Below, one piece after another: positions 1-63,914 of a DNA stretch of 63,914 nt. The DNA lies in the NCBI GenBank assembly GCA_022705945.1, contig JAKJDL010000009.1:1-63914 (forward strand). The letters run 5' to 3'. Within the stretch, counting starts at the first letter, position 1, and the number at the start of each line of letters is the position of its first letter. The DNA is from Candidatus Omnitrophota bacterium. GTDB taxonomy: Bacteria > Omnitrophota > Omnitrophia > Omnitrophales > Aquincolibacteriaceae. Both the position numbers and the translations under genes were made by a program. Under the pieces are notes generated by a model. That model was given only the letters and a program-made list of their open reading frames with translations. It was not told the DNA's origin and did not search any database.

Positions 1-232
1 CAACCGATACAGGCCAGGGATAGGCTGCCGTTTTCACCCAACTTTCAAAGTGCCCCGCAAATTTCGCGTTGGTCACAATATAAACCGCATTAACCTCCGG
101 GACTTTTTCGACCCGGCCGAGGATCCACTCAAGAATCGGTCTTCCGCCCACAGGCAGGAGTGGTTTAGGCTGATTTTCGGTCAACGGATAAAGACGGGTC
201 GCATAACCTGCGCAGAGTACGATGACTTTCAT
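1..232 (-). CDS. Sugar-phosphate nucleotidyltransferase (NTP_transferase family), 3' end outside window
   Basis: Not in ORF track; my translation from ATG at 232: MKVIVLCAGYATRLYPLTENQPKPLLPVGGRPILEWIL, matching the GxGTRLxPLTxxxPKPLLP signature; ATGA overlap with the PGI/PMI stop. Confidence 0.9.
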   Translation of the reverse strand, partial: MKVIVLCAGYATRLYPLTENQPKPLLPVGGRPILEWILGRVEKVPEVNAVYIVTNAKFAGHFESWVKTAAYPWPVSV

Positions 233-1215
233 GCAATGTCCTTTACGGCTTTTTTGATCCGGTCGATCACGCAGATCGACATGGGATCGACACGGTTAAG
301 CTTTGCGAGTTCACAGCTCGTCCAGTCCCCGAGCATCACCATGGAAAAGATCCTCGACAGGCATTCGTTTCCTTTCGCCTTGAGTTCCAGGACCTGCGCG
401 CCGGATTCCCGGATCGCCTGAATGGCAACTTTTTTCTTCTTCAGAAGCCAGGATGGCTCGTTGCGGTCCGTTAGAAAAACAGCGACGGAACGACGGATCT
501 TGAAGGCGGGGAACATCCAACCCTCGATTTCGTGATGGAACATCTCGGGCAGGGCTTCGCAGGAGGCGAGCGTTTTGGCGTTCTCCGCAAACTGGGTCCG
601 CCACCTCATCGCCACGGACTGCATCAGACCGCCTCCGTAGATCACGATATTTTTACGGAAAAGCTTCCTCGCGAGCACGCGAGCCCGGGCGGCCGGAAAA
701 GCGCGCACGGTCATGATCACCTCCGAAATTTCCTTTTTTGAAACTGAAAACCAACCGTATCGCATAAAAAGAAAAAGGAGCGAGAACGTGTTGTAGCCGA
801 TCGCAAAACGCGGCGGATACCCCTGCGGGAGTTGAAAAAAAGGAAATTTCCTTTTCACGGCCTCTTCCGCGAGCCTTCCGCCGGAAGCGACAACAAGAAA
901 ATTAGCCTTGCGGGCAATCGCCTGCTTCAGGACCGATTCGACCTCATGAGTGTTCCCGGAATAACTGGAGAGGATCACAACCGTTTTAGAATCGACCCAT
1001 TCGGGGAGACGGGATGTCCGGTTCACGGTCCAATGGATGGAGGAATGGCTTTGAGCGATCGTCCCCAGGATGTCCCCGCTGATGGCCGATCCTCCCATCC
1101 CGCAGAAAAGAACCTTGGCGGGACGTTTGACAAAGGAAACCGGCAACCTGACCGAGGCCGCGATTCGGCGCGCCTTTTCGATCTGGTTCGCGAGGTCTTT
1201 TAGATAAACTTCCAT
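229..1215 (-). CDS. Bifunctional phosphoglucose/phosphomannose isomerase (SIS + bac/arch PGI-PMI C-terminal domain)
   Basis: CGMGGSAISGD, SSYSGNTHE, SGGRL, GYPPR, RWRTQFAENAK, PEMFHHEIEG motifs; start placed at ATG 1215 (TAATG overlap with ptsI stop). Confidence 0.88.
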   Translation of the reverse strand: MEVYLKDLANQIEKARRIAASVRLPVSFVKRPAKVLFCGMGGSAISGDILGTIAQSHSSIHWTVNRTSRLPEWVDSKTVVILSSYSGNTHEVESVLKQAIARKANFLVVASGGRLAEEAVKRKFPFFQLPQGYPPRFAIGYNTFSLLFLFMRYGWFSVSKKEISEVIMTVRAFPAARARVLARKLFRKNIVIYGGGLMQSVAMRWRTQFAENAKTLASCEALPEMFHHEIEGWMFPAFKIRRSVAVFLTDRNEPSWLLKKKKVAIQAIRESGAQVLELKAKGNECLSRIFSMVMLGDWTSCELAKLNRVDPMSICVIDRIKKAVKDIA

Positions 1216-2978
1216 TAGTCGTCCGCAAGCTCCCTGCAAATATCTTTAAGCTTCTCGCCAAGAAACTGTTCGATTTCCTTGCCGGTCTGAAATGTCATTG
1301 CTTTCCGCGCGATTTCTTGCGCATCCGCGTAACGGATTGAACGGATCGCTTTTTTTATCTTCGGGAGGACCACGGGGCTCACGCTTATCTCATCGATTCC
1401 AAGCCCGACAAGGAGAATCGCAATCTTGGGATTGCCGGACATCTCGCCGCAGCTTCCGACCCAGGAATCATGCGCGTGGCCGTTTTTAATAACCGTTTCA
1501 ATCAGGCGCAGGATTGCGGGATGGGTCGGTTCGTAAAGGTAAGCGACCTTTTCGTTCATACGATCGATCGCGAGCACATACTGGATCAGGTCATTCGTTC
1601 CGATGGAGAAAAAATCTGTCTCTTTCGCAAGAACGTCGCTTGCGAGCGCCGCCGAGGGGATTTCAATCATCGCGCCCACATCGATCGACCGATTGAAAGG
1701 TTTCCCTTCTCGTTCCAGTTCCGCCATTGCTTCATTCAGGATTTCCCGCGACATCCGGATTTCATAAATATTGGAGATCATCGGATACATGATCTTGATA
1801 TTGCCGTGCGCGCTGGCCCTGAGAATGGCTCTAAGCTGGGTCTTGAAAATATCTTTCCGGGTAAGGCAAAAACGGATCGCCCGCCATCCAAGATACGGGT
1901 TCATCTCATGAGGAATTTCCAAAATCGAGGCAAACTTGTCTCCCCCGAGGTCCAGCGTCCGGATAATCACGGGGTGATGGCCGACCGCTTTCGCTACTTT
2001 GCGGTAGGCATCATACTGCTCATCTTCCGTCGGTAAAGAGCTTCGGTTCATATAAAGGTATTCGGTCCTGTAAAGGCCCACGCCTTCGGCTCCGTGCGAG
2101 ATCACCGAAGCGGCTTCGTGATGGAACTCGATATTCGCGGCCAGCGTGATCCTTTTGCCGTCCAGGGTTTCCGCGGGAAGATCCCGCAATTTATTCAGTT
2201 CGCCCGTGAGCTGAATAAAGCGGTTCTCTTCCGAAGTGAATTTTTCGATCGCCTCCTGATCCGGCTCAACGATGACGACCCCGTGCGTCCCGTCCACAAT
2301 AACCGGCATCCCGTTATCGACTTCATTGATAACCCGTTCGGCTCCCACGATCGCGGGAATTTCGAGTGAGCGACCCAAGATCGCCGTATGCGAAGTCGGT
2401 CCTCCAATTTCGGTAATAAAAGCGAGTACTTTGGATTTGTCCAGCATGGCTGTATCGGAAGGAGAAAGATCGTGCGACACAATAATGACTTTTTCCTTAA
2501 ATTCTTCAAGGCGTCTTTTTGCCTCGCCGCAAAGGTTCCCCATAAGCCGGCGACCGACATCCCGGATATCCGAGATGCGTTCCTTGAGATATTCGTCGTT
2601 GATCTGGGAAAAGGCCTGAAAATAGCGTTGGATGACGGTTGTAAATGCAAATTCCGCGGCCACTTTTTCATTTCTGATCACTTCGATCACATCCTCGATC
2701 ATGGTCCTGTCTTCAAGGATCAGGAGGTGCGCCGTAAAAATATCGGAGCTTTCCCGGCCGATCTGATCGGACAATTTGCGCCGGATCTCGAGGATTTCGG
2801 TCCGGGTACGCGCCAGGGCGTCTTCAAACCGGGCAATCTCGTTCGGGATGAGCTCGGGAGTGATCACCCTCCTGGGAAGATTGAAGGACTCGCCGCTGTG
2901 GAGCACGAACACCTTCCCGATCGCGATGCCGGGTGAAACCCCGATACCTTTCAATTCCTTCACGCTTTTATTCTCCAA
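1215..2978 (-). CDS. ptsI: PEP-protein phosphotransferase, PTS enzyme I (no GAF domain)
   Basis: GIGVSPGIAIG, TSHTAIL phospho-His motif, GVGLYRTE, IRTLDLGGDK, FFSIGTNDLIQY, GSCGEM. GTG at 2963 is an alternative start. Confidence 0.97.
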   Translation of the reverse strand: MENKSVKELKGIGVSPGIAIGKVFVLHSGESFNLPRRVITPELIPNEIARFEDALARTRTEILEIRRKLSDQIGRESSDIFTAHLLILEDRTMIEDVIEVIRNEKVAAEFAFTTVIQRYFQAFSQINDEYLKERISDIRDVGRRLMGNLCGEAKRRLEEFKEKVIIVSHDLSPSDTAMLDKSKVLAFITEIGGPTSHTAILGRSLEIPAIVGAERVINEVDNGMPVIVDGTHGVVIVEPDQEAIEKFTSEENRFIQLTGELNKLRDLPAETLDGKRITLAANIEFHHEAASVISHGAEGVGLYRTEYLYMNRSSLPTEDEQYDAYRKVAKAVGHHPVIIRTLDLGGDKFASILEIPHEMNPYLGWRAIRFCLTRKDIFKTQLRAILRASAHGNIKIMYPMISNIYEIRMSREILNEAMAELEREGKPFNRSIDVGAMIEIPSAALASDVLAKETDFFSIGTNDLIQYVLAIDRMNEKVAYLYEPTHPAILRLIETVIKNGHAHDSWVGSCGEMSGNPKIAILLVGLGIDEISVSPVVLPKIKKAIRSIRYADAQEIARKAMTFQTGKEIEQFLGEKLKDICRELADD

Positions 2979-3273
2979 AGTTTGTTTCGATGAGTTTCGT
3001 TAACGCGTCCATGGCTGTTTCCGCATCCTTGCCGCCCGCTACGACCCTGATCACCGAACCCATTTCAGCCGCAAGGGTCATGATCCCCATGATGGATTTT
3101 CCGTCTACCTTTATGTCGTCTTTATAGATCTCGATCGAAGCCTCGTATTTATTGGCCGTTTGGACAAAAAGTGCCGCCGGACGAGCATGAAGCCCGAGCT
3201 TGTTCGAGATCACCAGCTCCTTCTCGACTTTCTTTACTTCTCTTTTTCCGCCCCGCGGGCGACGCGACGTCAT
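2968..3273 (-). CDS. ptsH: HPr phosphocarrier protein
   Basis: GLHARPAA (His15 site) and DGKSIMG (Ser46 site); GAAGGA upstream of the ATG. Confidence 0.96.
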   Translation of the reverse strand: MTSRRPRGGKREVKKVEKELVISNKLGLHARPAALFVQTANKYEASIEIYKDDIKVDGKSIMGIMTLAAEMGSVIRVVAGGKDAETAMDALTKLIETNFGE

Positions 3274-3276
3274 AAT

Positions 3277-4536
3277 CTAGTCCTTCAGCTTCTTGGTATT
3301 CTTGGCGTAATAATCCAGGATCGATTTCATAATCTTCTCGGCATCGTGACGGACCTGCCCGTCCGACTTGAGGACCTCATCGGTCACAACCTCGTAACCC
3401 TTTTCGCGGATCTTGTCGATATCGAGCTTCACGGGCAGTGCACCGGCTTCCCGGTAACGCCGGTAAAGAGGTTCCGGAATCCTGGCCTTGTTAACAAAAA
3501 CCGCGTCCACGATCCGCGGATCGGTATGGTCGATAATCACCTTCAGGTGACCCCATGCGCTCAAATCCGTCGTTTCACCGGGTTGGGTCATGGCGTTACA
3601 GATATAAACCTTACAAGCATCTGATTTCAGGATCGCGTCCCGGATATCCTTGATAAGAAGGTTCGGCAGGATGCTGGTATAAAGACTTCCCGGTCCCATA
3701 ACGATGAGATCTGCGATCGAAATTGCGTCAACCGCTTCCTCGCAGGCCCTGCAATCATCCGGCTTCAGATGAATGCTGCGGAGCGGTTTCCTCTCATTCG
3801 TAATATTCGTCTCTCCTTCTTTGGAGGTGCCGTCCATGAATTCCCCGACAAGCGTAACTTTTTCAAGGGTTGAGGGAAGCACGCGACCCCGGATCGCGAG
3901 AACCTTGCTGGATTCCGCTATCGCTTTTTCAAAATCCCCCGTCACCATTGAAAGAGCTGTAATAAAAAGATTCCCGAAACTATGCCCTTTTAATCCTTCG
4001 CCTGTCTCAAATCGATACTGAAAAAGATCCCGGATCAAGGGCCCCGTATCCGCAAGGGCCACAAGACAGTTCCGGATATCGCCGGGAGGCAGGACATCCA
4101 TCTCGTCCCGGAGCCGTCCCGAACTCCCTCCGGTGTCCGTCACCGTCACGATTGCCGTAATATTGCGCGTAAAAAGCTTCATGCCCGAAAGCATGGTGCT
4201 GAGACCCGTGCCCCCTCCTATCGCCACGATCCGCGGCCCCCGGAGAAGTGATTCGGACTGACGGCTCTGATATACAATATCCACAAGCGGGCCCGTCTGG
4301 TTTAGCGGCATGAGGGCCCTGACAAAAATTTTGACCATGTTCTTGATCGAAGTATAGATGAGGAAAATCCCGAAGATCATGGCTGCGGTCGCAAAAGCCG
4401 CGAGCATTACGCTGGATTTCGCAATGGTCTTCACCGTGAGGAGGTCGACCACAACGAGCAGGCTCAGGCCGATCACACAGAGGGTGATCCAGCGCTTGAT
4501 ACCGATACCGGGATAGAGCCACTTGAAAAATTGCAT
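3277..4536 (-). CDS. yvcK: YvcK/GlmR (CofD-like, UPF0052) protein with N-terminal membrane segments
   Basis: IGGGTGLS, VTDTGGSSGRLR, PPGDIRNCL, GHSFGNL, GPGSLYTSILPNL; N-terminal KWLYPGIGIKRW followed by two hydrophobic helices. Confidence 0.92.
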   Translation of the reverse strand: MQFFKWLYPGIGIKRWITLCVIGLSLLVVVDLLTVKTIAKSSVMLAAFATAAMIFGIFLIYTSIKNMVKIFVRALMPLNQTGPLVDIVYQSRQSESLLRGPRIVAIGGGTGLSTMLSGMKLFTRNITAIVTVTDTGGSSGRLRDEMDVLPPGDIRNCLVALADTGPLIRDLFQYRFETGEGLKGHSFGNLFITALSMVTGDFEKAIAESSKVLAIRGRVLPSTLEKVTLVGEFMDGTSKEGETNITNERKPLRSIHLKPDDCRACEEAVDAISIADLIVMGPGSLYTSILPNLLIKDIRDAILKSDACKVYICNAMTQPGETTDLSAWGHLKVIIDHTDPRIVDAVFVNKARIPEPLYRRYREAGALPVKLDIDKIREKGYEVVTDEVLKSDGQVRHDAEKIMKSILDYYAKNTKKLKD

Positions 4537-4557
4537 CCGGAAATCCCCGATCGGACC

Positions 4558-5022
4558 CTAAACTTTCCGGTTCTCTTCTTTGTTTATAAGCTCAAAAACA
4601 TCCTTCGGTGTCTTGCAGCGGCGCAGGAGTTCACAAAAATAGGAATCCCTCAAAAGCCGCGAGATCTGGGCAAGCGCCTTCAAATGCGGGCCGGCCGCAT
4701 CCTTCGGGGCGACCAAAAGAAACAGGATATAAACCGGCTCCCCGTCGAGTGCCTCGAAGTTCACGCCTTTTTTGCTGACCCCGAGAGCCGCAGCCAGTCC
4801 GTCGACCTTGTCAGTCTTCCCGTGAGGAATGGCAATCCCCTGCCCGATCCCCGTCGAGCCGAGATTTTCCCTTTCAATCAGCGCTTTCATAATCGCTTTC
4901 TTGTCGCCGAGATCCTTGACCTCTCCAAGAAGGTCGACCATTTCCTGAAGCACCCCTTCCTTGTCAGTGGCCTCAAGATCAAGTTTGACGCCTTTGATGT
5001 TCAAAAAATCCGTTATTTTCAT
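4558..5022 (-). CDS. ptsN: PTS EIIA component (Ntr/Fru type)
   Basis: RENLGSTGIGQGIAIPHGK motif, FEALDGEPV, HLKALAQISRLL. Confidence 0.9.
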   Translation of the reverse strand: MKITDFLNIKGVKLDLEATDKEGVLQEMVDLLGEVKDLGDKKAIMKALIERENLGSTGIGQGIAIPHGKTDKVDGLAAALGVSKKGVNFEALDGEPVYILFLLVAPKDAAGPHLKALAQISRLLRDSYFCELLRRCKTPKDVFELINKEENRKV

Positions 5023-5053
5023 TTTGACTCCCTCCTCACGAAAGTCTGATGGA

Positions 5054-5596
5054 TTAGAATTGCGGTTCGATAAGCCCGTGATTGCCGTCCTTACGTTTAT
5101 AGATCACATTAACGCGGTCGGTTGATGAATTGAGAAAAACCAGAAACGATTCTTTGACCAGCCTGAGCTGAAGACTGGCTTCTTCTGCAGACATGGGTTT
5201 CGGAGCGAAATCCTCCGTGCGGACAAGCTTCGGACGCTTTGCCTCAAGTTCAGATTCTGCCTCGCCCATCTGCGCCGCCCGCAACAAACTCCTACCTTCT
5301 TTCTGGTGATGGTTTTTCTTGCGCGCGCAGTATTTTTTCAGCTGTTTCAGAGTCCGGTTGTAGGCTTCATCCATGGCTGTAAAAATATTGTCCTTGGAAC
5401 TCCCCTTGCCAAAAGCGCGGAAATCTTTCGTGAGAACCGTGATCTCGGCGACAAAAAGGTATTTCACTTTTTTAAGAAACACGTGCGACTCAACGATCCG
5501 AGGCGCATATTTCTCAAGCTTGGGAAGCCTTTCTTCGAGATGCTCCTTCATCCCGCTCGTGACCCTAAGATTCTGACCCGTAAAACGAATATCCAC
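5054..5596 (-). CDS. hpf: Ribosome hibernation promoting factor, long form (S30AE + C-terminal domain)
   Basis: MDIRFTGQNLRVTSGMKEHL N-terminus; KPMSAEEASLQL...FLVFLN...VNVIYKRKDGNHGLIEP C-terminal domain. Confidence 0.93.
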   Translation of the reverse strand: MDIRFTGQNLRVTSGMKEHLEERLPKLEKYAPRIVESHVFLKKVKYLFVAEITVLTKDFRAFGKGSSKDNIFTAMDEAYNRTLKQLKKYCARKKNHHQKEGRSLLRAAQMGEAESELEAKRPKLVRTEDFAPKPMSAEEASLQLRLVKESFLVFLNSSTDRVNVIYKRKDGNHGLIEPQF

Positions 5597-5635
5597 TGAA
5601 AACCTCCTTGAATAGGTGAAAAAAAAGAAACGATG

Positions 5636-6361
5636 TTACGCCAACGAAAATCTTTCTCCCAAATAGATCTCGCGGGCCTTGGGGTCATTCGCGAGAAACT
5701 CCGAAGATCCCGAGACCTCGACTTTGCCCTCGTAAAGCAGGTAAGAACGGTCGGTGATCGAAAGCGTTTCGCGTACGCTGTGGTCGGTGAGAAGAATACT
5801 GAGGCCCTGGGCCTTGAGCTTCTGGAGGATCTTTTGCACTTCAAAAACCGCGATCGGGTCCACTCCGCTGAAAGGCTCATCAAGCAGGATGAGGGAAGGA
5901 TTGGTAACAAGCGCCCGGGTGATCTCAAGCCGTCGCCGTTCCCCTCCCGAGAGCGTGTAGGCCTTGTTCTTTGCGAGATACGCGATGTCAAGGTCGTTCA
6001 GAAGACGCTTGAGCCGGCGGTCTCGCTCGTCCTGGGAGATCTCTAGCGTCTCGAGGATGGCCATGATGTTTTCTTCAACCGTGAGCTTCCGGAAGATCGA
6101 AGGTTCCTGCGAAAGATATCCGATCCCGAGACGGGCTCTCTCGAACATCGGGAGCCCCGTGATGTCTTCCCCGCGGAAAAGAATCTTCCCGGATTCGGGG
6201 CGGATCACGCCGACCACCATGTAGAAGGTCGTCGTCTTCCCGGCCCCGTTCGGTCCCAGGAGCCCGACAATTTCTCCCCGGGAGATCTGAATGTTCACGT
6301 CCTTGACGACCGTGCGCCCTTTATAACTTTTGACAAGCTGTTTCGTTTCCAAAAGGTTCAT
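5636..6361 (-). CDS. lptB: LPS export ABC transporter ATP-binding protein
   Basis: GLLGPNGAGKTT, GYLSQEPSIFRKLTVEEN, LSGGERRRLEI, LLDEPFSGVDP, TDHSVRETL. Confidence 0.97.
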   Translation of the reverse strand: MNLLETKQLVKSYKGRTVVKDVNIQISRGEIVGLLGPNGAGKTTTFYMVVGVIRPESGKILFRGEDITGLPMFERARLGIGYLSQEPSIFRKLTVEENIMAILETLEISQDERDRRLKRLLNDLDIAYLAKNKAYTLSGGERRRLEITRALVTNPSLILLDEPFSGVDPIAVFEVQKILQKLKAQGLSILLTDHSVRETLSITDRSYLLYEGKVEVSGSSEFLANDPKAREIYLGERFSLA

Positions 6362-6363
6362 GT

Positions 6364-7248
6364 CTAAAAGATCCCTTTCTCGAGGCTGTCCATGCCTTCG
6401 CCGCCATAGTAAAGCGCTTCCGTGTCCCCTCCAAGAATGATCCGGCCTTCCTCAGCCAAATAGATCACACTATCCGAAAAAGTTTTGTTGCCGTCGGGGT
6501 TTTGGATCACGACATTTCCGGCCGCCACGATCTTCGAAACGCGCCGGCTGACTTTATTGTAATAGACATCCATCATGTCCGCCGTCAGTTTTCCCCTGCT
6601 GTCCTCGGCCACAACATTATCTTTAAAATGCGCGATATTCCGTTCATAATCGACCACAAGCGGTCCGTCACAGGTAATCGTGGTAGGGCCCGATTCCTTT
6701 TCATCCGGATTCCGGACCACCACAGTAACGTTCTTCTTGAATTTTACTTTTTTAAGCCTCGTATCGGCCCTGGCACCAAGACCTTCGACGTTGATATTAT
6801 CCCTTTTAACCTGGGTGCTCACCTCATTTTCAATGATATGCTCGCCCGGATGCATATCAAGTTCCTCGGTCATAAGCCGGGTTCCGTCCTCGGTCGTCGC
6901 GACCACGTTTTGAGCGATATGGATTTTATTCTGTTTTTTATCGTAATGGCCCGTATCAGCCGTCACGGTCACAGGCACCTCTTCGGCGTAGGCCTTAGCC
7001 ATCACGTTCATAAGCTGAACCGTTTCCGCCATGATATCTGCCGAATCCCCTTCGATCTCGATCTCTTTCTGGCCCTCAGGCGTGTATTTGGAGAACTGGA
7101 AGGAATAGACCTTGTGCGGCGGATCCTCGGACTTTTTCTCGACCGCTTTTTGGGATTTTGCCTGGCGGGTAATCACCACCTGGACCTGGACAAACGCCAC
7201 GTAGAAAGCCACAAGGGCGATGAAACCGATAACCAGCTTCTTGATCAT
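6364..7248 (-). CDS. lptC: LptC-like protein with a C-terminal LptA/OstA beta-jellyroll (probable LptC-LptA fusion)
   Basis: N-terminal TM anchor, beta-rich LptC-like region (VTADTGHYDKKQNKIHIAQNVV...LMTEEL), then OstA-like region (ITCDGPL...AHFKDNVV...LTADMMDVYY...IVAAGNVVI); directly upstream of lptB; start at ATG 7248 (ATGA overlap). Confidence 0.75.
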   Translation of the reverse strand: MIKKLVIGFIALVAFYVAFVQVQVVITRQAKSQKAVEKKSEDPPHKVYSFQFSKYTPEGQKEIEIEGDSADIMAETVQLMNVMAKAYAEEVPVTVTADTGHYDKKQNKIHIAQNVVATTEDGTRLMTEELDMHPGEHIIENEVSTQVKRDNINVEGLGARADTRLKKVKFKKNVTVVVRNPDEKESGPTTITCDGPLVVDYERNIAHFKDNVVAEDSRGKLTADMMDVYYNKVSRRVSKIVAAGNVVIQNPDGNKTFSDSVIYLAEEGRIILGGDTEALYYGGEGMDSLEKGIF

Positions 7249-8186
7249 TTGCGGACAGCCTCTCTTTTTCGCGATTCGATCATTTCCGGCTTCGTTCGCC
7301 ACCGGTCATGCATCCATCCCCATTGTTCGGGATATTCGCGGATTATTTTTTCAAAACTCTTCATCCAAAGCTCCGTATAGTGCCTGACCGACGTCTCCCG
7401 ATCCGTTTCTACCCGGGGGCGGATCAGCTCGCCCATGATAAGTTTATAACGGTTTCCGGACTGACGAACCATGAACGCCGGCAAAATCGGAGCACCGCTT
7501 GCCAGGGAAAATTTAACCGGCGCCGTCATGGTATAGGCGGGTTTCCCAAAAAAGTCTACAAATACACCGCGGATCCGGTCAATATCCTGATCCGGAAGCA
7601 GTCCGACAATTTCTCCCCGCTTTAAATGATAATGGACCTGTCTGACCGCCTCATTTTGATAAATCGTTTCCACCCCGACCGAACGGCGAAGCCCCACAAT
7701 CCATTCGTTGTAAGGCGCATAATAGATGCGCCTGCCGACCACCGCCCCCCGGAACCCTTGCAGGCCAAAAATACCCGCAAGAAGTTCCCAGTTTCCGAAG
7801 TGGGGTGTCATTATAATGAGCCCCTTTCCTTCTTGCAAAATATCTTTGCACCTTTCGTAAGCGTTCCCAGCCTCGATAAAACCGGCGGCTTTTTCCCTGG
7901 TAAGCTTCGCGAATCTGAGGAAATCCACAAAAGTTTCCAGCATATTACCGATAACCCGCACGGCGATCTTTCTGATCTCAACCGGGGTCTTTTCGTTCCC
8001 GTATGCAAATTCAAGATTCCTGAGGATTTTCCGGCGTTGGCGTCCGATCAGACAGTAGCCGAGCCGGCCGACGCCGCGCGCCAACGCCAGCGCCCAGCTT
8101 CTCGGAAGAATCAACGGAACGCCGGCAACCGCCTTTGCCAACAAGTAAAGCGGATAACGATAAGGCTTGCTCTTCGCCATCTTCAA
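7245..8186 (-). CDS. Lipid A acyltransferase, LpxL/HtrB family
   Basis: HFGNWE, LLPDQD, VDFFGKPAYT, PEQWGWMHDRWRT motifs; ATG at 8180 is an alternative start. Confidence 0.92.
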   Translation of the reverse strand: MKMAKSKPYRYPLYLLAKAVAGVPLILPRSWALALARGVGRLGYCLIGRQRRKILRNLEFAYGNEKTPVEIRKIAVRVIGNMLETFVDFLRFAKLTREKAAGFIEAGNAYERCKDILQEGKGLIIMTPHFGNWELLAGIFGLQGFRGAVVGRRIYYAPYNEWIVGLRRSVGVETIYQNEAVRQVHYHLKRGEIVGLLPDQDIDRIRGVFVDFFGKPAYTMTAPVKFSLASGAPILPAFMVRQSGNRYKLIMGELIRPRVETDRETSVRHYTELWMKSFEKIIREYPEQWGWMHDRWRTKPEMIESRKREAVRK

Positions 8187-8279
8187 CCTCTCACAGGTCC
8201 AGCGGCAACCGGGCTAAAAACCGGCCCGTGAATTTTGTTACGGGAGTTCATGAACATCGTCTGATTCAAATTCTGCGGG

Positions 8280-9245
8280 CTAAACGACTCCCGCCCTCAT
8301 GAGATCCTGAACGTCAAGGAGACCGACCACTCTGGACCTGTCGTCCACCACGGGAATCTCGTCGATCCTGAGGGATTCCATCACATGGAACGCCTCTTCG
8401 GCGAGCCGGTTCTTGCCGATCACTCTCGGTTTCAGGGTCGCGACCTTCTCGATCGCAAGATTGAGTATCCCCTCTCCCTTTTCGCGCAAATGCCTGCGAA
8501 GATCGCCGTCCGTGAAAATACCGGCCAGCCTTCCTTTCCGGTCCACGATCGTACAGCTTCCGGCACGGGCCGCCGTGATCCTAAGAAGCGCCCGGCGGAC
8601 ACTCGTCCCCGTCCGGACAACCGGGTTCGCCTTGCCTTTCCGCATAATATCCTCGACTCTCAAAAGTTTTTTCCCGAGACTTCCTCCGGGATGGAGTTTC
8701 GCAAAATCTTCGGGGCGGAATTTTTTTATTTTAAGAAGTGTCAGCGCAAGCGCGTCCCCCATCGCGAGAGAGGCCGTAGTCGAAGCCGAAGGCGCCAGGT
8801 TAAGCGGACATGCCTCGCGCGTCACACCAAGGTCGAGAACCACATCCGCGTATTTAGCGAGCGTGGATTTCGGCATGCTGGTCATTGCGATCAAGGGCGT
8901 CCCTTTTTTCTTGAGAATGGGAAGAAGCCGGACGATCTCTTCGGTCTCTCCGCTCTGGGAAATGGCGATGATCAAGTCCCGGGCCGTCACCATCCCGAGA
9001 TCACCATGAACCGCTTCGGCCGGATGGAGATAAAGGCTCGGGGTTCCCGTCGAGGCAAGTGTAGCCGCGAGTTTCCGTGCGATAAGGCCGGGTTTCCCCA
9101 TTCCTGTCAGGATTACACGGTTCCGGCAAAGCGCCATCAGCCGCACCGCTTTTTCAAAATCCTTTCCGATCTTGGAGCGAAGTCTCTCAATCGCTCTGGC
9201 TTCGATCCCGATAATTTCACGTCCGATCTTACGGATATTCTTCAT
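8280..9245 (-). CDS. kdsD: Arabinose-5-phosphate isomerase (KpsF/GutQ family; SIS + 2 CBS)
   Basis: TGMGKPGLIARK, LHPAEAVHGDLG, SQSGETEE, EACPLNLAPSAST, HPGGSLG; start placed at MKNIRK. Confidence 0.95.
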   Translation of the reverse strand: MKNIRKIGREIIGIEARAIERLRSKIGKDFEKAVRLMALCRNRVILTGMGKPGLIARKLAATLASTGTPSLYLHPAEAVHGDLGMVTARDLIIAISQSGETEEIVRLLPILKKKGTPLIAMTSMPKSTLAKYADVVLDLGVTREACPLNLAPSASTTASLAMGDALALTLLKIKKFRPEDFAKLHPGGSLGKKLLRVEDIMRKGKANPVVRTGTSVRRALLRITAARAGSCTIVDRKGRLAGIFTDGDLRRHLREKGEGILNLAIEKVATLKPRVIGKNRLAEEAFHVMESLRIDEIPVVDDRSRVVGLLDVQDLMRAGVV

Positions 9246-9249
9246 CAGC

Positions 9250-10074
9250 TCATCCCCTTTTCGCAACAACGGCTTTCAGCGCGGTCAAATCCCGCAGAAG
9301 ATTTTTCAAATCCTTCAACGCGATCGCATTCGCTCCGTCTGAAAGCGCCATCGGCGGATTTTTATGAATCTCCATAAAGATGGAGTCCGCTCCCGCCGCA
9401 ATAGCACAGCGGGAAAGCGTAGGAATGAACTGGGGCGCACCGCCCGAGGAAGTGCCCCTGCCGCCGGGAATCTGCACCGAATGGGTCGCGTCAAAAACAA
9501 CCGGATAGCCGAAGCTCCGCATGACCGGTATCCCGCGAAAGTCATTCACGAGATTATTGTATCCAAAACTCGAACCCCGGTCGGTGATGAGAATTTTTTT
9601 TGTCCCGCATTCTTCGAGTTTCTGAATAATGTTTTTCGTTTCCCACGGGGAAAGAAATTGCCCTTTTTTCACGTTCACGATCCTGCCGGTCCTCGCGGCC
9701 GCGATCAAAAGGTCGGTTTGACGACAAAGGAATGCCGGGATTTGAAGGATGTCGGCAACTTCCGCGGCCGGAGCGGCCTGTTCGGGAGTGTGGATATCGG
9801 TCAGGATGGGAAGTTCCAGCGTTTTTTTGATCCCGGCAAGAACCCTGAGGCCTTTCTCCATACCCGGGCCTCGGAATGAACGGATCGAAGATCGGTTGGC
9901 CTTGTCAAAACTGGCTTTGAAAACATAAGGAATCTTAAGGCCGACCGCGATCTTCCGAATGGCCGCGGCAAGTTTTACCGTGCCGGCCTCGTCTTCGATC
10001 ACGCAAGGACCGCCGATCAAAACAAACCTTTTGGGATCGCCAAAAACAACTTTGCCGAGACTGACTTTATTCAT
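9250..10074 (-). CDS. kdsA: Kdo-8-phosphate synthase
   Basis: [47 protein letters not shown]; start at ATG 10074 overlapping the pyrG 3' end. Confidence 0.97.
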
Positions 10075-11746
10075 GAGCAATAACCTTCTCCAGGGTGTCC
10101 GGCGCGACCGGAACGGGTTTGAGTGCAGACTTGGGAAAGTTCGCTTTCTGATATTCCAGAGCACTCGCGATAAAATCACGGAACAGGGGATGCGCCCTGT
10201 CCGGCTTTGATTTAAATTCGGGATGAAACTGGCAGGCGATGAACCACGGATGATGATCAAGTTCGACTATTTCCACAAGCTTTCCGTTCGGAGAAACCCC
10301 CGAGAACTTCATGCCTGCCTTCTGGAATCTTTCCCGGTACTCGTTGTTGAATTCATAACGATGCCGATGGCGTTCCGAGATCTGCTCCGTCTTGTAGGCT
10401 TTGTGGGCCCCGGTGTCTTTTTTCACCTCGCAGGGATACGCGCCCAACCGCATCGCGCCGCCCGCGTCTTTCATCTTCTCCTGTTCCTCCAAAAGACTTA
10501 TGACGGGGAAAGGTGTTTTCTTGTTAAACTCCGTTGAATTGGCACCCTTCATATCGAGCACGTTTCGCGCAAATTCAATCACGGCGCACTGCATACCGAG
10601 ACAAATACCGAAAAACGGGATCTTTTTCTCGCGGGCATGCTGGATCACCCGGAACTTCCCCTCGATCCCGCAGCCGCCGGATCCTCCGGGAACGAGGATC
10701 CCCGCAACGCCTTTGAGCTGGTTGAGAGCCCGAGCGCTTTCAAGTTTCTCGGAGTTGATCCTCTTGATAATAACCTGACTGTCGTTGGCGATCCCGCCGT
10801 GTCTAAGGGACTCATAAATGGATTTATACGCGTCCTGAAGTTCGATATATTCCCCGACCACCGCCACTTTCACGGAAAACCGGGGCCGAAGAGCAATATC
10901 GACCACGTCTTTTTGCCATGCGTGCAGGCTTCCCGCTTTATACTCGATCTTCAGCTTCCGGCAAATCACCTTGTCAATCCCCTGCTCCTTGAACGCCAGC
11001 GGGACCTCGTAGATCGACGAAACATCACGCGCCTCAATCACGGCTTCGGGTTCGACATTGCAGAAAAGCGCGATCTTCGCCTTCATCGGCTTATCGATCC
11101 TTTTTTCAGTGCGGCAAAGAAGAATGTCGGGCTGAATGCCGATCTCACGAAGAGTTCCGACCGAATGTTGGGTCGGTTTCGTCTTGAGCTCCCCGGCGGC
11201 TTTGATATAGGGAACGAGCGTTAAATGAATAAAAAGCGAATTCTCGCGGCCGACTTCGTGTCGAAACTGGCGGATCGCTTCAAGGAACGGAAGCGATTCG
11301 ATGTCGCCGACCGTCCCCCCTATTTCGGTAATCACCACATCACAGCGTTTATTCCTGTAGACTTCCCTGATCCCTTCCTTGATCGCATCCGTAACATGCG
11401 GGACAACCTGAACGGTGCCTCCGAGATAATCCCCGCGGCGCTCCTTCATGATGACCTTGTAATAAATCTGGCCGCTCGTCAGGCTGTTTTCACGGCCATA
11501 GGTGCTGTGGGTGTAGCGTTCGTAGTGGCCAAGATCAAGATCCGTTTCCGCTCCGTCGTCCGTCACGTAGACTTCCCCGTGCTGGTAGGGGCTCATGTTC
11601 CCGGGATCAACGTTCAGGTAAGGGTCCAGCTTCTGGATCGCGACCTTGAGTCCTTTAGCCTCAAGGATCTTCGCTATCGAGGCCGAAGCAATCCCTTTTC
11701 CAAGCGATGAAACCACGCCGCCTGTAACAAAAATATGTTTTGGCAT
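10067..11746 (-). CDS. pyrG: CTP synthase
   Basis: [44 protein letters not shown]; GATase triad GICLG and FHPE present. Confidence 0.98.
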
Positions 11747-11843
11747 ATCAGAAAATCCTCACGGGGTTTGCGTTCAGCCCGCGGCCCCATCTCTAAAAAC
11801 CCCGTCTTTTTTGAATCCAGGATTCAAAAACCCGCGCGCTGAT

Positions 11844-12575
11844 TCAGGCCCGCGCCAAACGCGATTCGACTTCTCTCAAGTCCTCTTCCGTATCCACGCT
11901 GATAAAATCAAAATCCGTTTCGATCACGCGGATCTTCCGGCCCCTTTCGAGGACCCTGAGCTGTTCCAGTTTTTCGGTCGTTTCCAGAGTGCCGGGTTTC
12001 CATTGAACGAACTCCAGCAGAAATCCGCGGCGATATCCGTAAACGCCAAGGTGTTTTAAAAAACTGAATGAGCGGTCCTGGGCCCCCTGGACATACGGAA
12101 CCGGGGATCGCGTAAAATAAAGCGCGTTACCGTCTTCTCCGCAAACAACCTTGACGACATTGGGATTACAAAAAGCCGTTTGATCGGTCATGCGGAAAGC
12201 AAGCGTCAGCATCTCCGGAGACCGGGAGCCCATGAAGATTCTGACCATTTCATCCAGCGCTTTCGGGTCCACCAGCGGCTGGTCCCCCTGGATATTGATC
12301 ACGATCTCGTGATCAAACTTTTGCACGACTTCCGCAATCCGGGAAGTTCCGTTGGGATGGTCGCCACGGGTCATAACCGCCTTCCCGCCAAATCCTCTGA
12401 CGCACCCGGCGATCCGTTCATCGTCGCATGCGACGATCACATCCTCAAGGCTCCGGGCTTTCCGGGCATTTTCCCAGACATGCCGGATCATGGGCATTCC
12501 GGCAATCGTGCGGAGAATCTTTTCGGGAAGACGCGTTGACCCCAGCCTCGCCGGAATGATACCTATGGCTTTCAT
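11844..12575 (-). CDS. kdsB: CMP-Kdo synthetase
   Basis: IIPARLGSTRLPEK, NIQGDQP, NPNVVKVV, HLGVYGYR, EKLEQLRVLE. Confidence 0.97.
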   Translation of the reverse strand: MKAIGIIPARLGSTRLPEKILRTIAGMPMIRHVWENARKARSLEDVIVACDDERIAGCVRGFGGKAVMTRGDHPNGTSRIAEVVQKFDHEIVINIQGDQPLVDPKALDEMVRIFMGSRSPEMLTLAFRMTDQTAFCNPNVVKVVCGEDGNALYFTRSPVPYVQGAQDRSFSFLKHLGVYGYRRGFLLEFVQWKPGTLETTEKLEQLRVLERGRKIRVIETDFDFISVDTEEDLREVESRLARA

Positions 12576-13591
12576 CGCGATCCCGCCCGACGAACCGCTT
12601 CCGTAAGCTCCTCCGGAGAGGCCGTAGCGGTTCCAAGCTTCCCGACGACAATGCCCGCGGCCATGTTCGCGATCCTGGCCGCTTCATGCATCTTCGCGCC
12701 GGCGGCAAGCGAAAGCGCGATCGTCGCTATCACGGTGTCCCCGGCTCCCGAAACGTCATAAACTTCCCTCGCCGCGGTCGGGATTTTCGTAACTCTGCCT
12801 TTTTTTTCAAAAAGGATCATGCCGTCTTCGCCCAGGGTGACGAGAACAGATTCGAGCTTCAGTTTTTTTATGAGTGCCCAGCCGACCGCTTCGAGTTCCG
12901 GGGTCTTGCGCCACGGACCAATCGTCCTCTCATAACCTCCGTAGGCTTCCTTGCGGTTGGGCGTGATACAGGTAACACCGTTGTAATAATCAAAATGTTT
13001 TTCTTTGGGATCCACCAGGACCGGTTTTTTGAATTTTTTGGCAAGCTTGACCACTTCCCGGAGAAGAAAGGGCTGCATGACGCCTTTGCCGTAGTCCTCA
13101 AGGACCACCACATCCATGGTCCTGATCATCTGATGGACGAACTTTAGGATTTTGTTGAGATTGGCGAGCGATACGTCTTCCGTTTTTTCCCGGTCAAAAC
13201 GCACCATTTGCTGGGAGTGGGCAATCACCCGCGTTTTCAAAGTCGTCGGCCGCGACGGGTCATAAACGATTCCTCCCGTTTCAATACCCTGATGGCGCAT
13301 CGTCTTGACCAGCATCCTTCCGTAAAGATCCCGTCCGACCACCCCGCAGGGAAAGGCCGAACCCGCAAGGGAGCGGATATTGTTGGCAACATTCAGGGAT
13401 CCTCCCGGCATATAGGATTCCCGCTTGACATCGACAACAGGAACCGGGGCTTCGGGAGAGATCCGGGAGACATTTCCCCAAACAAATTGATCGAGGATAA
13501 AGTCCCCTATGACAAGAATCTTCACTGTTCGGAAACCAGCGATGATATCAAGAAAACGTCTTTTCTCGGATGCCGTAAGGGTATTTTTCAT
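12572..13591 (-). CDS. rfaE1: D-glycero-beta-D-manno-heptose-7-phosphate kinase (stand-alone RfaE domain I)
   Basis: VIGDFILD, RISPEAPVPVV, TTLKTRV, DYGKG, YDVSGAGDTVIA, GIVVGKLGTA. Confidence 0.95.
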   Translation of the reverse strand: MKNTLTASEKRRFLDIIAGFRTVKILVIGDFILDQFVWGNVSRISPEAPVPVVDVKRESYMPGGSLNVANNIRSLAGSAFPCGVVGRDLYGRMLVKTMRHQGIETGGIVYDPSRPTTLKTRVIAHSQQMVRFDREKTEDVSLANLNKILKFVHQMIRTMDVVVLEDYGKGVMQPFLLREVVKLAKKFKKPVLVDPKEKHFDYYNGVTCITPNRKEAYGGYERTIGPWRKTPELEAVGWALIKKLKLESVLVTLGEDGMILFEKKGRVTKIPTAAREVYDVSGAGDTVIATIALSLAAGAKMHEAARIANMAAGIVVGKLGTATASPEELTEAVRRAGSR

Positions 13592-13652
13592 AAGGAGTTA
13601 TGGTAAAGGGACAGGGATCTGAAGCCTAGCCTCTTTATTTTATGAAGGGGTT

Positions 13653-13681
13653 ATGATAACACCGTCAGAACGGGGTGTCAA
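13653..13681 (-). promoter_or_regulatory. Sigma70-type promoter upstream of rfaE1
   Basis: TTGACA (13681-13676), 17-nt spacer, TG-extended TATCAT (13658-13653). Confidence 0.75.
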
Positions 13682-13729
13682 CGAAAGGAACCCCTCACAA
13701 CCCTTTTCTTTTCAACAAGTTACGAGAGT

Positions 13730-15256
13730 TTATCCGTCAAAAAGATTGGCGGATGCAAATTCCGGATCACTCGTGAAATGGATCCGGAGTTTACGAAGCG
13801 CTTTTTCATCACCCGGCGTGGGGATATGAGTGATATGCATTTCGCAATCCCGGAGGGTTTTTAAATTCTCCAGGGCCTTCTGCGCGGTGGGATTCGTGGT
13901 CGCGCTCATGCTGAGAGCTATCAGTATCTCCTCGAGATCCAGGCTGACCGTTTTGTTCCCAAAGATATGCTGCTTGAGCGCTCCGATCGAGTGGATAACA
14001 TTAGGCGACAGAAGGTGGATGTCTTCCGGAAGACATGCCAGCTGTTTGACGGCGTTCAAAACCGCGCTCGATGCCGCATGCATTAACGGCGTATTTTTTC
14101 CGGTCACAACGGCGCCTCCGGGAAGTTCTATCGCCGCTCCGCAGAAAACTCCCTGGTTCCCTTTTCCGGCCTTCTGCGCCTCTTTTGCCGCTTCACGGGC
14201 GGGTATCACAACCCGGCGGTTTTCAGGTTTCACTTCGAGGTCATCCATGAGAAGCTCTGTTTTCTCGACAGCTTCCTTTTCTACATAACCCATCCGGTAG
14301 TCGCACGCACACTGAAAATACCGCGCGATCACCTCCTGGACAGCGGCTCTCCTCACCACCTCATCATCCACAATGCCGAATCCCGCGCGGTTCACTCCCA
14401 TATCGGTCGGAGATTCATAATAAGACTCTCCGCCCGTGATCTTTTTCAGAATTCTTTTGAGAACGGGGAACACCTCAACGTCACGATTGTAGTTCACCGT
14501 GGTCTCTTTATATTTCTCCAGATGGAAAGGATCTATCATGTTGGTGTCAAGAAGATCCGTCGTGGCGGCTTCATAAGCGATATTGACCGGATGCTTCAAG
14601 GGGATGTTCCAAATGGGGAAGGTTTCGAATTTCGCGTATCCGCTTGCGAGACCCTGTTTGTGATCGTGATAAAGCTGGGAAAGACATGTCGCAAGTTTCC
14701 CGCTTCCGGGTCCGGGACCGGCAACAACCACGAGCGGTTTTTTCGTGACGATATATTCATTCGCGCCGTATCCCTCGTCGCTTACGATCATATCCACGTC
14801 GTTTGGATATCCTTTCGTAAAACGGTGAGTATAAGTGCGGATGCCGCGTCGTTCCAGCTTGTTCTTGAAGATCTTGGCGGCCGGCTGGTCTGAAAACCGC
14901 GTGATCACGACCGCGGCCACATCAAGTTCCCAGCCCCGATATTCATCGATCATTCTGTAAATATCCACATCGTAGGTAATCCCGAAATCCGCGCGCATTT
15001 TACGACGTTCAATATCGCCGGCATGAACGCAAATAATAATCTCGGCTTTATCGCGGAGTTTGTGAAGGAGCCGCATTTTGACGTTGGGATCAAACCCCGG
15101 AAGGACCCGCATGGCATGGAAATCACCGATGATTTTCCCGCCGAATTCCAGATAAAGTTTATCACTGAAGCGCTCGACGCGCTCCAGAATGGCCGCGGAC
15201 TGCTCGTTAAGATATTTGAGATTATCAAACCCGATCTTCCCGTCCGCTACGGGCAT
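13730..15256 (-). CDS. DUF1846 (UPF0371) domain protein
   Basis: KIGFDNLKYL, KLYLEFGGK, HAMRVLPGFDPN, GPGPGSGKLATC, GYAKFETFPIWN, YESPTDMGVN. Confidence 0.88.
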   Translation of the reverse strand: MPVADGKIGFDNLKYLNEQSAAILERVERFSDKLYLEFGGKIIGDFHAMRVLPGFDPNVKMRLLHKLRDKAEIIICVHAGDIERRKMRADFGITYDVDIYRMIDEYRGWELDVAAVVITRFSDQPAAKIFKNKLERRGIRTYTHRFTKGYPNDVDMIVSDEGYGANEYIVTKKPLVVVAGPGPGSGKLATCLSQLYHDHKQGLASGYAKFETFPIWNIPLKHPVNIAYEAATTDLLDTNMIDPFHLEKYKETTVNYNRDVEVFPVLKRILKKITGGESYYESPTDMGVNRAGFGIVDDEVVRRAAVQEVIARYFQCACDYRMGYVEKEAVEKTELLMDDLEVKPENRRVVIPAREAAKEAQKAGKGNQGVFCGAAIELPGGAVVTGKNTPLMHAASSAVLNAVKQLACLPEDIHLLSPNVIHSIGALKQHIFGNKTVSLDLEEILIALSMSATTNPTAQKALENLKTLRDCEMHITHIPTPGDEKALRKLRIHFTSDPEFASANLFDG

Positions 15257-15346
15257 ATCGCCCCTCCTGTTTCAAAATGTGAGATTTTCCGCTAAGCCCG
15301 ACCCGGGGTTTACTAAACCGCACTTCCTTGCCGGAAACCCCCGGGA

Positions 15347-15616
15347 CTATTTCCTGGAATCGGGGCAGGACTTACAATCGCCCGAGCAAGATGCCGCCGG
15401 TTTGTCCTTCTCCGAAGACGCCTTGTAACTTTGGGACCGGTAATCCGTTTGATAAAATCCGGCGCCCTTGAAGAGAACTCCCGCTCCCCCATGGATCTGT
15501 CTTTTTGCTTTCGCCTTCCCGCATACGGGACATTTCCGCACGGGTTTATCGCTCATCGACTGGAACTTTTCGAACTGGTGCCCGCAGGCACCGCATTCAT
15601 ATCCGTAAGTAGGCAT
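15347..15616 (-). CDS. FmdB-family zinc-ribbon protein
   Basis: MPTYGYECGACGHQFE...CPVCG...FKGAGFYQTDY. Confidence 0.92.
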   Translation of the reverse strand: MPTYGYECGACGHQFEKFQSMSDKPVRKCPVCGKAKAKRQIHGGAGVLFKGAGFYQTDYRSQSYKASSEKDKPAASCSGDCKSCPDSRK

Positions 15617-15651
15617 GATTTATTTCCCCTCTCAGTTTCAGAACGGCGGGT

Positions 15652-15679
15652 ATTATAAGATAAAGATTCCGTCTTTCAA
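15652..15679 (-). promoter_or_regulatory. Sigma70-type promoter upstream of the FmdB-family gene
   Basis: TTGAAA (15679-15674), 16-nt spacer, TATAAT (15657-15652). Confidence 0.65.
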
Positions 15680-16536
15680 TTCAAGTTTTGCGGCCGCCCC
15701 GGATCATAATCGGAAATCGTCGCCGTCACATCGCCAAGCACGGGAATTTTGACTTTCATAACGACCGGAATACGCCGCTCATCCATGCTCATCCAGCCGC
15801 GGACTTTCCCGCGGCGCACAAAAAACCCCTCGAACATGATAATAGGCTCCACCTCGATCGCCCGAAAGGTCCCCATGCCCTCGATTTTCATTTCTCGCAC
15901 TTCGTGCGCGAGAACCTCAAGGTCCCAGTTTTTCTCATCCGCATTTACGGGGATCGTCGCTTTGGTTCCCGGTTTCACGTCAAGCGTCCGGTAGTAATAA
16001 CCGCACGAGATCTGATCCTGGACATCTTTCGGGATGAACATTTCCTTGCGGCTGTTGTCTTTTTTGGAATAGAACTTGCCGATATTTGCCGTCTGGTCGT
16101 ATTCCATTACTTCGTCCGTCCAGTATCTCCCTTCCTGAATGGTTTTTTCATAGCGGAGCGAATGAATTTTTTCGGCATCGATGTAGGAATGATGGGTGTC
16201 GCGAACCCTGTAAATCCAGTCGAGAATGGTTTTGGAGCGGATATTGATCTCAACATGATAAGCGTCGCGCCCGTTGACCGAAACGATCTCCTTGACCAGC
16301 GACTCCGCCTCTCCCACGGGAAGACCCATGTAGGTAATCCGGAATTTTATCCGTTCCCCGAGGAACAAGCCGCCGGCAGGTCGCTCGGACGGAGGATAAA
16401 CCGTTTCCGATTCCGCCGCAAAAACCGGAATTGCCGGAAAATAAAACAGAAGGAGAAAGATCGTTCCCGCCGCGTAGCGGAAGAACGCGCGGCATAACGA
16501 TCTTCGGGAAAAGGAAAATCCCGGACCGCGTCTCAC
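15676..16536 (-). CDS. DUF3108 domain exported protein
   Basis: Signal-like N-terminus, GERIKFRITYMGLPVGEA, YRVRDTHHSYID, QDQISCGYYYR, WMSMDERRIPVVM; GTG 16536 preferred as start because it overlaps the stop of the small upstream ORF. Confidence 0.75.
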   Translation of the reverse strand: MRRGPGFSFSRRSLCRAFFRYAAGTIFLLLFYFPAIPVFAAESETVYPPSERPAGGLFLGERIKFRITYMGLPVGEAESLVKEIVSVNGRDAYHVEINIRSKTILDWIYRVRDTHHSYIDAEKIHSLRYEKTIQEGRYWTDEVMEYDQTANIGKFYSKKDNSRKEMFIPKDVQDQISCGYYYRTLDVKPGTKATIPVNADEKNWDLEVLAHEVREMKIEGMGTFRAIEVEPIIMFEGFFVRRGKVRGWMSMDERRIPVVMKVKIPVLGDVTATISDYDPGRPQNLN

Positions 16537-16691
16537 CGGATACCCCCGTCGGGTCCGGTCGCGAACCTTTTGCAAGAACCCATACCGTCGCAACAGATCT
16601 CTTTGACGAGCGACACCTTTTTTCCCTTATCCAAGATCAAAACCCTTTCCGCCGGGTCGTGATGCAAGCCCGCATCCGTTACGTTTTTCAT
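16533..16691 (-). CDS. Small 52-aa hypothetical protein with CCxxxxxC
   Basis: Below ORF-track cut-off. MKNVTDAGLHHDPAERVLILDKGKKVSLVKEICCDGMGSCKRFATGPDGGIR; fills the operon gap and its TGA overlaps the DUF3108 GTG. Confidence 0.5.
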   Translation of the reverse strand: MKNVTDAGLHHDPAERVLILDKGKKVSLVKEICCDGMGSCKRFATGPDGGIR

Positions 16692-16714
16692 GGTTGACCC
16701 CGATAGGTTTTCGC

Positions 16715-17815
16715 TCAGCCATGATCTTTGTCTCTCCCAAAAAATTGCTCTATCTGATGGAACGCTTCGTCAGAGCTCAGCGTTTTCAAACAGGCGATCG
16801 TCGGGCACTCCTTGTTGAATCGAAACTTATAATAGCATGGGCGGCAGGCAAGGCCATGTTTAAAGATGGCGGCGGCATTCGCGGAAGGAGGATAGGGGCC
16901 GTAAACTTCCGGAGGGACAGGTCCATAAAAAGCCGCAAGCGGAACTTCGAGCGCTCGGGCCAGATGCACCAAGCCTCCGTCATTTCCGATAAAAAGCGAG
17001 GATTTCTCAAGAAGAATCGCCGTTTCGGCGAGCGACGCTTCCCCCGCCATCACTACCGCCCGCAGGTTGAGTGAGTTTTTCAAATCCTCACAAAGTCCGG
17101 CCTCAGATCGGCTGCCGAGGATGCAGACCCCTGTGAATTTATGTTTAGCCGCCATTTTCCCGATCAGCTCCGCGAAGTTCGCGGCGGGCCACCGTTTGAA
17201 ATCCGCTTCTCTTCCCCACGAGTCCCCTCCGCCGGGGCTCACCGCGATAAACTTTTCCCCTAGAGTATCAAGTCTCGCGGCGAGTTTCGCTTCAAGTCCG
17301 GCCTTGTCGGGCGGAAAATAATATTCAAGGAATCTGTCCGTAACCCGTATCCCGGCCGCCTCGGCAAGCCCGGCGTAAAAATCCGCGGCATGACGTTTCC
17401 GGTAACCTTCCGGAAGCGGATAGCGGATATTGTGAAAGATCGCCCGCCGTTTGTAGGCGAACCCCGCCCGTTTCGGTATGCCGAGAAAAACAAGCGACCA
17501 GAATGCGTTTTCGGGCCGGAGGGAGAAATCAAGAAGCAGGTCGTAGCGCTTCGCACGAAGTTTTCGACCGAGCACCCCAAGCTCCCGAAAATTTTCGAAA
17601 CGGGTTTGACTGCGAAGCTTGTCTTTATCAAGCACAAAGATTTCATTCACATGCGGGTTATGTTCCACCGCTTCCCGGGATCTGGAGCCGAGAAGCAGAT
17701 CGACCGTTTCAACCCGGGGGATCAGTTTAAGGGCTCTCAGAACCGGTGTCACAAAAAGCAGGTCCCCGATCCCATAGGGGTGAACGACCAGGACCCTCCG
17801 GAGAGAACGCATCAT
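16715..17815 (-). CDS. Glycosyltransferase family 9 (heptosyltransferase-like)
   Basis: HPYGIGDLLFVTP, HNPHVNE, KRWPAANF, FIGNDGGLVHLA; start at ATG 17815 (ATGA overlap). Confidence 0.9.
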   Translation of the reverse strand: MMRSLRRVLVVHPYGIGDLLFVTPVLRALKLIPRVETVDLLLGSRSREAVEHNPHVNEIFVLDKDKLRSQTRFENFRELGVLGRKLRAKRYDLLLDFSLRPENAFWSLVFLGIPKRAGFAYKRRAIFHNIRYPLPEGYRKRHAADFYAGLAEAAGIRVTDRFLEYYFPPDKAGLEAKLAARLDTLGEKFIAVSPGGGDSWGREADFKRWPAANFAELIGKMAAKHKFTGVCILGSRSEAGLCEDLKNSLNLRAVVMAGEASLAETAILLEKSSLFIGNDGGLVHLARALEVPLAAFYGPVPPEVYGPYPPSANAAAIFKHGLACRPCYYKFRFNKECPTIACLKTLSSDEAFHQIEQFFGRDKDHG

Positions 17816-18876
17816 GTTTTTATTCCTTCCCGGCCGGTCTCCTCGAGAAGATCCCGGGCGGCAGAACAGACTTCCTGCACCGTGATCTGATCGATGTAGG
17901 TAAATTTTCTTTCCGGTTCCGGGACACCGGAAACGTCTTTGGCGACAATGCGACAAGCGCGGCCGATCGGCTTCCACCGGTTGGGCCCGAGACCGGCTTC
18001 ATACCGCCCGAAAATGGAAACGACCGGACATCCGACGGCTGACGCGATATGAACCGGGCCGGAATCGTTTGAAACAAGAAGCCGGGAGCGTTTTAAAAGA
18101 ACACCGAGCATCCCGAGCGTTAGACGGCCCCCGAGATCAATCACGGGCACCGGGCTCTTTTCCCGCAGGCTTTCCACAACCGGACGATCCGCCTCCGATC
18201 CGATCGCCAGAAAAACACATTTCATCTCCCGCCCAAGCTTCGCGGCAAGCTCCGCGAACTTCTCCGCCGGCCACATTTTCGTAACATCGCTCGCCGCAGG
18301 GCTCAGAACAATCCACGGCATGTCGTTCGGGACCCTGAGATGAAAAAGAAGATTCCGAAGCGAGTCTCGGGAGCGCTCCGTCACGGGAACAAATGTTTCA
18401 AGACGCGCGGGCATCGAAATACCCAGAGGCTCAAGCAGGTCAAAAAGATATTCTGCTTCGTGCCTTTGTCCGAGTTTTTTATCATAAGGATGAACGTGCG
18501 TGAGCGCCCACGGTGAGCGACGGTCATAGCCGATGCGAACCGGGATCCCGGCCAGCAGAGCGGCAAGATGAACCCGGTTCGTCGCGTGACAATGAACGGC
18601 AAGATCGAAACGTTTCTTTCTGAGTGTCCCCGCAAAAAGGATCTGTCCCCATATTGTTTTTTCGCTCCCTTTTTTATCATAGAGGATCACTTCATCGATA
18701 TAAGGATTCCCGCGGACGATATCCCGGTGTTCGATAAAAACAAGTGCCGCGATCCACGCTTTCGGGAACCGCCCGCGGAGCGCCTTTAAAACGGGTGTCG
18801 TCAGCACAAGGTCCCCGATACGGTCGGTGCGCGTAACGAGTATCCTTGGATTTCCGGACAATCTGATTGATTTCAT
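17812..18876 (-). CDS. Glycosyltransferase family 9
   Basis: RTDRIGDLVLTTP, NPYIDEV, KMWPAEKF, VSNDSGPVHIA; start at MKSIR. Confidence 0.9.
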   Translation of the reverse strand: MKSIRLSGNPRILVTRTDRIGDLVLTTPVLKALRGRFPKAWIAALVFIEHRDIVRGNPYIDEVILYDKKGSEKTIWGQILFAGTLRKKRFDLAVHCHATNRVHLAALLAGIPVRIGYDRRSPWALTHVHPYDKKLGQRHEAEYLFDLLEPLGISMPARLETFVPVTERSRDSLRNLLFHLRVPNDMPWIVLSPAASDVTKMWPAEKFAELAAKLGREMKCVFLAIGSEADRPVVESLREKSPVPVIDLGGRLTLGMLGVLLKRSRLLVSNDSGPVHIASAVGCPVVSIFGRYEAGLGPNRWKPIGRACRIVAKDVSGVPEPERKFTYIDQITVQEVCSAARDLLEETGREGIKT

Positions 18877-18902
18877 GTTTTCCTGATCCGTACAACGGGC
18901 CG

Positions 18903-19889
18903 TCATTGAGCGCCTGTCCCCTGTTGCATAAGCTGTGCGCATGATCGGAGAACCTGTTCCGGCGAAAGTCCGTGAAAACAGCTTCGTTCGGAATAAGGCA
19001 AGAGATGCGAGTTGCAACCACAGGCATCCTCATCGGCGATCGCGACCCGGAACTTCGGACCCTTGTGCCCGTATTTTTTGTGATCGGTCGGGCCGAAAAT
19101 CCCGACCGTAGAGGCTCCCGTTTCATAACCAAGGTGCATGATCGCGCTATCGTTAGCGATCACAAGCGCCGCCCTTGAGAGCAGGAAGGCAGTTTCAGAA
19201 AGTGAGGTTTCTCCCGCCAAAACACGGACACGAGCAGGCATCCCTTTGGCCGTTTCTTCCGCGATCGCCCTCTCTTCCTTGGATCCGATCAAAAGAACAT
19301 CTTTCGAGGTCTTCACCGCAAGCTCCCTTATAACTTCCCGGAACGACCCCGCGGGCCAGCGTTTCCGCTCGCTTGCCGCTCCCGGCGCGACAAGTATCCA
19401 GCCGGATTTTTCCCCGATGCCGGCCTCTTCGATTTTTTTTAAAAGAGATATTTCATCCGCCTCATCAAAAAAACGGAAGGGCGCCGTCTCGGGAGCCTGC
19501 ATGCCCATCATGGAAAGAACTTCCAGATGCCGTTCGCGCATGTTGATCTTCTTATACTTCCGGAACAGCGGACTCCTTCTGGGAGCCAGCACCAGGAACG
19601 GGATTGCGGTGTTCCTGAGGTCCACAACCATATCGTAGCGGTCCTTCCAAAGTTCAAGCAGGAATTCCCATTTGCCCCAAAGGTCCGCTTTTTTGTCATA
19701 AACCACGATTCGCTGAATGGCTTTGCTTTTTTCGAGAACTGGTTTTGCTTTCGGGCCGACCACCACCGTGATCCGCGCCTCCGGAAACCGCATCCGGAGC
19801 GCCATAATAACGGGCGTAGTCATCACAACATCTCCGATATTACTGAGCGTCACCACCAAAATGCTTCCGGGTTCCTTTACCGGTTTCAT
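18903..19889 (-). CDS. Glycosyltransferase family 9
   Basis: LSNIGDVVMTTP, KRWPAGSF, IANDSAIMHLG. Confidence 0.9.
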   Translation of the reverse strand: MKPVKEPGSILVVTLSNIGDVVMTTPVIMALRMRFPEARITVVVGPKAKPVLEKSKAIQRIVVYDKKADLWGKWEFLLELWKDRYDMVVDLRNTAIPFLVLAPRRSPLFRKYKKINMRERHLEVLSMMGMQAPETAPFRFFDEADEISLLKKIEEAGIGEKSGWILVAPGAASERKRWPAGSFREVIRELAVKTSKDVLLIGSKEERAIAEETAKGMPARVRVLAGETSLSETAFLLSRAALVIANDSAIMHLGYETGASTVGIFGPTDHKKYGHKGPKFRVAIADEDACGCNSHLLPYSERSCFHGLSPEQVLRSCAQLMQQGTGAQ

Positions 19890-20899
19890 AGCATTTGCCC
19901 AACCGCTTCAAAAACTTCGTCAGGGGTAATCCTGGAAAGCCAGCCGTCCTCAGGAAGTTTTTTGCCGAAGAACGGAACCGAATAGCCGGACGGTACATAT
20001 TGCAGGGTAATGTTCTCCCCGACGCCGCGCGGACCGGTAAGATCGGGATCCGTCGGGCCGAAGATCGAAACAACACGTGCGCCGACACCCGAGGCGATAT
20101 GCATCGGTCCGGAGTCGCCCGTCACAAGACAAACGGCATCCTTGTAAATACAGGCGGAAACGCGGAGGCTTGTTTTCCCGACAAGATCGATCACTCTCGC
20201 TGTCTTGATATCCTTCAAAAACTCTTCCAATAGCGGCCTATCCCCCGGTGATCCTGTGACAACCGCGGGGATATTCCACTTGTCGTAAACCTTCCCGGCG
20301 AGTCCGGCAAAATGTCCGGCGGGCCACCGTTTCGGCTCCCAATTTGCCCCGAGATGTAAACAGATGTATTTCGAGCCTTCGGCCAGACCGTTCTCTTTCA
20401 ATATCGCCCGCGCCCGACTCTCGTCTTCGGGCTTGTAATAAAAACGTGATCTCGGCTCAACGGGCGTCTCAAAACCGGCGCTTTTCATAAGTTCCATGAA
20501 ATAGTCAAGCTGATGAAGCTTGCTTTCCGGTTCCCTGACGGGAACGGTAAGGAAAAAACCGCGGCCTTTCCCGTAGCCGACGCGTTTTTTCACGCCCGCA
20601 AGAAAGAGCATCGCGGCGCGCGAACGGGACCGGTGGAAAAGATATCCCTCCCGCCAGGGACCAAGTTTCCGGAGTTTCAAGATAAACCCGACGCGTTTCA
20701 GCCAGGAACGGTGTGTGGATTTTTCGTCAAATACGATAAAACCGCTGACGCCGGGATGCGCCTCCAGAATTTCACGACAGCGTTCCGGCGCAACACAGAA
20801 AATCTCCGAGGCCGGATAACGGTTTTTGATCAGCTCAATCGCGGGCATCTGGAAAAGAAGATCTCCCAGCCAGTTCTTCATAACCACCAGAATTTTCAT
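19886..20899 (-). CDS. waaF: LPS heptosyltransferase II-like GT9
   Basis: MKNWLGDLLFQMP, GANWEPKRWP, VTGDSGPMHIA, IFGPTDP; the NWLGD motif is typical of WaaF. Confidence 0.78.
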   Translation of the reverse strand: MKILVVMKNWLGDLLFQMPAIELIKNRYPASEIFCVAPERCREILEAHPGVSGFIVFDEKSTHRSWLKRVGFILKLRKLGPWREGYLFHRSRSRAAMLFLAGVKKRVGYGKGRGFFLTVPVREPESKLHQLDYFMELMKSAGFETPVEPRSRFYYKPEDESRARAILKENGLAEGSKYICLHLGANWEPKRWPAGHFAGLAGKVYDKWNIPAVVTGSPGDRPLLEEFLKDIKTARVIDLVGKTSLRVSACIYKDAVCLVTGDSGPMHIASGVGARVVSIFGPTDPDLTGPRGVGENITLQYVPSGYSVPFFGKKLPEDGWLSRITPDEVFEAVGQML

Positions 20900-20978
20900 T
20901 TCCCGATCATTCCTTCCCGTTTAAGCTTCAGAACGATACCGGATGTTGTTTTGCCCCGGTCTTTGAACCCGTCGGATT

Positions 20979-23087
20979 TCACGGCTCCAAAAACCTCTGA
21001 ACGGCCTCGAAAACTTCATCCACCGAAACATGCGTCAAACAGACCATCGCTTCTTTTTCCCCGCATGTCCCGCGGTAACAGGGCTGGCACGGAAGGTTCT
21101 TCATAAAAACGGCCATTTTTTTCGCGGGCGGGATGTGTCTTTTCGGATCCGTCGGGCCGAAAATCGCCGCAAAAGGAACATGCATGGCCGCGGCAACGTG
21201 AAGAAGGGCCGTATCCCCCGAAACAACAAAATGCATCTTCTGAAAAAAGGCCGGCAGATCCTCGATCCCTGTTTTGCCGAAAAGATTCACGACACGATCA
21301 GAGTCAAAATCACGGAATTCCGAAGCAAAAACCTCTTCTTCCCCGGAACCGAGGAGCAGAATCCTTGCGTCATAACGATCAAGGATCCGCCGTGCGAGTT
21401 CGCGGTAATGCCCGGGCGGCCAACGTTTGGTCGGCCATTTAGGGCTTGAACCCATCACGAAACCGACGACTTTCGTATCCGCCTTGAGGCCGAGCGGAAG
21501 CAGAACCCGTTCCGCTTTTTCGATCTGCTCCTGCCGGGGCCAGAGTTCAAGCGTATCGTCAAATTCTTGAACCCCGGCTTTAACAAGCACGCGGAACTGA
21601 TGCCGTACCGGGGAATCCGGAATCTGGAACGTCTTGTCGGGACGGTTCAATAGACCGCCCCAGAATCCCCGGGAAAAACCGCAGCGTTGGACCGCCCCGC
21701 CGAGATAGGCCAATAGATGCGTGTATTTGTTGTTTTGCAGATCGACCGACATGTCAAAGCTTTCTTCGCGGATCCTCTTCGCGGACTTGAGGAGATAAAA
21801 AGGATTTGAAAGCTTTTTCCGGTCAAGAAGGATCATATCGTCGAGATAAGGACAATCCGCCATCATGCGGGCGAGACGCCTGTCGACAAGAAGCGTGATC
21901 GTCGCGTCCGGATAACGGTGCCTGAGCATGCGAAGGCTCGGGACCACAAGAACCAGATCTCCCATCGCCCCGAGCTTGATCACGAGGATCTTCTTGCGCT
22001 TTCGCACCTCCTGATAAACCTCGACCGTCTTCCGGACCATTTGTTCAAGGTTGAATTTTTCCTCGATCTTTTTCCGCAGCGTAACGGCGTATTCCTTCGC
22101 TTGAGTCCGGTCGGTCAGCATCACCTGCATCGCTTCCGCCATGGCGGGAATGTTTTTGGGAGGAAAAAGGTAACCGCTTTTTCCGTGGTCGATAATATCC
22201 GGAACACCGCCAAGCCACGTCGCAGCCACGGGCGTTCCCACCGCGCCGGCTTCGATAATCACGCGTCCGAAAGGTTCCGGAAGCGTCGAAGAAAGGACAA
22301 GCAGGTCCGATTGGGCGAGAAGCCCGGGGACATCCCGCGACGGACCAAGCATCTTCACACAGTTTTCAAGTCCGAATTGATGGATCGTTTTTTGGATAAG
22401 CCTGGTGTATTGGGTTCGTCCCCGGTTCTCCGCTCCGGCTATCCAAACCTCAATATTCGGGAGACGGCTCCGCAGAAGATGAACTGCCTTGAGAAATTCC
22501 ACCTGGCCTTTGTTCGGAGAAAAACGACCGACATGAATAATCCGGAGTTTTTTAGGTTTTTCTTCGAAACGCTTCAATGAAAAGCTGAATTGGGAAAGGT
22601 CCACGCCGCGGGGGATCAGCCGGAGCCGATCCTGGGGAACGCGGAACTCATCGATCATGCGCCTTCCGATCGCATGAGAGATCACGATCACGCGCTTTCC
22701 CCAACCCATCACATGACTAAGCAGATGAAGAGAGTAGTGGCCGTGGCAGGTCGTCACGAAAGGGACCCCCGCCTTGCGCGCCGCGAGCCAGCCGATCCAG
22801 CCCGGAACACGGCTTCGGGCATGCACAATATCGACCCGCTCCCGCTCGATGATCTTGACCAACTGATCCACGAGAAAAAGTGCCGTCAGCGATTTCTGGT
22901 GAACCGGAAGACCGTAATGCGGGACCCCCATCCTTTGAAGCTCCGCGACAAGCGAACCGCCCGACGAGACCACAACGGTCTCATAACCCTGTTTTTTCAG
23001 CGCCCGCGCAAGATCCACAACCCCCCGCTCAACACCGCCGATCTCGAGGGCCGGAAGCAATTGAAGGATCTTCATTTCCGGCTCCAT
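20979..23087 (-). CDS. GT4-GT9 fusion glycosyltransferase
   Basis: N-half: LPALEIGGVERG, HARSRVP, PEPFGRVIIEA (GT4). C-half: IKLGAMGDLVL, KRWP, VSGDTALLHVA, CQPCY (GT9). Confidence 0.9.
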   Translation of the reverse strand: MEPEMKILQLLPALEIGGVERGVVDLARALKKQGYETVVVSSGGSLVAELQRMGVPHYGLPVHQKSLTALFLVDQLVKIIERERVDIVHARSRVPGWIGWLAARKAGVPFVTTCHGHYSLHLLSHVMGWGKRVIVISHAIGRRMIDEFRVPQDRLRLIPRGVDLSQFSFSLKRFEEKPKKLRIIHVGRFSPNKGQVEFLKAVHLLRSRLPNIEVWIAGAENRGRTQYTRLIQKTIHQFGLENCVKMLGPSRDVPGLLAQSDLLVLSSTLPEPFGRVIIEAGAVGTPVAATWLGGVPDIIDHGKSGYLFPPKNIPAMAEAMQVMLTDRTQAKEYAVTLRKKIEEKFNLEQMVRKTVEVYQEVRKRKKILVIKLGAMGDLVLVVPSLRMLRHRYPDATITLLVDRRLARMMADCPYLDDMILLDRKKLSNPFYLLKSAKRIREESFDMSVDLQNNKYTHLLAYLGGAVQRCGFSRGFWGGLLNRPDKTFQIPDSPVRHQFRVLVKAGVQEFDDTLELWPRQEQIEKAERVLLPLGLKADTKVVGFVMGSSPKWPTKRWPPGHYRELARRILDRYDARILLLGSGEEEVFASEFRDFDSDRVVNLFGKTGIEDLPAFFQKMHFVVSGDTALLHVAAAMHVPFAAIFGPTDPKRHIPPAKKMAVFMKNLPCQPCYRGTCGEKEAMVCLTHVSVDEVFEAVQRFLEP

Positions 23088-23157
23088 CTTCGATTACAAT
23101 TGCGCCGGAAACGCAATGACCGGCTTGCGGCAAACAATCTTGAGAAAATCATCATTC

Positions 23158-25107
23158 TCATAACAGCTCTCCCAACCTTTGGAGCAACGCGTTCTTTTCG
23201 CGGTCTTTCGCAACCCTGTCAGTTTTTTTCACAAGATCGGCCACGGTCCGCTCAAGATCCTCAATACAGCTCATGGTCACAAGCCCCCGCTGGGACAGAA
23301 CCTGATGAAAACGGTAATGTTTCGGCGGAAGTTCGCCTTCTCCAAGGTTAAGCACGATAACTTTCTTCCCTCCCCCGACGGCCTCCGAGATCATTGCGAG
23401 GCTGTCGCCTGTCACAATGACAATGTTTGCAAGGCTTATCATCGCGGATGCGGCATAGGCGGGATTGTCTTCATTCGCGATCACAAGATAACGACAGGAA
23501 GGATCCCGGGTGATCGCGGTTTTAAGAAACTGCTCAACGGGTTTTGATGTCCTTCGCGAAGTCGTAAGCATGTAACCCCCGTTCCTTTTCGAGATCTTTT
23601 TGAGCGTCATCGCAAGTTTCTCGGCATCCGATACCGTAATATCGAAGTGGCGGGTTTTGCCGCCGACAAACACCGCGATCCCGGCATCTTCAACACCGGT
23701 CACTCCGGCTTTGAGCTCGGCAACATCCGACAGGCGGTCCCTGGCCCGATAACCGCTCGGCATGATCACGCAACGGAAACTCTTTTTCGGGAGAATTCCT
23801 CCGTCATGCGCCGGCACAATGGCAAGGTCATACCGCATGATTGTATAAGGAAACGGAGGCTTCATGATCACGACGGTTTTCGCGCCGGTTTCCGCGGCCA
23901 GAAGCTGATGAACGGGAGCAAGACCCGAGCCGGCGGCGATGATAAAATCGGCACGGGCCGCCTTAACCGCCCCGAAGCTCCCGGGCTTTAAAAAACCACC
24001 GAGCCAATCGATCCGGCCCTGGATCCAGGGTTTTATAAGCGGCGCCAAAACATAAAGCAAGACACGGTGCAGCGACGAACGGTATTCAATATGGATTTTT
24101 TCGGTATCAAATTCAAGCCCCGGCCGGCCGTGGAATTCGACAAGGGAACTCATAAGCTCCTGAACAACGTCCGATTGCTTGAAGTGACCGGGTTTCCCGT
24201 CAGAAAGAATCAGGATCTTTCTTGTCCAACTGTATTTCCAGCGCTTGTTCTCCCAAAGCCATTGGTTCGGGAAACGGGAGATATAATCCTCAAGCGATGC
24301 GAGATATTGCCCCGCGAGAGACCGTATCCTTTCCTCATTCGGCAGGGAGGGATCGTCTTTCAGAACATTTTCTACAAAGATCTCGTGATGCGCATTCTTG
24401 AGGCGCACCATGTAGCTTGGCATGAGTAACGCACCGGTTCGGACCGCAAGCTCAAAAGCCCCGGTCGGCACCGATGTCTTTCTGCCGAAAAAAGGGAGAA
24501 GAATGCCTTCCGTTTTGCCCGCGGACTGGTCGCCCAGGACTCCGATCAGTTTCCCTTCACGGAGGGCGCGGATCAGGGAACGGACCCCCGCTCCCCGCGT
24601 CACCGCCACCGAGCCGTGGGTTTCGCGGAGACGGTTGAGGAGACCGTTCAACCTCGGGAACTTCTGCGCACGGGCAAGCACATGGATCGGCGTCCCCCGG
24701 AGTCCCGCGATCACCTGAAGGAGTTCCCAGTTTCCAAAGTGACCGGTCAAAAGAACTCCTCCCTTACCGGATTTTACAAGATCTTCAAAGCGCTCCAGGT
24801 GATTGATTTTGATATGATCGGAAATATGATCCGGAGTCAGCCGCGGAAAGATCATGACTTCCACGATATTCTGGCCGATATGTCCGTAATGATCGCGAAC
24901 GATTTTCCGGCGCTCCCTTGCCGTCAGCTTTTCTCCGAAAACGTTTTTAAGATTGATATAGGCAACCCGCCGTTTTTTGGAAAAAAAGAACACGGTCTTT
25001 CCTGCCAGATCCCCGAGCACAAGAGCGGTTTTGACCGGCAAAAGGCCGAAAAAAACCATCAAAAAACGCGCAAGCCCGTAGGCGGCCAGATCAAGAATTC
25101 TTTCCAT
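23158..25107 (-). CDS. Fusion of LpxL-like acyltransferase and ELM1/GtrOC1 (DUF1022) domain
   Basis: N-half HFGNWE, LGDQ, QWLWENKRWK; C-half ILSDGKPGHFKQS, IAVFVGGKTRHF, LTTSRRT, IVTGDSLAMISEA. Confidence 0.82.
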   Translation of the reverse strand: MERILDLAAYGLARFLMVFFGLLPVKTALVLGDLAGKTVFFFSKKRRVAYINLKNVFGEKLTARERRKIVRDHYGHIGQNIVEVMIFPRLTPDHISDHIKINHLERFEDLVKSGKGGVLLTGHFGNWELLQVIAGLRGTPIHVLARAQKFPRLNGLLNRLRETHGSVAVTRGAGVRSLIRALREGKLIGVLGDQSAGKTEGILLPFFGRKTSVPTGAFELAVRTGALLMPSYMVRLKNAHHEIFVENVLKDDPSLPNEERIRSLAGQYLASLEDYISRFPNQWLWENKRWKYSWTRKILILSDGKPGHFKQSDVVQELMSSLVEFHGRPGLEFDTEKIHIEYRSSLHRVLLYVLAPLIKPWIQGRIDWLGGFLKPGSFGAVKAARADFIIAAGSGLAPVHQLLAAETGAKTVVIMKPPFPYTIMRYDLAIVPAHDGGILPKKSFRCVIMPSGYRARDRLSDVAELKAGVTGVEDAGIAVFVGGKTRHFDITVSDAEKLAMTLKKISKRNGGYMLTTSRRTSKPVEQFLKTAITRDPSCRYLVIANEDNPAYAASAMISLANIVIVTGDSLAMISEAVGGGKKVIVLNLGEGELPPKHYRFHQVLSQRGLVTMSCIEDLERTVADLVKKTDRVAKDREKNALLQRLGELL

Positions 25108-26153
25108 CAGCGTTTAATCCCCAAGAGTCGGAGCAAACGGTCCGTCAGGATCTCCTCCCCCGAGCGAATCCGGAGACGCGCGGCAAGTATCAGCGGATTG
25201 AGGGCGGTCGTAATAAGATCGCGGGACCTGTAAAAATCCTTTTCGGTGGTGATGATCTCTTCAACTCCGGCCGAGCGGCTTATTTCTTTGATCTCCTCCA
25301 GGTCGGTCTCGGTATATTCGTGATGATCGAGAAATTCAAAATTGCGTACGGTTTTAATTCCGGAACGCTGGAGCACAAGCTGGAAGGACCTCGGCGTTCC
25401 CACGGCGGCAAACGTCGCGGTTTTTCTGTTCTGCATTTTTTCAATCGAGAGCCGCGCGCGGTTCTTGGCCCGGTAAAGGAAAAGCGGCTCCATGTAAGCT
25501 TCCACCAGCTGTGAACGGGGCGCAAGTACCTGGATCTGCGTCCGGAGCTGCTTCAACTGCTCGGACGTCACCAAATTGACATGGGTCAAAACCACAACCG
25601 TTGCGCGTCCGAGAACAGGCATCGGTTCCCTTAAAATTCCCCGCGGGAGAAGCTGCCCGTTGCCGAAGGGGTTCAGGGAATTGACGACAATGATCTCGAC
25701 ATCCCGCTCCACGGCAACATGTTGCAAACCATCGTCCAGGATCGCGATATCGATGCGTTTTTCTTTTCTGATCTTGAGAGCCGTCTTGACGCGATCACGT
25801 CCGACGCCGACGATCACGGCCGGCATGTGATGCCGGAATTCCTCGACCTCGTCATGATTGTAGCCGCGGGTCAGGATCAGCGGCGTCCGCCGGATCGCCG
25901 ATATTTTCCGGGCGAGAAATTCCACGAGCGGAGTTTTCCCCGTTCCGCCCCATGTCAGGTTCCCGACGCTGATAACGGGAAAAGGGAGGCGCGTCTGTTT
26001 CAGAAGTTTTTTGTCATAACTCCACCGAAAAATCCGGACCCCGACTCCGTAGAAAAAAGAGGCAATGGCAAGCAGCGGGACGCACAGTTTCGCCCGGACA
26101 TCATGACATTTTCCCTCCGCAACCAGCCTGAAATAATTCTTTAGACTTTCCAT
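25107..26153 (-). CDS. lpxK: Tetraacyldisaccharide 4'-kinase
   Basis: VISVGNLTWGGTGKTP, LTRGY, ILDDGLQH, LLPRGILREP, FLDHHEY, ITTEKD. Confidence 0.96.
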   Translation of the reverse strand: MESLKNYFRLVAEGKCHDVRAKLCVPLLAIASFFYGVGVRIFRWSYDKKLLKQTRLPFPVISVGNLTWGGTGKTPLVEFLARKISAIRRTPLILTRGYNHDEVEEFRHHMPAVIVGVGRDRVKTALKIRKEKRIDIAILDDGLQHVAVERDVEIIVVNSLNPFGNGQLLPRGILREPMPVLGRATVVVLTHVNLVTSEQLKQLRTQIQVLAPRSQLVEAYMEPLFLYRAKNRARLSIEKMQNRKTATFAAVGTPRSFQLVLQRSGIKTVRNFEFLDHHEYTETDLEEIKEISRSAGVEEIITTEKDFYRSRDLITTALNPLILAARLRIRSGEEILTDRLLRLLGIKR

Positions 26154-27471
26154 CGACTTTGTTCCTTTCCGCCGCTTCCCGGGACCCGAGGAATGCCAGC
26201 ACCCATTCCGCCTGGCGTTTGCTCGCTCCCCGAAGAAGGTTGACGATCTCGTGCGCTTTCACACCCGCATCACGGTACAGGGCCGGTTCCGTCAGGAACT
26301 TCTCTGATAATACCTTTAGGTCCCCCGGATCCTTAACGCAGAAAGCCCCGCCGCCCTGATCGAGTTCGCGGTAGATCATGTTGAAATTAAAAGTGTTCGG
26401 TCCGTGCATAACGGCACGTTTGAAGCGTGCCGCTTCGATCGGGCTCTGTCCTCCGTGAGGCACAAAACTCCCTCCCATAAAAACAAGATCCGCGATCTGA
26501 AAAATGTCTTTCAAGATTCCGAGCTCATCCACTACCAAAATGTCAAAACTCCCTTCGGAAGGTTTTTGTGCCGAAAACGCAACCCGCCGTCCGAACCGCT
26601 TGAGGGTTTCGGAAACCTTTGGCGAACGTTCAATATGCCGCGGTGCGACAATCATTTTGAGAGAGGGAAATCTGCCGCGTACTTCCGCAAACACTTCCCC
26701 CAATAACTCTTCTTCGCCGGGATGTGTGCTCCCCGCCAAAAAAACAAGGTCCGTTCGCCCAAGCCCAAACCTCTGGCGGAGCAGATTCGGCAAAGCGATT
26801 CCCTGGTAACTTCCTTCCAGCTGATCGAATTTCATATTTCCCATCGCCCGGACCGCTTCCGGCCGGACGCCAAGCCGGCGAAACCTGGCGGCGTCTTCTT
26901 CGGTTTGCGCGAGCACAAAATCGACATTCCTCCAAACTCTCTTCATGAGAAAAGAAACCGCCCGATACCTGCCGAAGGACCTTTCCGACAGCCGCCCGTT
27001 CACGACTCCCGCCGGAACATTCCTTCGTTTGGCCTCGCTCAAAAGGTTCGGCCAGATCTCGGTTTCCGCGAGAATTACAGCCTCCGGACGAATGATGTCA
27101 AAAAAACGCCGTACCGCAAATGTGATATCAAAAGGCAGGTAGGCGACATGAACCCGCGGCCCCGAAAGTTTCCTCGCGATTCTCTGACCGGTCGGCGTCA
27201 CGGTCGTAAGCACCAGATCAAAATCCCCGTTTTGGTCAAACCATTCCGCGATGAACTTTTCCACAGCGTTCACTTCCCCGACACTGACCGCGTGAAGCCA
27301 TACGGTCCTCCGGGAACCGAGACGGGCTTTCCAATCCTCGGGAAGAATGCCCCACCGCTCCCGCCAAAGCCGCTTCGGATCTTCCGCCTGTTTGATTTTC
27401 ACGAGAAAAACCGGGAGATAAAAAATCCCGAACACGGCAAAAGCCAGATTGTATAAAAAAACCGTCATCAT
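26101..27471 (-). CDS. waaA: Kdo transferase
   Basis: WLHAVSVGEV, YLPFD, ETEIWPN, VNGRLSERSF, GNMKFD, AGSTHPGEE, APRHIER, MGGSFVPHGG; start near MMTVF. Confidence 0.95.
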   Translation of the reverse strand: MMTVFLYNLAFAVFGIFYLPVFLVKIKQAEDPKRLWRERWGILPEDWKARLGSRRTVWLHAVSVGEVNAVEKFIAEWFDQNGDFDLVLTTVTPTGQRIARKLSGPRVHVAYLPFDITFAVRRFFDIIRPEAVILAETEIWPNLLSEAKRRNVPAGVVNGRLSERSFGRYRAVSFLMKRVWRNVDFVLAQTEEDAARFRRLGVRPEAVRAMGNMKFDQLEGSYQGIALPNLLRQRFGLGRTDLVFLAGSTHPGEEELLGEVFAEVRGRFPSLKMIVAPRHIERSPKVSETLKRFGRRVAFSAQKPSEGSFDILVVDELGILKDIFQIADLVFMGGSFVPHGGQSPIEAARFKRAVMHGPNTFNFNMIYRELDQGGGAFCVKDPGDLKVLSEKFLTEPALYRDAGVKAHEIVNLLRGASKRQAEWVLAFLGSREAAERNKVDGKSKELFQAGCGGKMS

Positions 27472-27556
27472 TAGCCAGATCCCTAAAGAACCGGATACCG
27501 GATCGCGCAAAACCGTTTTCCCGTCATTCGTTCAAAGTTGCGCTTCATCCTGAGTT

Positions 27557-28435
27557 TCATGCCCGCGGATGCGCCGCAAGATAGGCATCCTTCAGACGCT
27601 GGGTCGTCACATGCGTGTAAATTTGCGTCGTCGAAAGATTCGCGTGTCCCAGAAGCTCCTGAACGCTCCGGAGATCGGCACCCCGGTCCAGCATATGCGT
27701 CGCGAAGGAATGCCTGAGCGTATGCGGGGAAATCTCTTTGCCAAGCCCCGTTCGTTTCACGTATTTCAGGATCATGCGCCGGATGCTCCGGTCCGTCAAA
27801 CGGCCGCCGAGGCGGCTCACGAACAGGGGTTTTTTGATAGCGGGCTGCGACTCCTTCGGCGGCTTTTGATCCAGGTAACTTTTGAGGCAATTCAGAGCAA
27901 TCTGCCCGACCGGCACGATCCTCTCTTTTTTCCCCTTGCCCCGGACCCGCAGAAGGGCGCTGAAAAGATCGCAGTCGTCATGGTTGAGTCCCACCAGTTC
28001 GCTCACCCGCAGTCCCGAACTGTAAAGAATCTCGAGAATCGCCTTGTCACGTTTCTCCTCCCAGTTCGCCTTTGACGGAGCTTCCAAAAGCCTTGTGATC
28101 TCGTCGAGATTAAGAAATTCCGGTAAACGTTTTTCTTTTTTAGGTGTCGCGATCCCCGCGGCCGGGTTTTGGGTCAGGATATTTTCTCGGGCAAGGTATT
28201 TAAAAAAAGAACGGAGGCACGCGAGCTTGCGGGCAATGGAACTCTTTCTGTATTCGCGCGTCTTAAGAAACGCGAGAAAAGAACGGATGTCGAGATACGT
28301 AAGCTCTTGAAGGCTTTTTTCCCCCAGGAACTTCATGAATTCCCGGAGGTCGATCGCATAATTTTTCGTCGTGTGTTCGGAGGCGCCTTTCTCGGTAGTC
28401 AAGTACCCGAGAAAATCCTCGACCCGTTTGTCCAT
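27557..28435 (-). CDS. xerC: Tyrosine recombinase XerC
   Basis: SEHTTKNYAIDL, RDKAILEILYSSGLRVSEL, GKGKKERIVP, HTLRHSFATH, LLGHANLSTTQIY; follows topA; start at MDKRV. Confidence 0.9.
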   Translation of the reverse strand: MDKRVEDFLGYLTTEKGASEHTTKNYAIDLREFMKFLGEKSLQELTYLDIRSFLAFLKTREYRKSSIARKLACLRSFFKYLARENILTQNPAAGIATPKKEKRLPEFLNLDEITRLLEAPSKANWEEKRDKAILEILYSSGLRVSELVGLNHDDCDLFSALLRVRGKGKKERIVPVGQIALNCLKSYLDQKPPKESQPAIKKPLFVSRLGGRLTDRSIRRMILKYVKRTGLGKEISPHTLRHSFATHMLDRGADLRSVQELLGHANLSTTQIYTHVTTQRLKDAYLAAHPRA

Positions 28436-28437
28436 CG

Positions 28438-30564
28438 TCACTGCCCCTGGGGCCGCTGAGCATCTTGCGGCGCGGAGGAAGATTCGTCTTCCTTTTTCGG
28501 AAGGTTGTTCGTAACGTAGGTACACCGGGGATAATTTGAACACCCGTAAAACGACCGGCGCCCCTTCGCCTTGCGCTTCACAAGTTCCCCTCCGCATCCC
28601 GGTTCCGGGCAGAAAAATCCGGTCGGGATAGAACGCGTATACTTGCAATCCGGGAAACCCGAACACGCCAGGAATTTCCCGAATCTTCCGAACTTGATCA
28701 CAAGGAATTTGCCGCAGGTATCACATTTATATTCCGTCGGCACCGCCTCCTGCTTGAAGTTTTTCATTTCTTCGCGCGCCTTCGCGAGAAGTTCGTTGAA
28801 GGGACCGCTAAAATCGTAAAGCACTTTTTTCCATTCGATCTTCCCCTCCTCAACCTCGTCAAGCTCTTCTTCCATTAACGCCGTGAACTCCGCCTCAAGT
28901 ACTTTGGGGAAATACTGAACCAGCAGATCGGTCACGGTTTCTCCGAGTTCCGTCGGCATAAGCGCACCGCCTTTTCGTTCGCAGTAATCGCGGTCGAGAA
29001 GCGTCGAAATGGTCGGAGCGTAAGTGCTCGGCCGGCCAATCCCTTTTTCTTCCAAAAGCCGCACAAGACTCGCGTCATTAAACCGGGCCGGCGGCTTCGT
29101 GAAATGCTGTTCCCCCGGGAGTTCGAGAAGTTTCAGCTTTTGCCCGACCTTAAGCTCGGGGACTTCCGAAACCTCCGGAGTGTCATCTTCTCCGTCCTTC
29201 GCGGTATCCCGCTCAGTCCTGATTTCGCCGAACGCCGCCGAAAATCCCGGAAAGACATTCCGGGTTCCCGTCGTTTTAAACCAGAATTTCTCACCCGCCA
29301 GGATCAGAATTGATGTCACTTCATCGACGGCGGGGACCATCTGCGACGCAATGAATTTCCTCCAAATAAGCTCATAAAGCTTGAGCTCGTCCTCGGCGAG
29401 GAATTCTTTCAAGGAGTCCGGGGTCCGGTATGCGGACGTGGGGCGGATCGCTTCGTGAGCTTCCTGCGCGCTCTTGCGGGATTTATAGACCGGCGGTTCT
29501 TTCGGGAGATAATCCGCTCCGAATTTTTCCGTAATGAACTGGGCCGCTTCCTTTTGGGCAGAAACAGCGACGTTGACCGAATCGGTGCGCATGTAAGTAA
29601 TCAAGCCCACGCTTCCTTCACTGCCGAGTTCAACACCTTCGTAAAGCCGCTGCGCGATCCTCATGGTGTTCGCGGAGGAAAATCCGATGCGCGTATAAGA
29701 CTCTTGCTGAAGTTTGCTGGTCGTGTAAGGCGCTTGGGGGCGGCGGCGTTTTTCGGTTTTATCGATCTTGGCAACCTCAAAAGGGAGACCCTCAAGCTCC
29801 TTTTTGACTTTTTCGGTTTCAACCGCGTCCGGGAGGACGGGTTTCTCGCTCCCGATCCTGCTAAGACGGGAGAGGAATGTTTTTTCCTGTTCGGGACCGT
29901 CCACAGACGACAACCTCGCGTCAAGCGTCCAGTATTCCTGCGGAACAAATTTGCGGATCTCGCGTTCCCTGTCCACGATGAAGCGGAGCGCTACGGACTG
30001 CACGCGGCCGGCACTGAGTCCCCGTCCGACTTTTTTCCAAAGAAGCGGACTCAGCTGATACCCGACGATCCGGTCAAGAACGCGGCGCGCCTGTTGGGCA
30101 TTGACCAGATTAATCGCGATCTCACGGGGATGTTGAAAGGCCTCCAGAACCGCGTCCCTGGTGATTTCATTAAATTCAACCCGGTGGATCCGGAGGTCCT
30201 TGTTCGCTTCGCTGAAAATGTGGGCCAAATGCCAGCTGATGGCTTCGCCTTCCCTGTCGGGGTCAGTCGCAAGATAAACCGAGATCTTTCCTTCCGCAGA
30301 GGCTTTCAGATGTTTGGCTGTTTTGATGTTCTTGGGGGAAATAATGTATTCGGGGGTAAAATCATTCTCAATGTCCACACCCATCCGACTCTTGGGAAGG
30401 TCCCTCACGTGACCCATCGAGGCTTCTACCTGGTAATCTTTTCCGAGAAACTTATTAATCGTCTTGGCTTTGGCAGGCGACTCAACAATCACTAGATTGC
30501 TGGCATCCGAGACCCTTGCGGTCCCTTTTTTCTTTTTTGAGGACGTTCTTTTCGGTTTAGCCAC
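28438..30564 (-). CDS. topA: DNA topoisomerase I
   Basis: LVIVESPAKAKTI, ATDPDREGEAI, SAGRVQS, LITYMRTD, AHEAIRPT, GIGRPSTY; two C-terminal C4 zinc ribbons. Confidence 0.98.
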   Translation of the reverse strand: MAKPKRTSSKKKKGTARVSDASNLVIVESPAKAKTINKFLGKDYQVEASMGHVRDLPKSRMGVDIENDFTPEYIISPKNIKTAKHLKASAEGKISVYLATDPDREGEAISWHLAHIFSEANKDLRIHRVEFNEITRDAVLEAFQHPREIAINLVNAQQARRVLDRIVGYQLSPLLWKKVGRGLSAGRVQSVALRFIVDREREIRKFVPQEYWTLDARLSSVDGPEQEKTFLSRLSRIGSEKPVLPDAVETEKVKKELEGLPFEVAKIDKTEKRRRPQAPYTTSKLQQESYTRIGFSSANTMRIAQRLYEGVELGSEGSVGLITYMRTDSVNVAVSAQKEAAQFITEKFGADYLPKEPPVYKSRKSAQEAHEAIRPTSAYRTPDSLKEFLAEDELKLYELIWRKFIASQMVPAVDEVTSILILAGEKFWFKTTGTRNVFPGFSAAFGEIRTERDTAKDGEDDTPEVSEVPELKVGQKLKLLELPGEQHFTKPPARFNDASLVRLLEEKGIGRPSTYAPTISTLLDRDYCERKGGALMPTELGETVTDLLVQYFPKVLEAEFTALMEEELDEVEEGKIEWKKVLYDFSGPFNELLAKAREEMKNFKQEAVPTEYKCDTCGKFLVIKFGRFGKFLACSGFPDCKYTRSIPTGFFCPEPGCGGELVKRKAKGRRSFYGCSNYPRCTYVTNNLPKKEDESSSAPQDAQRPQGQ

Positions 30565-30879
30565 AAAACCCTCTCTATCCGAAAACCTTCGGTTCCTTTA
30601 TGCTCCTGCAAACAGACGGGCGATCCTTTTTGAAGGGAGTGATTCTAATAAAAAGGCACTGGATTGTAAATTTGATTTTATCGGACGGTCTGTAACTATT
30701 ATTAAACAAAGGGGTTAGAATCGGTTTTGTATTTTTTTATATTGGGGGCACTTCAAAAACACCGGAGGGGGGCCCGCGGAACCGTTTCTGGGTGAAAATA
30801 AAAAAGCGACCGGGGATATGATGCGCTATTCCCGTTTCAGGCAAAATTCCCAAATTCACAAGGGCTTATGCCCTCCCGC

Positions 30880-31275
30880 TCAGGATATCTTATCCCAAGG
30901 GTCTTCCTCAGACTCCGCATCGAATGAAAATTTCTTCTTGTTTAAATCCGGGGACAGTTTATAAAGCAATTCAAGTTCCAGAATCTGGGAGTCGCGAACG
31001 GCTTCCCTCTCAATCCGTTTTACAAGACGTTTCAAGACTCCGATTCCCATACCGAGCTTTTCGATACAAAGGGCCATCAGCAAACGGGTTAGAAGATTGA
31101 CGTGAACTTCGAGATCGGTAATTCTGTCGTTATTCGTTTCCCTTGAATTTGCCACATCAAGAAGCTGCTTCTTGATGTCGGCGATGTGCGAGTAAAGCGA
31201 AAGAACATCCCTGAGGGAGTCTTCTTTTTTTCCTGAGGCCGGCGAAGCTCTGGTTTTCTTCTTTTTTGGCGGCAT
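30880..31275 (-). CDS. Hypothetical coiled-coil protein
   Basis: 131-aa ORF with heptad pattern and basic N-terminus, in operon orientation; no family recognised. Confidence 0.6.
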   Translation of the reverse strand: MPPKKKKTRASPASGKKEDSLRDVLSLYSHIADIKKQLLDVANSRETNNDRITDLEVHVNLLTRLLMALCIEKLGMGIGVLKRLVKRIEREAVRDSQILELELLYKLSPDLNKKKFSFDAESEEDPWDKIS

Positions 31276-31305
31276 AAATCACCCGCTAAATCCTAACACA
31301 CAAAA

Positions 31306-32520
31306 TCAGGCTTGTGCGGAACCGCCGGGAAGAAATTCAAGAAGGTCGCATTCGGGAAAAATGCGCGTTAAATAGGCGAGGGCGAATGTCCTGAAAAAAA
31401 TCGTAACCGGCAGCATCACAACGCCGGTCAAGATCATGCCCGTTACGACCAGCAGAACAGTTATCGCAACCCCGACAACTATGAGGGGAACGGTGAGCAG
31501 CGGTATGGTTTTCGTTAAAAGAATTCCGGGTATGATGATTGCCCCTCCCGCCACCACCACTCCGACAGCGGAAAATAATCCCGCCACAGTTTGAATCAAT
31601 GTCGCAAGAAACCCGAGAAAGAAAACTATGATGAAATACTTCAAAATCTTTCCCCATGAAAGCCTTTTCGAGCTTTTCAAAAGCCCCCAGGAGCCCGAAA
31701 CAGAAAGTTTGTATTGATACATGACTGGCAGGATAAAATCACGGACGGCCATCATCATAATCATCGTCGCCGCCAGGATGGCCAATAGGACAAAAACCCA
31801 TCCGACGAGCACTCCCATGTTCGGACCGGACGGCTGTTTTGTCATGATGAGACCCGCCACGGCTATTCCGGATATCAGGATGGATACTCCGACCACAGCC
31901 CCCATGAAGAAAAGTAGCCACCGAAAATAAATATTCCCGATTTCACGATGGGCCTGAAAAGACTTTTTTATTTCCATCTTCCCCGTAACCAAAAAGTCGA
32001 GAAGAACAAATCCAAAGCGGCTATTCAGCCAGAGAAAGCCTATCAGCGCTGAAAAACCCGCCAGGGCAAAAAACGGAATGCCCCCCAGTAAAGCGCCTTC
32101 CCCGATCTTTCTGGCCTTAACCCTGCGGGCTTTATCTTCTTCCTGAAGCTTTCGGATCCTCTCAGCGTTCGGACTGATTGAAATCTGAGTGCCGGGCTGC
32201 TGCCTTTCAGTCATGCCTCCGAGTTGCTGTTGAAGCCCTGTTTCAGGCATAACCTCATAGGGCAACGTGATAGGCCGCGGCGGAAGTTTTGGAATTCGAG
32301 GGGGCTGAAAAGGGGTTTTTTTGAATTTTTGTAATAATGTGTTTATCTGCGCTTTTTGCGGTGTGGCAATATTGAGACTGCATCCGGGGATTCCGGCCGA
32401 TGCCGCCCAAACCACAACCAGAACCATGATCCACCGCCAAAAACCAAAGGGCATTAAAACGGCAAGGCTCCGTTTCCATGAAAAATGGATCATTTTAAAA
32501 ATACCAGGCTCATTCTTCAT
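31306..32520 (-). CDS. Hypothetical multi-pass membrane protein with P/Q-rich loop
   Basis: 404-aa ORF, several hydrophobic helices, C-terminal PVTIFFRTFALAYL; family not confidently assigned. Confidence 0.7.
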   Translation of the reverse strand: MKNEPGIFKMIHFSWKRSLAVLMPFGFWRWIMVLVVVWAASAGIPGCSLNIATPQKAQINTLLQKFKKTPFQPPRIPKLPPRPITLPYEVMPETGLQQQLGGMTERQQPGTQISISPNAERIRKLQEEDKARRVKARKIGEGALLGGIPFFALAGFSALIGFLWLNSRFGFVLLDFLVTGKMEIKKSFQAHREIGNIYFRWLLFFMGAVVGVSILISGIAVAGLIMTKQPSGPNMGVLVGWVFVLLAILAATMIMMMAVRDFILPVMYQYKLSVSGSWGLLKSSKRLSWGKILKYFIIVFFLGFLATLIQTVAGLFSAVGVVVAGGAIIIPGILLTKTIPLLTVPLIVVGVAITVLLVVTGMILTGVVMLPVTIFFRTFALAYLTRIFPECDLLEFLPGGSAQA

Positions 32521-32548
32521 TGCCGTAAAACCTCAATCGTTCAAAATA

Positions 32549-32586
32549 AAAACCCTCCCCCATAACACCTGATGGGGGAGGGTTTT
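32549..32586 (-). terminator. Intrinsic terminator after the RDD gene
   Basis: Perfect 15-bp stem AAAACCCTCCCCCAT / ATGGGGGAGGGTTTT with 8-nt loop; U-rich tail on the minus strand. Confidence 0.85.
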
Positions 32587-32598
32587 ACGGAAAAACCT

Positions 32599-32988
32599 TT
32601 ACGCTTCGATAACCTGTGTTTTGGCCCAAAGGTCAGCAAGCCGATGACCTTTAACAGCCAGCATGATGATCTCGATAAGATAACCGACCACCAGCACAAA
32701 CGGAATGATCAGAAGAATATTCCGAATCAGGGCCTGGAGCCATGAAACCTTCTCACCGGTCAGGCTGACGATCTTGATCTTCACCATCGCGCGGCCCGGG
32801 GAATAAACCGCATCACGGAATAACAACCAGGCGACATTGACAAAGATAAGCACAACGCTCCGAACCGCATCCGGGGCGGCCAGGAGAACCAAACCGATGA
32901 TCACGCCGAGGATGATCGGAATAACGACAAGGTCGATAAGACCGGCCGCGAACCTCTTGCCCCTGCTTGCTGGAACCAATCCGTCCAT
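32599..32988 (-). CDS. RDD family membrane protein
   Basis: ASRGKRFAAGLID, SPGRAMVKIKIV, ALIRN, RLADLWAKTQV. Confidence 0.9.
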   Translation of the reverse strand: MDGLVPASRGKRFAAGLIDLVVIPIILGVIIGLVLLAAPDAVRSVVLIFVNVAWLLFRDAVYSPGRAMVKIKIVSLTGEKVSWLQALIRNILLIIPFVLVVGYLIEIIMLAVKGHRLADLWAKTQVIEA

Positions 32989-33048
32989 AATAAAACTCCT
33001 TTCGTTTAACTGGCTTGTCGTTCTAACAAAGCATAAAACCTTGCTAGG

Positions 33049-33077
33049 AATCTAGCTCTTAAGCGTCATGCTGTCAA
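33049..33077 (-). promoter_or_regulatory. Sigma70-type promoter upstream of the RDD gene
   Basis: TTGACA (33077-33072), 17-nt spacer, TAGATT (33054-33049). Confidence 0.7.
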
Positions 33078-33138
33078 AGCTTTTTATGCCCGAGATTCCC
33101 GAACTGAGTGTGTACTAGAGATCGGCATAACCGGGATT

Positions 33139-34290
33139 TCATTTAGCCGCAAAATATCTCCCGTCGGGAGTTTTCCTTACAAGCCCGCCAAGCTCCATAG
33201 TGAGTAGAAGCCCCGGGATACGGCCCGGTTCAATGCCGGTGATGTCAAGGATCTCCTCGGGCAACAACCCGCCTTCTTCTTTTAACGCTTCAATCACTGC
33301 TCCGGATTCTTCAAATCTTTCTATTTTGTAAACATCGCTTTGTCGAACCTCTCCCGAGTCCCCGGAATTATCCTGCGGGATTGGATTTTGCGCAGAAACC
33401 GCGGGTTCTTCCAAAAAAATCCCGGGTGCGGGTTTTTCATAAAAAACAATCCACCTGGAGGACAGAGCTTCAAAGATTTCTTCCGGATCCTCGGCAAGAA
33501 GGGCTCCTTCCCTGATAAGCCGGTGGGTCCCGCGCGAGGTCAGTTGATCCACGGGGCCCGGAAGCGCGAACACTTCCCGCCCCTGATCAAGCGCCTGGTG
33601 GGCTGTGATCAGAGATCCGCTCCGCGAATGAGCTTCGATCACAAGCGTGCCGAGAGAAAGACCTGAAATGATGCGGTTCCTTCTCGGAAAATTCTCGGCA
33701 AACGGCGGTGTTCCGAGAGCGTACTCGCTTACAAGCGCTCCCTTGGGGAAAATCCTTGAAAAAAGTTTTTCATTTTCTTTCGGATACACGACATCGATCC
33801 CGCAACCGAGCACCGCGATCGTCCTTCCGCAGGGGATTTCCAGAGCAGCTTCATGAGCAGCCTGGTCGATCCCGCGCGCGAGACCGGATACGATCGTAAC
33901 CCCTTTCCCGGCAAGTTCTCCGGCAAAACGTTTAGCCTGTGTTTTCCCGTAAAAGCTCGGGTGCCGGGTACCGACGATCGCAACGGCGTTCGCGTCGTTA
34001 TCCTCAAAAGTTCCTTTAACATAAATAACAAGCGGCGGATCGGGAATCTCCTTAAGCAGCTTCGGATAGTCGGCATCGCAAACAGAAAGCAGCCGGATAC
34101 CTTTTTGCCGGCAAAGCGCAACCTCTTTCCCGGGATCAAATCCGTCCCACTCGACGGAACCAAGCATCTCAAGTATCTCGACCGCGGATTTCCCTTCCCC
34201 CAATAAATCTCTGGCTCGCCTCCGCTCTTCAATCCCGAGCCGGTTCAGTGCGAGCATCGCGGCCCATTCGTTTTCCTTCCTCTCCTTCAT
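33139..34290 (-). CDS. dprA: DNA-processing protein DprA/Smf
   Basis: YPKLLKEIPDPP, VAIVGTR, IVSGLARGID, NFPRRNRIISGLS, SGSLITA, GTHRLIREGA. Confidence 0.96.
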   Translation of the reverse strand: MKERKENEWAAMLALNRLGIEERRRARDLLGEGKSAVEILEMLGSVEWDGFDPGKEVALCRQKGIRLLSVCDADYPKLLKEIPDPPLVIYVKGTFEDNDANAVAIVGTRHPSFYGKTQAKRFAGELAGKGVTIVSGLARGIDQAAHEAALEIPCGRTIAVLGCGIDVVYPKENEKLFSRIFPKGALVSEYALGTPPFAENFPRRNRIISGLSLGTLVIEAHSRSGSLITAHQALDQGREVFALPGPVDQLTSRGTHRLIREGALLAEDPEEIFEALSSRWIVFYEKPAPGIFLEEPAVSAQNPIPQDNSGDSGEVRQSDVYKIERFEESGAVIEALKEEGGLLPEEILDITGIEPGRIPGLLLTMELGGLVRKTPDGRYFAAK

Positions 34291-34811
34291 GTGCGAAACC
34301 CGATGGGACGCTCGGCGCGATCTTCCCGTACGGAAGCAAGCTCACGAATCGCCTGAATGATATCGCAGACCCGTTCGTCGTGTTTTACGATCTTCGATTC
34401 AGGCTCATCGAGCTTGTAAGCCGGCTGTTTACGGGCAGACAGTGTTTTCCTGAGTCTGACAAAGACCCGCATGACCGCGGCATTGACCCGGGCGGCCTTG
34501 CTTCGTAACACGCCCGGCAACATGGCGGTCCCTTGCTCCGTAAAAGCATACGGACAGCATTTAAGGTTCCTCCTCCGCGCCGACCGTTTCAAGGTCACAA
34601 ACTGTGGCCTTGAATTTGTCTTTTCGTCCCGGTTCGACCGGAACATAAAATCTTCCGGAAAACGTTCGCGGTTACGCTTGACCGCCCGGATCAAAACTTT
34701 GGCCGGAACACCGCAAAAGGCTGTCAAATCCCGGTCGAACAAAACCTTTTTCTCCCGGATCAGATAAGTCAGCGATGATATTTCAGAAACCGTAATATCC
34801 CGGATTTTCAT
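34287..34811 (-). CDS. ORF6N domain DNA-binding protein (phage antirepressor-like), divergent
   Basis: KVLFDRDL, AVKRNRERFPEDFMF, PYAFTEQG, VMRVFVRLR, RPIGF; ATGA overlap with dprA. Confidence 0.85.
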   Translation of the reverse strand: MKIRDITVSEISSLTYLIREKKVLFDRDLTAFCGVPAKVLIRAVKRNRERFPEDFMFRSNRDEKTNSRPQFVTLKRSARRRNLKCCPYAFTEQGTAMLPGVLRSKAARVNAAVMRVFVRLRKTLSARKQPAYKLDEPESKIVKHDERVCDIIQAIRELASVREDRAERPIGFRT

Positions 34812-34817
34812 GGTAAA

Positions 34818-34846
34818 AAGTTAACATTGATATATGTTATTGTCAA
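34818..34846 (-). promoter_or_regulatory. Sigma70-type promoter, probably leaderless, for ORF6N-dprA
   Basis: TTGACA (34846-34841), 17-nt spacer, TG-extended TAACTT (34823-34818); ATG 6 nt downstream, no Shine-Dalgarno. Confidence 0.65.
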
Positions 34847-34915
34847 TATATAATTGATTTATTAGCATCTTTGAGAGATGGCTCATTCCCTCGGGACTCT
34901 GATTTTCAAAGAGAG

Positions 34916-36025
34916 TTACTTTGAACCGAAAAGACGGAGGATGTTGCGAATCTCGCCGGCCGGGATGCCCGTCTTGACGGTGACTTTCCCGATCCGCTCG
35001 GGGAGCACAAAGCGGAGCCGGCCTTTGGATTTTTTCTTGTCCTGCATCATGGCCCTAAGAATGGAAGCTGTGCGGATTTCCAGGGCATCGACGGCAACGG
35101 GAAGCTCGAGTCGTTTGAGTAAAGCAAGCTGACGAAGCGCTAACCGAGGGCTGCAGATTCCAACCTCGACCGCAAGATGAGCGGCCATAGCCATGCCGAT
35201 CGCGACAGCTTCCCCGTGAACGATTTTTTTATATTTTGAGGCGTTTTCGATCCCGTGCCCGAACGTGTGCCCGTAGTTCAGAATGATCCGCTCCCCTCGT
35301 GTTTCAAACTCGTCCCGGCTTACCACTCCGGCCTTAATCCCGGCAGAAGCTGTTACGATTCTTTCAAGAGCCGCGGGATCTTTCCTGAGAATTTTTCCGG
35401 TATTTTCTTCAAGAAAGGCGAAAAGCCCGGCGTCACGGATCACACCGTATTTTACGGCTTCAGCAAGAGAGGCTCGGAGCTCGCGCGGCGGAAGCGACCT
35501 TAAAAGATCAATATCCGAGATCACAAGCGCCGGAGGATAAAAAGCACCCATCAGGTTTTTCCCTTCGGATAGATTGATTCCCGTTTTCCCTCCGATCGAA
35601 CTGTCAACTTGGGCGAGCAGGGTCGTCGCGATATTCACGTACCGAATCCCGCGAAGATAAACCGAGGCCGCAAAACCGGAAAGATCGCTCACAACACCGC
35701 CGCCGACCGCCACGATCCCGTCCTTGCGCTCAAAGCCCTTCGACAGCAGCGTGTGCAGGAGCTTCAAAAGTTCATGGCCGGATTTGGCGCGCTCCCCGTC
35801 AGGAAGGCGGTGAAAAAAAATCTTAAAACCTTTTTCCTCAAGGGATGCCGCAGCGCGGCGCGCGTAGTTGTCGATCTTTGCCTGGGAAACCACCATAATC
35901 CGGGCGCCGGGCTGAAAGATTCCCGAAACCAGCCGCCCGCATCCGGCAAGTAACCCCCGGCCGATTACAATTTTATAATTTTCTTTGACGCTTTTTACGG
36001 GGATCGTTTTCATTTTTTTCTTCAT
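34916..36025 (-). CDS. aroB: 3-dehydroquinate synthase
   Basis: PDGERAK, VGGGVVSDL, TTLLAQVDSSIGGKTGIN, KNLMGAF, LNYGHTFGH, HGEAVAIGM, DKK. Confidence 0.97.
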   Translation of the reverse strand: MKKKMKTIPVKSVKENYKIVIGRGLLAGCGRLVSGIFQPGARIMVVSQAKIDNYARRAAASLEEKGFKIFFHRLPDGERAKSGHELLKLLHTLLSKGFERKDGIVAVGGGVVSDLSGFAASVYLRGIRYVNIATTLLAQVDSSIGGKTGINLSEGKNLMGAFYPPALVISDIDLLRSLPPRELRASLAEAVKYGVIRDAGLFAFLEENTGKILRKDPAALERIVTASAGIKAGVVSRDEFETRGERIILNYGHTFGHGIENASKYKKIVHGEAVAIGMAMAAHLAVEVGICSPRLALRQLALLKRLELPVAVDALEIRTASILRAMMQDKKKSKGRLRFVLPERIGKVTVKTGIPAGEIRNILRLFGSK

Positions 36026-36026
36026 T

Positions 36027-36536
36027 TTACTTTATAAGAGTCAGGATGTTTTTTGCGGCGGCTTCGGCCGTAAGATCGTCCGTCATGACCGAGTAGTCGC
36101 AGGTCGCTTTATACCGGGCCCTCCGCCCGTCCAGGATCTTCTCGAGTGAACTTTTCGGGTCCGGAGTCTGGAGAAGAGGCCTGTTCTTATCCCGGCAAAC
36201 CCGCTCCCAAAGCACTTCCGGCGAGGCTTCGAGCAGAATCACCTTGCCCGTTCTGCGCATCAGCCCAACATTTTCATCGCGAAGCACGATCCCCCCGCCT
36301 GTGGAAAAAACATGCTTCTCCAGATTCGACGCCCACTTCAAAACGGCGGTCTCTACATCCCGAAAATAGGATTCACCTTCGACTGCGAAGATCCCGGTAA
36401 TGGACCGACCCTCGCGCTTTTCGATCTCCTGATCCAGGTCGAGGAATCCGTAATCAAGCATCACCGCCAGAGCCTTCCCGGTCACGCTTTTCCCCGAGCC
36501 CATCATCCCCGTGAGATAAATATTGTTTTTGGTCAT
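36027..36536 (-). CDS. aroK: Shikimate kinase
   Basis: LTGMMGSGKSVTG, DLD, GESYFRDVE, STGGG, NRPLL. Confidence 0.96.
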   Translation of the reverse strand: MTKNNIYLTGMMGSGKSVTGKALAVMLDYGFLDLDQEIEKREGRSITGIFAVEGESYFRDVETAVLKWASNLEKHVFSTGGGIVLRDENVGLMRRTGKVILLEASPEVLWERVCRDKNRPLLQTPDPKSSLEKILDGRRARYKATCDYSVMTDDLTAEAAAKNILTLIK

Positions 36537-36561
36537 CTTAAACCGTTCCCGGCATCAGGGT

Positions 36562-37680
36562 TTATGACCGGATCTGTTTCAGGTAACCGTTAAAATTGCG
36601 ACGGATTTCGGTTAAAGAATCCCCGCCGAATTTTTCGAGAAAAGCATCCGCAAGCACGAACGCCACCAGAGCTTCCCCGATCACACTGCCGGCGGGCACG
36701 GCGCAAAAATCGCTCCGCTCAAAATCAGCTTTTTCGGTTTTTTTTGTGCGCATGTTGACGGAAACGAGAGGACGGGAAAGCGTCGCGATCGGTTTCATCG
36801 TCACGCGGACAATCAAATCTTCTCCGTTTGTCATTCCGCCCTCAATGCCGCCCGCGCGGTTCGTCTTGTGATAATATCCCCCGGTTTTTGAAAAAAAGAT
36901 CTCATCATGCGCATCGGATCCAAAAAGAGATCCCAGGCGGTCCCCTTCTCCGATCTCAACCGCCTTCACGGATTGCTTGCTCATCAGGACCCCCGCGAGA
37001 CGCCCGTCCAGTTTCCTCGCGTAATGGACATAGGAGCCAAGACCGGCCGGAAGCCCCGTCGCCCGGATTTCGTATTTGCCGCCGACCGTGTCGGAATGCT
37101 TCCGGGCCCTTTCAATCATTCGGACCATTTCCTCCCCGGTCTTTTTGCAGACACAATTGACGGGAGAGCCTTTCGAAAGCGAACGGATCTCCTTGACGCT
37201 CAACGCCCTTTCCCGGAGTTTCACGGACCCGATCTGGATCACATGTCCCGCGATCTCAATGCCAAATTCCTTAAGAAGCATTTTGCAGACCGCCCCGACA
37301 GCAACGCGCATCGAGGTCTCCCGGGCGCTTGACCTTTCAAGAACGGCCCGAATGTTCTGGTGATACTTGAGGGCGCCCGCAAGATCGGCGTGACCGGGCC
37401 TCGGCCTTTCGAGATCCGGAAGCACGTCCAGCGTGGTGTCTTTGTTTTTCAGAAGCAGTCCGAGCGGAGCCCCGGTCGTCTTGTTCCGTATCACGCCTCC
37501 CATCACCTCGACGCTATCGGTTTCGATCTGCTGCCTTCCCCCGCGGCCAAACCCTCCCTGCCGGCGGCGAAGTTCAGCGTTCACAAAATCCAGGTCGAAC
37601 GCAAGTCCGCTCGGCAGTCCTTCAAGAACCGCCGCAAGATACCTGCCGTGTGATTCTCCGGTCGTAATATAGTTCAGCAT
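36562..37680 (-). CDS. aroC: Chorismate synthase
   Basis: TTGESHG, RRQGGFGRGGRQ, PRPGHADL, ERSSARET, NRAGGIEGGMTNG, MKPIATL, ERSD. Confidence 0.97.
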   Translation of the reverse strand: MLNYITTGESHGRYLAAVLEGLPSGLAFDLDFVNAELRRRQGGFGRGGRQQIETDSVEVMGGVIRNKTTGAPLGLLLKNKDTTLDVLPDLERPRPGHADLAGALKYHQNIRAVLERSSARETSMRVAVGAVCKMLLKEFGIEIAGHVIQIGSVKLRERALSVKEIRSLSKGSPVNCVCKKTGEEMVRMIERARKHSDTVGGKYEIRATGLPAGLGSYVHYARKLDGRLAGVLMSKQSVKAVEIGEGDRLGSLFGSDAHDEIFFSKTGGYYHKTNRAGGIEGGMTNGEDLIVRVTMKPIATLSRPLVSVNMRTKKTEKADFERSDFCAVPAGSVIGEALVAFVLADAFLEKFGGDSLTEIRRNFNGYLKQIRS

Positions 37681-37683
37681 GGT

Positions 37684-38475
37684 TCAGACTCCGTAAAGTT
37701 TTAACAAAAGATCCATGACCCGGTTTCCCGCAAAATAAAAGATCACGGACATCACCGCGAGAAAGGGTCCGTAAGGGATCGTTTCCTGTTTTTTGACGAA
37801 ACGGTAAAAAAGAGCGTAGGGCAAAGCGATAAAAGGCGACAGCATGAAGATCAGGAACACTTTTTCGATACCCGTAAAAGCCCCCACCATCGCTAGAAGC
37901 TTGACGTCCCCGCCCCCCATGCTTTCCTTGCGGAACACCTTCGTGCCGATCCAGCCGGTCAGGTAAAGGATAGCTCCGCCTCCGAGCAGTCCTGCCGCGC
38001 TGGCAAGAAGTTTATGATACCACAGGCCTTCCGGGAACGCGTTCACGTTCACCACGCTCACGCAGAGCCCCAGGATCATTCCCGGTATCGTGATCTTGTC
38101 CGGGATCAGTCCGGTCTCAAGGTCGGTGATCGTTACCACGATCATCATAGAAACAAAAACAGCGCTGATCGCGGAGACAGCGGAAAGGCCGATAGCCTTC
38201 CAGATCAAAAGCCAGCTCACCGCGTTCAGGACCTCCACAAAAAAATACCTGAACGGGATCCGCCTTTTGCACCGGAAACATTTCCCGCCAAGGATCAGGT
38301 AGCTCAGAATAGGTATGTTCTCATACCACGGAATCGGCGTTTTACATTGGGGGCAAAAGGACCCGGGCCACACGATTGAAAGCTCGCGCGGCATCCGGTG
38401 GATACAGACATTCATAAAGCTTCCCGCGATCGCGCCGAACATAAACACCACCGCGGGATAAAAAAACTCCATCAA
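37684..38475 (-). CDS. pilD: Prepilin peptidase (A24)
   Basis: GSFMNVCIHRMP, SFCPQC, WYENIPILSY, CFRC, TDLETGLIPD, MGGGDVKL, PYGPFL. Confidence 0.92.
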   Translation of the reverse strand: MMEFFYPAVVFMFGAIAGSFMNVCIHRMPRELSIVWPGSFCPQCKTPIPWYENIPILSYLILGGKCFRCKRRIPFRYFFVEVLNAVSWLLIWKAIGLSAVSAISAVFVSMMIVVTITDLETGLIPDKITIPGMILGLCVSVVNVNAFPEGLWYHKLLASAAGLLGGGAILYLTGWIGTKVFRKESMGGGDVKLLAMVGAFTGIEKVFLIFMLSPFIALPYALFYRFVKKQETIPYGPFLAVMSVIFYFAGNRVMDLLLKLYGV

Positions 38476-39356
38476 GACTTCCCTTTCCCCTGAAGGGCTT
38501 CAAGAAGCGCCGTTTTCATCGCACTCAAAGGTGCTTTCCCGCCGCTCCAGCATTCAAAAGCACGGACTCCCTGATAAAAAAGCATGCCAAGACCGTTCAG
38601 GGTCTTGTGCCCCCTGCGGCCGGCAATCTTCAGGAATCTCGTCCTCTCAGGATTGTAAATAAGGTCCATAAAAAGCTTGGGGCGCCGCCCCGCTTTCGGG
38701 ATCCACTCCTGGGAAACGGCCAACGGGTCCTCGCTCTTGAGCCCGAGCGGTGTCGCATTAATCACAAGGTCGGCTTCCTCGATCCTGTCCCGGATCCCGG
38801 GATCACCCGCGGCAAAAGCCCGGCAATCAGTCTTGGGGAAAATTCCGGCAATAGCCTCGGCAATCCTCCCGGCTTTTTCGGGGAACACGTCCACGATCGT
38901 GACTGCGGCCGCGTCTTCTTTGGAAAGTCCGTAAACAACGGCCCGTGAGGCCCCGCCGGCTCCGAGCACGACAGCCCGCTTGCCCCGGGGAGAGAACTTC
39001 GCATCCCTGGCCAGGGAAAGCAGGAATCCTTCCATGTCGGTGTTGGTGCCGTACCACTTCCCGCCTTTTTTATAGACGGTATTGACCGCCCCGATCGCAC
39101 GGGCTTCCGTCGAAACCTTGTCAAGATACCGGGAGACGGTTTCCTTGTAAGGCACCGTAACATTAAACCCGGAAAGCACGCATTTTTTCAGATCCCGCAT
39201 CGCAGTCCGGAAGGAATCCGGATCAAGCTCAAGGACAATATAGTTTGCGTCAAGCCCGATCGCGCGGAACCCGGCCTCATGCATATAAGGGGAAAGGGTG
39301 TGCCCGAGAGGATAGCCAAAAATACCGAAAAGCTTGAAAGGTTCCGTTTTTTTCAC
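38472..39356 (-). CDS. aroE: Shikimate dehydrogenase
   Basis: HTLSPYMH, GFNVTVPYK, IGAVNT, NTDMEG, GAGGASRA, INATPLG, DLIYNP, GLGMLFYQG. Confidence 0.96.
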   Translation of the reverse strand: MKKTEPFKLFGIFGYPLGHTLSPYMHEAGFRAIGLDANYIVLELDPDSFRTAMRDLKKCVLSGFNVTVPYKETVSRYLDKVSTEARAIGAVNTVYKKGGKWYGTNTDMEGFLLSLARDAKFSPRGKRAVVLGAGGASRAVVYGLSKEDAAAVTIVDVFPEKAGRIAEAIAGIFPKTDCRAFAAGDPGIRDRIEEADLVINATPLGLKSEDPLAVSQEWIPKAGRRPKLFMDLIYNPERTRFLKIAGRRGHKTLNGLGMLFYQGVRAFECWSGGKAPLSAMKTALLEALQGKGKS

Positions 39357-39444
39357 GCCGCTTGCTCCGCACCAAATTTCACAGATTCAAATCTCCACGA
39401 AACCGTTCTGTGTGGATAGAATTATTTTGAAACCTGCCGGACTT

Positions 39445-41028
39445 TCAGACACGAACATCTATTCTGGTACAGGGTGATGAAGGCTCTTGAGCCCGTTTCG
39501 GTTCCTGACAAACCTTGTTCAGCGCAAAAAGATAGGCCCGAACGCTTGCTTCAATAATGTCAGTGCTAGTCCCGCGTCCGGTGACTTCTTTCGTCCCCAG
39601 CACGAGTTTGACGACTACTTCTCCAAGCGCGTCCTTCCCCCCCGTAACGGATTGAAGGCCGTAGTGAACGAGCTGAGCCTTGGATTGAGCGATCTTTTCG
39701 ATCGCCTTGTAACAGGCATCCACGGGCCCGTCGCCGGTCGAGCTCGCCTCGCTGATTTCTCCGTGGCGCGAAAGTTTGATCGTCGCGGACGGCATCTGTC
39801 CCGTCTCGGAAATCACTTTCATCGAGACAAGCTTCCACGTTTCCGGAATCTGGCTGACCTGATCCTGAAGGATCGCCTCAAGGTCCTCGTCAAAAATATA
39901 CTTCTTTTTATCCGCCAGGGTCTTGAATTTCAGGAAGGCTTCATCCAGCTCCGCGGCCGAAAGGTTGAATCCGAGTTTTTTTACACGGACCGAAAAAGCG
40001 TGTTTGCCGGAAAGTTTCCCGAGCATCAGCTGACTTCCGGCCAAACCGATCTTCTTGGGATTCATGATCTCGTAGGTCTGTCGTTTTTTGAGAACTCCGT
40101 CCTGGTGGATCCCGGAGGCGTGCCAGAAAGCATTCCGTCCGACAATAGCCCGGTTCGGCTGGACGACCATGCCCGTCAGGTGCGACACAAGCCGCGAAGT
40201 TTTCATAATTTCGGACAATTTGACATCCGTGTAACATTTCATAAAATCCCTGCGCGTGTTGATCGCCATGACGATCTCTTCCATCGAGGCGTTCCCCGCC
40301 CGTTCACCGATCGCGTTCACGGTACATTCGACCTGGTTCGCTCCCGCGTGGATCGCGGCAAGCGAATTTGCCGTCGCGAGTCCGAGGTCGTTATGACAGT
40401 GAACGGACAAAACAACCTGTTTGCCCAACTCCGGGTTCTTCCTGATCAGGAATCGTATCAACTCGGCAAACTCCTGCGGGACCGTGTAGCCGACCGTGTC
40501 GGGAATATTGACCGAGGTCGCTCCGGCATCGATCGCCGCGCGCACCACCTCCGCGAGAAAATTCCGTTCGGTGCGCGACGCATCCTCGGGCGAAAACTCC
40601 ACCTGCCTGAAATCCTTCCTGGCTGACCGGATATTCTTCACAGCCATCTCGATAATCTCGCGTTTATTTTTCTTCAGCTTAAAATCGCGATGAATCTGCG
40701 ATGTCGCAAGAAAAACATGCAGGCGCTTCTTTGCCGCTTTTTCAAGAGCCCGCCGACAGGCATCAATATCCCGCGGGATCATCCGGGAAAGACCGCAGAT
40801 CACAGGCTTCCTCACCTGGGCCGCCACCATGGCGACAGCCTTCATTTCACCTTCCGAAGAGGCCGGGAAACCCGCCTCAATCACATCGATATTGAGCCGC
40901 TCAAGCTGTATGGCGATCTTAAGTTTCTCATCGGGCGTGAGGGAGGCCCCCGGCGATTGCTCGCCGTCACGGAGCGTTGTGTCAAATATGTGGATTTTTC
41001 TTTTCGGTTTGTTTTTCATGTCACTCAT
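39445..41028 (-). CDS. leuA: 2-isopropylmalate synthase
   Basis: IFDTTLRDGEQSPG, HCHNDLGLA, IGERAGNA, GIHQDG, C-terminal regulatory domain (GDGPVDA, TDIIEAS); start at 41028 or 41019. Confidence 0.96.
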   Translation of the reverse strand: MSDMKNKPKRKIHIFDTTLRDGEQSPGASLTPDEKLKIAIQLERLNIDVIEAGFPASSEGEMKAVAMVAAQVRKPVICGLSRMIPRDIDACRRALEKAAKKRLHVFLATSQIHRDFKLKKNKREIIEMAVKNIRSARKDFRQVEFSPEDASRTERNFLAEVVRAAIDAGATSVNIPDTVGYTVPQEFAELIRFLIRKNPELGKQVVLSVHCHNDLGLATANSLAAIHAGANQVECTVNAIGERAGNASMEEIVMAINTRRDFMKCYTDVKLSEIMKTSRLVSHLTGMVVQPNRAIVGRNAFWHASGIHQDGVLKKRQTYEIMNPKKIGLAGSQLMLGKLSGKHAFSVRVKKLGFNLSAAELDEAFLKFKTLADKKKYIFDEDLEAILQDQVSQIPETWKLVSMKVISETGQMPSATIKLSRHGEISEASSTGDGPVDACYKAIEKIAQSKAQLVHYGLQSVTGGKDALGEVVVKLVLGTKEVTGRGTSTDIIEASVRAYLFALNKVCQEPKRAQEPSSPCTRIDVRV

Positions 41029-41135
41029 AAATCCGGGGTTCGGGGCTTGCGCCTCGCCCGTCTTCATGATCCCGCAAAAGGGACTCGCCCGGGATCCCCG
41101 CTTGTTCGAGGCGCGAGAGGCAAGTCCCTTTGCTT

Positions 41136-42134
41136 TTATTTTTTATTGATGAACTCCATCATTTTCCGGAGGCGATCGCCCGTCTCTTCGATCGTGTGTT
41201 TCTCGCATTTCTCACGCATTTGTTTGAAGCCGGGACGGCCTTTCCGGTTTTCTTCCATCCACTCCTTCGCAAACTTGCCGTTCACGACCTCTTCGAGCAT
41301 TTTTTTCATCTCTTTGCGGGTCTCCGCCGTGATCACACGGGAGCCGCGGCTGTATCCGCCGTATTCTGCCGTATCGGAAACGCGCTTATACATTCCGGCG
41401 ATCCCGGAAACGAACATCGCGTCCACAATGAGCTTCACCTCATGAAGACACTCAAAATAGGCCATCTCGGGCTGATAGCCCGCTTCCACCAGTGTGTCAA
41501 AACCGGCCGTGATCAGTTCGCTCAGGCCCCCGCAAAGTACCGCCTGCTCGCCGAAAAGATCCGTTTCGGTTTCTTCCTTGAAGGTAGTTTCGATCACGCC
41601 CGCGCGGGTGCCGCCAATCGCTTTCGAGTAGGCAAGACCGGTCTGGAGCGCTTTCCCGCTCGGGTTCTGTTTTACCGCAACCAGACACGGAACACCGCCC
41701 CCTTCCACAAACTGGGAGCGCACGAGTGATCCCGGACCTTTCGGAGCAACCATAAAAACATCGATCTCCGGAGCCGGATTGATGTAGCCGTAATGAATAT
41801 TAAACCCGTGCGAAAAACACAGCGCCTTGCCGGCCTTGAGGTTCGGAGCAATGTGCTTTTCATAAATCTGGGCCTGCAGATGGTCCTGGGTCAGGATCTG
41901 GATGATATCCGCCTGTTTCGCGGCCTCTTCGGCCGAAACCGGTCTGAAACCGTCCTTGACGGCCGTTTCGTAGTTAGGGGTTCCTTCGAGTTCCGAAACA
42001 AGAACATCCACTCCCGAATCGCGGAGGTTTAAACCCTGACCGCGACCCTGAATCCCGTATCCGATGATGGCGACTTTCTTGCCCTTGAGAAGATTCAGAT
42101 CCGCATCCTTATCGTAATAGATCTTGACTGCCAT
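41136..42134 (-). CDS. ilvC: Ketol-acid reductoisomerase
   Basis: [53 protein letters not shown]. Confidence 0.98.
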
Positions 42135-42193
42135 TTTAGTTTCCTTTCGTTGTTTTCGTTCGCCGCGCAACGTTTAAATCCGCTGCGCGATTG

Positions 42194-42733
42194 TTATGAT
42201 TTCTTTTTCTTCGCTCTCTTCTTATTACCGGCGCCTTTCTTGCGGGGTAATTTCATCTCGTGACGGCGCGCCATCGCAATCTGTCCGGTCCTGACTACTT
42301 CACGGAGGTTGAACGGCCGGAGAAGCTCCAGTATCGCGTCGATCTTTCCTTCGCTGCCGGTCACTTCGATGGTCATGCTGTCCGGGCTTACATCCACGAT
42401 CTTGGCCCGGAACGTATTGACGACATGCATGATATCATTGCGGTTCGAGGCGTTCGCGCCGAGTTTGATCAAAACCAGCTCGCGCTCGATCACGTCTTTA
42501 TCCGTCACGTTCTCGACGCAGATCACATCCACAAGCTTCCCGAGCTGTTTCATGATCTGGTCCACAACATGGTCGTCTCCCTGCGCAATTACCGTCATGC
42601 GGGAAACCTCGGGATCCTGGGTCTCGCCAACCGCAAGGCTGTCGATATTAAAACCGCGCGCGGAAAAAAGCCCTGCCACGCGAGCCAGCACGCCGAAATG
42701 ATTCTCCACCAGAACCGAGATAGTGTGTTTCAT
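42194..42733 (-). CDS. ilvN: Acetolactate synthase small subunit
   Basis: HTISVLVENHFGVLARVAGLFSARGFNIDSL, RELVLIK, EVVRTG. Confidence 0.97.
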   Translation of the reverse strand: MKHTISVLVENHFGVLARVAGLFSARGFNIDSLAVGETQDPEVSRMTVIAQGDDHVVDQIMKQLGKLVDVICVENVTDKDVIERELVLIKLGANASNRNDIMHVVNTFRAKIVDVSPDSMTIEVTGSEGKIDAILELLRPFNLREVVRTGQIAMARRHEMKLPRKKGAGNKKRAKKKKS

Positions 42734-42818
42734 TTTCCTAGTCCTCGTTTTGAGTTAACCGCTTTTCCCGCGCCCGAACAAAATAACATCGCCGGGACAC
42801 AATCAATCCGGTGATTGA

Positions 42819-44504
42819 TTATGCCATATCCATGATCTGGTCGAGCGCGTTGCCTGCCGGCACCATCGGATACACGTTCGATTCGGGCATGACCTCGCAG
42901 TGAACCGCCACCGGCCCCTGATATTTGAGGGCTTTGCGGATCACGGGAACAACATCCTTTTTTGTCCTTATCCTGAGAGCGAGGATCCCGTAAGCTTCAA
43001 CCAGTTTGACAAAATCCGGGTTGGTCGGTCCCGTTACGGAACCGGAATAGCGCCGTTTATAAAAGAACTCCTGCCATTGGCGGACCATTCCGTAATAACC
43101 GTTATCCATAATGAAAAGCTTGAGCGGAACCTTATTATAGGCCGCTGTGGCCAGTTCGGTCATCGTCATCTGAAAAGAGCCGTCTCCTTCAACGCACACC
43201 ACGGTCGCTTTGGGGCACGCGATCTGCGCTCCGATCGCGGCCGGGAAACCGTATCCCATCGTCCCAAGGCCCCCGGAAGAAAGCATTGTGCGGGGCTTTT
43301 TGAACTTGTACCACTGCGCCGTCCACATCTGATGCTGGCCGACTCCCGTCACAACGATCGCTTCATGCCGCGTCAACTCGCCGAGCGTCTCGATCACGTA
43401 TTCCTGGAGTACTTTCCCGGTTTTGACATTGTATTTCATCGGAAACTTTTTCTTCCACTCCGCGATCTGATCCAGCCAGGGTTTGATGTCTCCGCGTTTA
43501 TCCCCGACCAGGGGAAGAAGCCGGGTGATTGCCGTCTTCGCGTCGCTCACGATCGGCACGTGCGCCTTTACGGTTTTTGAGATCGAGGCCGGATCAATAT
43601 CGATATGCACGATCTTCGCGTGAGGCGCGAACTTGGCGACATTCCCGGTCACGCGGTCGTCAAACCGGGCCCCGATCCCGATCAGGAGATCGGCATTCTG
43701 AACCGAATAATTCGCGTAGTGTGTCCCGTGCATACCGAGCATTCTCAGGGAAAGCGGATGCGTCTCGGGAAAAATGCCGAGGCCGAGGATTGTTGTCGTG
43801 ATCGGGATTCCCGTCTTTTTGACAAGTTCCCTGACCTCGCGTTCCGCTCCCGAAACGATCGCTCCGCCCCCGACATAAAGGACGGGCCGCTTGCTTTGTT
43901 TGATCAACCCCGCAACCTTGCGGATCTGGGGAACCGCGTTCGGATCTTCATCGAACGGCCGGTAAGAGCGGATAAAAACCTGCTCCGGCCAGATAAATTT
44001 GGTTTTGGCCCGGCTGACATCGACCGGAAAATCAATCAGCACGGGGCCCGGACGTCCGGTCGTCGCGATATGGAAAGCTTCGCGTACGATCCGCGCAATT
44101 TCTTTCACGTCCTTGATCAGAAAGTTATGCTTGGTGACCGGCCGGGTGATCCCGACGATATCCACTTCCTGGAACGCGTCGCTCCCGATCGCATTCGTCA
44201 CCACCTGGCCCGTGATGCAAACCATGGGGACACAGTCCATGTAAGCCGTGGCTAATCCGGTCACGGTATTAGTCGCCGCGGGTCCCGAAGTCACCATACA
44301 AACCCCCGGACGTCCCGAGGCGCGCGCGTAGCCGTCCGCCATATGCGTCGCGCCCTGCTCGTGCTTCGTAAGGATCAGTTTGATCCTGGAATCGTAGAGC
44401 ACATCGTAAGTCGGCAGAATCACCCCGCCGGGGAGGCCGAAAATATGCTTCACACCTTCCAGCTCGAGGCTCTTGATCAAGATTTGCGCACCGGTCAATT
44501 CCAT
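42819..44504 (-). CDS. ilvB: Acetolactate synthase large subunit
   Basis: KHEQGATHMADGYAR, TSGPAATN, AFQEVD, GRPGPV, RFDDRVTG, GDGSFQM, NGYYGMVRQWQ. Confidence 0.98.
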   Translation of the reverse strand: MELTGAQILIKSLELEGVKHIFGLPGGVILPTYDVLYDSRIKLILTKHEQGATHMADGYARASGRPGVCMVTSGPAATNTVTGLATAYMDCVPMVCITGQVVTNAIGSDAFQEVDIVGITRPVTKHNFLIKDVKEIARIVREAFHIATTGRPGPVLIDFPVDVSRAKTKFIWPEQVFIRSYRPFDEDPNAVPQIRKVAGLIKQSKRPVLYVGGGAIVSGAEREVRELVKKTGIPITTTILGLGIFPETHPLSLRMLGMHGTHYANYSVQNADLLIGIGARFDDRVTGNVAKFAPHAKIVHIDIDPASISKTVKAHVPIVSDAKTAITRLLPLVGDKRGDIKPWLDQIAEWKKKFPMKYNVKTGKVLQEYVIETLGELTRHEAIVVTGVGQHQMWTAQWYKFKKPRTMLSSGGLGTMGYGFPAAIGAQIACPKATVVCVEGDGSFQMTMTELATAAYNKVPLKLFIMDNGYYGMVRQWQEFFYKRRYSGSVTGPTNPDFVKLVEAYGILALRIRTKKDVVPVIRKALKYQGPVAVHCEVMPESNVYPMVPAGNALDQIMDMA

Positions 44505-44538
44505 AAATTTTCCTTATTTATTATTTAATAATAAAACT

Positions 44539-45396
44539 TTATACCGTAAAAAAATCCTTTACGCCCTTTTTGAATTTCTCTTTAAATCCCTTTCGGGACC
44601 TTTCAACAAGGGCGTTAAGGTCCTGCCCCGTGGTTTCAAGCCATGCGTAAATTTCTTTCTTGAACTCCAGGGAATTAAATCCCTCCGCATTCGGGACCGC
44701 AACCAGCTTGATGGGATACCCTTTTTCCTGCAAGGTATCCAGCCACTTCTGATTGAGCGCCCTGGCCTCGGGCTGATCGTCCCGGAAGGCAACAAAAAAC
44801 GGAACCTGTTTTGCCGGATCGGAGCTTGCATGAAAAAGCTTCTCGAAAGTCCCCGCCCAAGCCTGCCCCAAAAGAGCAACCCCGGAAAATTCCCGGCTAT
44901 ACTGCATCGCGAGATAGGCCGCGTATTGTGCGCCGGTATTTTCCCCGATCAGATAAACCCTCTTCCTGTCGATCGGGAAGCGGTCCATCACATCTTTTTT
45001 CACCTGAAGCAGCCAAAGGTCCAGCTGGACCGGAATGTCGCCCCCCTTGGTCCGCTGTCCCTTGGTGGAAAGAATAAAGATCATTTCCCGGTCAGCCAAC
45101 CCCTTAAAATACATGATGCCTTCTTCTGCCCCGGCACTCTCGCTCGGTGAGACCACGATCATCGGGTAGCTTCTATCCGGCCGATACCCTTGCGGCGCGT
45201 AAAGGAAAACCGGATATTTATAATCCGAGATCGATAAAAGTCCCGACGGAAACGGGTTCGCTATTGCTGCCGGCGATGCGGGCACCGCATCCTGGACCGC
45301 CGCCGCATCCACAAGCTCCTCCGCTGAAACTGCCGGATTAAAAATAAAAACGGCCGCACAAAAAAGGACAAAGATGCTCTTGAGTTTATTTTTCAT
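44539..45396 (-). CDS. Exported alpha/beta-hydrolase-fold protein lacking the catalytic Ser
   Basis: Signal peptide; FLYAPQGYRPDRSYPMIV; IDRKRVYLIGENTGAQYA at the nucleophile elbow; start at MKNKL. Confidence 0.7.
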   Translation of the reverse strand: MKNKLKSIFVLFCAAVFIFNPAVSAEELVDAAAVQDAVPASPAAIANPFPSGLLSISDYKYPVFLYAPQGYRPDRSYPMIVVSPSESAGAEEGIMYFKGLADREMIFILSTKGQRTKGGDIPVQLDLWLLQVKKDVMDRFPIDRKRVYLIGENTGAQYAAYLAMQYSREFSGVALLGQAWAGTFEKLFHASSDPAKQVPFFVAFRDDQPEARALNQKWLDTLQEKGYPIKLVAVPNAEGFNSLEFKKEIYAWLETTGQDLNALVERSRKGFKEKFKKGVKDFFTV

Positions 45397-45456
45397 ATGG
45401 TTACCTTTGATCTCGCGAGGTGAATGATGTAAGTGACTGAAACCAAAGAGGTTATT

Positions 45457-45484
45457 ATTATAGCGATTCACTCTGGTATGTCAA
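45457..45484 (-). promoter_or_regulatory. Consensus sigma70 promoter
   Basis: TTGACA (45484-45479), 16-nt spacer, TATAAT (45462-45457). Confidence 0.75.
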
Positions 45485-45618
45485 AGACAGACTGGAGCAG
45501 GCAACTAGCAGGTGGAGGCATCACTTCTTTGCAAATCTTTATTTGGGGAATTTTTTATAACTCTTTACAAGAAAACAACTTAAGTAATTCCAGGGAAGAA
45601 CTTCCGGGTGCTTCGGTG

Positions 45619-46052
45619 CTAACGCGGGGCGCTCGTTTTGGAAGATAAAGTCTTTTTTTTGTCGGGAAGCGTCGTCCCGGATCCGGGGGCCGCAGGACCT
45701 GTTTTTTTAACAGCATCGCTTCCGGCTTTCTGCACATCCGCCGCCGAATCGGTCGCGGCGACCGGTCCGGCCGATCGTCCCTTGGTCGCAAATTCGTAAA
45801 TGATTTCACCCGGTTTCACAAACCCGAGTTCCTCACGGATCACCTTCTCCAGATACTCGACATCATTCTGGAGAAGGTATTTCTCATCGGCAAGCGCCTT
45901 AATCTTGGCGTCAATCTCCCGTATCCGCCTTACAAGCCTCTCCTCTTCCTGCTTCAGCTCATGGTACCGGGAATAAGAAGGCAGATAAATCCAGCAGAGA
46001 ACCAGAATTACCGCCAGGACAATCCCGGAGAAGATGAAAAATTTTTTCAGCA

Positions 46053-46053
<1 letters not shown>
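45619..46053 (-). CDS. ftsB: Septum formation initiator (FtsB/DivIC family)
   Basis: N-terminal TM, coiled coil, YLEKVIREELGFVKPGEIIY; TAATG coupling to eno, the usual eno-ftsB context. Confidence 0.88.
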
Positions 46054-47453
<1,400 letters not shown>

Positions 47454-47463
47454 TCAAGCCGTG

Positions 47464-47491
47464 ATTATAACAAATCCCCGAAGGGTGTCTA
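47464..47491 (-). promoter_or_regulatory. Sigma70-type promoter upstream of eno
   Basis: TAGACA (47491-47486), 16-nt spacer, TG-extended TATAAT (47469-47464). Confidence 0.65.
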
Positions 47492-47538
47492 TAGTAACAG
47501 GCCCGGCCCAAGACAGGGTCGGACTTTGTCTCGACGGA

Positions 47539-48120
47539 TCAACGGACTTTTACTTTTCCGCTCAACACAAGGCTGAGGGCCTCGGGATAGATCCGATACT
47601 CGAGCTCGTGTATCCTGGCTTCCAGGGCTTCCAGCGTGTCTTCCGGAAAAACGGGAACTTTGCGCTGGAGGATGACGGGGCCGGTATCCACATCGCTATC
47701 GACAAAATGCACCGTAACGCCGGTCTCTTTCACTTTCGCATCCCACGCGTCTTTGATCGCGTGAGCGCCGGGAAACGCGGGAAGAAGCGCAGGATGAATG
47801 TTGATGATGCGGCCGTAATATTTTCTGACAAAGCCTTCGGTCAGGACACGCATGAATCCGCAAAGACAGACCAGGTCGATCTTGTGCTCATCGATACATC
47901 CGGCAAGCGCTTCGTCAAAAGCTTCACGCGAGTGATAGTCTTTATGAGAAATAACGACGGAAGGGACTCCGAACTCTTCGGCGCGCTCCAGGGCTTTCAC
48001 GCCCGACTTGTTCGAAATCACGAGCGCGGCCTCGGCAGGAATCTCTCCCGCGCTGATCCGCTTCACGAGGTTAGCCATATTCGTGCCGCTGCCTGAGACA
48101 AAAAAAGCCACTCTCTTCAT
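47539..48120 (-). CDS. purN: Phosphoribosylglycinamide formyltransferase
   Basis: VSGSGTN, LCGFMRVL, INIHPALLPAF, TGVTVHFV, DTGPVILQ. Confidence 0.97.
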   Translation of the reverse strand: MKRVAFFVSGSGTNMANLVKRISAGEIPAEAALVISNKSGVKALERAEEFGVPSVVISHKDYHSREAFDEALAGCIDEHKIDLVCLCGFMRVLTEGFVRKYYGRIINIHPALLPAFPGAHAIKDAWDAKVKETGVTVHFVDSDVDTGPVILQRKVPVFPEDTLEALEARIHELEYRIYPEALSLVLSGKVKVR

Positions 48121-48386
48121 GTCAGCCGCCCCGTTAGAGATAGGAAACGCTTCAATCTGTTTTTAAAGTATCGTTTCCCCACACCTGATTCCGAATACTT
48201 TTCTCTTGTCATAGCATCCTCACGGCAAACACAGGCCTCACAACAAATGAGTTTGAAAGGCCCCCTGCCTTCCGTCAATGGGACTTCCCCGGCATTATGT
48301 TGACTGAAGCGTTTCTGTAAATCCGCCGCATATCCGGCATATCATCGCCCATCTTTTTTGCTGAGAAGAACATATATGTAATACAT
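48117..48386 (-). pseudogene. Stand-alone GIY-YIG nuclease pseudogene (in-frame TGA at codon 15)
   Basis: My translation: MYYIYVLLSKKDGR*YAGYAADLQKRFSQHNAGEVPLTEGRGPFKLICCEACVCREDAMTREKYSESGVGKRYFKNRLKRFLSLTGRLT*; final stop overlaps the purN ATG. Confidence 0.88.
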
Positions 48387-48406
48387 ATTTAAATCTCTAA
48401 CGGGGC
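48128..48406. mobile_element. 279-bp cassette bounded by perfect 14-bp inverted repeats around the GIY-YIG gene
   Basis: GCCCCGTTAGAGAT (48128-48141) and ATCTCTAACGGGGC (48393-48406); mobility itself is inferred. Confidence 0.6.
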
Positions 48407-48531
48407 CATGTCGGCGCCGGAACCGGAAACCGGGGATGCGATACATTTCATACAAATTCCGCCCTGCGGATAACGGAAAGAGGATGTGGTTTGATTTAAC
48501 GCTTTCCGCCATCCGCCGCTCATTATCCGGT

Positions 48532-49218
48532 TCATTCAAACACCTTTTTTCGATTCTTTCCCGACACCAAAACCACCATCTCCCCTTTCAGACTGCGCTT
48601 TTCGGCCGCGCTCACAAGCTCCGAAAGCCTGCCGCGTAAAAACTCTTCGAACTTTTTTGTGAGTTCTCTTGCCACGACCGCTTCGCGATCACCGAACACT
48701 TCGAACATATCCCTGAGTGTCGAGGGCAGGCGGAACGGTGACTCAAAAAAGATCAGCGTCTCTTCCCGGTCAGCGAATCTTGCAAGTTGTCTTTTTCGGG
48801 CCGCGCTTTTATTCGGTAAAAATCCGAGAAATGAAAATTCATCGACCGCGAGGCCGCTCCCTACCAGGGCGGTCGTCACAGCCGAAGCGCCCGGAAGAAT
48901 TTCGAACGGGGCCTTCTCGCGGACAGCTTCCCTCACGAGGGTAAACCCGGGGTCCGAAATCGACGGCATCCCGCCGTCCGTCACAACGGCAACGCGCTTG
49001 CCCTGCCGCACAAGCGCGAGGATCTCATGAACACGGATCTCCGGGCTGTGTTCATAATAACTGAGGAGATGTTTTTCCGGGATTCCGTAATGCGTGAGAA
49101 GCTTGATCGTCTCCCGAGTATCTTCACAGGCGATGAAATCCGCGGCCCTGAGCGTTTCGACAGCCCGCACCGTTATATCTCCCAGATTTCCGATCGGCGT
49201 CGCGACAAGACTCAGCAT
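48532..49218 (-). CDS. rsmI: 16S rRNA C1402 2'-O-methyltransferase
   Basis: LVATPIGNLGDIT, ACEDTR, TDGGMPSISDPG, PGASA, GFLP, FESPFR, RELTKKFEE, GEMVV. Confidence 0.97.
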   Translation of the reverse strand: MLSLVATPIGNLGDITVRAVETLRAADFIACEDTRETIKLLTHYGIPEKHLLSYYEHSPEIRVHEILALVRQGKRVAVVTDGGMPSISDPGFTLVREAVREKAPFEILPGASAVTTALVGSGLAVDEFSFLGFLPNKSAARKRQLARFADREETLIFFESPFRLPSTLRDMFEVFGDREAVVARELTKKFEEFLRGRLSELVSAAEKRSLKGEMVVLVSGKNRKKVFE

Positions 49219-49222
49219 AAAT

Positions 49223-50230
49223 TCATCGCTCCCGCTGGATCACATAATCGGCAAGCGCGAGAAGGCTTGTTTTGAAACCGGATTCCGGGAAAACATCGAG
49301 CTCGAGTTTGGCACGGGCGATAAAATCCGCGGCTTTTTCCCGCGCGTAAGAAAGAGCGCCGGTCTTTTGCAGCAGTTTTTTCAGCATCGAAAACCGTTTA
49401 CCGTGGCTTCTCGCATGAAGGATCCGGACAACCCGGTCGCGTTCAGCGGACGCGAGACCCCTGATCACAGGAAGCGTGTAAACTCCTTCCTCAAGGTCCG
49501 AACCGAGTGTTTTCCCAAACTCGCTTTCACGTCCCGCAAAATCCAGATAATCATCGATGATCTGGAACGCCATCCCGAACGAATATCCGTAACGGCCTAG
49601 CGCTTCGAACTTTTTCTCTTCTATCCCCCATACCAGTGCGCCGGTCTGAAGCGCGCAGGCAAGAAGTGACGCTGTTTTTTTCCGGAGGATCTCGAAGTGA
49701 ACTTCCTCGGTCAGATTGATGTTGTTCTTTTCTCCGAGCTCCTGGACCTCCCCCTCGCAGATCTCGCCCGCAGTCTTCAAAAAAAGCGGGGTGATCCGGT
49801 CGTTGCCGTAGCGAAAGATCGTGACAACGGCCCGGTCATGCATGAAATCGCCGGCAAGAACGGCCGTCTGGGGTCCCCATTTCACATGGAGTGACGGGAG
49901 GCCGCGGCGGATCGGCGCGGAGTCGATAATGTCGTCGTGGATCAGTGTCGCGGCGTGGAAAATCTCGGTTGCCGCGGCCAGATGCAACTCGGCCGTCTCC
50001 TGCCGTTCGGAAATGATACCGGCCTCTTGCGCCAGGGAGCGCGCGATACCGCCCCCGAGAAGCAGCAGCGCGGGACGCAGTAGTTTGCCGTTCTTCGAAA
50101 AAAAATAGCGGATAACCTCTTCGAGGCGCACGCTCGGCGTCCTGAGCGTTTCCTCGATAATCCCGGGCACAAGGTCGAGACCGGCTTTCACGGGCGTATA
50201 AATCGATATAAGGTTCAGCGTCTGAGTCAT
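49223..50230 (-). CDS. Polyprenyl diphosphate synthase
   Basis: GKLLRP, HAATLIHDDIID...RRG, AVLAGD, KKTASL, AFQIIDDYLD, DLEEGVYTLP. Confidence 0.94.
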   Translation of the reverse strand: MTQTLNLISIYTPVKAGLDLVPGIIEETLRTPSVRLEEVIRYFFSKNGKLLRPALLLLGGGIARSLAQEAGIISERQETAELHLAAATEIFHAATLIHDDIIDSAPIRRGLPSLHVKWGPQTAVLAGDFMHDRAVVTIFRYGNDRITPLFLKTAGEICEGEVQELGEKNNINLTEEVHFEILRKKTASLLACALQTGALVWGIEEKKFEALGRYGYSFGMAFQIIDDYLDFAGRESEFGKTLGSDLEEGVYTLPVIRGLASAERDRVVRILHARSHGKRFSMLKKLLQKTGALSYAREKAADFIARAKLELDVFPESGFKTSLLALADYVIQRER

Positions 50231-50272
50231 AAGTTTCGTATTATATAACGGAAAAGGGCTTTTTCTTCCCCG

Positions 50273-51142
50273 CTATTTCAGGGCCTGAGCGAGGGCCTTG
50301 AACTGCCCGGTGGTCAGCTCTTCTCCGCGAACCTTTGACGACAGGCCGAGCTTTTCGAAGGCGGATTCAATTTCCGGCCGCTCCCTTTTGGGTTTCAGAT
50401 ATTTCAGAAGAAGAGAAAGAAGGGTTTTGCGGCGTTCGCAGAAGGCGATGCGGATCAGCTCGGGCAGGAAGGTTTCGTCGCCGGCAGACGGGGCGTGGTT
50501 GAACGTAAAGCGGATCACGCGGCTTGTCACCTCCGGAGCCGGAAGGAAGCATTTGGGCGAAACGTCGAACAGAGTCTCGGCCGTCCCGAAAAGAGAGGAA
50601 GAAACACTGAGGCGCCCGTAGTCCTTTGTCCGCGGTTTCGCCGTCATACGCGCCGCCACCTCTTTTTGCATCATCAGCACCGCCGAATGGAAACACTCCC
50701 GGTGATCGATCAGATGGAACAGGATCGGCGTAGAGATGTAATAGGGAAGGTTGCTAACAACCTTCCCTCCCCTACCAACACCCGGTGTTAAACACCGGGT
50801 GTTGGTAGGGGAGAATTTGTTGATGATCTTCGTCAGGTCGCAATCGAGGACATCTCCGGGAATCACTTCAAGAAGACCCGGGAAATGCGGGCCGACCTCA
50901 GCTTCAAGGATTTCGATAAACTTCGGATCTTTTTCGACAGCGATCACACGGTGACCGCGCGAAAGAATCTCGGAGGTCAACGCCCCAAGACCGGGCCCGA
51001 CCTCAAGAATTGTTTCGCCGTTTTCCAGGTCAAGAGCATCCACAATTTTCCGGACCGTATTAGGGTCCATCAAAAGATGCTGGCCAAGATGGCCCCGAAC
51101 CCGGACGCCGTATTTTTTAAGGAGATGAACCTGGCCAACCAT
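50273..51142 (-). CDS. rsmA: 16S rRNA A1518/A1519 dimethyltransferase, carrying an in-frame palindromic insert
   Basis: LGQHLL, EVGPGLGALT, VEKD, SNLPYYIS, MMQKEVA, YGRLSV, FLPAPEV, RRKTL. Confidence 0.96.
   Translation of the reverse strand: MVGQVHLLKKYGVRVRGHLGQHLLMDPNTVRKIVDALDLENGETILEVGPGLGALTSEILSRGHRVIAVEKDPKFIEILEAEVGPHFPGLLEVIPGDVLDCDLTKIINKFSPTNTRCLTPGVGRGGKVVSNLPYYISTPILFHLIDHRECFHSAVLMMQKEVAARMTAKPRTKDYGRLSVSSSLFGTAETLFDVSPKCFLPAPEVTSRVIRFTFNHAPSAGDETFLPELIRIAFCERRKTLLSLLLKYLKPKRERPEIESAFEKLGLSSKVRGEELTTGQFKALAQALK
50767..50813. repeat. 47-bp perfect palindrome inside rsmA
   Basis: CTCCCCTACCAACACCCGGTGTT-A-AACACCGGGTGTTGGTAGGGGAG: 23-bp arms, one central base. Confidence 0.95.
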
Positions 51143-51183
51143 AAGGGAACTTTACCCCGCCGGCCTGATTTGATTTGGACAAA

Positions 51184-52209
51184 TCATGCGGGGTGAACCC
51201 TGTTTAGAACGAGTGTTTCCGAAAGCTTGAGGGCGGCGGTCATCGACGAGGAGTCCGCCTTTCCCTTATAAGCGATATCGTAGGCTGTACCGTGGTCCGG
51301 CGATGTTCGTATATAGGGAAGCCCTAGCGTTACGTTCACGCCGTCGTGGAAGTGAACCATCTTGAACGGCCCGAGACCCTGATCGTGATACATCGCTATG
51401 AGCGCATCAAACTTGCCGTGATAGGCTGAATAAAAAACCTGGTCCGCCGGATAAGGCCCCGACACATTGATCCCCTTTTTACGCGCGCGCTTGACGGACG
51501 GAAGGATGATCCTGTCCTCCTCTTTCCCGCATTCCCTGCCGTGAGGGTTCAGTGCGCAAACCGCGATCTTCGGCCTCCTGATTCCGAACCCCCCGCGAAG
51601 CATTTCCGCGGTCAGTTCGATTTTATCGAGAATTGACTTCGGGGAAAGAAGCGAGCTGACGGTTTTGAGCGGCGCGTGGATCGTCGCGAGCGTCAGCTTC
51701 AGCTTCGGCCCGACGAACATCATCGCATGGCGCTTCGCCCCCGAATGTTCCGCAAAAAATTCCGTGTGCCCGATAAAATCTTTTCGGACGAGCCGGGCCG
51801 AAGCCTTATTGAGCGGCGCCGTCACGATCGCCTGGACCAAACCGCGCCTCGCCAGTTCGGCGGCCGCCTCGATCGCGCGGATCGCCGCCCGGCCGTTCAC
51901 TTTCGCCTCCTTCCCGGCATCAAACGGGGCATCCCCCATTTCCCAAAAATAGACTTTGCCGCCCCGGAGTTTTTCACGCCCGGGAGAAAGGCTCTCGAAC
52001 GGGAACGAAAGACGGGTCTTCTGTTTCAGGAAAGAAAAAATCTTGCGGGAGCCGATCACAATGTACCGGCAGGAGGAGCGGAGCTTGTGACGCCTGAGCG
52101 CCTTGACGATCACCTCGGGGCCGATTCCTCCGGGGTCGCCCATCGTGATCGCAATCACAGGAGGGCGCCGGGAGGATTGCGAATGGCGTAAAATCCGGAA
52201 CTTCCCCAT
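51184..52209 (-). CDS. pdxA: 4-hydroxythreonine-4-phosphate dehydrogenase PdxA
   Basis: TMGDPGGIGPE, TAPLNK, GHTE, LNPHG, GPYPAD, AMYHDQGL, NVTLGLPYIRTSPDHGTAYDIA. Confidence 0.96.
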   Translation of the reverse strand: MGKFRILRHSQSSRRPPVIAITMGDPGGIGPEVIVKALRRHKLRSSCRYIVIGSRKIFSFLKQKTRLSFPFESLSPGREKLRGGKVYFWEMGDAPFDAGKEAKVNGRAAIRAIEAAAELARRGLVQAIVTAPLNKASARLVRKDFIGHTEFFAEHSGAKRHAMMFVGPKLKLTLATIHAPLKTVSSLLSPKSILDKIELTAEMLRGGFGIRRPKIAVCALNPHGRECGKEEDRIILPSVKRARKKGINVSGPYPADQVFYSAYHGKFDALIAMYHDQGLGPFKMVHFHDGVNVTLGLPYIRTSPDHGTAYDIAYKGKADSSSMTAALKLSETLVLNRVHPA

Positions 52210-52236
52210 CCCTATCCTCCTTCCGCCATCCCGGAC

Positions 52237-53202
52237 CTAGCGGATTGAAATATACGCCGTCCGTTTCAGCTGTTGGACCCACTCCTTGAAACGGTCGTTG
52301 CTTTTCATCTGAAAAAGATAGTTCGCTATCTGATCGCGGGCCTCTTCGAAAGGAACCTGCCGGGCTTCCTCTTTTTCCTCGATCCGGAAAATATGGAAAC
52401 CGATCGGGGATTCCACGATCCCGGTCATTTTTCCGGCCGGGGTTTCAAAAATCGCTTCATCCACGGACTCAATCATGGTGCCCTTCTCGATCCACTCCTC
52501 CGGCTGTTTCTCGTTCGCCCGGGAATCCTCGGAGAATTTTACGACCAGCCCCTCAAAATCCTCCCCTTGCTTGATCTTGAGGAAAAAAGACTCGATCCGG
52601 TCCCTGGCCCCTTCATCCGCGATTCCCTTGTCACGGGCTTCCGCGCTTTTCTTGATCGTCAGGGAACGGACCTTGACCCGGGAGGATTTCCGGAATTTTT
52701 CGGGATTTTCCTTATAAAAGGTCTCGAGCTCCGTCGGGGAGACCACAACCTTGGACCTGACCTCGATATCCTGCAGCCGGCGGATCATAAGCTGTTTTTT
52801 CATCTTCTGCCGGAGATCCTTGAGGGTCATCCCTTCCCTCTCGAGCATAACATCGAGTTCCTCCGGCCGATCCATTCTCTGGCTCAGGGACTGGATCTCC
52901 TTATCGATCTCGTCTTCCTTGATCTCGACTTTTTGGGCGACGGCTTCCTGATAGACCAGGCGGTCCTCGATGATCTGGCTCAGTATTTTCGAGCGGGCCT
53001 CCTTGACCATGTTGACAAGCTCCTCGCCGTCAAATTGCTGCTTGTAGTCTTCATAAAGCGGGCGAAGAACCGAATCCAGCTCGGCCTGGGTGATGATCTC
53101 ATCGTTAACGACGGCAACGACCCGGTCGAGGAGTGCTTCCTCGGCGCGGAGGCACGGGGTAAACGCGCACAGAATCAAAAGGGTGAGAACAAGCTTCTGC
53201 AT
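52237..53202 (-). CDS. SurA/PpiC-type periplasmic peptidyl-prolyl isomerase/chaperone
   Basis: Signal peptide, DRVVAVVNDEIITQAEL SurA N-domain, rotamase region (FSED...SPIGFHI); mfd-surA-pdxA-rsmA context; start at MQKLV. Confidence 0.9.
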   Translation of the reverse strand: MQKLVLTLLILCAFTPCLRAEEALLDRVVAVVNDEIITQAELDSVLRPLYEDYKQQFDGEELVNMVKEARSKILSQIIEDRLVYQEAVAQKVEIKEDEIDKEIQSLSQRMDRPEELDVMLEREGMTLKDLRQKMKKQLMIRRLQDIEVRSKVVVSPTELETFYKENPEKFRKSSRVKVRSLTIKKSAEARDKGIADEGARDRIESFFLKIKQGEDFEGLVVKFSEDSRANEKQPEEWIEKGTMIESVDEAIFETPAGKMTGIVESPIGFHIFRIEEKEEARQVPFEEARDQIANYLFQMKSNDRFKEWVQQLKRTAYISIR

Positions 53203-53318
53203 AGTGGAGATATTATAACTCGAATCGCACAACGCGCAACGCACAACAAAAGAACAAATGCATCGGGTCATAAAACCGTCGGGAGGAGAAAACAGATAAG
53301 GCAAAAGCTTAAAAAAAA

Positions 53319-55235
53319 TCAAGGTTTGTCGCTATCTTCCGTCCGCAATCTGTTTTTCTGCTCTTCGACCGCCCGTTTAAGCATTTTACAGTAAAGATCG
53401 AACCCGACGGCGTGGATGAAGCCGCTCTGCTCGTGACCGAGGAGGTTTCCGGCCCCGCGGATCTCGAGGTCCTGCATCGCAATCTTGAAACCGGACCCGA
53501 GCTCCACGAACCGCCCGATCGCGGCAAGGCGCTTTTCGGCATCAAGCGTCATCACCCAGTTCTTCGGGGTAAGAAAATAAGCGTAGGCCTGCCTCGCTTC
53601 CTTGAAACGGCCCACCCGCCCCCGGAGCTGATAAAGATCGGCAAGACCAAAGCAGTCGGCGCGGTTCACGATCAATGTGTTCGCGTTCGGGATATCGATC
53701 CCCGACTCGATGATATTCGTCGAGATCAGACAGTCGACCGCCCCTTTCATGAAGCTCATCATAACCTTCTCAAGGGCCTCGACCGGCATCTGCCCGTGAG
53801 CGACGCCGAAGCGGACGCCGGGCATGAGGTTCCTGAGCTTTTCGTGAATCTTTTCAATGTTTTCCACCCGGTTATGTACAAAATAGACCTGCCCCCTGCG
53901 TTCGACTTCACGCTCGATCGCCTGCTTCACGATATTCTCATGATACTCCATTACAAACGTCCGGACCGGCATACGATGTCGCGGCGGAGTGTCAATTACC
54001 GACATATCGCGGACACCGAGCAAGGCCATGTGGAGCGTCCTCGGGATCGGAGTCGCGGTAAGTGTCAAAACGTCCACCTGGCTCCTCATTTTTTTAAGCG
54101 CTTCCTTGTGCCGGACTCCGAAGCGCTGCTCTTCATCGATAATGACGAGCCCGAGCTCCTTGAACTCAACGTCGCGCGAAAGAAGACGGTGCGTGCCGAT
54201 CACGATGTCCGTCGCTCCCGTTTTAACCGAGCTGACCACCGCTTTCTGCGCGGCAGCCGTCTGGAATCTGGAAAGCAGGCCGACCGTCAGGGGAAATGTT
54301 TTGACACGGTCCTTGAGAAGGATGTAGTGCTGTTCGGCGAGAATGGTCGTCGGCACGAGGAATGCGACCTGCTTGCCGCCCGTCACGGCCTTGAACGCCG
54401 CGCGCATCGCGACCTCGGTCTTCCCGTAGCCCACGTCCCCGCAAAGAAGCCGGTCCATCGGTTTCGAGGTTTCCATATCGCCTTTAACCTCCTCGATCGC
54501 CCGCTTTTGTCCCCGGGTTTCCCGGAACGGAAACTCCGCCTCGAATTTTTTCTGCCAGTCGTGGTCTTCCGGAAAAGCGAAACCCTGCTGGACCCTGCGC
54601 CGGGCCTGGATCTCGAGAAGTTCGCCCGCGACCTTGTGAAGCGCCGTCCGGGTCCTTTGCTTGATCCGCTCCCACTCCCTGGTGTTGAGCTTCGTGAGCT
54701 TCGGTTCCCGGGCGGAGCCGCCGATGTAGCGCTCGACCGGTTCTTTCAGGGAAAGATAGAGGATCTCGGAATTCGCGTATTCGATCGCGTAACAACGTTC
54801 CTTTTTTCCTTCCAGCCGAATCTGCTTTGTTCCGAGGAAACGCCCGATTCCGTAATGGAAGTGAACGACAAAATCACCGCGTTTGAGATCCCCCGCCCCC
54901 TCCACCGGTTCAAAAGTCCCGAAGCGCTCTTCAAGCCGCCGGATTTTTTTCTTAAATTGTCCCGCGAGAGGGATAAGGAAAATCTCTTCGAATGAGGTGA
55001 AGCTTCTTCCTTCCGCGGGAGAAAAATCGCGGATCAGGGATAGCGTGTCGCCCCGGAAATCGAGGCGGACCGGCATCCGGTAGGTTACGGGATAAATATC
55101 GACAGTCCCCCCGCGAATGGAATATTCTCCGGGAAGCTCGACAAGATTTTTTTTCTGATAACGGAGAGCGTCCAAAACCGCTTCGAGTTCCTCAAAGCGT
55201 ATAGTTTCCCCGATCTTGAGATGCCTGATGTCCAT
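53319..55235 (-). CDS. mfd: Transcription-repair coupling factor, truncated 638-aa form
   Basis: [29 protein letters not shown] (RID), [60 protein letters not shown]. Confidence 0.95.
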
Positions 55236-55396
55236 ATTTTTCCAGCCTCCGGCCTATAGCCGACAGCTCACATATAAAAAACAAAAATTCACGCTTCTTA
55301 ATGAACGAATCGTTTGCGAAACAAGGCAGCGCAAATGATCCGCGAAAATCAACCGCGTCGTTTCATTGCAACGCGGCAGGGCGAGACGGCTTCATA

Positions 55397-55915
55397 TTAC
55401 CTGACAATAATCGGCGCGTCTCTCCACAGGCCCCGTTTGGCTTGACGCGCATCTTTCTGCAAACTCAAAAACAGATCCTTATATTTCACGTTTGGCGGGA
55501 CCGTGTAAACCGTCGCGTAACCTTCCTTCACAAGCTCGGCGTTGATAAAAGTGCCGTCTTCCAGAAAAAGATACGCGAGCGTACGGCCAAACCGGTCTTT
55601 CGTCTCGACGTCATATTCAAGACGCACGCGTTTCCCTTCCGCCGCCGAACGGGTGAATTGCGCGGACCGTTTCCCGAGCGCAAGAATCGTGTCGTGATCC
55701 CAACCCGTCCGCTCCGCGTCCCGTTTAAGCTTGGCGTTCGACCGCGACTCGGGTGTATCGATCCCGATCAGCCGCACCTTCCGGCCGTCCGACAAGATCA
55801 CCGTGTCCCCGTCCGCCACCCTTTTGACCGTATAGAAAGTCCCCTGACCCCAGACGGCAGGCACGACCGTCCCAAACCAGAAAAAAATAAAAAATGAACA
55901 GAAGATTTTTCCCAT
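55397..55915 (-). CDS. Secreted thermonuclease (SNase family)
   Basis: Signal peptide; VADGDT, VRLIGIDTPE, DRFGRTLAY, NAELVKEGYA, AKRGLW. Confidence 0.93.
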   Translation of the reverse strand: MGKIFCSFFIFFWFGTVVPAVWGQGTFYTVKRVADGDTVILSDGRKVRLIGIDTPESRSNAKLKRDAERTGWDHDTILALGKRSAQFTRSAAEGKRVRLEYDVETKDRFGRTLAYLFLEDGTFINAELVKEGYATVYTVPPNVKYKDLFLSLQKDARQAKRGLWRDAPIIVR

Positions 55916-55981
55916 CAAAGAGATTATAGAACGGAGAAAATGAAGGGGACAGGCAATTCATCAACATTTGTCCCCTTTCCG

Positions 55982-56010
55982 GTGACTGTCATCCGTCTCG
56001 CGGTTATAAT
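55982..56010 (+). promoter_or_regulatory. Candidate sigma70 promoter for the M50 protease
   Basis: GTGACT, 17-nt spacer, TATAAT (56005-56010). Confidence 0.5.
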
Positions 56011-56079
56011 ACCTGCGCTTTCCCGCTGTGTTTTTTCTGTTCTGTTTTTCACTTTTGAAAGGATAAGGATAAAGAAATC

Positions 56080-56715
56080 ATGGGGTTACTGCGACTGCTT
56101 TATCAGGACCCGCTGACGTTCGCACTGCTCGCGGTCCTTTTGCTATATTCGGTGATCCTTCACGAGGTGGCGCACGGGTGGGTCGCGAGCCTTTTCGGGG
56201 ATGACACGGCCAGGCGCTCGGGGCGGCTCACGCTCGCGCCGCTTCCCCATTTAAGTCCCGCCGGAACTCTCGCCCTCTTTCTCGTGGGATTTGGATGGGC
56301 CAGGCCGGTGCCGGTCAATTACTCGCGGCTGACCCCGCGGCGCGCGGGTTTTTTCTGCGTGTCGCTCGCGGGCTGCGCGGCAAATATCCTGATCGCTGCG
56401 GCCGCGGCCGCATTGCTTCAATCCGCCAGGATTAGCTCCGTCCCGCTTTTGGCAAAAGCCCTCCCGATCCTCGTCTACATCAACATCACTCTCGGAGCCC
56501 TGAACCTCATCCCGATTCCCCCGCTCGACGGCTCCAAAGTCGTAATGAGCTTCCTTCCCGGCAAGGTCCGGCAGACGCTCACCCGGATCGAACCTTACGG
56601 GTTTGTGATACTGATCCTCCTCATCGTGAGCGGCCTCCTGACCCCGGTGCTCCTCGCGATACAAAAAATGCTCTTTACCCTTATCGCTCTCATGCTTCAA
56701 CTGCACCCGGCATGA
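56080..56715 (+). CDS. Site-2 protease family (M50) intramembrane zinc protease
   Basis: LHEVAHG, GRLTLAPLPHL, FGWARPVP, LAGCAAN, NLIPIPPLDG; the only recognised plus-strand gene. Confidence 0.95.
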   Translation: MGLLRLLYQDPLTFALLAVLLLYSVILHEVAHGWVASLFGDDTARRSGRLTLAPLPHLSPAGTLALFLVGFGWARPVPVNYSRLTPRRAGFFCVSLAGCAANILIAAAAAALLQSARISSVPLLAKALPILVYINITLGALNLIPIPPLDGSKVVMSFLPGKVRQTLTRIEPYGFVILILLIVSGLLTPVLLAIQKMLFTLIALMLQLHPA

Positions 56716-56727
56716 AACAGGTGCCGT

Positions 56728-59700
56728 TTACGCGGCTTTCTGGATCGAGGCTTGGGCTTGGTAGGTGCGCTGGAGAGCGGCAAGAAGAGCGCTTCGATGC
56801 ACTATCAGGTGGCGGCCGTTCATTGAAAACACGGCTTCGTCCCGGGCTACGGCATCAAGCTGGAAGAGAAGCTTGCATAATTCCGCGTTGATTTCCGCGG
56901 GTGAAGGAGCCTTCCCCTCCATTTTAAGCCGGGTATAAACAATCCCGGCCGCGATCCGGGTGACATGCTCCGCAATCTCAAGGAATGTTTCTCCCGTAAT
57001 GCTTCCGTCATCATCTAATCCGACACCGAAAAGATTGGGGTTGTTTTCAAAATAAGAAGCTCCAATATCTTCCGAGATAACGGGAATGGCCCCGCGGTTT
57101 TCGGCGGCAACCGGATTAAACGTGGCCAGGCTCCTTACCGTCTGAACGATTAATCCCTCCAGATCGTTCCGGTTCAACCGTTGGGCCTTGTCGCCCGGGA
57201 AGACGACCGTCTCGAGGCCAAACCGCACCGCCCGCAGGGCTTCCAGAAAATTCTTGTCGGGGGCCCGGTCAAAAACAGCCGTCATATTCCCCTTAAGATC
57301 GGATGCCCGAAGGAAATCCCGGAGGCCGTCGCTAATCCTTTCAATGAAATCACGCGCCATCTGGTCCGTGACCCGAACGGGCGATCCCGGTTGCCGGCTT
57401 TGGGACTCTGCGGCGCTTTCGATCTTGCTGATCGCATCCGCCATCATCTGCTCAACAAACTTATCAATCCCCATTTCTTTCACCGCCCGGACAAGCTCTC
57501 CTGCCTGCTCGGGAGACATCTCCCCTTTTGGCATCGAAGGATCCAGCGCCCCGGCAGCCACCTGAGCCGCTGTTTCTCCACGGACTCGCACCTCCGCGCG
57601 GCGGAGTCCCTGCTGTCCGGAGCGGGCGGGGACGGCTTGCCCTGGTAAAACCTGCACTTCAACGGGTTTGGCCTTGCCTGTCGGTAACGCAAGAAAAAGC
57701 ACATCTCCCCAGGTCTCCACTCTATAATTTTTTGATAAATTATCCTGGATTGCTTTCTTGTCATCTACGGAATAATTAGGACCTGCGATTCGATTCCCGA
57801 ATCTATTGTGAATCAAGTAGCCCTCAGGGCTTAAGAGAGGACGGAGCGATTTTAGATAGTTCGTGTACGGCTCGTATGACGCCTGGTTGGCGAGATGATG
57901 CAGGGCGGAATAACTGAACAGGATGTCGATTGATCCCGCCTCAAAGTGTTTTGAAAAATTATCTGATGGATCCAGAATCAGCCTGATTCCAAGCTTGGAT
58001 GCCTCTTTCCATTCCGGCGCGATCATGTCAGCGAACCCGATGAGCTCCACCGCATCTCTCAGGCCTTTCTCTTTGAGAGTTTTGTCCAGCTCCATGAGCG
58101 CGCGCGCGTTTCCGCAGCCCCAGTCCACAATTTTTATTTTCCCTTCTTTACCCTCTGCTTTCGCGGCACTTGCTTTTGCCATAATATCCTCAACAAAATC
58201 AATGCCCGCCTGATTAAAACTATCACTGACTTCCTTTAAAGAAGTCTCAAATATTCTCCAGTCACCAAACTTGAGAGTCCCGTCGGAGTTTATTCGCAGC
58301 CCCTTGTGCCCTTGTAATTCCGCCAATTGGGTCAGATCTTTACGATTAATATTTGCGGTCGTGGAAAATTTAAAACCAGCCTCGATTGTCACTTCATGTG
58401 CTTCCATGCGCGCTTCCGAGCGGGCAACGGTTTCTCCTGTTTCGTCAACCAATCGAGCTAACCGCGCAGGATCGACTTTCGCCAAGTCAATCAACCCCAC
58501 AATAAACGGAATCAGTTTTTCTTCAGACTTCTCCCACTCATCGATTTCAGCGATATCTGAACCGGATAAAAAATCATCCTTAGCGACTCTCAAGCGTTCC
58601 CAGGGTCTGGTTCTTTGTTTAAGTTGAACCGCTTTGCTACCTAAAAACATGGGTTTTTGTAATTTACGGAAAAAAGCTTCACCCCCGCCTGGACCTTCCG
58701 AAAGCTCAGAAGTCTCGAGTCGAAGATCTCCTTTATGAACCTTGGTGAGTTTCGTGAGCCATTGGTAGAATAAATGTTCCCCGGCCCTGCGCCCGCGAGC
58801 TTCAGGAGCAGTAAAGATTAGACCCAATTCATAGTGATCCTTCGCCAACTGCTTGTATGTGAGAAAGCTCAAGACCGGTCCATTCCTTTCCCTCAACGCA
58901 AGCATCTTGTAATCCCCTCCCATATAGGCCGCCGCTCCGAACATGTGCAAAGCGTTGCCTCGGCCAAAATCATCCCGCAAGCGAACGATCTCCGGGTCAC
59001 CTTCGTTTACCTCGGCAACCTCATATTTCGGCATCGACCCTGTTTTTGATCTTGTCATTGTCCGACGAAATACATCGATAGCTGTCCGGATTTTCATGAT
59101 TTGAGCATGAGTAGAAGCGTCCAAGCTGCGAAGCGAACGATTGAGGGCATCCTGCTGTTCTGCAGGCGTACCCAAATATTTCCAGGATAAAATGCGGCGC
59201 TGTTCTTCGTTCCTCACGCGTTTGATCTTCGCGAGTTCCTGCTCCTGGCTCTTAAGAAAAGCCTCCAGTGCCGGATTATTGGCCAAAAGCTCTGCCGTTG
59301 CCCATGCCGGGAAAAGCTTTTCGTAATACATATGCGGGAACCGATCTTCCACATTCACGGTTCGGGCCGGCACTTCAGCTGTTTTTCGAGCTTCCGAGCG
59401 GGCGGGGGAGGCTTTGCCGGTTTTTGAGCGGCCCGCAAGTTCTGTCATCGCCGCAATCTCATCCGAATACGCATTGCTCACAGAGATGATCACATCAAAG
59501 TGTTCACCGGGCCCCAGATCCTTGCGCTTGAGCCTGACCCACCGGTTTATTTCATTTTCCACTCTCTTCTGATTTAGCTTTCGATTGTGCTTGCCGGCCT
59601 CCTGTTCAATGACTTCCCAGACTTTGTCGTTGAACAGAAAATCCGTTACTTTCTCTAAACGCAGCTTAAGGGAAAACCCTTTCTCCGTCATCACCAGTTC

Positions 59701-62700
59701 CGGTTCACCGGGGCCCCGGAGGCTCTTGAGATAGGCTAAAACAGCCTTTCCCATGTAACCGCCGTCATTTTCCGCAAAAAAAACAAGGTTACGTATGTGC
59801 GAAAGTTCAGGGTCATCCACAATCGCCTGAAGATGAGAAAGCCGATTCCGGTCGCCCCCCATAACCTGCATTATCACATCCAAAAGCCCCCCGTGGAATT
59901 TCGACTCAAGGACCGTATTCCACGTCCGGGCATCCAGTTCTTTCCTTCCGTTATACACGACCGGGTTGACCTCTTCAAGCCTGCCCGATTCAAGGTTTCT
60001 GAGGACCCCCCCCCGATTAACCACCAACTCGTAGAGGCCTGAAACTTCCCCTGAAATGCCGAGCACAGTCGATTCTTCCCTGTTTTCCTCCATCGAGTCC
60101 GCTGCTTTCTTGGCGGCCGCCAGCACATATTTTCTGATGAGCAACGGCTCCGAAGGCCCTTCGTAGTTATAAAGCTCCAACAGTTTTTTTGCTAACCGGT
60201 CGGGATTAAAGTTTTTGAACGAGAATCCTGAAGGATTCGTCCTGATCCGGTCAAGATTCACGCCCAATTCCGCCTCGCTCATGCGTGCTTTTGAACGGAT
60301 TTCCGAGCGGGTGCGGGCTTCCCGGCGGTCGGCGGAACCGGCGGCCCGCCCTTGAGAAGCCTGCTCTTCGAAGCGCTTGAGGAAGGCAAGATGCGATTCA
60401 GCAAGGCTGACAAGGCGGTAGGAAAGGCCCCATCGCTCAAATAATATGCCGGGCCGGCGCACGATTTCCCTAAAATCCATGTTCTTGGCGTTAATAACGA
60501 GAGTGCGGTCAACGCTTTTGGGCTTGTAATACATGCGATGTTTAACACTACCGTCATCTTGATCGTCCGCGAAACGGTAACCAATCCGGCCGGAGGCGCC
60601 ATCAAAAAGCTTGTCGCTGCCGATTCCCCGAGGATTAAAACGGACTTTCGGCGACGCACGGACACCGACGTCAAACAAGGCCCGGTCCAGCAATGTTCCC
60701 AAATACATCGCGCCCAGGTCATAAAGATCCATGGGGCGTCGAATATGCAAGATAATCATTGCGACGGCCAACAAAAATGTTATCGCTCCAAAAACAGCGC
60801 TGAGAATCGCGAAGCCCGCCAGCACCGAAAAGATCAATAACAACGCCGATGTGGCCGCGATAAGTGTCACTGTTGTTTTTCGCGCGTGGTTTTCTTTCAA
60901 AATTCTGGTGAGAGCACCCCCAAGCATGTTATCCATTCTCGCGGCATCATCAGGAAACCAGTAGACCGTCATCCCCTTGCCTCTTTGGGTATTGGTTTGC
61001 AAAGGAAGGTTTGTAAACTTTAAATCCTCCTGATTCGTCTCCATTTTGAACACCACTTTCAAAGTTTCCAGGACTCCCCTGACCACAGGAACGGTCGTGA
61101 GGACATCGGGGACATCGATCGCAACATGAAGCTTCCATCCTTGATGCTGGGAAAGGGGGTGGAAAAATCTCGCGGCATAACGCGGAACTGCCCATCCCCG
61201 AATTGTCACAAGACCCTTTCTGGCAACGTCTACGGGATCGCGTTCGACGGAAAGCATGCTTCCTTCTGAAAGATTTTTTAGGGTGAGACCGGAAGAATTA
61301 TAGGTCACTTCAATATTAATATTGGTGCCCGTGTCCCGGTAAGTATAGCTTTCTCCCTGAGCAAGAACGAATCGTTTCTTCGGACCAGTAATGGTTATTT
61401 GGGGATCCGATTTCGGATCTGATTTGTTAAAAGAAAAACTGAACGGCACCCCATTTAAGATGAGATAAGCCTCTTCAGAGGGGCTGATCACGTTGGGTCC
61501 GCTTTTACTAAACTCATATTTTTGATTTAGAAAATCGACCCTGTGGGTCACTCCAGGCGCCAGCTGCGCCACGCGCAGATCATCCGGCTTCGCGCGACGT
61601 TCCGCCCGCGCTTCCGAGCGAATTTCAGCGCGGGCAGCGTCCCCCGTTCGAGAGACGGTGAGACCGGCTGAACGGGTTTCAGAGCGTTCTTTCGCAATCG
61701 TTCTTTGCAACATTAACCTTCGGACCACGGCTTCATATTCTCCCTTCCCCGGGCGCAAGGTTCCGGCTCGCCAAAAGGGCCCGGTACGGGAAATACTCAT
61801 AATCTGATTTTGATCGTTCCAAACAATTTCATACATTTTTTCTTCCAAAGACAATTTTTCCGCCCTTAGACCAAGATGTCGATTCGGGATGACCTCAATA
61901 AAAACTTCGATAAACTCCATCTGTTCGGGCTCTATCGCTCCTACAATAGCCGCCTCCAAATGACTCCCTAGCGAATTCCAGTAAGTCATCCGGACGTTTC
62001 CTTTCTTATTGCCCCTTCCTGTGGGATTTAGAGTCATCAAAAGTCCCAAGCTTCCTTGTATCCCCTTAGTGTTCAGATCTTTCATTATCCGGGACACTTC
62101 CTCAGCCGTCCCAGCAACCCTGTATCTTTGAGCTTTCATAAACTTCCGTCCAAAGATCTCCCGGAGAATGCGTCCCAGCATTTTCAGCCCTGAAGTTTTC
62201 TGCCCGTATGCAGAATAGCGGGTGTAATGCTCCGCCCATTCTTTTTGCGGTGTCGCTGAGCGGACCTTCGGGTTCCGTCTCCCGGCAAAATGTCCAAGGG
62301 TCTCCCATAAACCGATCCCCTTGTTGATCTCCAATTCGCCCAAACTCGGGTCCTTATCTCCCTCCTCTAAAATTTTGATAATCTCATCCGGTTTCCCGTA
62401 AACCCCACGGTAAAGCGGTTGCGAACCTACCCGATATAGGCTCACAAGAATTAAATTCATGATCCCCGTATAGATGGCTACGGTCAGAAACGCTACTCCG
62501 GCGGTTATAACGCCTTGAGCTCCCAAGGACGCATCGTAAAAAAACTTGATCTGCGAAAGCTGATACATTTCCGCCAAGATCACGACCATGGAAATAGCGA
62601 TCGCAACGATCGGCGACATAAAACGATTCCAGGGATTTGGCTGAGCGAAAAAATCAAATGCCGCCTGCCGTGCGGCCTGCACGAAAATATACGCAGGGTG

Positions 62701-63912
62701 GTCCTCCTGCCGGTATAGAGCTGAAGCCTCCGCCGCCGGATCTTGTAGGGCCTCTCCCCCCCGTGCTTCCGAGCGGGTGCGGACTTCCCGGCGGTCGGCG
62801 GAACCGGTAACCTGCCCCGACCCTCGCATATCATCCGTACGGGCCGCGATCGTTTCCCTCACCGTTTCCCTCACCTTGTACGTGGCAATATAGCGTTTTA
62901 AAACATACCGATCTGACATGCGAATCATTTCAGGGAACCGATCGACCCAATCCGGATTTTGTTCAATAAAAAGCTCTGCGGCAACGTAGCCTTCCAAATG
63001 CCATCCGAGGTTATACACTTCACCCTCCCTCATCATCACAGTCACAGCGAGCCCCGCAACACCGGTCGTCGCCAATTCGAAAATAGCTCTTTGAAGCTGA
63101 TTCATTTCATACTTCATCCACTCACTCTCCCTGGCATAGTTTTCGGCTTCCTCGCTCCGGATGTAATCGCGAAATTCGATCATGGTCCGGAGGTAAAACA
63201 GCACATCCGCGGCAGGATGTCCGGTGATCTTATCGAAGCCCCGCAAGAGCAGACTGATCTTCGGAAGATCCTTTTCCAGAACCTCGACAAATTCACGGTA
63301 GACTATTCCGCCGCTTATAAAGCGCTTCCATGCCGGCAAAATCACGTTCTCGTAATAATGTTTCAGAACTGCTGCCCTCTTCGTGGCAAGCGAATCCAAA
63401 TCCGCCAACCTCTTCTGCGCGGCTGCTATACGCTCCTTTTCCTTGGCGATTGAGCGGATGATCCGCTGAAACTCTTCCGGATCAGACCACTTTCTCTGCA
63501 GCGCCCCCTGCAACAGGGATTCCTGGGGCGTTCCCTTGACAATCGCCTTCGCGTAGTTCTCTCCCAAACGGCCAAAAAACTCGTCGACCACACCCGTCTC
63601 GAAATCCCCCAACTTCCGCTGCCACCACTTTTTTTGTTTTTTCTTCATGAAGCCCCGAAGCCAATGGATCAACTCCTCACCCAGGATCGAAAGATCACCA
63701 AAGTGCTCCGGCAACAGCAGCAGGACGTTGCGATCATGAAAATAGGCCGAAGTCCCGAAACTCTGAGGTGCCACAGCCAGAACGGGTATTGGAAAAGAAA
63801 CACCCAGATCCTTTGTTATAAGATTGATGACATTGAGAACCTCCTCCCTAGGCCCTGGCGGTAAGAGGTCTGTATACAACTGCCGTTCGACAGCAGCGTT
63901 TTTCGGCTGGCG
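56728..63912 (-). CDS. Giant multi-module protein (5' end outside window; at least 2394 codons)
   Basis: The frame stays open from the track's TTG at 63879 to the window edge. Contains GNAT, class I SAM methyltransferase, LanKC/OspF-like lyase and TM modules separated by R-[SA]-E-x-R linkers; ends QASIQKAA. Confidence 0.9.
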   Translation of the reverse strand, partial: RQPKNAAVERQLYTDLLPPGPREEVLNVINLITKDLGVSFPIPVLAVAPQSFGTSAYFHDRNVLLLLPEHFGDLSILGEELIHWLRGFMKKKQKKWWQRKLGDFETGVVDEFFGRLGENYAKAIVKGTPQESLLQGALQRKWSDPEEFQRIIRSIAKEKERIAAAQKRLADLDSLATKRAAVLKHYYENVILPAWKRFISGGIVYREFVEVLEKDLPKISLLLRGFDKITGHPAADVLFYLRTMIEFRDYIRSEEAENYARESEWMKYEMNQLQRAIFELATTGVAGLAVTVMMREGEVYNLGWHLEGYVAAELFIEQNPDWVDRFPEMIRMSDRYVLKRYIATYKVRETVRETIAARTDDMRGSGQVTGSADRREVRTRSEARGGEALQDPAAEASALYRQEDHPAYIFVQAARQAAFDFFAQPNPWNRFMSPIVAIAISMVVILAEMYQLSQIKFFYDASLGAQGVITAGVAFLTVAIYTGIMNLILVSLYRVGSQPLYRGVYGKPDEIIKILEEGDKDPSLGELEINKGIGLWETLGHFAGRRNPKVRSATPQKEWAEHYTRYSAYGQKTSGLKMLGRILREIFGRKFMKAQRYRVAGTAEEVSRIMKDLNTKGIQGSLGLLMTLNPTGRGNKKGNVRMTYWNSLGSHLEAAIVGAIEPEQMEFIEVFIEVIPNRHLGLRAEKLSLEEKMYEIVWNDQNQIMSISRTGPFWRAGTLRPGKGEYEAVVRRLMLQRTIAKERSETRSAGLTVSRTGDAARAEIRSEARAERRAKPDDLRVAQLAPGVTHRVDFLNQKYEFSKSGPNVISPSEEAYLILNGVPFSFSFNKSDPKSDPQITITGPKKRFVLAQGESYTYRDTGTNINIEVTYNSSGLTLKNLSEGSMLSVERDPVDVARKGLVTIRGWAVPRYAARFFHPLSQHQGWKLHVAIDVPDVLTTVPVVRGVLETLKVVFKMETNQEDLKFTNLPLQTNTQRGKGMTVYWFPDDAARMDNMLGGALTRILKENHARKTTVTLIAATSALLLIFSVLAGFAILSAVFGAITFLLAVAMIILHIRRPMDLYDLGAMYLGTLLDRALFDVGVRASPKVRFNPRGIGSDKLFDGASGRIGYRFADDQDDGSVKHRMYYKPKSVDRTLVINAKNMDFREIVRRPGILFERWGLSYRLVSLAESHLAFLKRFEEQASQGRAAGSADRREARTRSEIRSKARMSEAELGVNLDRIRTNPSGFSFKNFNPDRLAKKLLELYNYEGPSEPLLIRKYVLAAAKKAADSMEENREESTVLGISGEVSGLYELVVNRGGVLRNLESGRLEEVNPVVYNGRKELDARTWNTVLESKFHGGLLDVIMQVMGGDRNRLSHLQAIVDDPELSHIRNLVFFAENDGGYMGKAVLAYLKSLRGPGEPELVMTEKGFSLKLRLEKVTDFLFNDKVWEVIEQEAGKHNRKLNQKRVENEINRWVRLKRKDLGPGEHFDVIISVSNAYSDEIAAMTELAGRSKTGKASPARSEARKTAEVPARTVNVEDRFPHMYYEKLFPAWATAELLANNPALEAFLKSQEQELAKIKRVRNEEQRRILSWKYLGTPAEQQDALNRSLRSLDASTHAQIMKIRTAIDVFRRTMTRSKTGSMPKYEVAEVNEGDPEIVRLRDDFGRGNALHMFGAAAYMGGDYKMLALRERNGPVLSFLTYKQLAKDHYELGLIFTAPEARGRRAGEHLFYQWLTKLTKVHKGDLRLETSELSEGPGGGEAFFRKLQKPMFLGSKAVQLKQRTRPWERLRVAKDDFLSGSDIAEIDEWEKSEEKLIPFIVGLIDLAKVDPARLARLVDETGETVARSEARMEAHEVTIEAGFKFSTTANINRKDLTQLAELQGHKGLRINSDGTLKFGDWRIFETSLKEVSDSFNQAGIDFVEDIMAKASAAKAEGKEGKIKIVDWGCGNARALMELDKTLKEKGLRDAVELIGFADMIAPEWKEASKLGIRLILDPSDNFSKHFEAGSIDILFSYSALHHLANQASYEPYTNYLKSLRPLLSPEGYLIHNRFGNRIAGPNYSVDDKKAIQDNLSKNYRVETWGDVLFLALPTGKAKPVEVQVLPGQAVPARSGQQGLRRAEVRVRGETAAQVAAGALDPSMPKGEMSPEQAGELVRAVKEMGIDKFVEQMMADAISKIESAAESQSRQPGSPVRVTDQMARDFIERISDGLRDFLRASDLKGNMTAVFDRAPDKNFLEALRAVRFGLETVVFPGDKAQRLNRNDLEGLIVQTVRSLATFNPVAAENRGAIPVISEDIGASYFENNPNLFGVGLDDDGSITGETFLEIAEHVTRIAAGIVYTRLKMEGKAPSPAEINAELCKLLFQLDAVARDEAVFSMNGRHLIVHRSALLAALQRTYQAQASIQKAA
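60301..62807 (-). repeat. 41-bp direct repeat pair (60301-60341 and 62767-62807) inside the giant gene
   Basis: TTCCGAGCGGGTGCGG(G/A)CTTCCCGGCGGTCGGCGGAACCGG, 40/41 identical, encoding GSADRRE(A/V)RTRSE. Confidence 0.95.
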
Positions 63913-63914
63913 GG

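Follow-up and report, generated by a model that had tools for sequence, protein, structure and literature searches.

A small GIY-YIG nuclease cassette with a predicted double stem at the start of purN in an Omnitrophota genome, very probably a dead member of a mobile family

Introduction

By gene layout, the studied system that seems closest to the element described here is that of the Ssn nucleases and their NTS/SRM hairpin repeats, and by sequence the best match is to UPF0213. SsnA of Neisseria meningitidis is a single-domain GIY-YIG protein of ~90 residues; the Ssn enzymes cut single-stranded DNA beside the hairpin repeats that flank their own genes, they also cut hairpins assembled from two half-site strands, and the authors liken the gene layout to that of an insertion sequence (Chenal et al., 2025; PMC11893778). 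Comparable in size and in single-domain build are the UPF0213/COG2827 proteins (BH0048 of B. halodurans, PDB 1ZG2; YhbQ of E. coli), among which we found the best structure match. We know of no report of UPF0213 genes that are bracketed by stems or mobile, and full-text literature searches found none. The free-standing GIY-YIG homing endonucleases of phages (I-TevI relatives, Seg proteins) are selfish genes that lie between the genes of operons and spread horizontally; these enzymes have a DNA-binding domain apart from the nuclease domain, and each returns to a single cognate site. Insertion sequences and MITEs (e.g. Correia elements) are bounded by terminal inverted repeats, have a small target motif and also occur as short derivatives, and IS200/IS605 elements use hairpins of single-stranded DNA and insert beside a 4–5 nt target. 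Finally, in rRNA intervening sequences, which RNase III excises, a long stem closes an inserted segment, sometimes with an ORF, in the transcript.

The window analysed here is a stretch of 63,914 nucleotides from a Candidatus Omnitrophota bacterium (assembly GCA_022705945.1, contig JAKJDL010000009.1). A sequence-only reading of this DNA had proposed that a 90-codon GIY-YIG gene between perfect 14-bp inverted repeats could represent a class of tiny, palindrome-targeting nuclease cassettes. We conclude that the element is very probably a dead member of a mobile family of stem-closed GIY-YIG cassettes which, judged from their sequences, are ~275–290 bp long and have a lone gene predicted to encode an 86-residue single-domain GIY-YIG nuclease. 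Full-text literature searches returned no description of such cassettes, and the family is apparently undescribed.

Each of the known systems resembles the cassettes in the traits named above and departs from them in others. Like the Ssn proteins, the cassette nucleases are single-domain GIY-YIG proteins of ~90 residues whose gene is flanked on both sides by hairpin-forming sequence. However, Ssn repeats are local SRM hairpins of 20–50 nt, complete on each side and present in hundreds of scattered copies, many of them solo, whereas the cassette flanks are two halves of one gene-enclosing stem, with a second helix inside the ORF and two motif sites in the genome, and the cassettes sit on start codons with a stop/start overlap. 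Unlike homing endonucleases, the cassette protein (86–89 residues) consists of the GIY-YIG domain only, lacks a separate DNA-binding domain and occupies many unrelated insertion loci rather than one cognate site. Terminal inverted repeats are present, as in insertion sequences and MITEs, but the only ORF of the element is the GIY-YIG gene; in contrast to these elements and to IS200/IS605, the cassettes have no DDE or HUH transposase, their duplications vary in length and their stems are partly coding. Unlike rRNA intervening sequences, they lie in mRNA operons at start codons and are known here from DNA.

Results

An inverted repeat brackets a GIY-YIG gene between rsmI and purN

The cassette and its surroundings comprise the following features (positions in the window):

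47539–48120, minus strand: purN, the host gene, with the cassette directly at its start codon
48117–48386, minus strand: GIY-YIG pseudogene of 89 codons plus a stop (90 with the stop), ATG at 48386–48384 and TGA at 48119–48117
48128–48141, minus strand: outer 3' arm, ATCTCTAACGGGGC, which is the ORF codons (L)SLTG and covaries with the 5' arm at the Leu and Gly third positions
48144–48157, minus strand: predicted 3' strand of the inner helix (covariation, RNA folds), ORF nucleotides ~230–244, codons ~77–81, RLKRF
48302–48315, minus strand: predicted 5' strand of the inner helix (covariation, RNA folds), ORF nucleotides ~71–85, codons ~24–29, QKRFSQ
48393–48406, minus strand: outer 5' arm, GCCCCGTTAGAGAT, which ends 6 nt upstream of the GIY-YIG ATG; the same arm lies 5' of homologous ORFs
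48389–48451, minus strand: mini-ORF encoding MKCIASPVSGSGADMAPLEI and a stop, codons 1–15 being a diverged copy of the purN 5' end
48452–48531, minus strand: spacer after the rsmI stop, species-specific, with a hairpin at 48478–48457 and a GGGCGG box at 48464–48459
48532–49218, minus strand: rsmI, the upstream host gene

A scan of the window located GCCCCGTTAGAGAT at 48128–48141 on the plus strand and its exact complement at 48393–48406, with 251 nt between them. These two arms are the only exact copies of the repeat in the window, and the 11-mer core of the arms has just two sites, both of them arms, in the whole 1.58-Mb genome, which thus holds a single copy of the cassette. In a profile search the ORF matched the Pfam GIY-YIG family (PF01541) with E=2e-13 and 50.8 bits against a cut-off of 22.6. 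The coordinates, the complementarity and this match confirm the perfect 14-bp repeat around a 90-codon GIY-YIG gene, and the arms lie where they had been described, one 6 nt before the ATG and the other over the codons for the C-terminal SLTG. The best solved-structure match of the protein is UPF0213 protein BH0048 (PDB 1ZG2, E=7.6e-12, residues 2–71); NCBIfam gave nothing but a sub-threshold match to a group I intron endonuclease, and an Rfam search over 47900–48700 gave zero matches. The sole ORF inside the element is the GIY-YIG gene, with no transposase. The window copy retains the catalytic Y, R, H, E and N, and all of Y3, Y5, Y16, R26, H30, E62 and N76, which are invariant or nearly so (95–100%) in the family, are present in it.

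Perfect 14-nt inverted repeats with a spacer of 50–400 nt occurred in about 19 of 100 simulated windows of the same size, so a single such repeat proves little. That this one is not chance is shown by where it lies and by its recurrence in homologues.

Elsewhere in the window, a perfect ~15-nt inverted repeat (GAAATTTCCTTTTTT / AAAAAAGGAAATTTC, at 725–740 and 836–851, 97 nt apart) lies inside a 336-codon minus-strand ORF. The genome also has a second small GIY-YIG gene, intact and of 108 residues (L003:1414–1740, contig C11), between trpA-like and ruvX-like genes; its start overlaps the end of the trpA-like ORF, and it carries no CCCCGTTAGAG arms.

Paired arms recur around homologous genes

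A protein search with one genome per species gave at least 249 relatives, and the best 80 of these, at 58–67% protein identity, were examined. According to their record titles these 80 come mostly from Patescibacteria and also from Omnitrophota, Thermodesulfobacteriota, Nitrospirota, Planctomycetota, Clostridia, Bdellovibrionales and Gammaproteobacteria. According to one paper, the genes that Patescibacteria donate to other bacteria include one for a GIY-YIG protein. Together with the window and two loci from relatives (L007 and L008) they make up 83 genome sources, in 73 of which the CCGTTAGAGA core and its complement lie 200–330 nt apart around the ORF. Homologous GIY-YIG genes thus do carry the repeats, in these 73 sources as well as in 76 of 79 metagenome-contig loci, and the overall figure of ~150 of ~160 homologous loci bears out the existence of a class of tiny GIY-YIG cassettes bounded by inverted repeats.

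We define the family by arms with the CCGTTAGAGA core, 225–285 nt apart around a ~86-codon ORF that ends in ..RFLSLTG, and by the presence of an inner helix; the window element has the arms, the ORF and the inner helix, and its stop abuts the host start. Intact ORFs of 80–100 residues, with invariant catalytic residues, account for 126 of the 148 bracketed ORFs, which indicates that the nuclease is under selection. The 686 kb of loci, all ascertained through the protein, contain 160 arm pairs, 151 at cassette spacing, nine shorter and none longer, and between the arms we found this GIY-YIG gene or deleted versions of it only. The suggestion that the motif flanks small cargo genes elsewhere was therefore right in that it does flank GIY-YIG genes in environmental genomes, but its plural is not supported, the 686 kb yielding a single cargo and its deleted forms.

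Short gene-less derivatives, with perfect arms around ~80 nt of unrelated or deleted interior, are present in L040 (three copies), L081, L086 and L109. Tandem or nested copies occur in L081, L105, L108, L109 and L164, the last with two identical cassettes in tandem, and the 3' end of one cassette serves as the landing site of the next. At L040 (positions 1980–3360), three ~110-nt elements with perfect cassette arms and unrelated interiors lie within 1.4 kb, and two of these stand right next to a complete nuclease ORF, in place of that ORF's own arms. At L051, L077, L086 and L128 the cassette ORF continues in frame into a type IV pilin-like gene (..RFLSLTG joined to FTLIE..), which puts the C-terminal Gly of the cassette at the exact position of the prepilin G/F cleavage motif.

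Paired-arm cassettes were detected in 22 of 401 sampled Omnitrophota genomes (~5%), from 17 of 282 genera, with 0 in a reversed-pattern control. A small GIY-YIG match of some kind is found in the genomes of 36 of 41 relatives. The GC content of the cassette is 45% vs 54–55% for rsmI and purN.

Two helices covary, one of them inside the coding sequence

Covariation and folding indicate that the cassette is closed by a two-part stem made of an outer helix of 14–15 bp and an inner helix of 13–14 bp. The inner helix lies inside the ORF, was missed by the sequence-only reading and played no part in the selection of loci; its covariation is even stronger than that of the outer arms, with 7 of 14 pairs changed on both sides and up to three or four pair types per position. 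In the outer helix, positions switch between T:A and C:G or among T:A, C:G and A:T and are Watson-Crick in 67–69 of 72 cases, and the third-codon bases of Leu and Gly in the 3' arm vary, by synonymous changes, together with their partner bases in the non-coding 5' arm. The inner 3' strand is separated from the outer 3' arm by 2 nt in the window copy and by 1–2 nt in the family, so the two helices could stack.

In an alignment of 60 sequences (A1), 93.8% of cells are paired vs 86.2% after shuffling (0 of 500 shuffles), and double-sided changes number 168 vs 54 in shuffles. As a control, sliding the partner strand on the same alignment lowers pairing to 26–48%. More distant homologues from sister subfamilies (L010 and L017) have other arm sequences at equivalent positions.

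Folded as RNA, the window copy forms both helices in its minimum-energy and centroid structures, with a z-score of –2.1. Mismatches of the inner helix on the sense strand are G:T vs A:C in a proportion of 36:22, a slight excess that is compatible with folding as RNA or as DNA. The window copy deviates at 0 of 38 conserved stem columns vs 12 of 98 columns elsewhere (p=0.02), a comparison that is biased for the outer helix, since this helix is what drew attention to the locus. Two dead copies, that of the window and that of its congener G003, have kept their stems intact, a hint that the stems may serve the expression of the host gene and not mobility.

Cassettes insert at host start codons and tight gene junctions

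The TGA of the cassette overlaps the purN ATG as ATGA (ACATGAAG at 48122–48115). The rsmI–purN gap is 411 nt in the window vs 5–51 nt in five relatives, three of the same genus (24–51 nt) and two of the same family, and the spacers of these relatives contain zero copies of the arm motif. Empty rsmI–purN alleles, on which the cassette proposal depended, are thus found in relatives. The further suggestion that the cassette targets palindromes is not supported: the arms are borne by the element, the 3' arm encodes a conserved C-terminus, the empty sites have no palindrome and insertions lie at start codons or junctions.

In 38 of 73 elements the nuclease stop shares bases (as ATGA, GTGA or TTGA) with the start codon of a co-oriented ORF of 60 or more residues, and a downstream ORF starts within 12 nt of that stop in 14 more; the 5' flank ends in ATGA in 23 of the 73. 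Cassettes have the orientation of the host gene and are inserted at its start codon or at a tight junction between genes. The 3' end of the cassette provides a stop codon that overlaps the host ATG or lies directly beside it, which leaves the host gene intact, and since host genes are uninterrupted, looping out by splicing is unnecessary.

Congener G003 has a frameshifted cassette at a different locus, etfB–etfA (L024:1470–1760). There etfB now ends in ..QPR at a TAG within the 5' arm, as does leuC in L007, and the upstream frame ends at an arm-internal TAG in L007, L044 and G003. In the genome of the window, contig C16 begins inside etfA, so the etfB–etfA junction is unassembled there.

Host gene starts are duplicated upstream of some cassettes

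The mini-ORF upstream of the cassette crosses the 5' arm and its TAA stop lies 2 nt upstream of the GIY-YIG ATG. The 5' flank (48451–48407) encodes MKCIASPVSGSGADM, and the N-terminus of PurN is MKRVAFFVSGSGTNM; their alignment has a BLOSUM score of 44, which 0 of 2000 shuffles reach, the significance being at the protein level only, with a DNA-level alignment of the flank to purN that was not significant. A GGGCGG box precedes both starts, at 48464–48459 upstream and at 48131–48126 for the real purN. The sequence-only reading had seen no target duplication; one does exist, as this diverged copy of the purN ribosome-binding site and codons 1–15, and L151 has a fresh repeat. In the latter (L151:2276–2960), a 73-nt near-perfect direct repeat stands on both sides of an intact cassette and spans the ribosome-binding site and 18 codons of a wecB-like gene, up to an internal ATGA; its few differences are clustered at the start codon (GTG upstream, ATG downstream). 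Diverged 5'-end duplications with the same layout as in the window are present in L044, L054 and L056. Direct repeats at junctions include many of the ATGA(A) type, the 73 nt of L151 and the ~60 diverged nucleotides of the window.

Seven synonymous differences, including Ser TCC vs AGC, separate the upstream copy from the start of purN, and the fragment is therefore not a fresh in-place duplicate. There is about an even chance that the window copy was imported from another lineage already in the duplicated layout, with purN homology as its anchor. In favour of this import, the fragment looks foreign, the 125-nt spacer is unique and congeners lack the cassette; an ancient in-place duplication followed by loss in relatives is a possible alternative.

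Between rsmI and the purN fragment there is a terminator-like hairpin (48457–48478, minus strand) with TTTGTAT after it. The 125-nt stretch that contains it matched nothing else in the genome and nothing in 20 relatives, and with its sequence unique, a repeat or a known element was ruled out for this spacer.

More distant small GIY-YIG homologues (L009, L011, L013, L014, L015, L016, L018, L022 and L023), at 35–45% identity and from relatives of the window genome, in most of these loci lie immediately 5' of a same-strand tRNA gene, with the tRNA upstream instead in L014; ARAGORN called no tRNA on L023. At most of these tRNA-adjacent loci a direct copy of the 5' part of the tRNA, often interrupted by a GC palindrome such as CCTGCCTGCCGGCAGGCAGG, lies upstream of the nuclease ORF, and the resulting layout of fragment, nuclease and complete gene is the same as at purN.

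The copy in the window is decayed

Codon 15 of the GIY-YIG ORF in the window is an in-frame TGA (48344–48342), and eight residues whose conservation in the family is 85% or more are replaced in this copy (T17A, T20A, K39E, Y48C, Y49C, L65S, K66E and M69V). It had been called dead, a view with which the premature TGA and the eight changes at conserved residues agree. Six assemblies from different samples are identical across 2.7–3.6 kb, TGA included, and the copy is a real, fixed pseudogene. An alternative code or recoding (TGA read as Trp) was ruled out by the role of TGA as main stop, by the eight further substitutions and by the TGA shared among six assemblies; TGA is the commonest stop of the window, ending 42 of 71 long open frames, and the neighbour genes are intact under table 11. 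At columns that are at least 90% conserved, the copy has seven nucleotide deviations on the sense strand, six A>G and one T>C, a bias that could reflect GC amelioration in a host of 53% GC or a strand-biased mutation process.

Discussion

Our data describe, at the start of purN, a cassette whose arms, gene and inner helix recur at many other loci. The whole explanation that we favour, a fixed and decaying mobile cassette with a stem structure that landed on a start codon by the steps proposed below, is in our judgement probable, with a good measure of reserve. By analogy with the Ssn nucleases, the enzyme would act on the stem folded in single-stranded DNA and cut the junction between element and host, a step for which we see as much reason to doubt as to believe. 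The same analogy, together with the finding that halves of one stem enclose the gene, favours recognition of the folded stem by the element's own nuclease. GIY-YIG enzymes hydrolyse DNA without strand transfer, so integration would have to rely on host repair or replication, which would complete the insertion. The ends of the element (ATGA, GGGGT/GGAGT) could be joined through short homology to start-codon or ribosome-binding-site sequence, and where the two joints are apart the 5' end of the gene would be duplicated; taken jointly, these two steps stand evenly balanced between acceptance and rejection. In such an event, the element ends would join at separate look-alike points (after the ATG, and at a GGGG/GGAG box), and the stretch between them would be duplicated with an intact gene downstream. 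Ribosomes from the old start site may then be relayed through the nuclease ORF to the host gene, a step on which our opinion is equally split. A role in RNA, as processing or as ribosome relay, is a live alternative that may coexist with the role in DNA.

A stricter version of that alternative holds that the stems act in RNA only and have no part in DNA mobility: by pairing they would loop the cassette out of the operon mRNA, to be processed in the manner of RNase III, or control the translation of the nuclease and of the downstream host gene. The presence of both helices in the minimum-energy and centroid RNA folds agrees with this, as do the constant co-orientation of the cassette and its translational abutment to the host gene, the slight sense-strand excess of G:T over A:C mismatches, the intact stems of the two dead copies and the ~29 bp of the two stacked helices, stacks of this length resembling RNase III substrates. 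However, the mismatch asymmetry is weak and the z-score of the RNA fold is just –2.1, gene-less derivatives with unrelated interiors keep perfect arms (L040), and an element that moves between loci and phyla still needs something to define its ends. We regard stems confined to RNA as unlikely, if still to be reckoned with.

Three other readings are poorly supported. That a transposase encoded elsewhere acts in trans on the arms as on the ordinary terminal inverted repeats of a MITE, with the GIY-YIG gene as a passenger, would suit the repeats themselves, the ATGA(A)-type short direct repeats at many junctions and the short derivatives; yet 151 of 160 arm pairs enclose this one gene and the remaining nine deleted versions of it, the 3' arm and the inner helix are within the coding sequence and co-evolve with the gene, the window's own genome has a single copy, and the duplications vary from ~4 to 73 nt where transposases give a fixed length, all of which makes this scenario very unlikely. 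Even less probable is a vertically inherited, non-mobile housekeeping nuclease gene of the YhbQ/UPF0213 type with a regulatory hairpin. The resemblance of the protein to UPF0213 and the small GIY-YIG matches in 36 of 41 relatives speak for it, but the gene is absent at rsmI–purN in same-genus relatives, patchy (~5% of sampled genomes of the phylum), placed at unrelated loci with a GC content below that of the host, and in many copies dead, tandem or nested. A repeat arising by chance or as a coding by-product, through self-complementary AAR-CGY-TTY codons or random recurrence of a 14-mer, would accord with the ~19% of simulated windows that have a perfect 14-nt inverted repeat and with the quasi-palindromic KRF codons; against the conservation of the arms at non-coding upstream positions over ~150 loci, the compensatory changes at synonymous sites and the failure of the slid and shuffled controls, its likelihood is close to nil.

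The amino acids of the inner helix covary with the opposite strand, so the coding sequence is shaped by pairing, and the family offers a clean natural case of dual coding. For annotation, the cassettes account for puzzling short ORFs, for gene starts that are present twice and for 'GIY-YIG-pilin' fusions in metagenome-assembled genomes. As the analogy with the Ssn enzymes suggests, it could be possible to program the nucleases to cut DNA hairpins or half-sites.

Tentatively, and with somewhat more doubt than conviction, we propose an autonomous element of <300 bp that encodes a single protein, the 86-residue GIY-YIG nuclease. The DNA of the element, or its transcript, would fold into a double stem, and the element would settle at the starts of genes and restore, by copying, the host gene's ribosome-binding site and initial codons. 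If true, no self-sufficient mobile gene known in bacteria would be smaller, the damage of insertion would be neutralised in a new way, and the element could reside even within the 5' coding region of an essential gene with no need of an intron or intein. If the mechanism holds, the minimum for a mobile gene would be one minimal nuclease domain and a self-pairing coding sequence, insertion at the starts of essential genes would be harmless through stop/start overlap and 5'-end duplication, and the cassettes would provide a route of cross-phylum gene flow among ultra-small bacteria, Omnitrophota and others.

Follow-up and report, generated by a model that had tools for sequence, protein, structure and literature searches.

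Our results support a model whereby a perfect 47-nt palindrome in the rsmA gene of a Candidatus Omnitrophota bacterium is, very probably, an inverted dimer of a REP unit from a small RAYT-associated REP/REPIN family, one copy of which became lodged, and is translated, in a loop of RsmA. The palindrome lies in the 63,914-nt stretch of DNA that was analysed (the window). An earlier sequence-only reading of the window had proposed a REP-type element lodged in frame, comparable to the Rickettsia palindromic elements (RPEs), and that proposal is now supported by dispersed copies of the family, by a RAYT-like gene and by an alignment of orthologues.

A perfect palindrome in the coding sequence of rsmA

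The features of the window that bear on this model are as follows.

50273..51142, minus strand: rsmA/ksgA, encoding the 16S rRNA A1518/A1519 dimethyltransferase; intact, 289 amino acids, host of the element (TIGR00755, PF00398, AlphaFold2)
50767..50813, unstranded: perfect palindrome, very probably an inverted dimer of a REP unit (REPIN-like); complementary arms, longest in the genome, identical in seven contigs
50767..50789, plus strand: left REP unit, with CTCCCCTACC as its outer tag and then the 13-mer AACACCCGGTGTT (50777-50789); tag-plus-13-mer layout as at other loci
50791..50813, minus strand: right REP unit, reverse complement of the left, with its 13-mer at 50791-50803 (repeat search)
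50768..50812, minus strand: 15 codons from the element, RsmA residues 111-125, SPTNTRCLTPGVGRG (ORF translation)
50743..50768, unstranded: second perfect hairpin, 11-nt arms and 4-nt loop, abutting the palindrome with a 2-base overlap (repeat search)

The repeat search and the ORF translation bear out the original description of a 47-bp perfect palindrome in frame in rsmA: two 23-nt arms (50767-50789 and 50791-50813), 100% complementary, are separated by a single nucleotide. The source genome (G000) is a metagenome-assembled draft of 1,578,136 bases in 50 contigs, and when its perfect palindromes (loop 0-8 nt) are ranked by length, that in rsmA comes first, the runner-up having arms of 18 nt. 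The near-palindrome that had been noticed within each arm is the 13-mer AACACCCGGTGTT, which both arms contain and which is palindromic in its own right, and pattern searches agreed that the window holds no further copy of the repeat. Only one of the three coding-strand frames through the element, the frame in use, is open; the other two hit TAG or TAA.

The same 47 nt occur unchanged and mid-gene in seven independently assembled contigs that differ in sample, pipeline and year (one NCBI MAG, which is the window itself, four Logan runs and two JGI metagenomes), which excludes the assembly fold-back that had been named as a result that would overturn the reading. One of the seven represents a variant strain, whose rsmA has five substitutions, all of them outside the palindrome. 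The exact RsmA protein is also recorded from several sources, the names of which point to Candidatus Omnitrophota.

Elsewhere in rsmA, two 9-nt look-alikes of the half-site at 50873-50881 and 50987-50995, the latter consisting of codons of the SAM motif GPGLG, appear to be chance occurrences in which P-G-L/V codons mimic the repeat core. The second hairpin (50743-50768) consists of the rsmA codons for GKVV and NLPY and is absent from the orthologues examined, which have at most 5 bp there; it may reflect chance, synonymous drift or part of the footprint of the element.

The element occupies a predicted surface loop ahead of the NLPY motif

The host ORF, which lies in the gene string surA-pdxA-rsmA-ispB, gives a full-length match to TIGR00755 (ksgA; 249.8 bits against a cut-off of 171) and a match to PF00398 of 161 bits, and the SAM motif GPGxG and the catalytic NLPY are invariant in an alignment of 55 RsmA sequences. 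The element-encoded SPTNTRCLTPGVGRG stands directly ahead of GKVVSNLPYY. In an AlphaFold2 model based on the 55-sequence alignment (mean pLDDT 86.3, pTM 0.85), the insert is placed between helix 103-110 and strand 126-130, the strand leading into NLPY; pLDDT falls below 50 at residues 113-116 and 118-122 while the remainder is confident, and residues 111-125 probably form a disordered loop at the surface, ahead of the NLPY strand. We take this loop to be the connection before strand beta-4, on the side of class I methyltransferases that faces away from the cofactor-binding ends of the strands. RsmA carrying the insert would be expected to stay active.

The distance from GPG to NLPY is 81 in the RsmA of G000, and its mode, found in 76 of 120 homologues, is 72. 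The loop is therefore 9 residues longer than the mode and 10 longer than in the nearest orthologue (from G003), somewhat less than the "dozen or more" residues first estimated. Because this net gain of 27 to 30 nt is smaller than the 47 nt of the element, loop residues must also have been lost or replaced. As the proposed alignment of orthologues was meant to reveal, the insert is missing from G003 and from most of the 120 homologues. Equally long non-palindromic loops in orthologues had been named as a result that would refute the reading, and this applies in part: in the two congeners G001 and G002 the loop is three residues longer than that of G000 and unrelated in sequence. The reading nevertheless stands because the G000 sequence demonstrably belongs to a repeat family. 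The small palindrome in the rsmA loop of G001 and G002 (GGAGCC-CGA-GGCTCC) founds no repeat family in those genomes, its counts being close to those of the control.

A search of 5.8 billion proteins returned no strain-level rsmA allele without the element, the nearest RsmA beyond the species being 68% identical, and exact-pattern scans of metagenome contigs with the rsmA flanks set 0-30 nt or 31-60 nt apart, the latter scan serving as the positive control, gave no match. Since a clean strain-level empty site was not found in these searches, we infer, rather than observe, that the rsmA copy came by insertion.

The palindrome belongs to a dispersed repeat family

A genome-wide search for copies, proposed in the sequence-only reading, found the exact 13-mer AAsACCsGGTsTT at 24 sites in G000 and at none in the reversed control. 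The 19-nt half-arm pattern with up to three mismatches gave 12 + 9 = 21 matches versus 0, and the 10-mer CAA[CG]ACC[CG]GG gave 72 versus 8. Most of 96 genomes of the order contain the exact 13-mer at 0-1 sites; it is enriched in G012 too, a genome in which the G000 RAYT query found no RAYT orthologue. Altogether, tagged units lie at ~33 loci on 16 contigs of G000, a low copy number for a REP family.

The general unit consists of a tag ACCC-n3-5-CC, the 13-nt mini-hairpin AAsACCsGGTsTT and the complementary tag. In the consensus, the outer tag reads ACCCACTCC / GGAGTGGGT or CCCTTCC / GGAAGGG, a GGTAGGG tag being present only in some copies, including that in rsmA, and inspection of the tags across the family loci did not yield GTAG or CGTC as a terminal consensus tetranucleotide. 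By inspection, the loci fall into three types.

Type A: fifteen hairpins of 42-46 nt, with the 13-mer apex enlarged to ~26 nt
Type B: ~7 single 27-nt units, e.g. C3:35545-35571 and C44:11115-11141
Type C: ~9 dimers, their two 13-mers being 1-17 nt apart

Among the type C dimers, that in rsmA has the closest spacing and is the sole perfect long one; further dimers are found at C2:2096, C8:6144, C9:38, C15:3216 and C33:43178. About 27 of the 33 loci are intergenic or overlap the last codons of a gene only, and the rsmA copy and five others are intragenic.

A 13-mer at C46:20264 in proA was set aside as a chance match in the motif QRPGVCNA, which is presumably a conserved motif of ProA. We also considered that the 13-mer might be a transcription-factor operator or an uptake sequence; the complementary outer tags and the dimers with variable spacing argue otherwise, and the copies in coding loops, at 3' ends and in the flanks of RAYT genes speak against it as well. 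Separately, C9:1-70 and C11:131260-131330 hold the same dimer element with an identical left flank, and the C9 copy is located at the start of its contig; probably the repeat broke the assembly or a segment was duplicated.

A RAYT-like gene is bracketed by hairpins of the family

A search of G000 with PF01797 (Y1 transposase) gave three matches.

G000:C11:53659-54330: RAYT-like gene, 224 amino acids; PF01797 match at C11:53866-54096, 35.7 bits, above cut-off
G000:C17:3181-3543 (L029:1465-1908), minus strand: canonical IS200/IS605 TnpA, separate from the RAYT-like gene; NF033573, 118.6 bits
G000:C3:43742-43849: short remnant of a Y1 transposase (PF01797), ~200 nt from the type A hairpin at C3:44043-44068

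The first of these, the single intact RAYT-like gene in G000, answers the suggestion that a RAYT or IS200-like gene be sought: type A hairpins in the same orientation bracket it at C11:53529-53554 and 54381-54406, ~65-95 nt from each end of the gene. These flanking 42-46 nt hairpins share the tag and the half-sites of the rsmA element, and they are of the apex-expanded form and not of the exact 13-mer form seen in rsmA. The best NCBIfam model for the protein is NF047646, REP-associated tyrosine transposase (E 1.2e-18), with a score of 67.4 bits that is under the curated cut-off of 80. Its best relative in the PDB is E. coli TnpA-REP (4ER8; E = 8e-6 over ~100 residues), with which it aligns at the HUH histidines and the tyrosine motif Y-I-x-x-N-P. 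This arrangement suggests that the RAYT-like protein may mobilise or maintain the elements.

Orthologues of the RAYT-like gene in G003, G016, G021, G051, G055 and G070 are each flanked by palindromes of their own, mostly with an ACC-S-GGT-type core and, in G070, with a related TCC-S-GGA core. In G003, which belongs to the same genus and has a RAYT 64% identical to that of G000, a homologous 46-nt hairpin with the same outer stem and a different inner stem is present at 12 or more loci, both RAYT flanks included. Of ~9 G003 element sites that could be mapped, three have an intact element of the G000 type at the orthologous position in G000, and at a fourth the G000 counterpart has decayed. In G001 and G002, the G000 RAYT query found no match and the repeat family was not found.

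Copies within and at the ends of other genes

Besides rsmA, five genes of G000 contain an internal copy in frame, and among them all three frames of the 13-mer are used. The peptides encoded by these elements are listed here.

queA: STPGVG
SLOG/LOG-family gene: STPGAEKLFKHPVL
ygiQ-type radical SAM gene: PTPGLG
periplasmic binding-protein gene: FQHPVLEG
membrane-protein ORF on C15, with no Pfam match: NTRCLKDLLTPGV

Five genes end within an element, which supplies the last residues / stop codon and yields C-termini such as ...NTRA* and ...KTRSLIQRPGL*.

coaX: G000:C11:156029-156811
yqeY: C48:1570-2061
mrp/NUBPL: C33:43192-44250
hydF: C8:4869-6197
ygiQ: C2:332-2128

None of the 15 type A hairpins, which have a stop in one frame per orientation, is located inside a gene, and 6 of ~17 type B and C loci are. 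ORFs that run across type A hairpins (C1:10636-11532, C48:1741-2829 and C11:53422-53937) were rejected as genes, their translations being junk.

The orthologous loops of the congeners differ genome by genome. Those of G001 and G002 hold degenerate versions, for example TTPGV in G001 queA, and the membrane-protein orthologues of G002 and G003 read KTRCLK. In G003 the loops hold other palindromes of unrelated sequence, for example a perfect one with 13-nt arms in queA (L033) and one with 10-nt arms in the binding-protein gene (L041). It follows from these differences that the sites within genes are old and that their sequences turn over.

A separate observation concerns the orthologues of the C15 membrane-protein ORF in G003 (L038) and G002 (L039), which are identical in DNA over the printed stretch and each have one in-frame TAG where the G000 ORF runs 637 codons unbroken; they could be two genes, a pseudogene or a shared contamination.

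Palindromes recur in the same loop of RsmA

Three other metagenomic RsmA genes hold the identical 13-mer in the same loop and in the same frame, as a perfect palindrome with 17-nt arms (P0003), as a dimer of which the second unit is degenerate (P0010) and as a single tagged unit (P0014). In each of these genes, and likewise in that of G000, exactly 12 nt separate the end of the last 13-mer from the Lys codon of K-V-I/V. These four sequences are scattered on a tree of RsmA calculated with the loop masked, on which four changes are needed, at least three of them forced by well-supported branches. Because close relatives of P0010 and P0014 keep the conserved modal loop common to them, the 13-mer copies of these two are independent gains. 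The same loop holds a different palindrome, with arms of ~20 nt, in G055 and yet another in P0005, and most Omnitrophota rsmA genes, including those of other 13-mer-rich genomes such as G051, have no hairpin there. Judged from these sequences, the RsmA loop is a recurrent home of palindromic inserts, for which either targeting or mere tolerance could account.

Discussion

We propose that a REP copy lodged in the RsmA loop between helix 103-110 and strand 126-130, ahead of the catalytic NLPY. It might have landed as a dimer, or as a single 27-nt unit of which the apex was later extended and perfected by hairpin-templated synthesis. Since no frame of the 13-mer has a stop, and neither has the dimer in the frame that rsmA uses, the element would be translated as a 15-residue loop that the enzyme tolerates. 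Selection would purge copies that land elsewhere in genes, while permissive loops and gene ends would keep theirs.

A bolder version, which we consider doubtful, is that surface loops of essential proteins (the pre-NLPY loop of RsmA and loops of QueA, YgiQ and the binding protein) are heritable landing pads, where a RAYT-dependent process repeatedly installs a palindrome, or overwrites it with the current master REP, and where decay follows once the RAYT is lost. Several observations point in this direction: the same 13-mer unit is found at the same rsmA junction in four tree-separated lineages and unrelated palindromes are found there in others; the copies within genes are near-perfect in G000, which has a RAYT, replaced by other palindromes in G003, which has another type of REP, and degenerate in G001 and G002, where no RAYT was found; and intergenic elements at orthologous sites have a genome-specific sequence. 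If true, housekeeping coding sequence would be continually rewritten in lineages that keep a RAYT.

Alternatively, the palindrome might have grown in place, a half-site or quasi-palindrome having copied itself by intrastrand template switching, with a likeness to REPs that stems from a shared CCSGG-rich core only. Such an origin would suit the perfect symmetry about a 1-nt centre, the net gain that does not equal a plain insertion of 47 nt and the unrelated palindromes in the same loop of other lineages; moreover, at this position relatives with the modal loop have DNA that contains CCCGG and encodes G-P-G-V/A. We nonetheless judge it unlikely, since the rsmA copy has the full family layout, with both outer tags and both 13-mers, like the copies between genes and those in four other genes, and since the identical 13-mer with family-type tags is present in the same loop of at least three other, unrelated lineages. 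A hybrid route, in which a REP insertion was subsequently perfected by template switching, is likely and is counted here under the REP explanation.

It is also conceivable that the hairpin is a selected cis-element, with the peptide as a by-product, that controls mRNA stability or translation in surA-pdxA-rsmA-ispB, for instance as an RNase III site, or that binds a protein at the DNA level. The mRNA of the palindrome and the adjoining 11-bp hairpin folds with -61.4 kcal/mol (z = -11), the 23-nt DNA arms corresponding to a stem of 20 pairs in the MFE structure and 21 in the centroid, and processing of this duplex is conceivable because G000 encodes an RNase III homologue; the different palindromes in the same loop of separate lineages could reflect convergence. 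The palindrome is also unaltered in the strain variant that differs elsewhere in rsmA, but at 5 differences per 870 nt an unchanged stretch of 47 nt is what chance predicts. An Rfam search of the RNA segment gave nothing above threshold and only generic hairpin matches below it, and the lack of a hairpin at this loop in most Omnitrophota rsmA genes, G051 included, speaks against a regulatory role. Because similar elements occupy loops of unrelated genes, gene 3' ends and intergenic sites, a dispersed selfish or neutral repeat fits better than a gene-specific regulator, and we hold a cis-element to be very unlikely. Finally, perfect palindromes are classic products of assembler or amplification errors and G000 is a draft of 50 metagenomic contigs, but a fold-back or chimeric join that made the inverted duplication can be dismissed in view of the seven concordant contigs, the preserved reading frame, the membership in a dispersed family and the similar palindromes at the same site in related species.

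The preferred reading, that of a REP dimer from a RAYT-associated family, finds its closest parallel in the REP/REPIN-RAYT systems (REPtrons). As in these, the units are short palindromes, single or in close inverted dimers, dispersed mainly in intergenic regions and near 3' ends; a RAYT-type Y1/HUH gene lies between cognate repeats; and each lineage has a repeat sequence of its own, which varies along with the orthologous RAYT, in line with the differences in REP sequence between related genomes with orthologous RAYTs (Nunvar 2013, PMC3686654). Unlike in these systems, the host belongs to the Omnitrophota, there are only ~33 loci, the hairpin of the unit is no longer than 13 nt, the palindrome in rsmA is perfect over 47 nt around a centre of 1 nt and the RAYT scores under the NCBIfam cut-off. 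REP units end in a conserved GTAG or CGTC tetranucleotide (Di Nocera 2013, PMC3733652; Nunvar 2010), whereas the tag here is ACCC-n-CC / GG-n-GGGT without that consensus. The family thus shows the defining features that were tested, except the GTAG/CGTC tag and a high copy number. E. coli TnpA-REP (RayT/YafM, PDB 4ER8), with its REP/BIME repeats, is the best solved relative of the RAYT-like protein; the Omnitrophota protein differs by an N-terminal extension of ~70 residues, and the cognate DNA sequence and tag differ as well.

Intragenic REPs are themselves known, often as in-frame dimers in genes for known proteins of Opitutus terrae, Thauera, Xanthomonas and R. conorii (Di Nocera, De Gregorio, Rocco 2013, PMC3733652). 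They are spread over several phyla, Opitutus terrae being a PVC bacterium, and more than half are dimers that encode 20-30 residues; in two Xanthomonas species REPs are found at about the same site in recB (PMC3733652). The phenomenon is therefore already known, and what is new here is the phylum, the family itself, a copy that is perfect over 47 nt and the way one RsmA loop is used recurrently.

Two other kinds of element are less close. RPEs, as they are described in later papers that cite the original work, are palindromic repeats in frame in Rickettsia housekeeping genes, those of the RPE-1 type having ~100-150 bp and encoding 30-50 residues (Ogata et al. 2000, via PMC3733652, PMC10969869). 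On that description they resemble the elements studied here in adding in-frame peptide segments at fold-compatible sites in many unrelated genes of one genome. The present element has 47 nt and 15 residues, its family is tied to a RAYT-like gene and its host is not an obligate intracellular alphaproteobacterium; size and host set it apart from the RPE families, and the likeness is functional only. For the classical long elements of the RPE-1 type, we know of no cognate transposase. Bacterial MITEs, among which in-frame fusions are known for ERIC, BOX, Correia and Anabaena MITEs, are likewise small and non-autonomous and can be translated within a host ORF (review PMC10969869), but they measure 70-300 bp, share their terminal inverted repeats with a parent IS and usually have target-site duplications. 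No parent IS, TIR structure or target-site duplication was seen for the rsmA element.

These findings extend RAYT-linked palindromes that write peptides into essential proteins to the Omnitrophota, a phylum of uncultured nanobacteria, in a case where a single genome shows in-frame copies alongside a candidate for the cognate RAYT. The repeated palindromes make the RsmA loop a suitable site at which to distinguish targeted from merely tolerated insertion. For annotation, the findings are a warning that odd loop extensions of conserved enzymes in these genomes may be repeat-derived and that several genes end within repeats.

Finally, we note that on the minus strand of contig C47 of G000, valS has two in-frame inserts ~1.3 kb apart with ~20 nt in common, encoding PDGRVPG, and that the metagenomic RsmA P0061 has PDGRVP in the same loop of RsmA. 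To go by their sequences, these inserts suggest a second in-frame repeat family in Omnitrophota.

Follow-up and report, generated by a model that had tools for sequence, protein, structure and literature searches.

Codon preference and copied linkers at the module borders of a giant modular ORF in an Omnitrophota genome

Giant multi-enzyme proteins of the Omnitrophota have been described from long ORFs which string together unrelated enzyme-like and membrane segments, and it has been proposed that they are cut post-translationally (West-Roberts et al. 2023, 10.1101/2023.11.21.568195; 2026 preprint, 10.64898/2026.06.07.730766). Neither 10.1101/2023.11.21.568195 nor 10.64898/2026.06.07.730766 includes cleavage points, a separator motif or a DNA-level analysis of the joints. 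How the giant genes are built and whether their products are cut into separate proteins are questions left open by the papers searched, and the leads presented here are testable. Also the giant ORF analyzed here strings together unrelated enzyme-like and membrane segments, but with at least 2394 codons it is far below the 30,000-aa class of the archaeovorin and Dockerin-type giants of West-Roberts et al. No C39/S8 peptidase, GT1, TPR or dockerin was detected in it with Pfam.

Modular PKS/NRPS genes contain tracts of near-identical DNA with sharp edges, thought to speed module re-assortment, and GRINS elements, reportedly described by Nivina et al. in 2021, are said to be connected with concerted evolution and recombination inside these genes. 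The present gene resembles them in that its units share near-identical tracts, in which the synonymous sites are identical too (12 of 12 codons here). The PKS/NRPS tracts, however, cover hundreds to thousands of bases in homologous domains, whereas those found here are 27–55 nt long and restricted to linkers, the adjoining modules being unrelated. In CdiA (VENN) and Rhs (PxxxxDPxGL) a short conserved motif borders an exchangeable cassette, and conserved joints are present in the antigenic-variation loci Borrelia vlsE, with its 17-bp repeats, and Neisseria pilE/pilS. Here too a motif lies at the unit border and direct repeats (40/41 nt) flank a block of 2466 nt, but the systems mentioned rely on orphan or silent cassettes carrying the joint sequence, and none were found here. 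Viral polyproteins likewise have a short consensus that recurs in a single reading frame where gene-sized units adjoin. Their sites are cleaved by a protease, whereas R-S-E-x-R is here a putative processing site, and we know of no codon-specific bias in viral polyprotein cleavage sites.

The window, i.e. the whole analyzed stretch of 63,914 nt, ends within the giant ORF, which is cut off on its 5' side by a 10-N scaffold gap at that point. The N-terminal TIKI/TraB-like head domain of such giants would be located past this gap and the end of the contig. The ORF and its parts are the following:

56728–63912, minus strand: giant modular ORF, 2394 codons in the window, stop codon at 56728–56730
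62767–62807, minus strand: long linker copy 1, encoding (T)GSADRREVRTRSE
61672–61686, minus strand: RSETR separator written CGC-TCT-GAA, the sole non-matching RSExR of the giant ORF
61594–61632, minus strand: chained separators RAEIR-SEAR-AERR, three overlapping motifs, the middle RSEAR written CGC-TCG-GAA (61612–61620)
60898–61149, minus strand: RamC_N / lanthionine-synthetase lyase-like domain in module 2 (profile match)
60301–60341, minus strand: long linker copy 2, encoding (A)GSADRREARTRSE, with the RSEIR motif at 60295–60309
59386–59400, minus strand: short linker PARSEARK, written GCC-CGC-TCG-GAA-GCT-CGA
58408–58422, minus strand: short linker VARSEARM, written GCC-CGC-TCG-GAA-GCG-CGC
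57796–58143, minus strand: SAM-methyltransferase-like segment in module 5 (weak, sub-threshold similarity)
57586–57600, minus strand: RAEVR separator preceding the conserved tail module
56731–57585, minus strand: tail module, with homologues of 26–43% identity

The motif R-[S/A]-E-x-R was repeated at the module borders, with nine occurrences at six joints. Nine further giant ORFs of the same genome carry it as well, and altogether 66 RSExR sites, written with 25 different codon triples, were present in the 10 giant ORFs. In the Pfam analysis of the giant ORF only RamC_N reached the curated cut-off, the methyltransferase matches being sub-threshold, and searches for module function gave no matches among solved structures or PHROGs. 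The ORF probably belongs to the giant modular ORFs of the Omnitrophota as a member restricted to one species, with gene-sized modules and R-[S/A]-E-x-R as their separator; this is part of the explanation favoured here. According to it, the motif would be first of all a protein-level signal, putatively a processing site, and the identity seen at the DNA level would come from two separate sources, a codon preference specific to the motif and recent copying of the long linker within the gene. We regard this two-source reading as the probable one.

The codons CGC-TCG-GAA (CGCTCGGAA) were found five times on the minus strand of the ORF 56728–63912 (58414–58422, 59392–59400, 60301–60309, 61612–61620 and 62767–62775), always in frame as the R-S-E of R-S-E-x-R, and one further occurrence was found elsewhere in the window. 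The original prediction of five linkers with these identical codons, four of them preceded by CC, was thus accurate: the bases before the core are ACC, ACC, GCC and GCC in four cases and ATT in one. Judged by general codon usage (triple p = 0.034), the probability of at least 5 of 6 such sites is 2.5e-7, and judged by the frequency of the triple at the 60 other RSExR sites of the genome (7/60) it is 1.2e-4. When the repeat family was counted as one event, four of five cores were CGC-TCG-GAA (P = 8.4e-4 uncorrected, about 0.008 after correction for about 10 genes). Comparison with the usage of the genome therefore gave a divided answer: CGC-TCG-GAA outnumbers every other codon set at the RSExR sites of the genome (12/66), and a residual excess was still left in the giant ORF (P about 8e-4), in which some extra sameness of the cores remains beyond the codon preference of the motif. 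The cores of the four R-S-E-A-R linkers are not recent copies of each other, because the synonymous sites 3–6 nt past the GAA codon all differ.

CGC at the first Arg is a preference specific to the motif. In most genomes examined CGC was used at this position in 43–91% of the motifs, compared with a background of 17–32%. The present genome, with the giant gene excluded, showed 43% vs 19% (p = 2e-5), and the corresponding values were 43% vs 17% in G001, 61% vs 20% in G009 and 91% vs 32% in G043. Of the seven genomes in which the sites were numerous enough, six showed the bias, which was weak in G012 and G003. CGC or CGY was two to three times commoner at the first Arg than at context-matched Arg elsewhere, and the Ser of the motif was almost always TCS. 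Most of the core identity is thus codon preference, and CGC-TCG-GAA is the commonest way to write R-S-E because the motif prefers CGC/CGY at its first Arg and TCS at its Ser.

The second Arg of the same motifs, although equally invariant, follows the background codon usage, and neither its third base nor that of the Glu codon showed constraint. The CGC bias was also absent from R[SA]E tripeptides without the following xR. A bias at one synonymous site that is not repeated at the second Arg would not be expected if the signal were read in the protein alone. The C preceding the core is a general context effect, as C is enriched before CGN-Arg codons throughout the genome (0.45 observed, 0.32 expected). 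Several candidate sources of the bias were rejected: RNA structure at the linkers did not exceed that of synonymously recoded sequences (mean z = -0.01), the ribosomal-protein operon did not prefer CGC or TCG as translational optimality would have it, a full set of Arg tRNAs was present, CGC-TCG made up only 4.5% of ordinary R-S pairs, and no alternation with His or Lys that could have given rise to CGY codons was seen at position 1. Neither is the bias a footprint of GC-biased conversion, because on the coding strand C is favoured and G disfavoured.

The other part of the identity is of a different kind. As had been noted from the sequence, linkers 1 and 3 (62767–62807 and 60301–60341, the long linker copies 1 and 2) are identical at 40 of 41 nt and lie 2466 nt, or 822 codons, apart in the same frame. 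A third copy of their 27-nt core, CGCCGGGAAGCCCGCACCCGCTCGGAA, is present upstream of the block flanked by these direct repeats, at contig position 63977–64003, past the window end and the 10-N gap; no other occurrence was found in the genome, and all three copies belong to one gene. In the long linker the separator is doubled (RRE[A/V]R-T-RSE), and the final 9 nt of copy 1 are the CGC-TCG-GAA of RSEAR (motif 62761–62775). All 12 residues common to the copies use the same codon (12/12, P = 2.4e-7), and the sole difference between the 41-nt copies alters an amino acid. The modules adjoining the copies are not paralogous, and outside roughly their final 60 residues no homology was found. Between joints of one gene, the 41-nt family was genuinely copied as DNA.

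Also in the other giants repeats of this type were found at linkers. Seven of the eight intragenic DNA repeats in the giants of this genome pair two linkers; the giant on contig C33 includes linker-to-linker repeats of 55 nt at 100% and 35 nt at 97% identity, and short ones are present in C46 and C11 and in the giants of G072, G043, G009 and G002. In some giants it is thus the linkers, not the modules, that get copied as DNA, which points to the joints as places where rearrangements arise or survive. Recent copying would have placed the 27–41-nt long linker at three joints of the giant gene, likely by gene conversion over short tracts or template switching from linker to linker, or by duplication of the joint when a module block was inserted. 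Since the residue that follows, x, can vary freely, the copies go no further than the GAA codon. Through the 41-nt repeats the 822-codon block could be lost or duplicated in frame, and from repeated linkers of 27–55 nt particular alleles with in-frame deletions or duplications are predicted. Among the contigs of the assembly, none with alternative joints for the giant gene were found.

The GC content of the linkers (0.58–0.78) does exceed that of the modules (0.47–0.56), as had been observed by eye, but it fails as a sign of shuffling: the excess lies in codon positions 1 and 2, GC3 being 0.579 in the linkers and 0.590 in the rest, and the GC-richness of the linkers is therefore due to amino-acid composition. 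Module GC3 and tetranucleotide profiles, proposed as a check on module origin, were inside the spread of the genome, and a foreign origin of the modules was rejected accordingly. The only module to fall low was the short methyltransferase module (2nd–4th percentile), and with seven modules compared this lacks significance. The apparent synonymous conservation is thus mostly codon preference together with amino-acid composition, and similar patterns should not be over-read.

The model originally proposed for these observations, in which the core (CC)CGCTCGGAA and the longer repeats are recombination substrates through which cassettes are gained, lost and exchanged and the codons are kept for that reason, seems doubtful. 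It agrees with the copying of one linker to three joints, with five or six identical cores located between unrelated flanks above the expectation from motif preference, and with the concentration of intragenic repeats at linkers, their ends falling in or at the RSE codons. Also the permutation test of identical cores within genes was significant in this genome (p = 0.007), but not when the giant ORF was excluded (p = 0.058), and no within-gene clustering of the 9-nt core was found in G001, G003, G012 or G043 (p = 0.09 to 0.98); in the other giants of the genome, a single gene can have as many as 11 different codon triples. The class of the Ser codon (TCN or AGY), tried as a marker of linker ancestry, was likewise unclustered within genes (p = 0.37). 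The giant gene is absent from the syntenic site in three congeners, no full-length orthologue was found in about 100 genomes of the family, the cargo between head and tail is completely different between congeners, and the small contig C30 joins the C33 giant 5–20 codons past a separator, with a different upstream module; all this would fit exchange at the joints. Between different genes, however, no linker homology longer than 18 nt was detected, and the giants of this genome showed no DNA similarity at all, i.e. no recent cassette exchange. The search for the core in other giant genes or silent cassettes went against the model, as the genome contained no silent or orphan cassettes with the joint sequence and the 27-nt core was present in the giant gene only; no recombinase was found near it. 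Exact-pattern scans of public metagenome and genome contig collections for the 27-nt core gave no matches, and no close relatives were found by a whole-protein homologue search or a related-locus search of metagenome contigs. Furthermore, a match of 9–14 nt is below the usual minimum of RecA-dependent recombination, the third bases of the Glu and second-Arg codons are unconstrained, and the C-favouring, G-disfavouring bias is not what GC-biased conversion would leave. No direct evidence was found that the linkers drive module shuffling.

The separator might be read also as nucleic acid, the third-base C of the first Arg being selected at the level of mRNA or decoding, for example in transcript processing, ribosome pausing or a co-translational separation event. 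The restriction of the bias to one synonymous site, its recurrence in six of seven genomes and its absence both from the second Arg and from R[SA]E without xR are in line with this. We nevertheless consider it very unlikely, as the local RNA structure, the ribosomal-protein operon and the full Arg tRNA set gave no indication of such selection, the bias is partial (43–91%), and to our knowledge no bacterial mechanism reads a codon-specific separator as an mRNA or decoding signal. A broader view treats the joint as a site in DNA or RNA, serving either as a short core for the insertion and excision of in-frame cassettes ("in-frame integron") or as a signal for mRNA processing or decoding, with CGC kept for that function in most lineages examined and the identical cores and copied linkers of a young species-specific gene as its fresh footprints; it appears quite improbable to us. 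Chance combined with artefact, the cores being a post-hoc pick from skewed codons and the repeats an assembly or scaffolding error of a metagenome bin, has in its favour that the pattern was chosen by eye among many and that the 10-N gap adjoins a linker. It is highly improbable, since the three copies are in frame in one continuous ORF, each with its own flanks and differences, linker repeats of this type were seen also in other genera, the assemblies of which are independent, and the P of about 8e-4 survives conservative correction. A chimeric join at the repeat is also unlikely because the largest assembly k was apparently 77, which exceeds 41 nt.

The protein-level character of the motif is supported by the homologies of the modules, which recur in different giants of other genera with the homology beginning at the motif. 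The module 2 homologue in the congener G002 also ends in a separator, RSELR, without the long linker, and the homologues of module 5 are located in unrelated giants of G008, G009 and G013. In several genomes, homologues of the tail module are located C-terminally in giant ORFs of 1524–12270 aa, the matches including giants of G002, G021, G072, G012 and G043. In six of the seven re-aligned subjects this tail homology starts at the subject's own R[SA]ExR.

The giant ORF, on the minus strand, spans 2394 codons between its stop at 56728 and the end of the window; its contig (C50) has 64,308 bases, of which the window covers the first 63,914, and the genome bin (G000) comprises 1.58 Mb in 50 contigs. 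Past the window end, 10 Ns are followed by 384 bases in which a frame of this kind stays open. In the ORF, Pfam detected a RamC_N domain, which is lanthionine-synthetase lyase-like, along with weak matches to methyltransferases, and no other domain. The features considered are:

56728-63912, minus strand, giant ORF, at least 2394 codons
62767-62807, minus strand, linker 1
60301-60341, minus strand, linker 3
56080-56715, plus strand, M50-family peptidase of 211 aa, converging with the giant gene at its 3' end
Residues 380, 743, 761-769 (three chained), 1202, 1505, 1831 and 2105 of the giant protein, R-S-E-x-R or R-A-E-x-R motifs

The surrounding genes are housekeeping genes (Mfd-like, SurA, PdxA, KsgA), a nuclease and the M50 peptidase, with no recombinase gene among them. 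Three congeners have orthologues of the Mfd-like neighbour (82-85%), in no case with a giant gene beside it. Synteny with these congeners (window 53319-56715 against loci L026-L028) spans the Mfd-like and nuclease genes and ends before the giant gene, whose presence at this position is peculiar to the species. No full-length orthologue of the ORF was found in approximately 100 genomes of the family.

Linkers 1 and 3 are indeed identical at 40 of 41 nucleotides with a spacing of 2466 nt, as originally predicted. They use the same codon at all 12 common residues (P = 2.4e-7 from codon usage), the sole difference being Val to Ala, and the long linker encodes a doubled separator, RRE[A/V]R-T-RSE. 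A third copy, RREARTRSE, lies within the 384 nt that follow the scaffold gap (L001:8747-8780, corresponding to C50 63977-64010). Its 27-nt core CGCCGGGAAGCCCGCACCCGCTCGGAA (contig position 63977-64003) is identical to that of linker 3, and GVRAEVR follows, directly at the gap. The core is absent elsewhere in the genome. In all three copies the similarity ends after GAA, and the modules preceding them are not paralogous, aligning weakly over the last ~60 residues only. The 41-nt family is a genuine copy at the DNA level.

The separator itself is a protein motif first of all. RSExR occurs at 66 sites in G000, spread over ten ORFs of 2200-8210 codons and not present in other long ORFs of the genome, and R-S-E is encoded at these sites by 25 different codon triples, including Ser by AGC and AGT. 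Module homology mostly starts no more than a few residues from the motif of the matched protein: the tail module matches C-terminal ends of giant ORFs in five genomes (G002, G021, G072, G012 and G043), and the methyltransferase-like module matches giants of G008 and G009, with a weaker match in G013. A relative of the RamC_N-like module in congener G002 (31% identity) likewise ends in RSELR, without the long linker. For another G000 giant, the head has matches (25-64% identity) in over ten giants of each congener, whereas none were found there for its cargo modules. Cargo turnover is fast, and the divergence is too high for DNA breakpoints to be read.

The five linkers with identical codons were recovered: CGCTCGGAA encodes R-S-E in frame at five places in the giant ORF, four of them directly preceded by CC, and a sixth separator, RSETR, is encoded by CGC-TCT-GAA. 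Over the 66 sites, CGC was used at the first Arg in 48% (background 23%), TCG in 39% (26%) and GAA in 58% (56%). CGC-TCG-GAA was the commonest triple (12 of 66 sites; 7 of 60 without this gene). Given its frequency of 0.117 at the other 60 sites, five of six cores with this triple have P = 1.2e-4; counting the repeat family as one event (four of five), P = 8.4e-4, or ~0.008 allowing for ten genes. A permutation test of identical triples within genes gave p = 0.007 for G000 and 0.058 without this gene, and 0.09, 0.98, 0.15 and 0.76 for G001, G003, G012 and G043. This gene is an outlier in core identity, not an example of a rule. The four R-S-E-A-R linkers vary at the next two synonymous sites (GCA/GCG/GCT/GCG and CGG/CGG/CGA/CGC), so their cores are not recent copies of each other unless the copied tract was exactly the core.

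The claim of fixed codons holds as to the identity; part of it is a general property of separators, since the CGC preference at the first Arg is motif-specific and present in most genomes examined:

CGC at the first Arg of the separator
Genome; CGC at first Arg; background; p-value
G000 without this gene; 43%; 19%; 2e-5
G001; 43%; 17%; 3.5e-5
G009; 61%; 20%; 1.6e-5
G043; 91%; 32%; 4e-9
G012; 48%; 29%; 0.04
G003; 45%; 31%; not significant

In these genomes CGC was two to three times commoner at the first Arg than at Arg in the same context elsewhere; G002, with four usable sites only, had no such bias. Codon use equalled background at the motif's second Arg and at Arg of R[SA]E tripeptides without xR. 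RNA structure, ribosomal-protein codon preference, the tRNA set, dipeptide context and alternation with His or Lys were tested as causes and did not explain the bias. The preceding C reflects a codon-context bias that is strong and genome-wide in G000: ahead of any CGN-Arg, 45% of codons end in C (48% at the motif), where amino-acid-specific usage predicts 32%.

The linkers are GC-rich relative to the modules, as predicted (0.58-0.78 vs 0.47-0.56); over all giants, the excess lies at codon positions 1 and 2 (0.66 and 0.55 vs 0.60 and 0.41), and GC3 is the same (0.579 vs 0.590). Module GC3 (0.50-0.62) falls inside the variation among 300-codon windows (0.60, sd 0.056). The modules did not prove compositionally distinct, as tetranucleotide profiles and GC lie inside the 1-kb spread of the genome, except for the short methyltransferase module (2nd-4th percentile; not significant across seven modules).

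Two overlaid causes probably account for the pattern: a codon preference specific to the separator motif, and a recent copying by which one long linker would have reached three joints of the same gene. The original prediction went further, taking the cores as a recombination substrate that drives module shuffling; several predictions of that reading fail, and it is unlikely. The motif-specific CGC preference might instead reflect a function of the first Arg codon at the nucleic-acid level, which we consider improbable. Contig ends in the assembly overlap repeatedly by 77 nt, suggesting that the largest k of the assembler was 77, which is longer than the 41-nt repeat and makes a chimeric join there unlikely. 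Chance plus artefact is a very improbable source of the whole pattern.

West-Roberts et al. (10.1101/2023.11.21.568195) state the cleavage points to be unknown, and a 2026 preprint (10.64898/2026.06.07.730766) does not mention motif, linker or cleavage. The third linker copy, a survey of linker-to-linker repeats in 31 giants, the breakdown of codon identity into sources and the codon bias at the first Arg are new.

Of the eight intragenic DNA repeats in the nine G000 giants that carry the motif, seven paired linker with linker, linker neighbourhoods constituting ~8-10% of the sequence. Among these linker repeats are two in contig C33 (55 nt at 100% and 35 nt at 97%), one of 54 nt in C46 and two in C11. 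Between different G000 genes no linker repeat exceeded 18 nt, and the giants shared no DNA similarity at all. Giants of G072, G043, G009 and G002 also had short linker repeats, and linker-only repeats were essentially absent in twelve further giants of congeners G001-G003. Linker copying is real but sporadic.

In G012 and G043 the linkers include long elements of 100-260 nt, each gene having many copies that are 70-87% identical as DNA (G012:C1, L010-L012; G043:C7, L013-L014; e.g. ...EGKLWFETAKPEDG... or GPIWAEG...QAPSSNLRGLINQTPEVRSGRAEVR), and two tandem giants of G012 have similar ones. Contig C30 of G000 (1093 nt) merges into the C33 giant ORF (79993-80116) 5-20 codons downstream of an RSExR joint, with 77 nt identical and 124 nt at 93.5%. 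Its upstream module differs from that of C33 and ends in its own RSENR; C30 is a collapsed paralogue or else an alternative joint present in the population. Repeated linkers in G008:C14 (L021-L022) read KAELRA or RRELRA; the consensus of the separator apparently drifts among lineages, position 2 being S, A or another residue.
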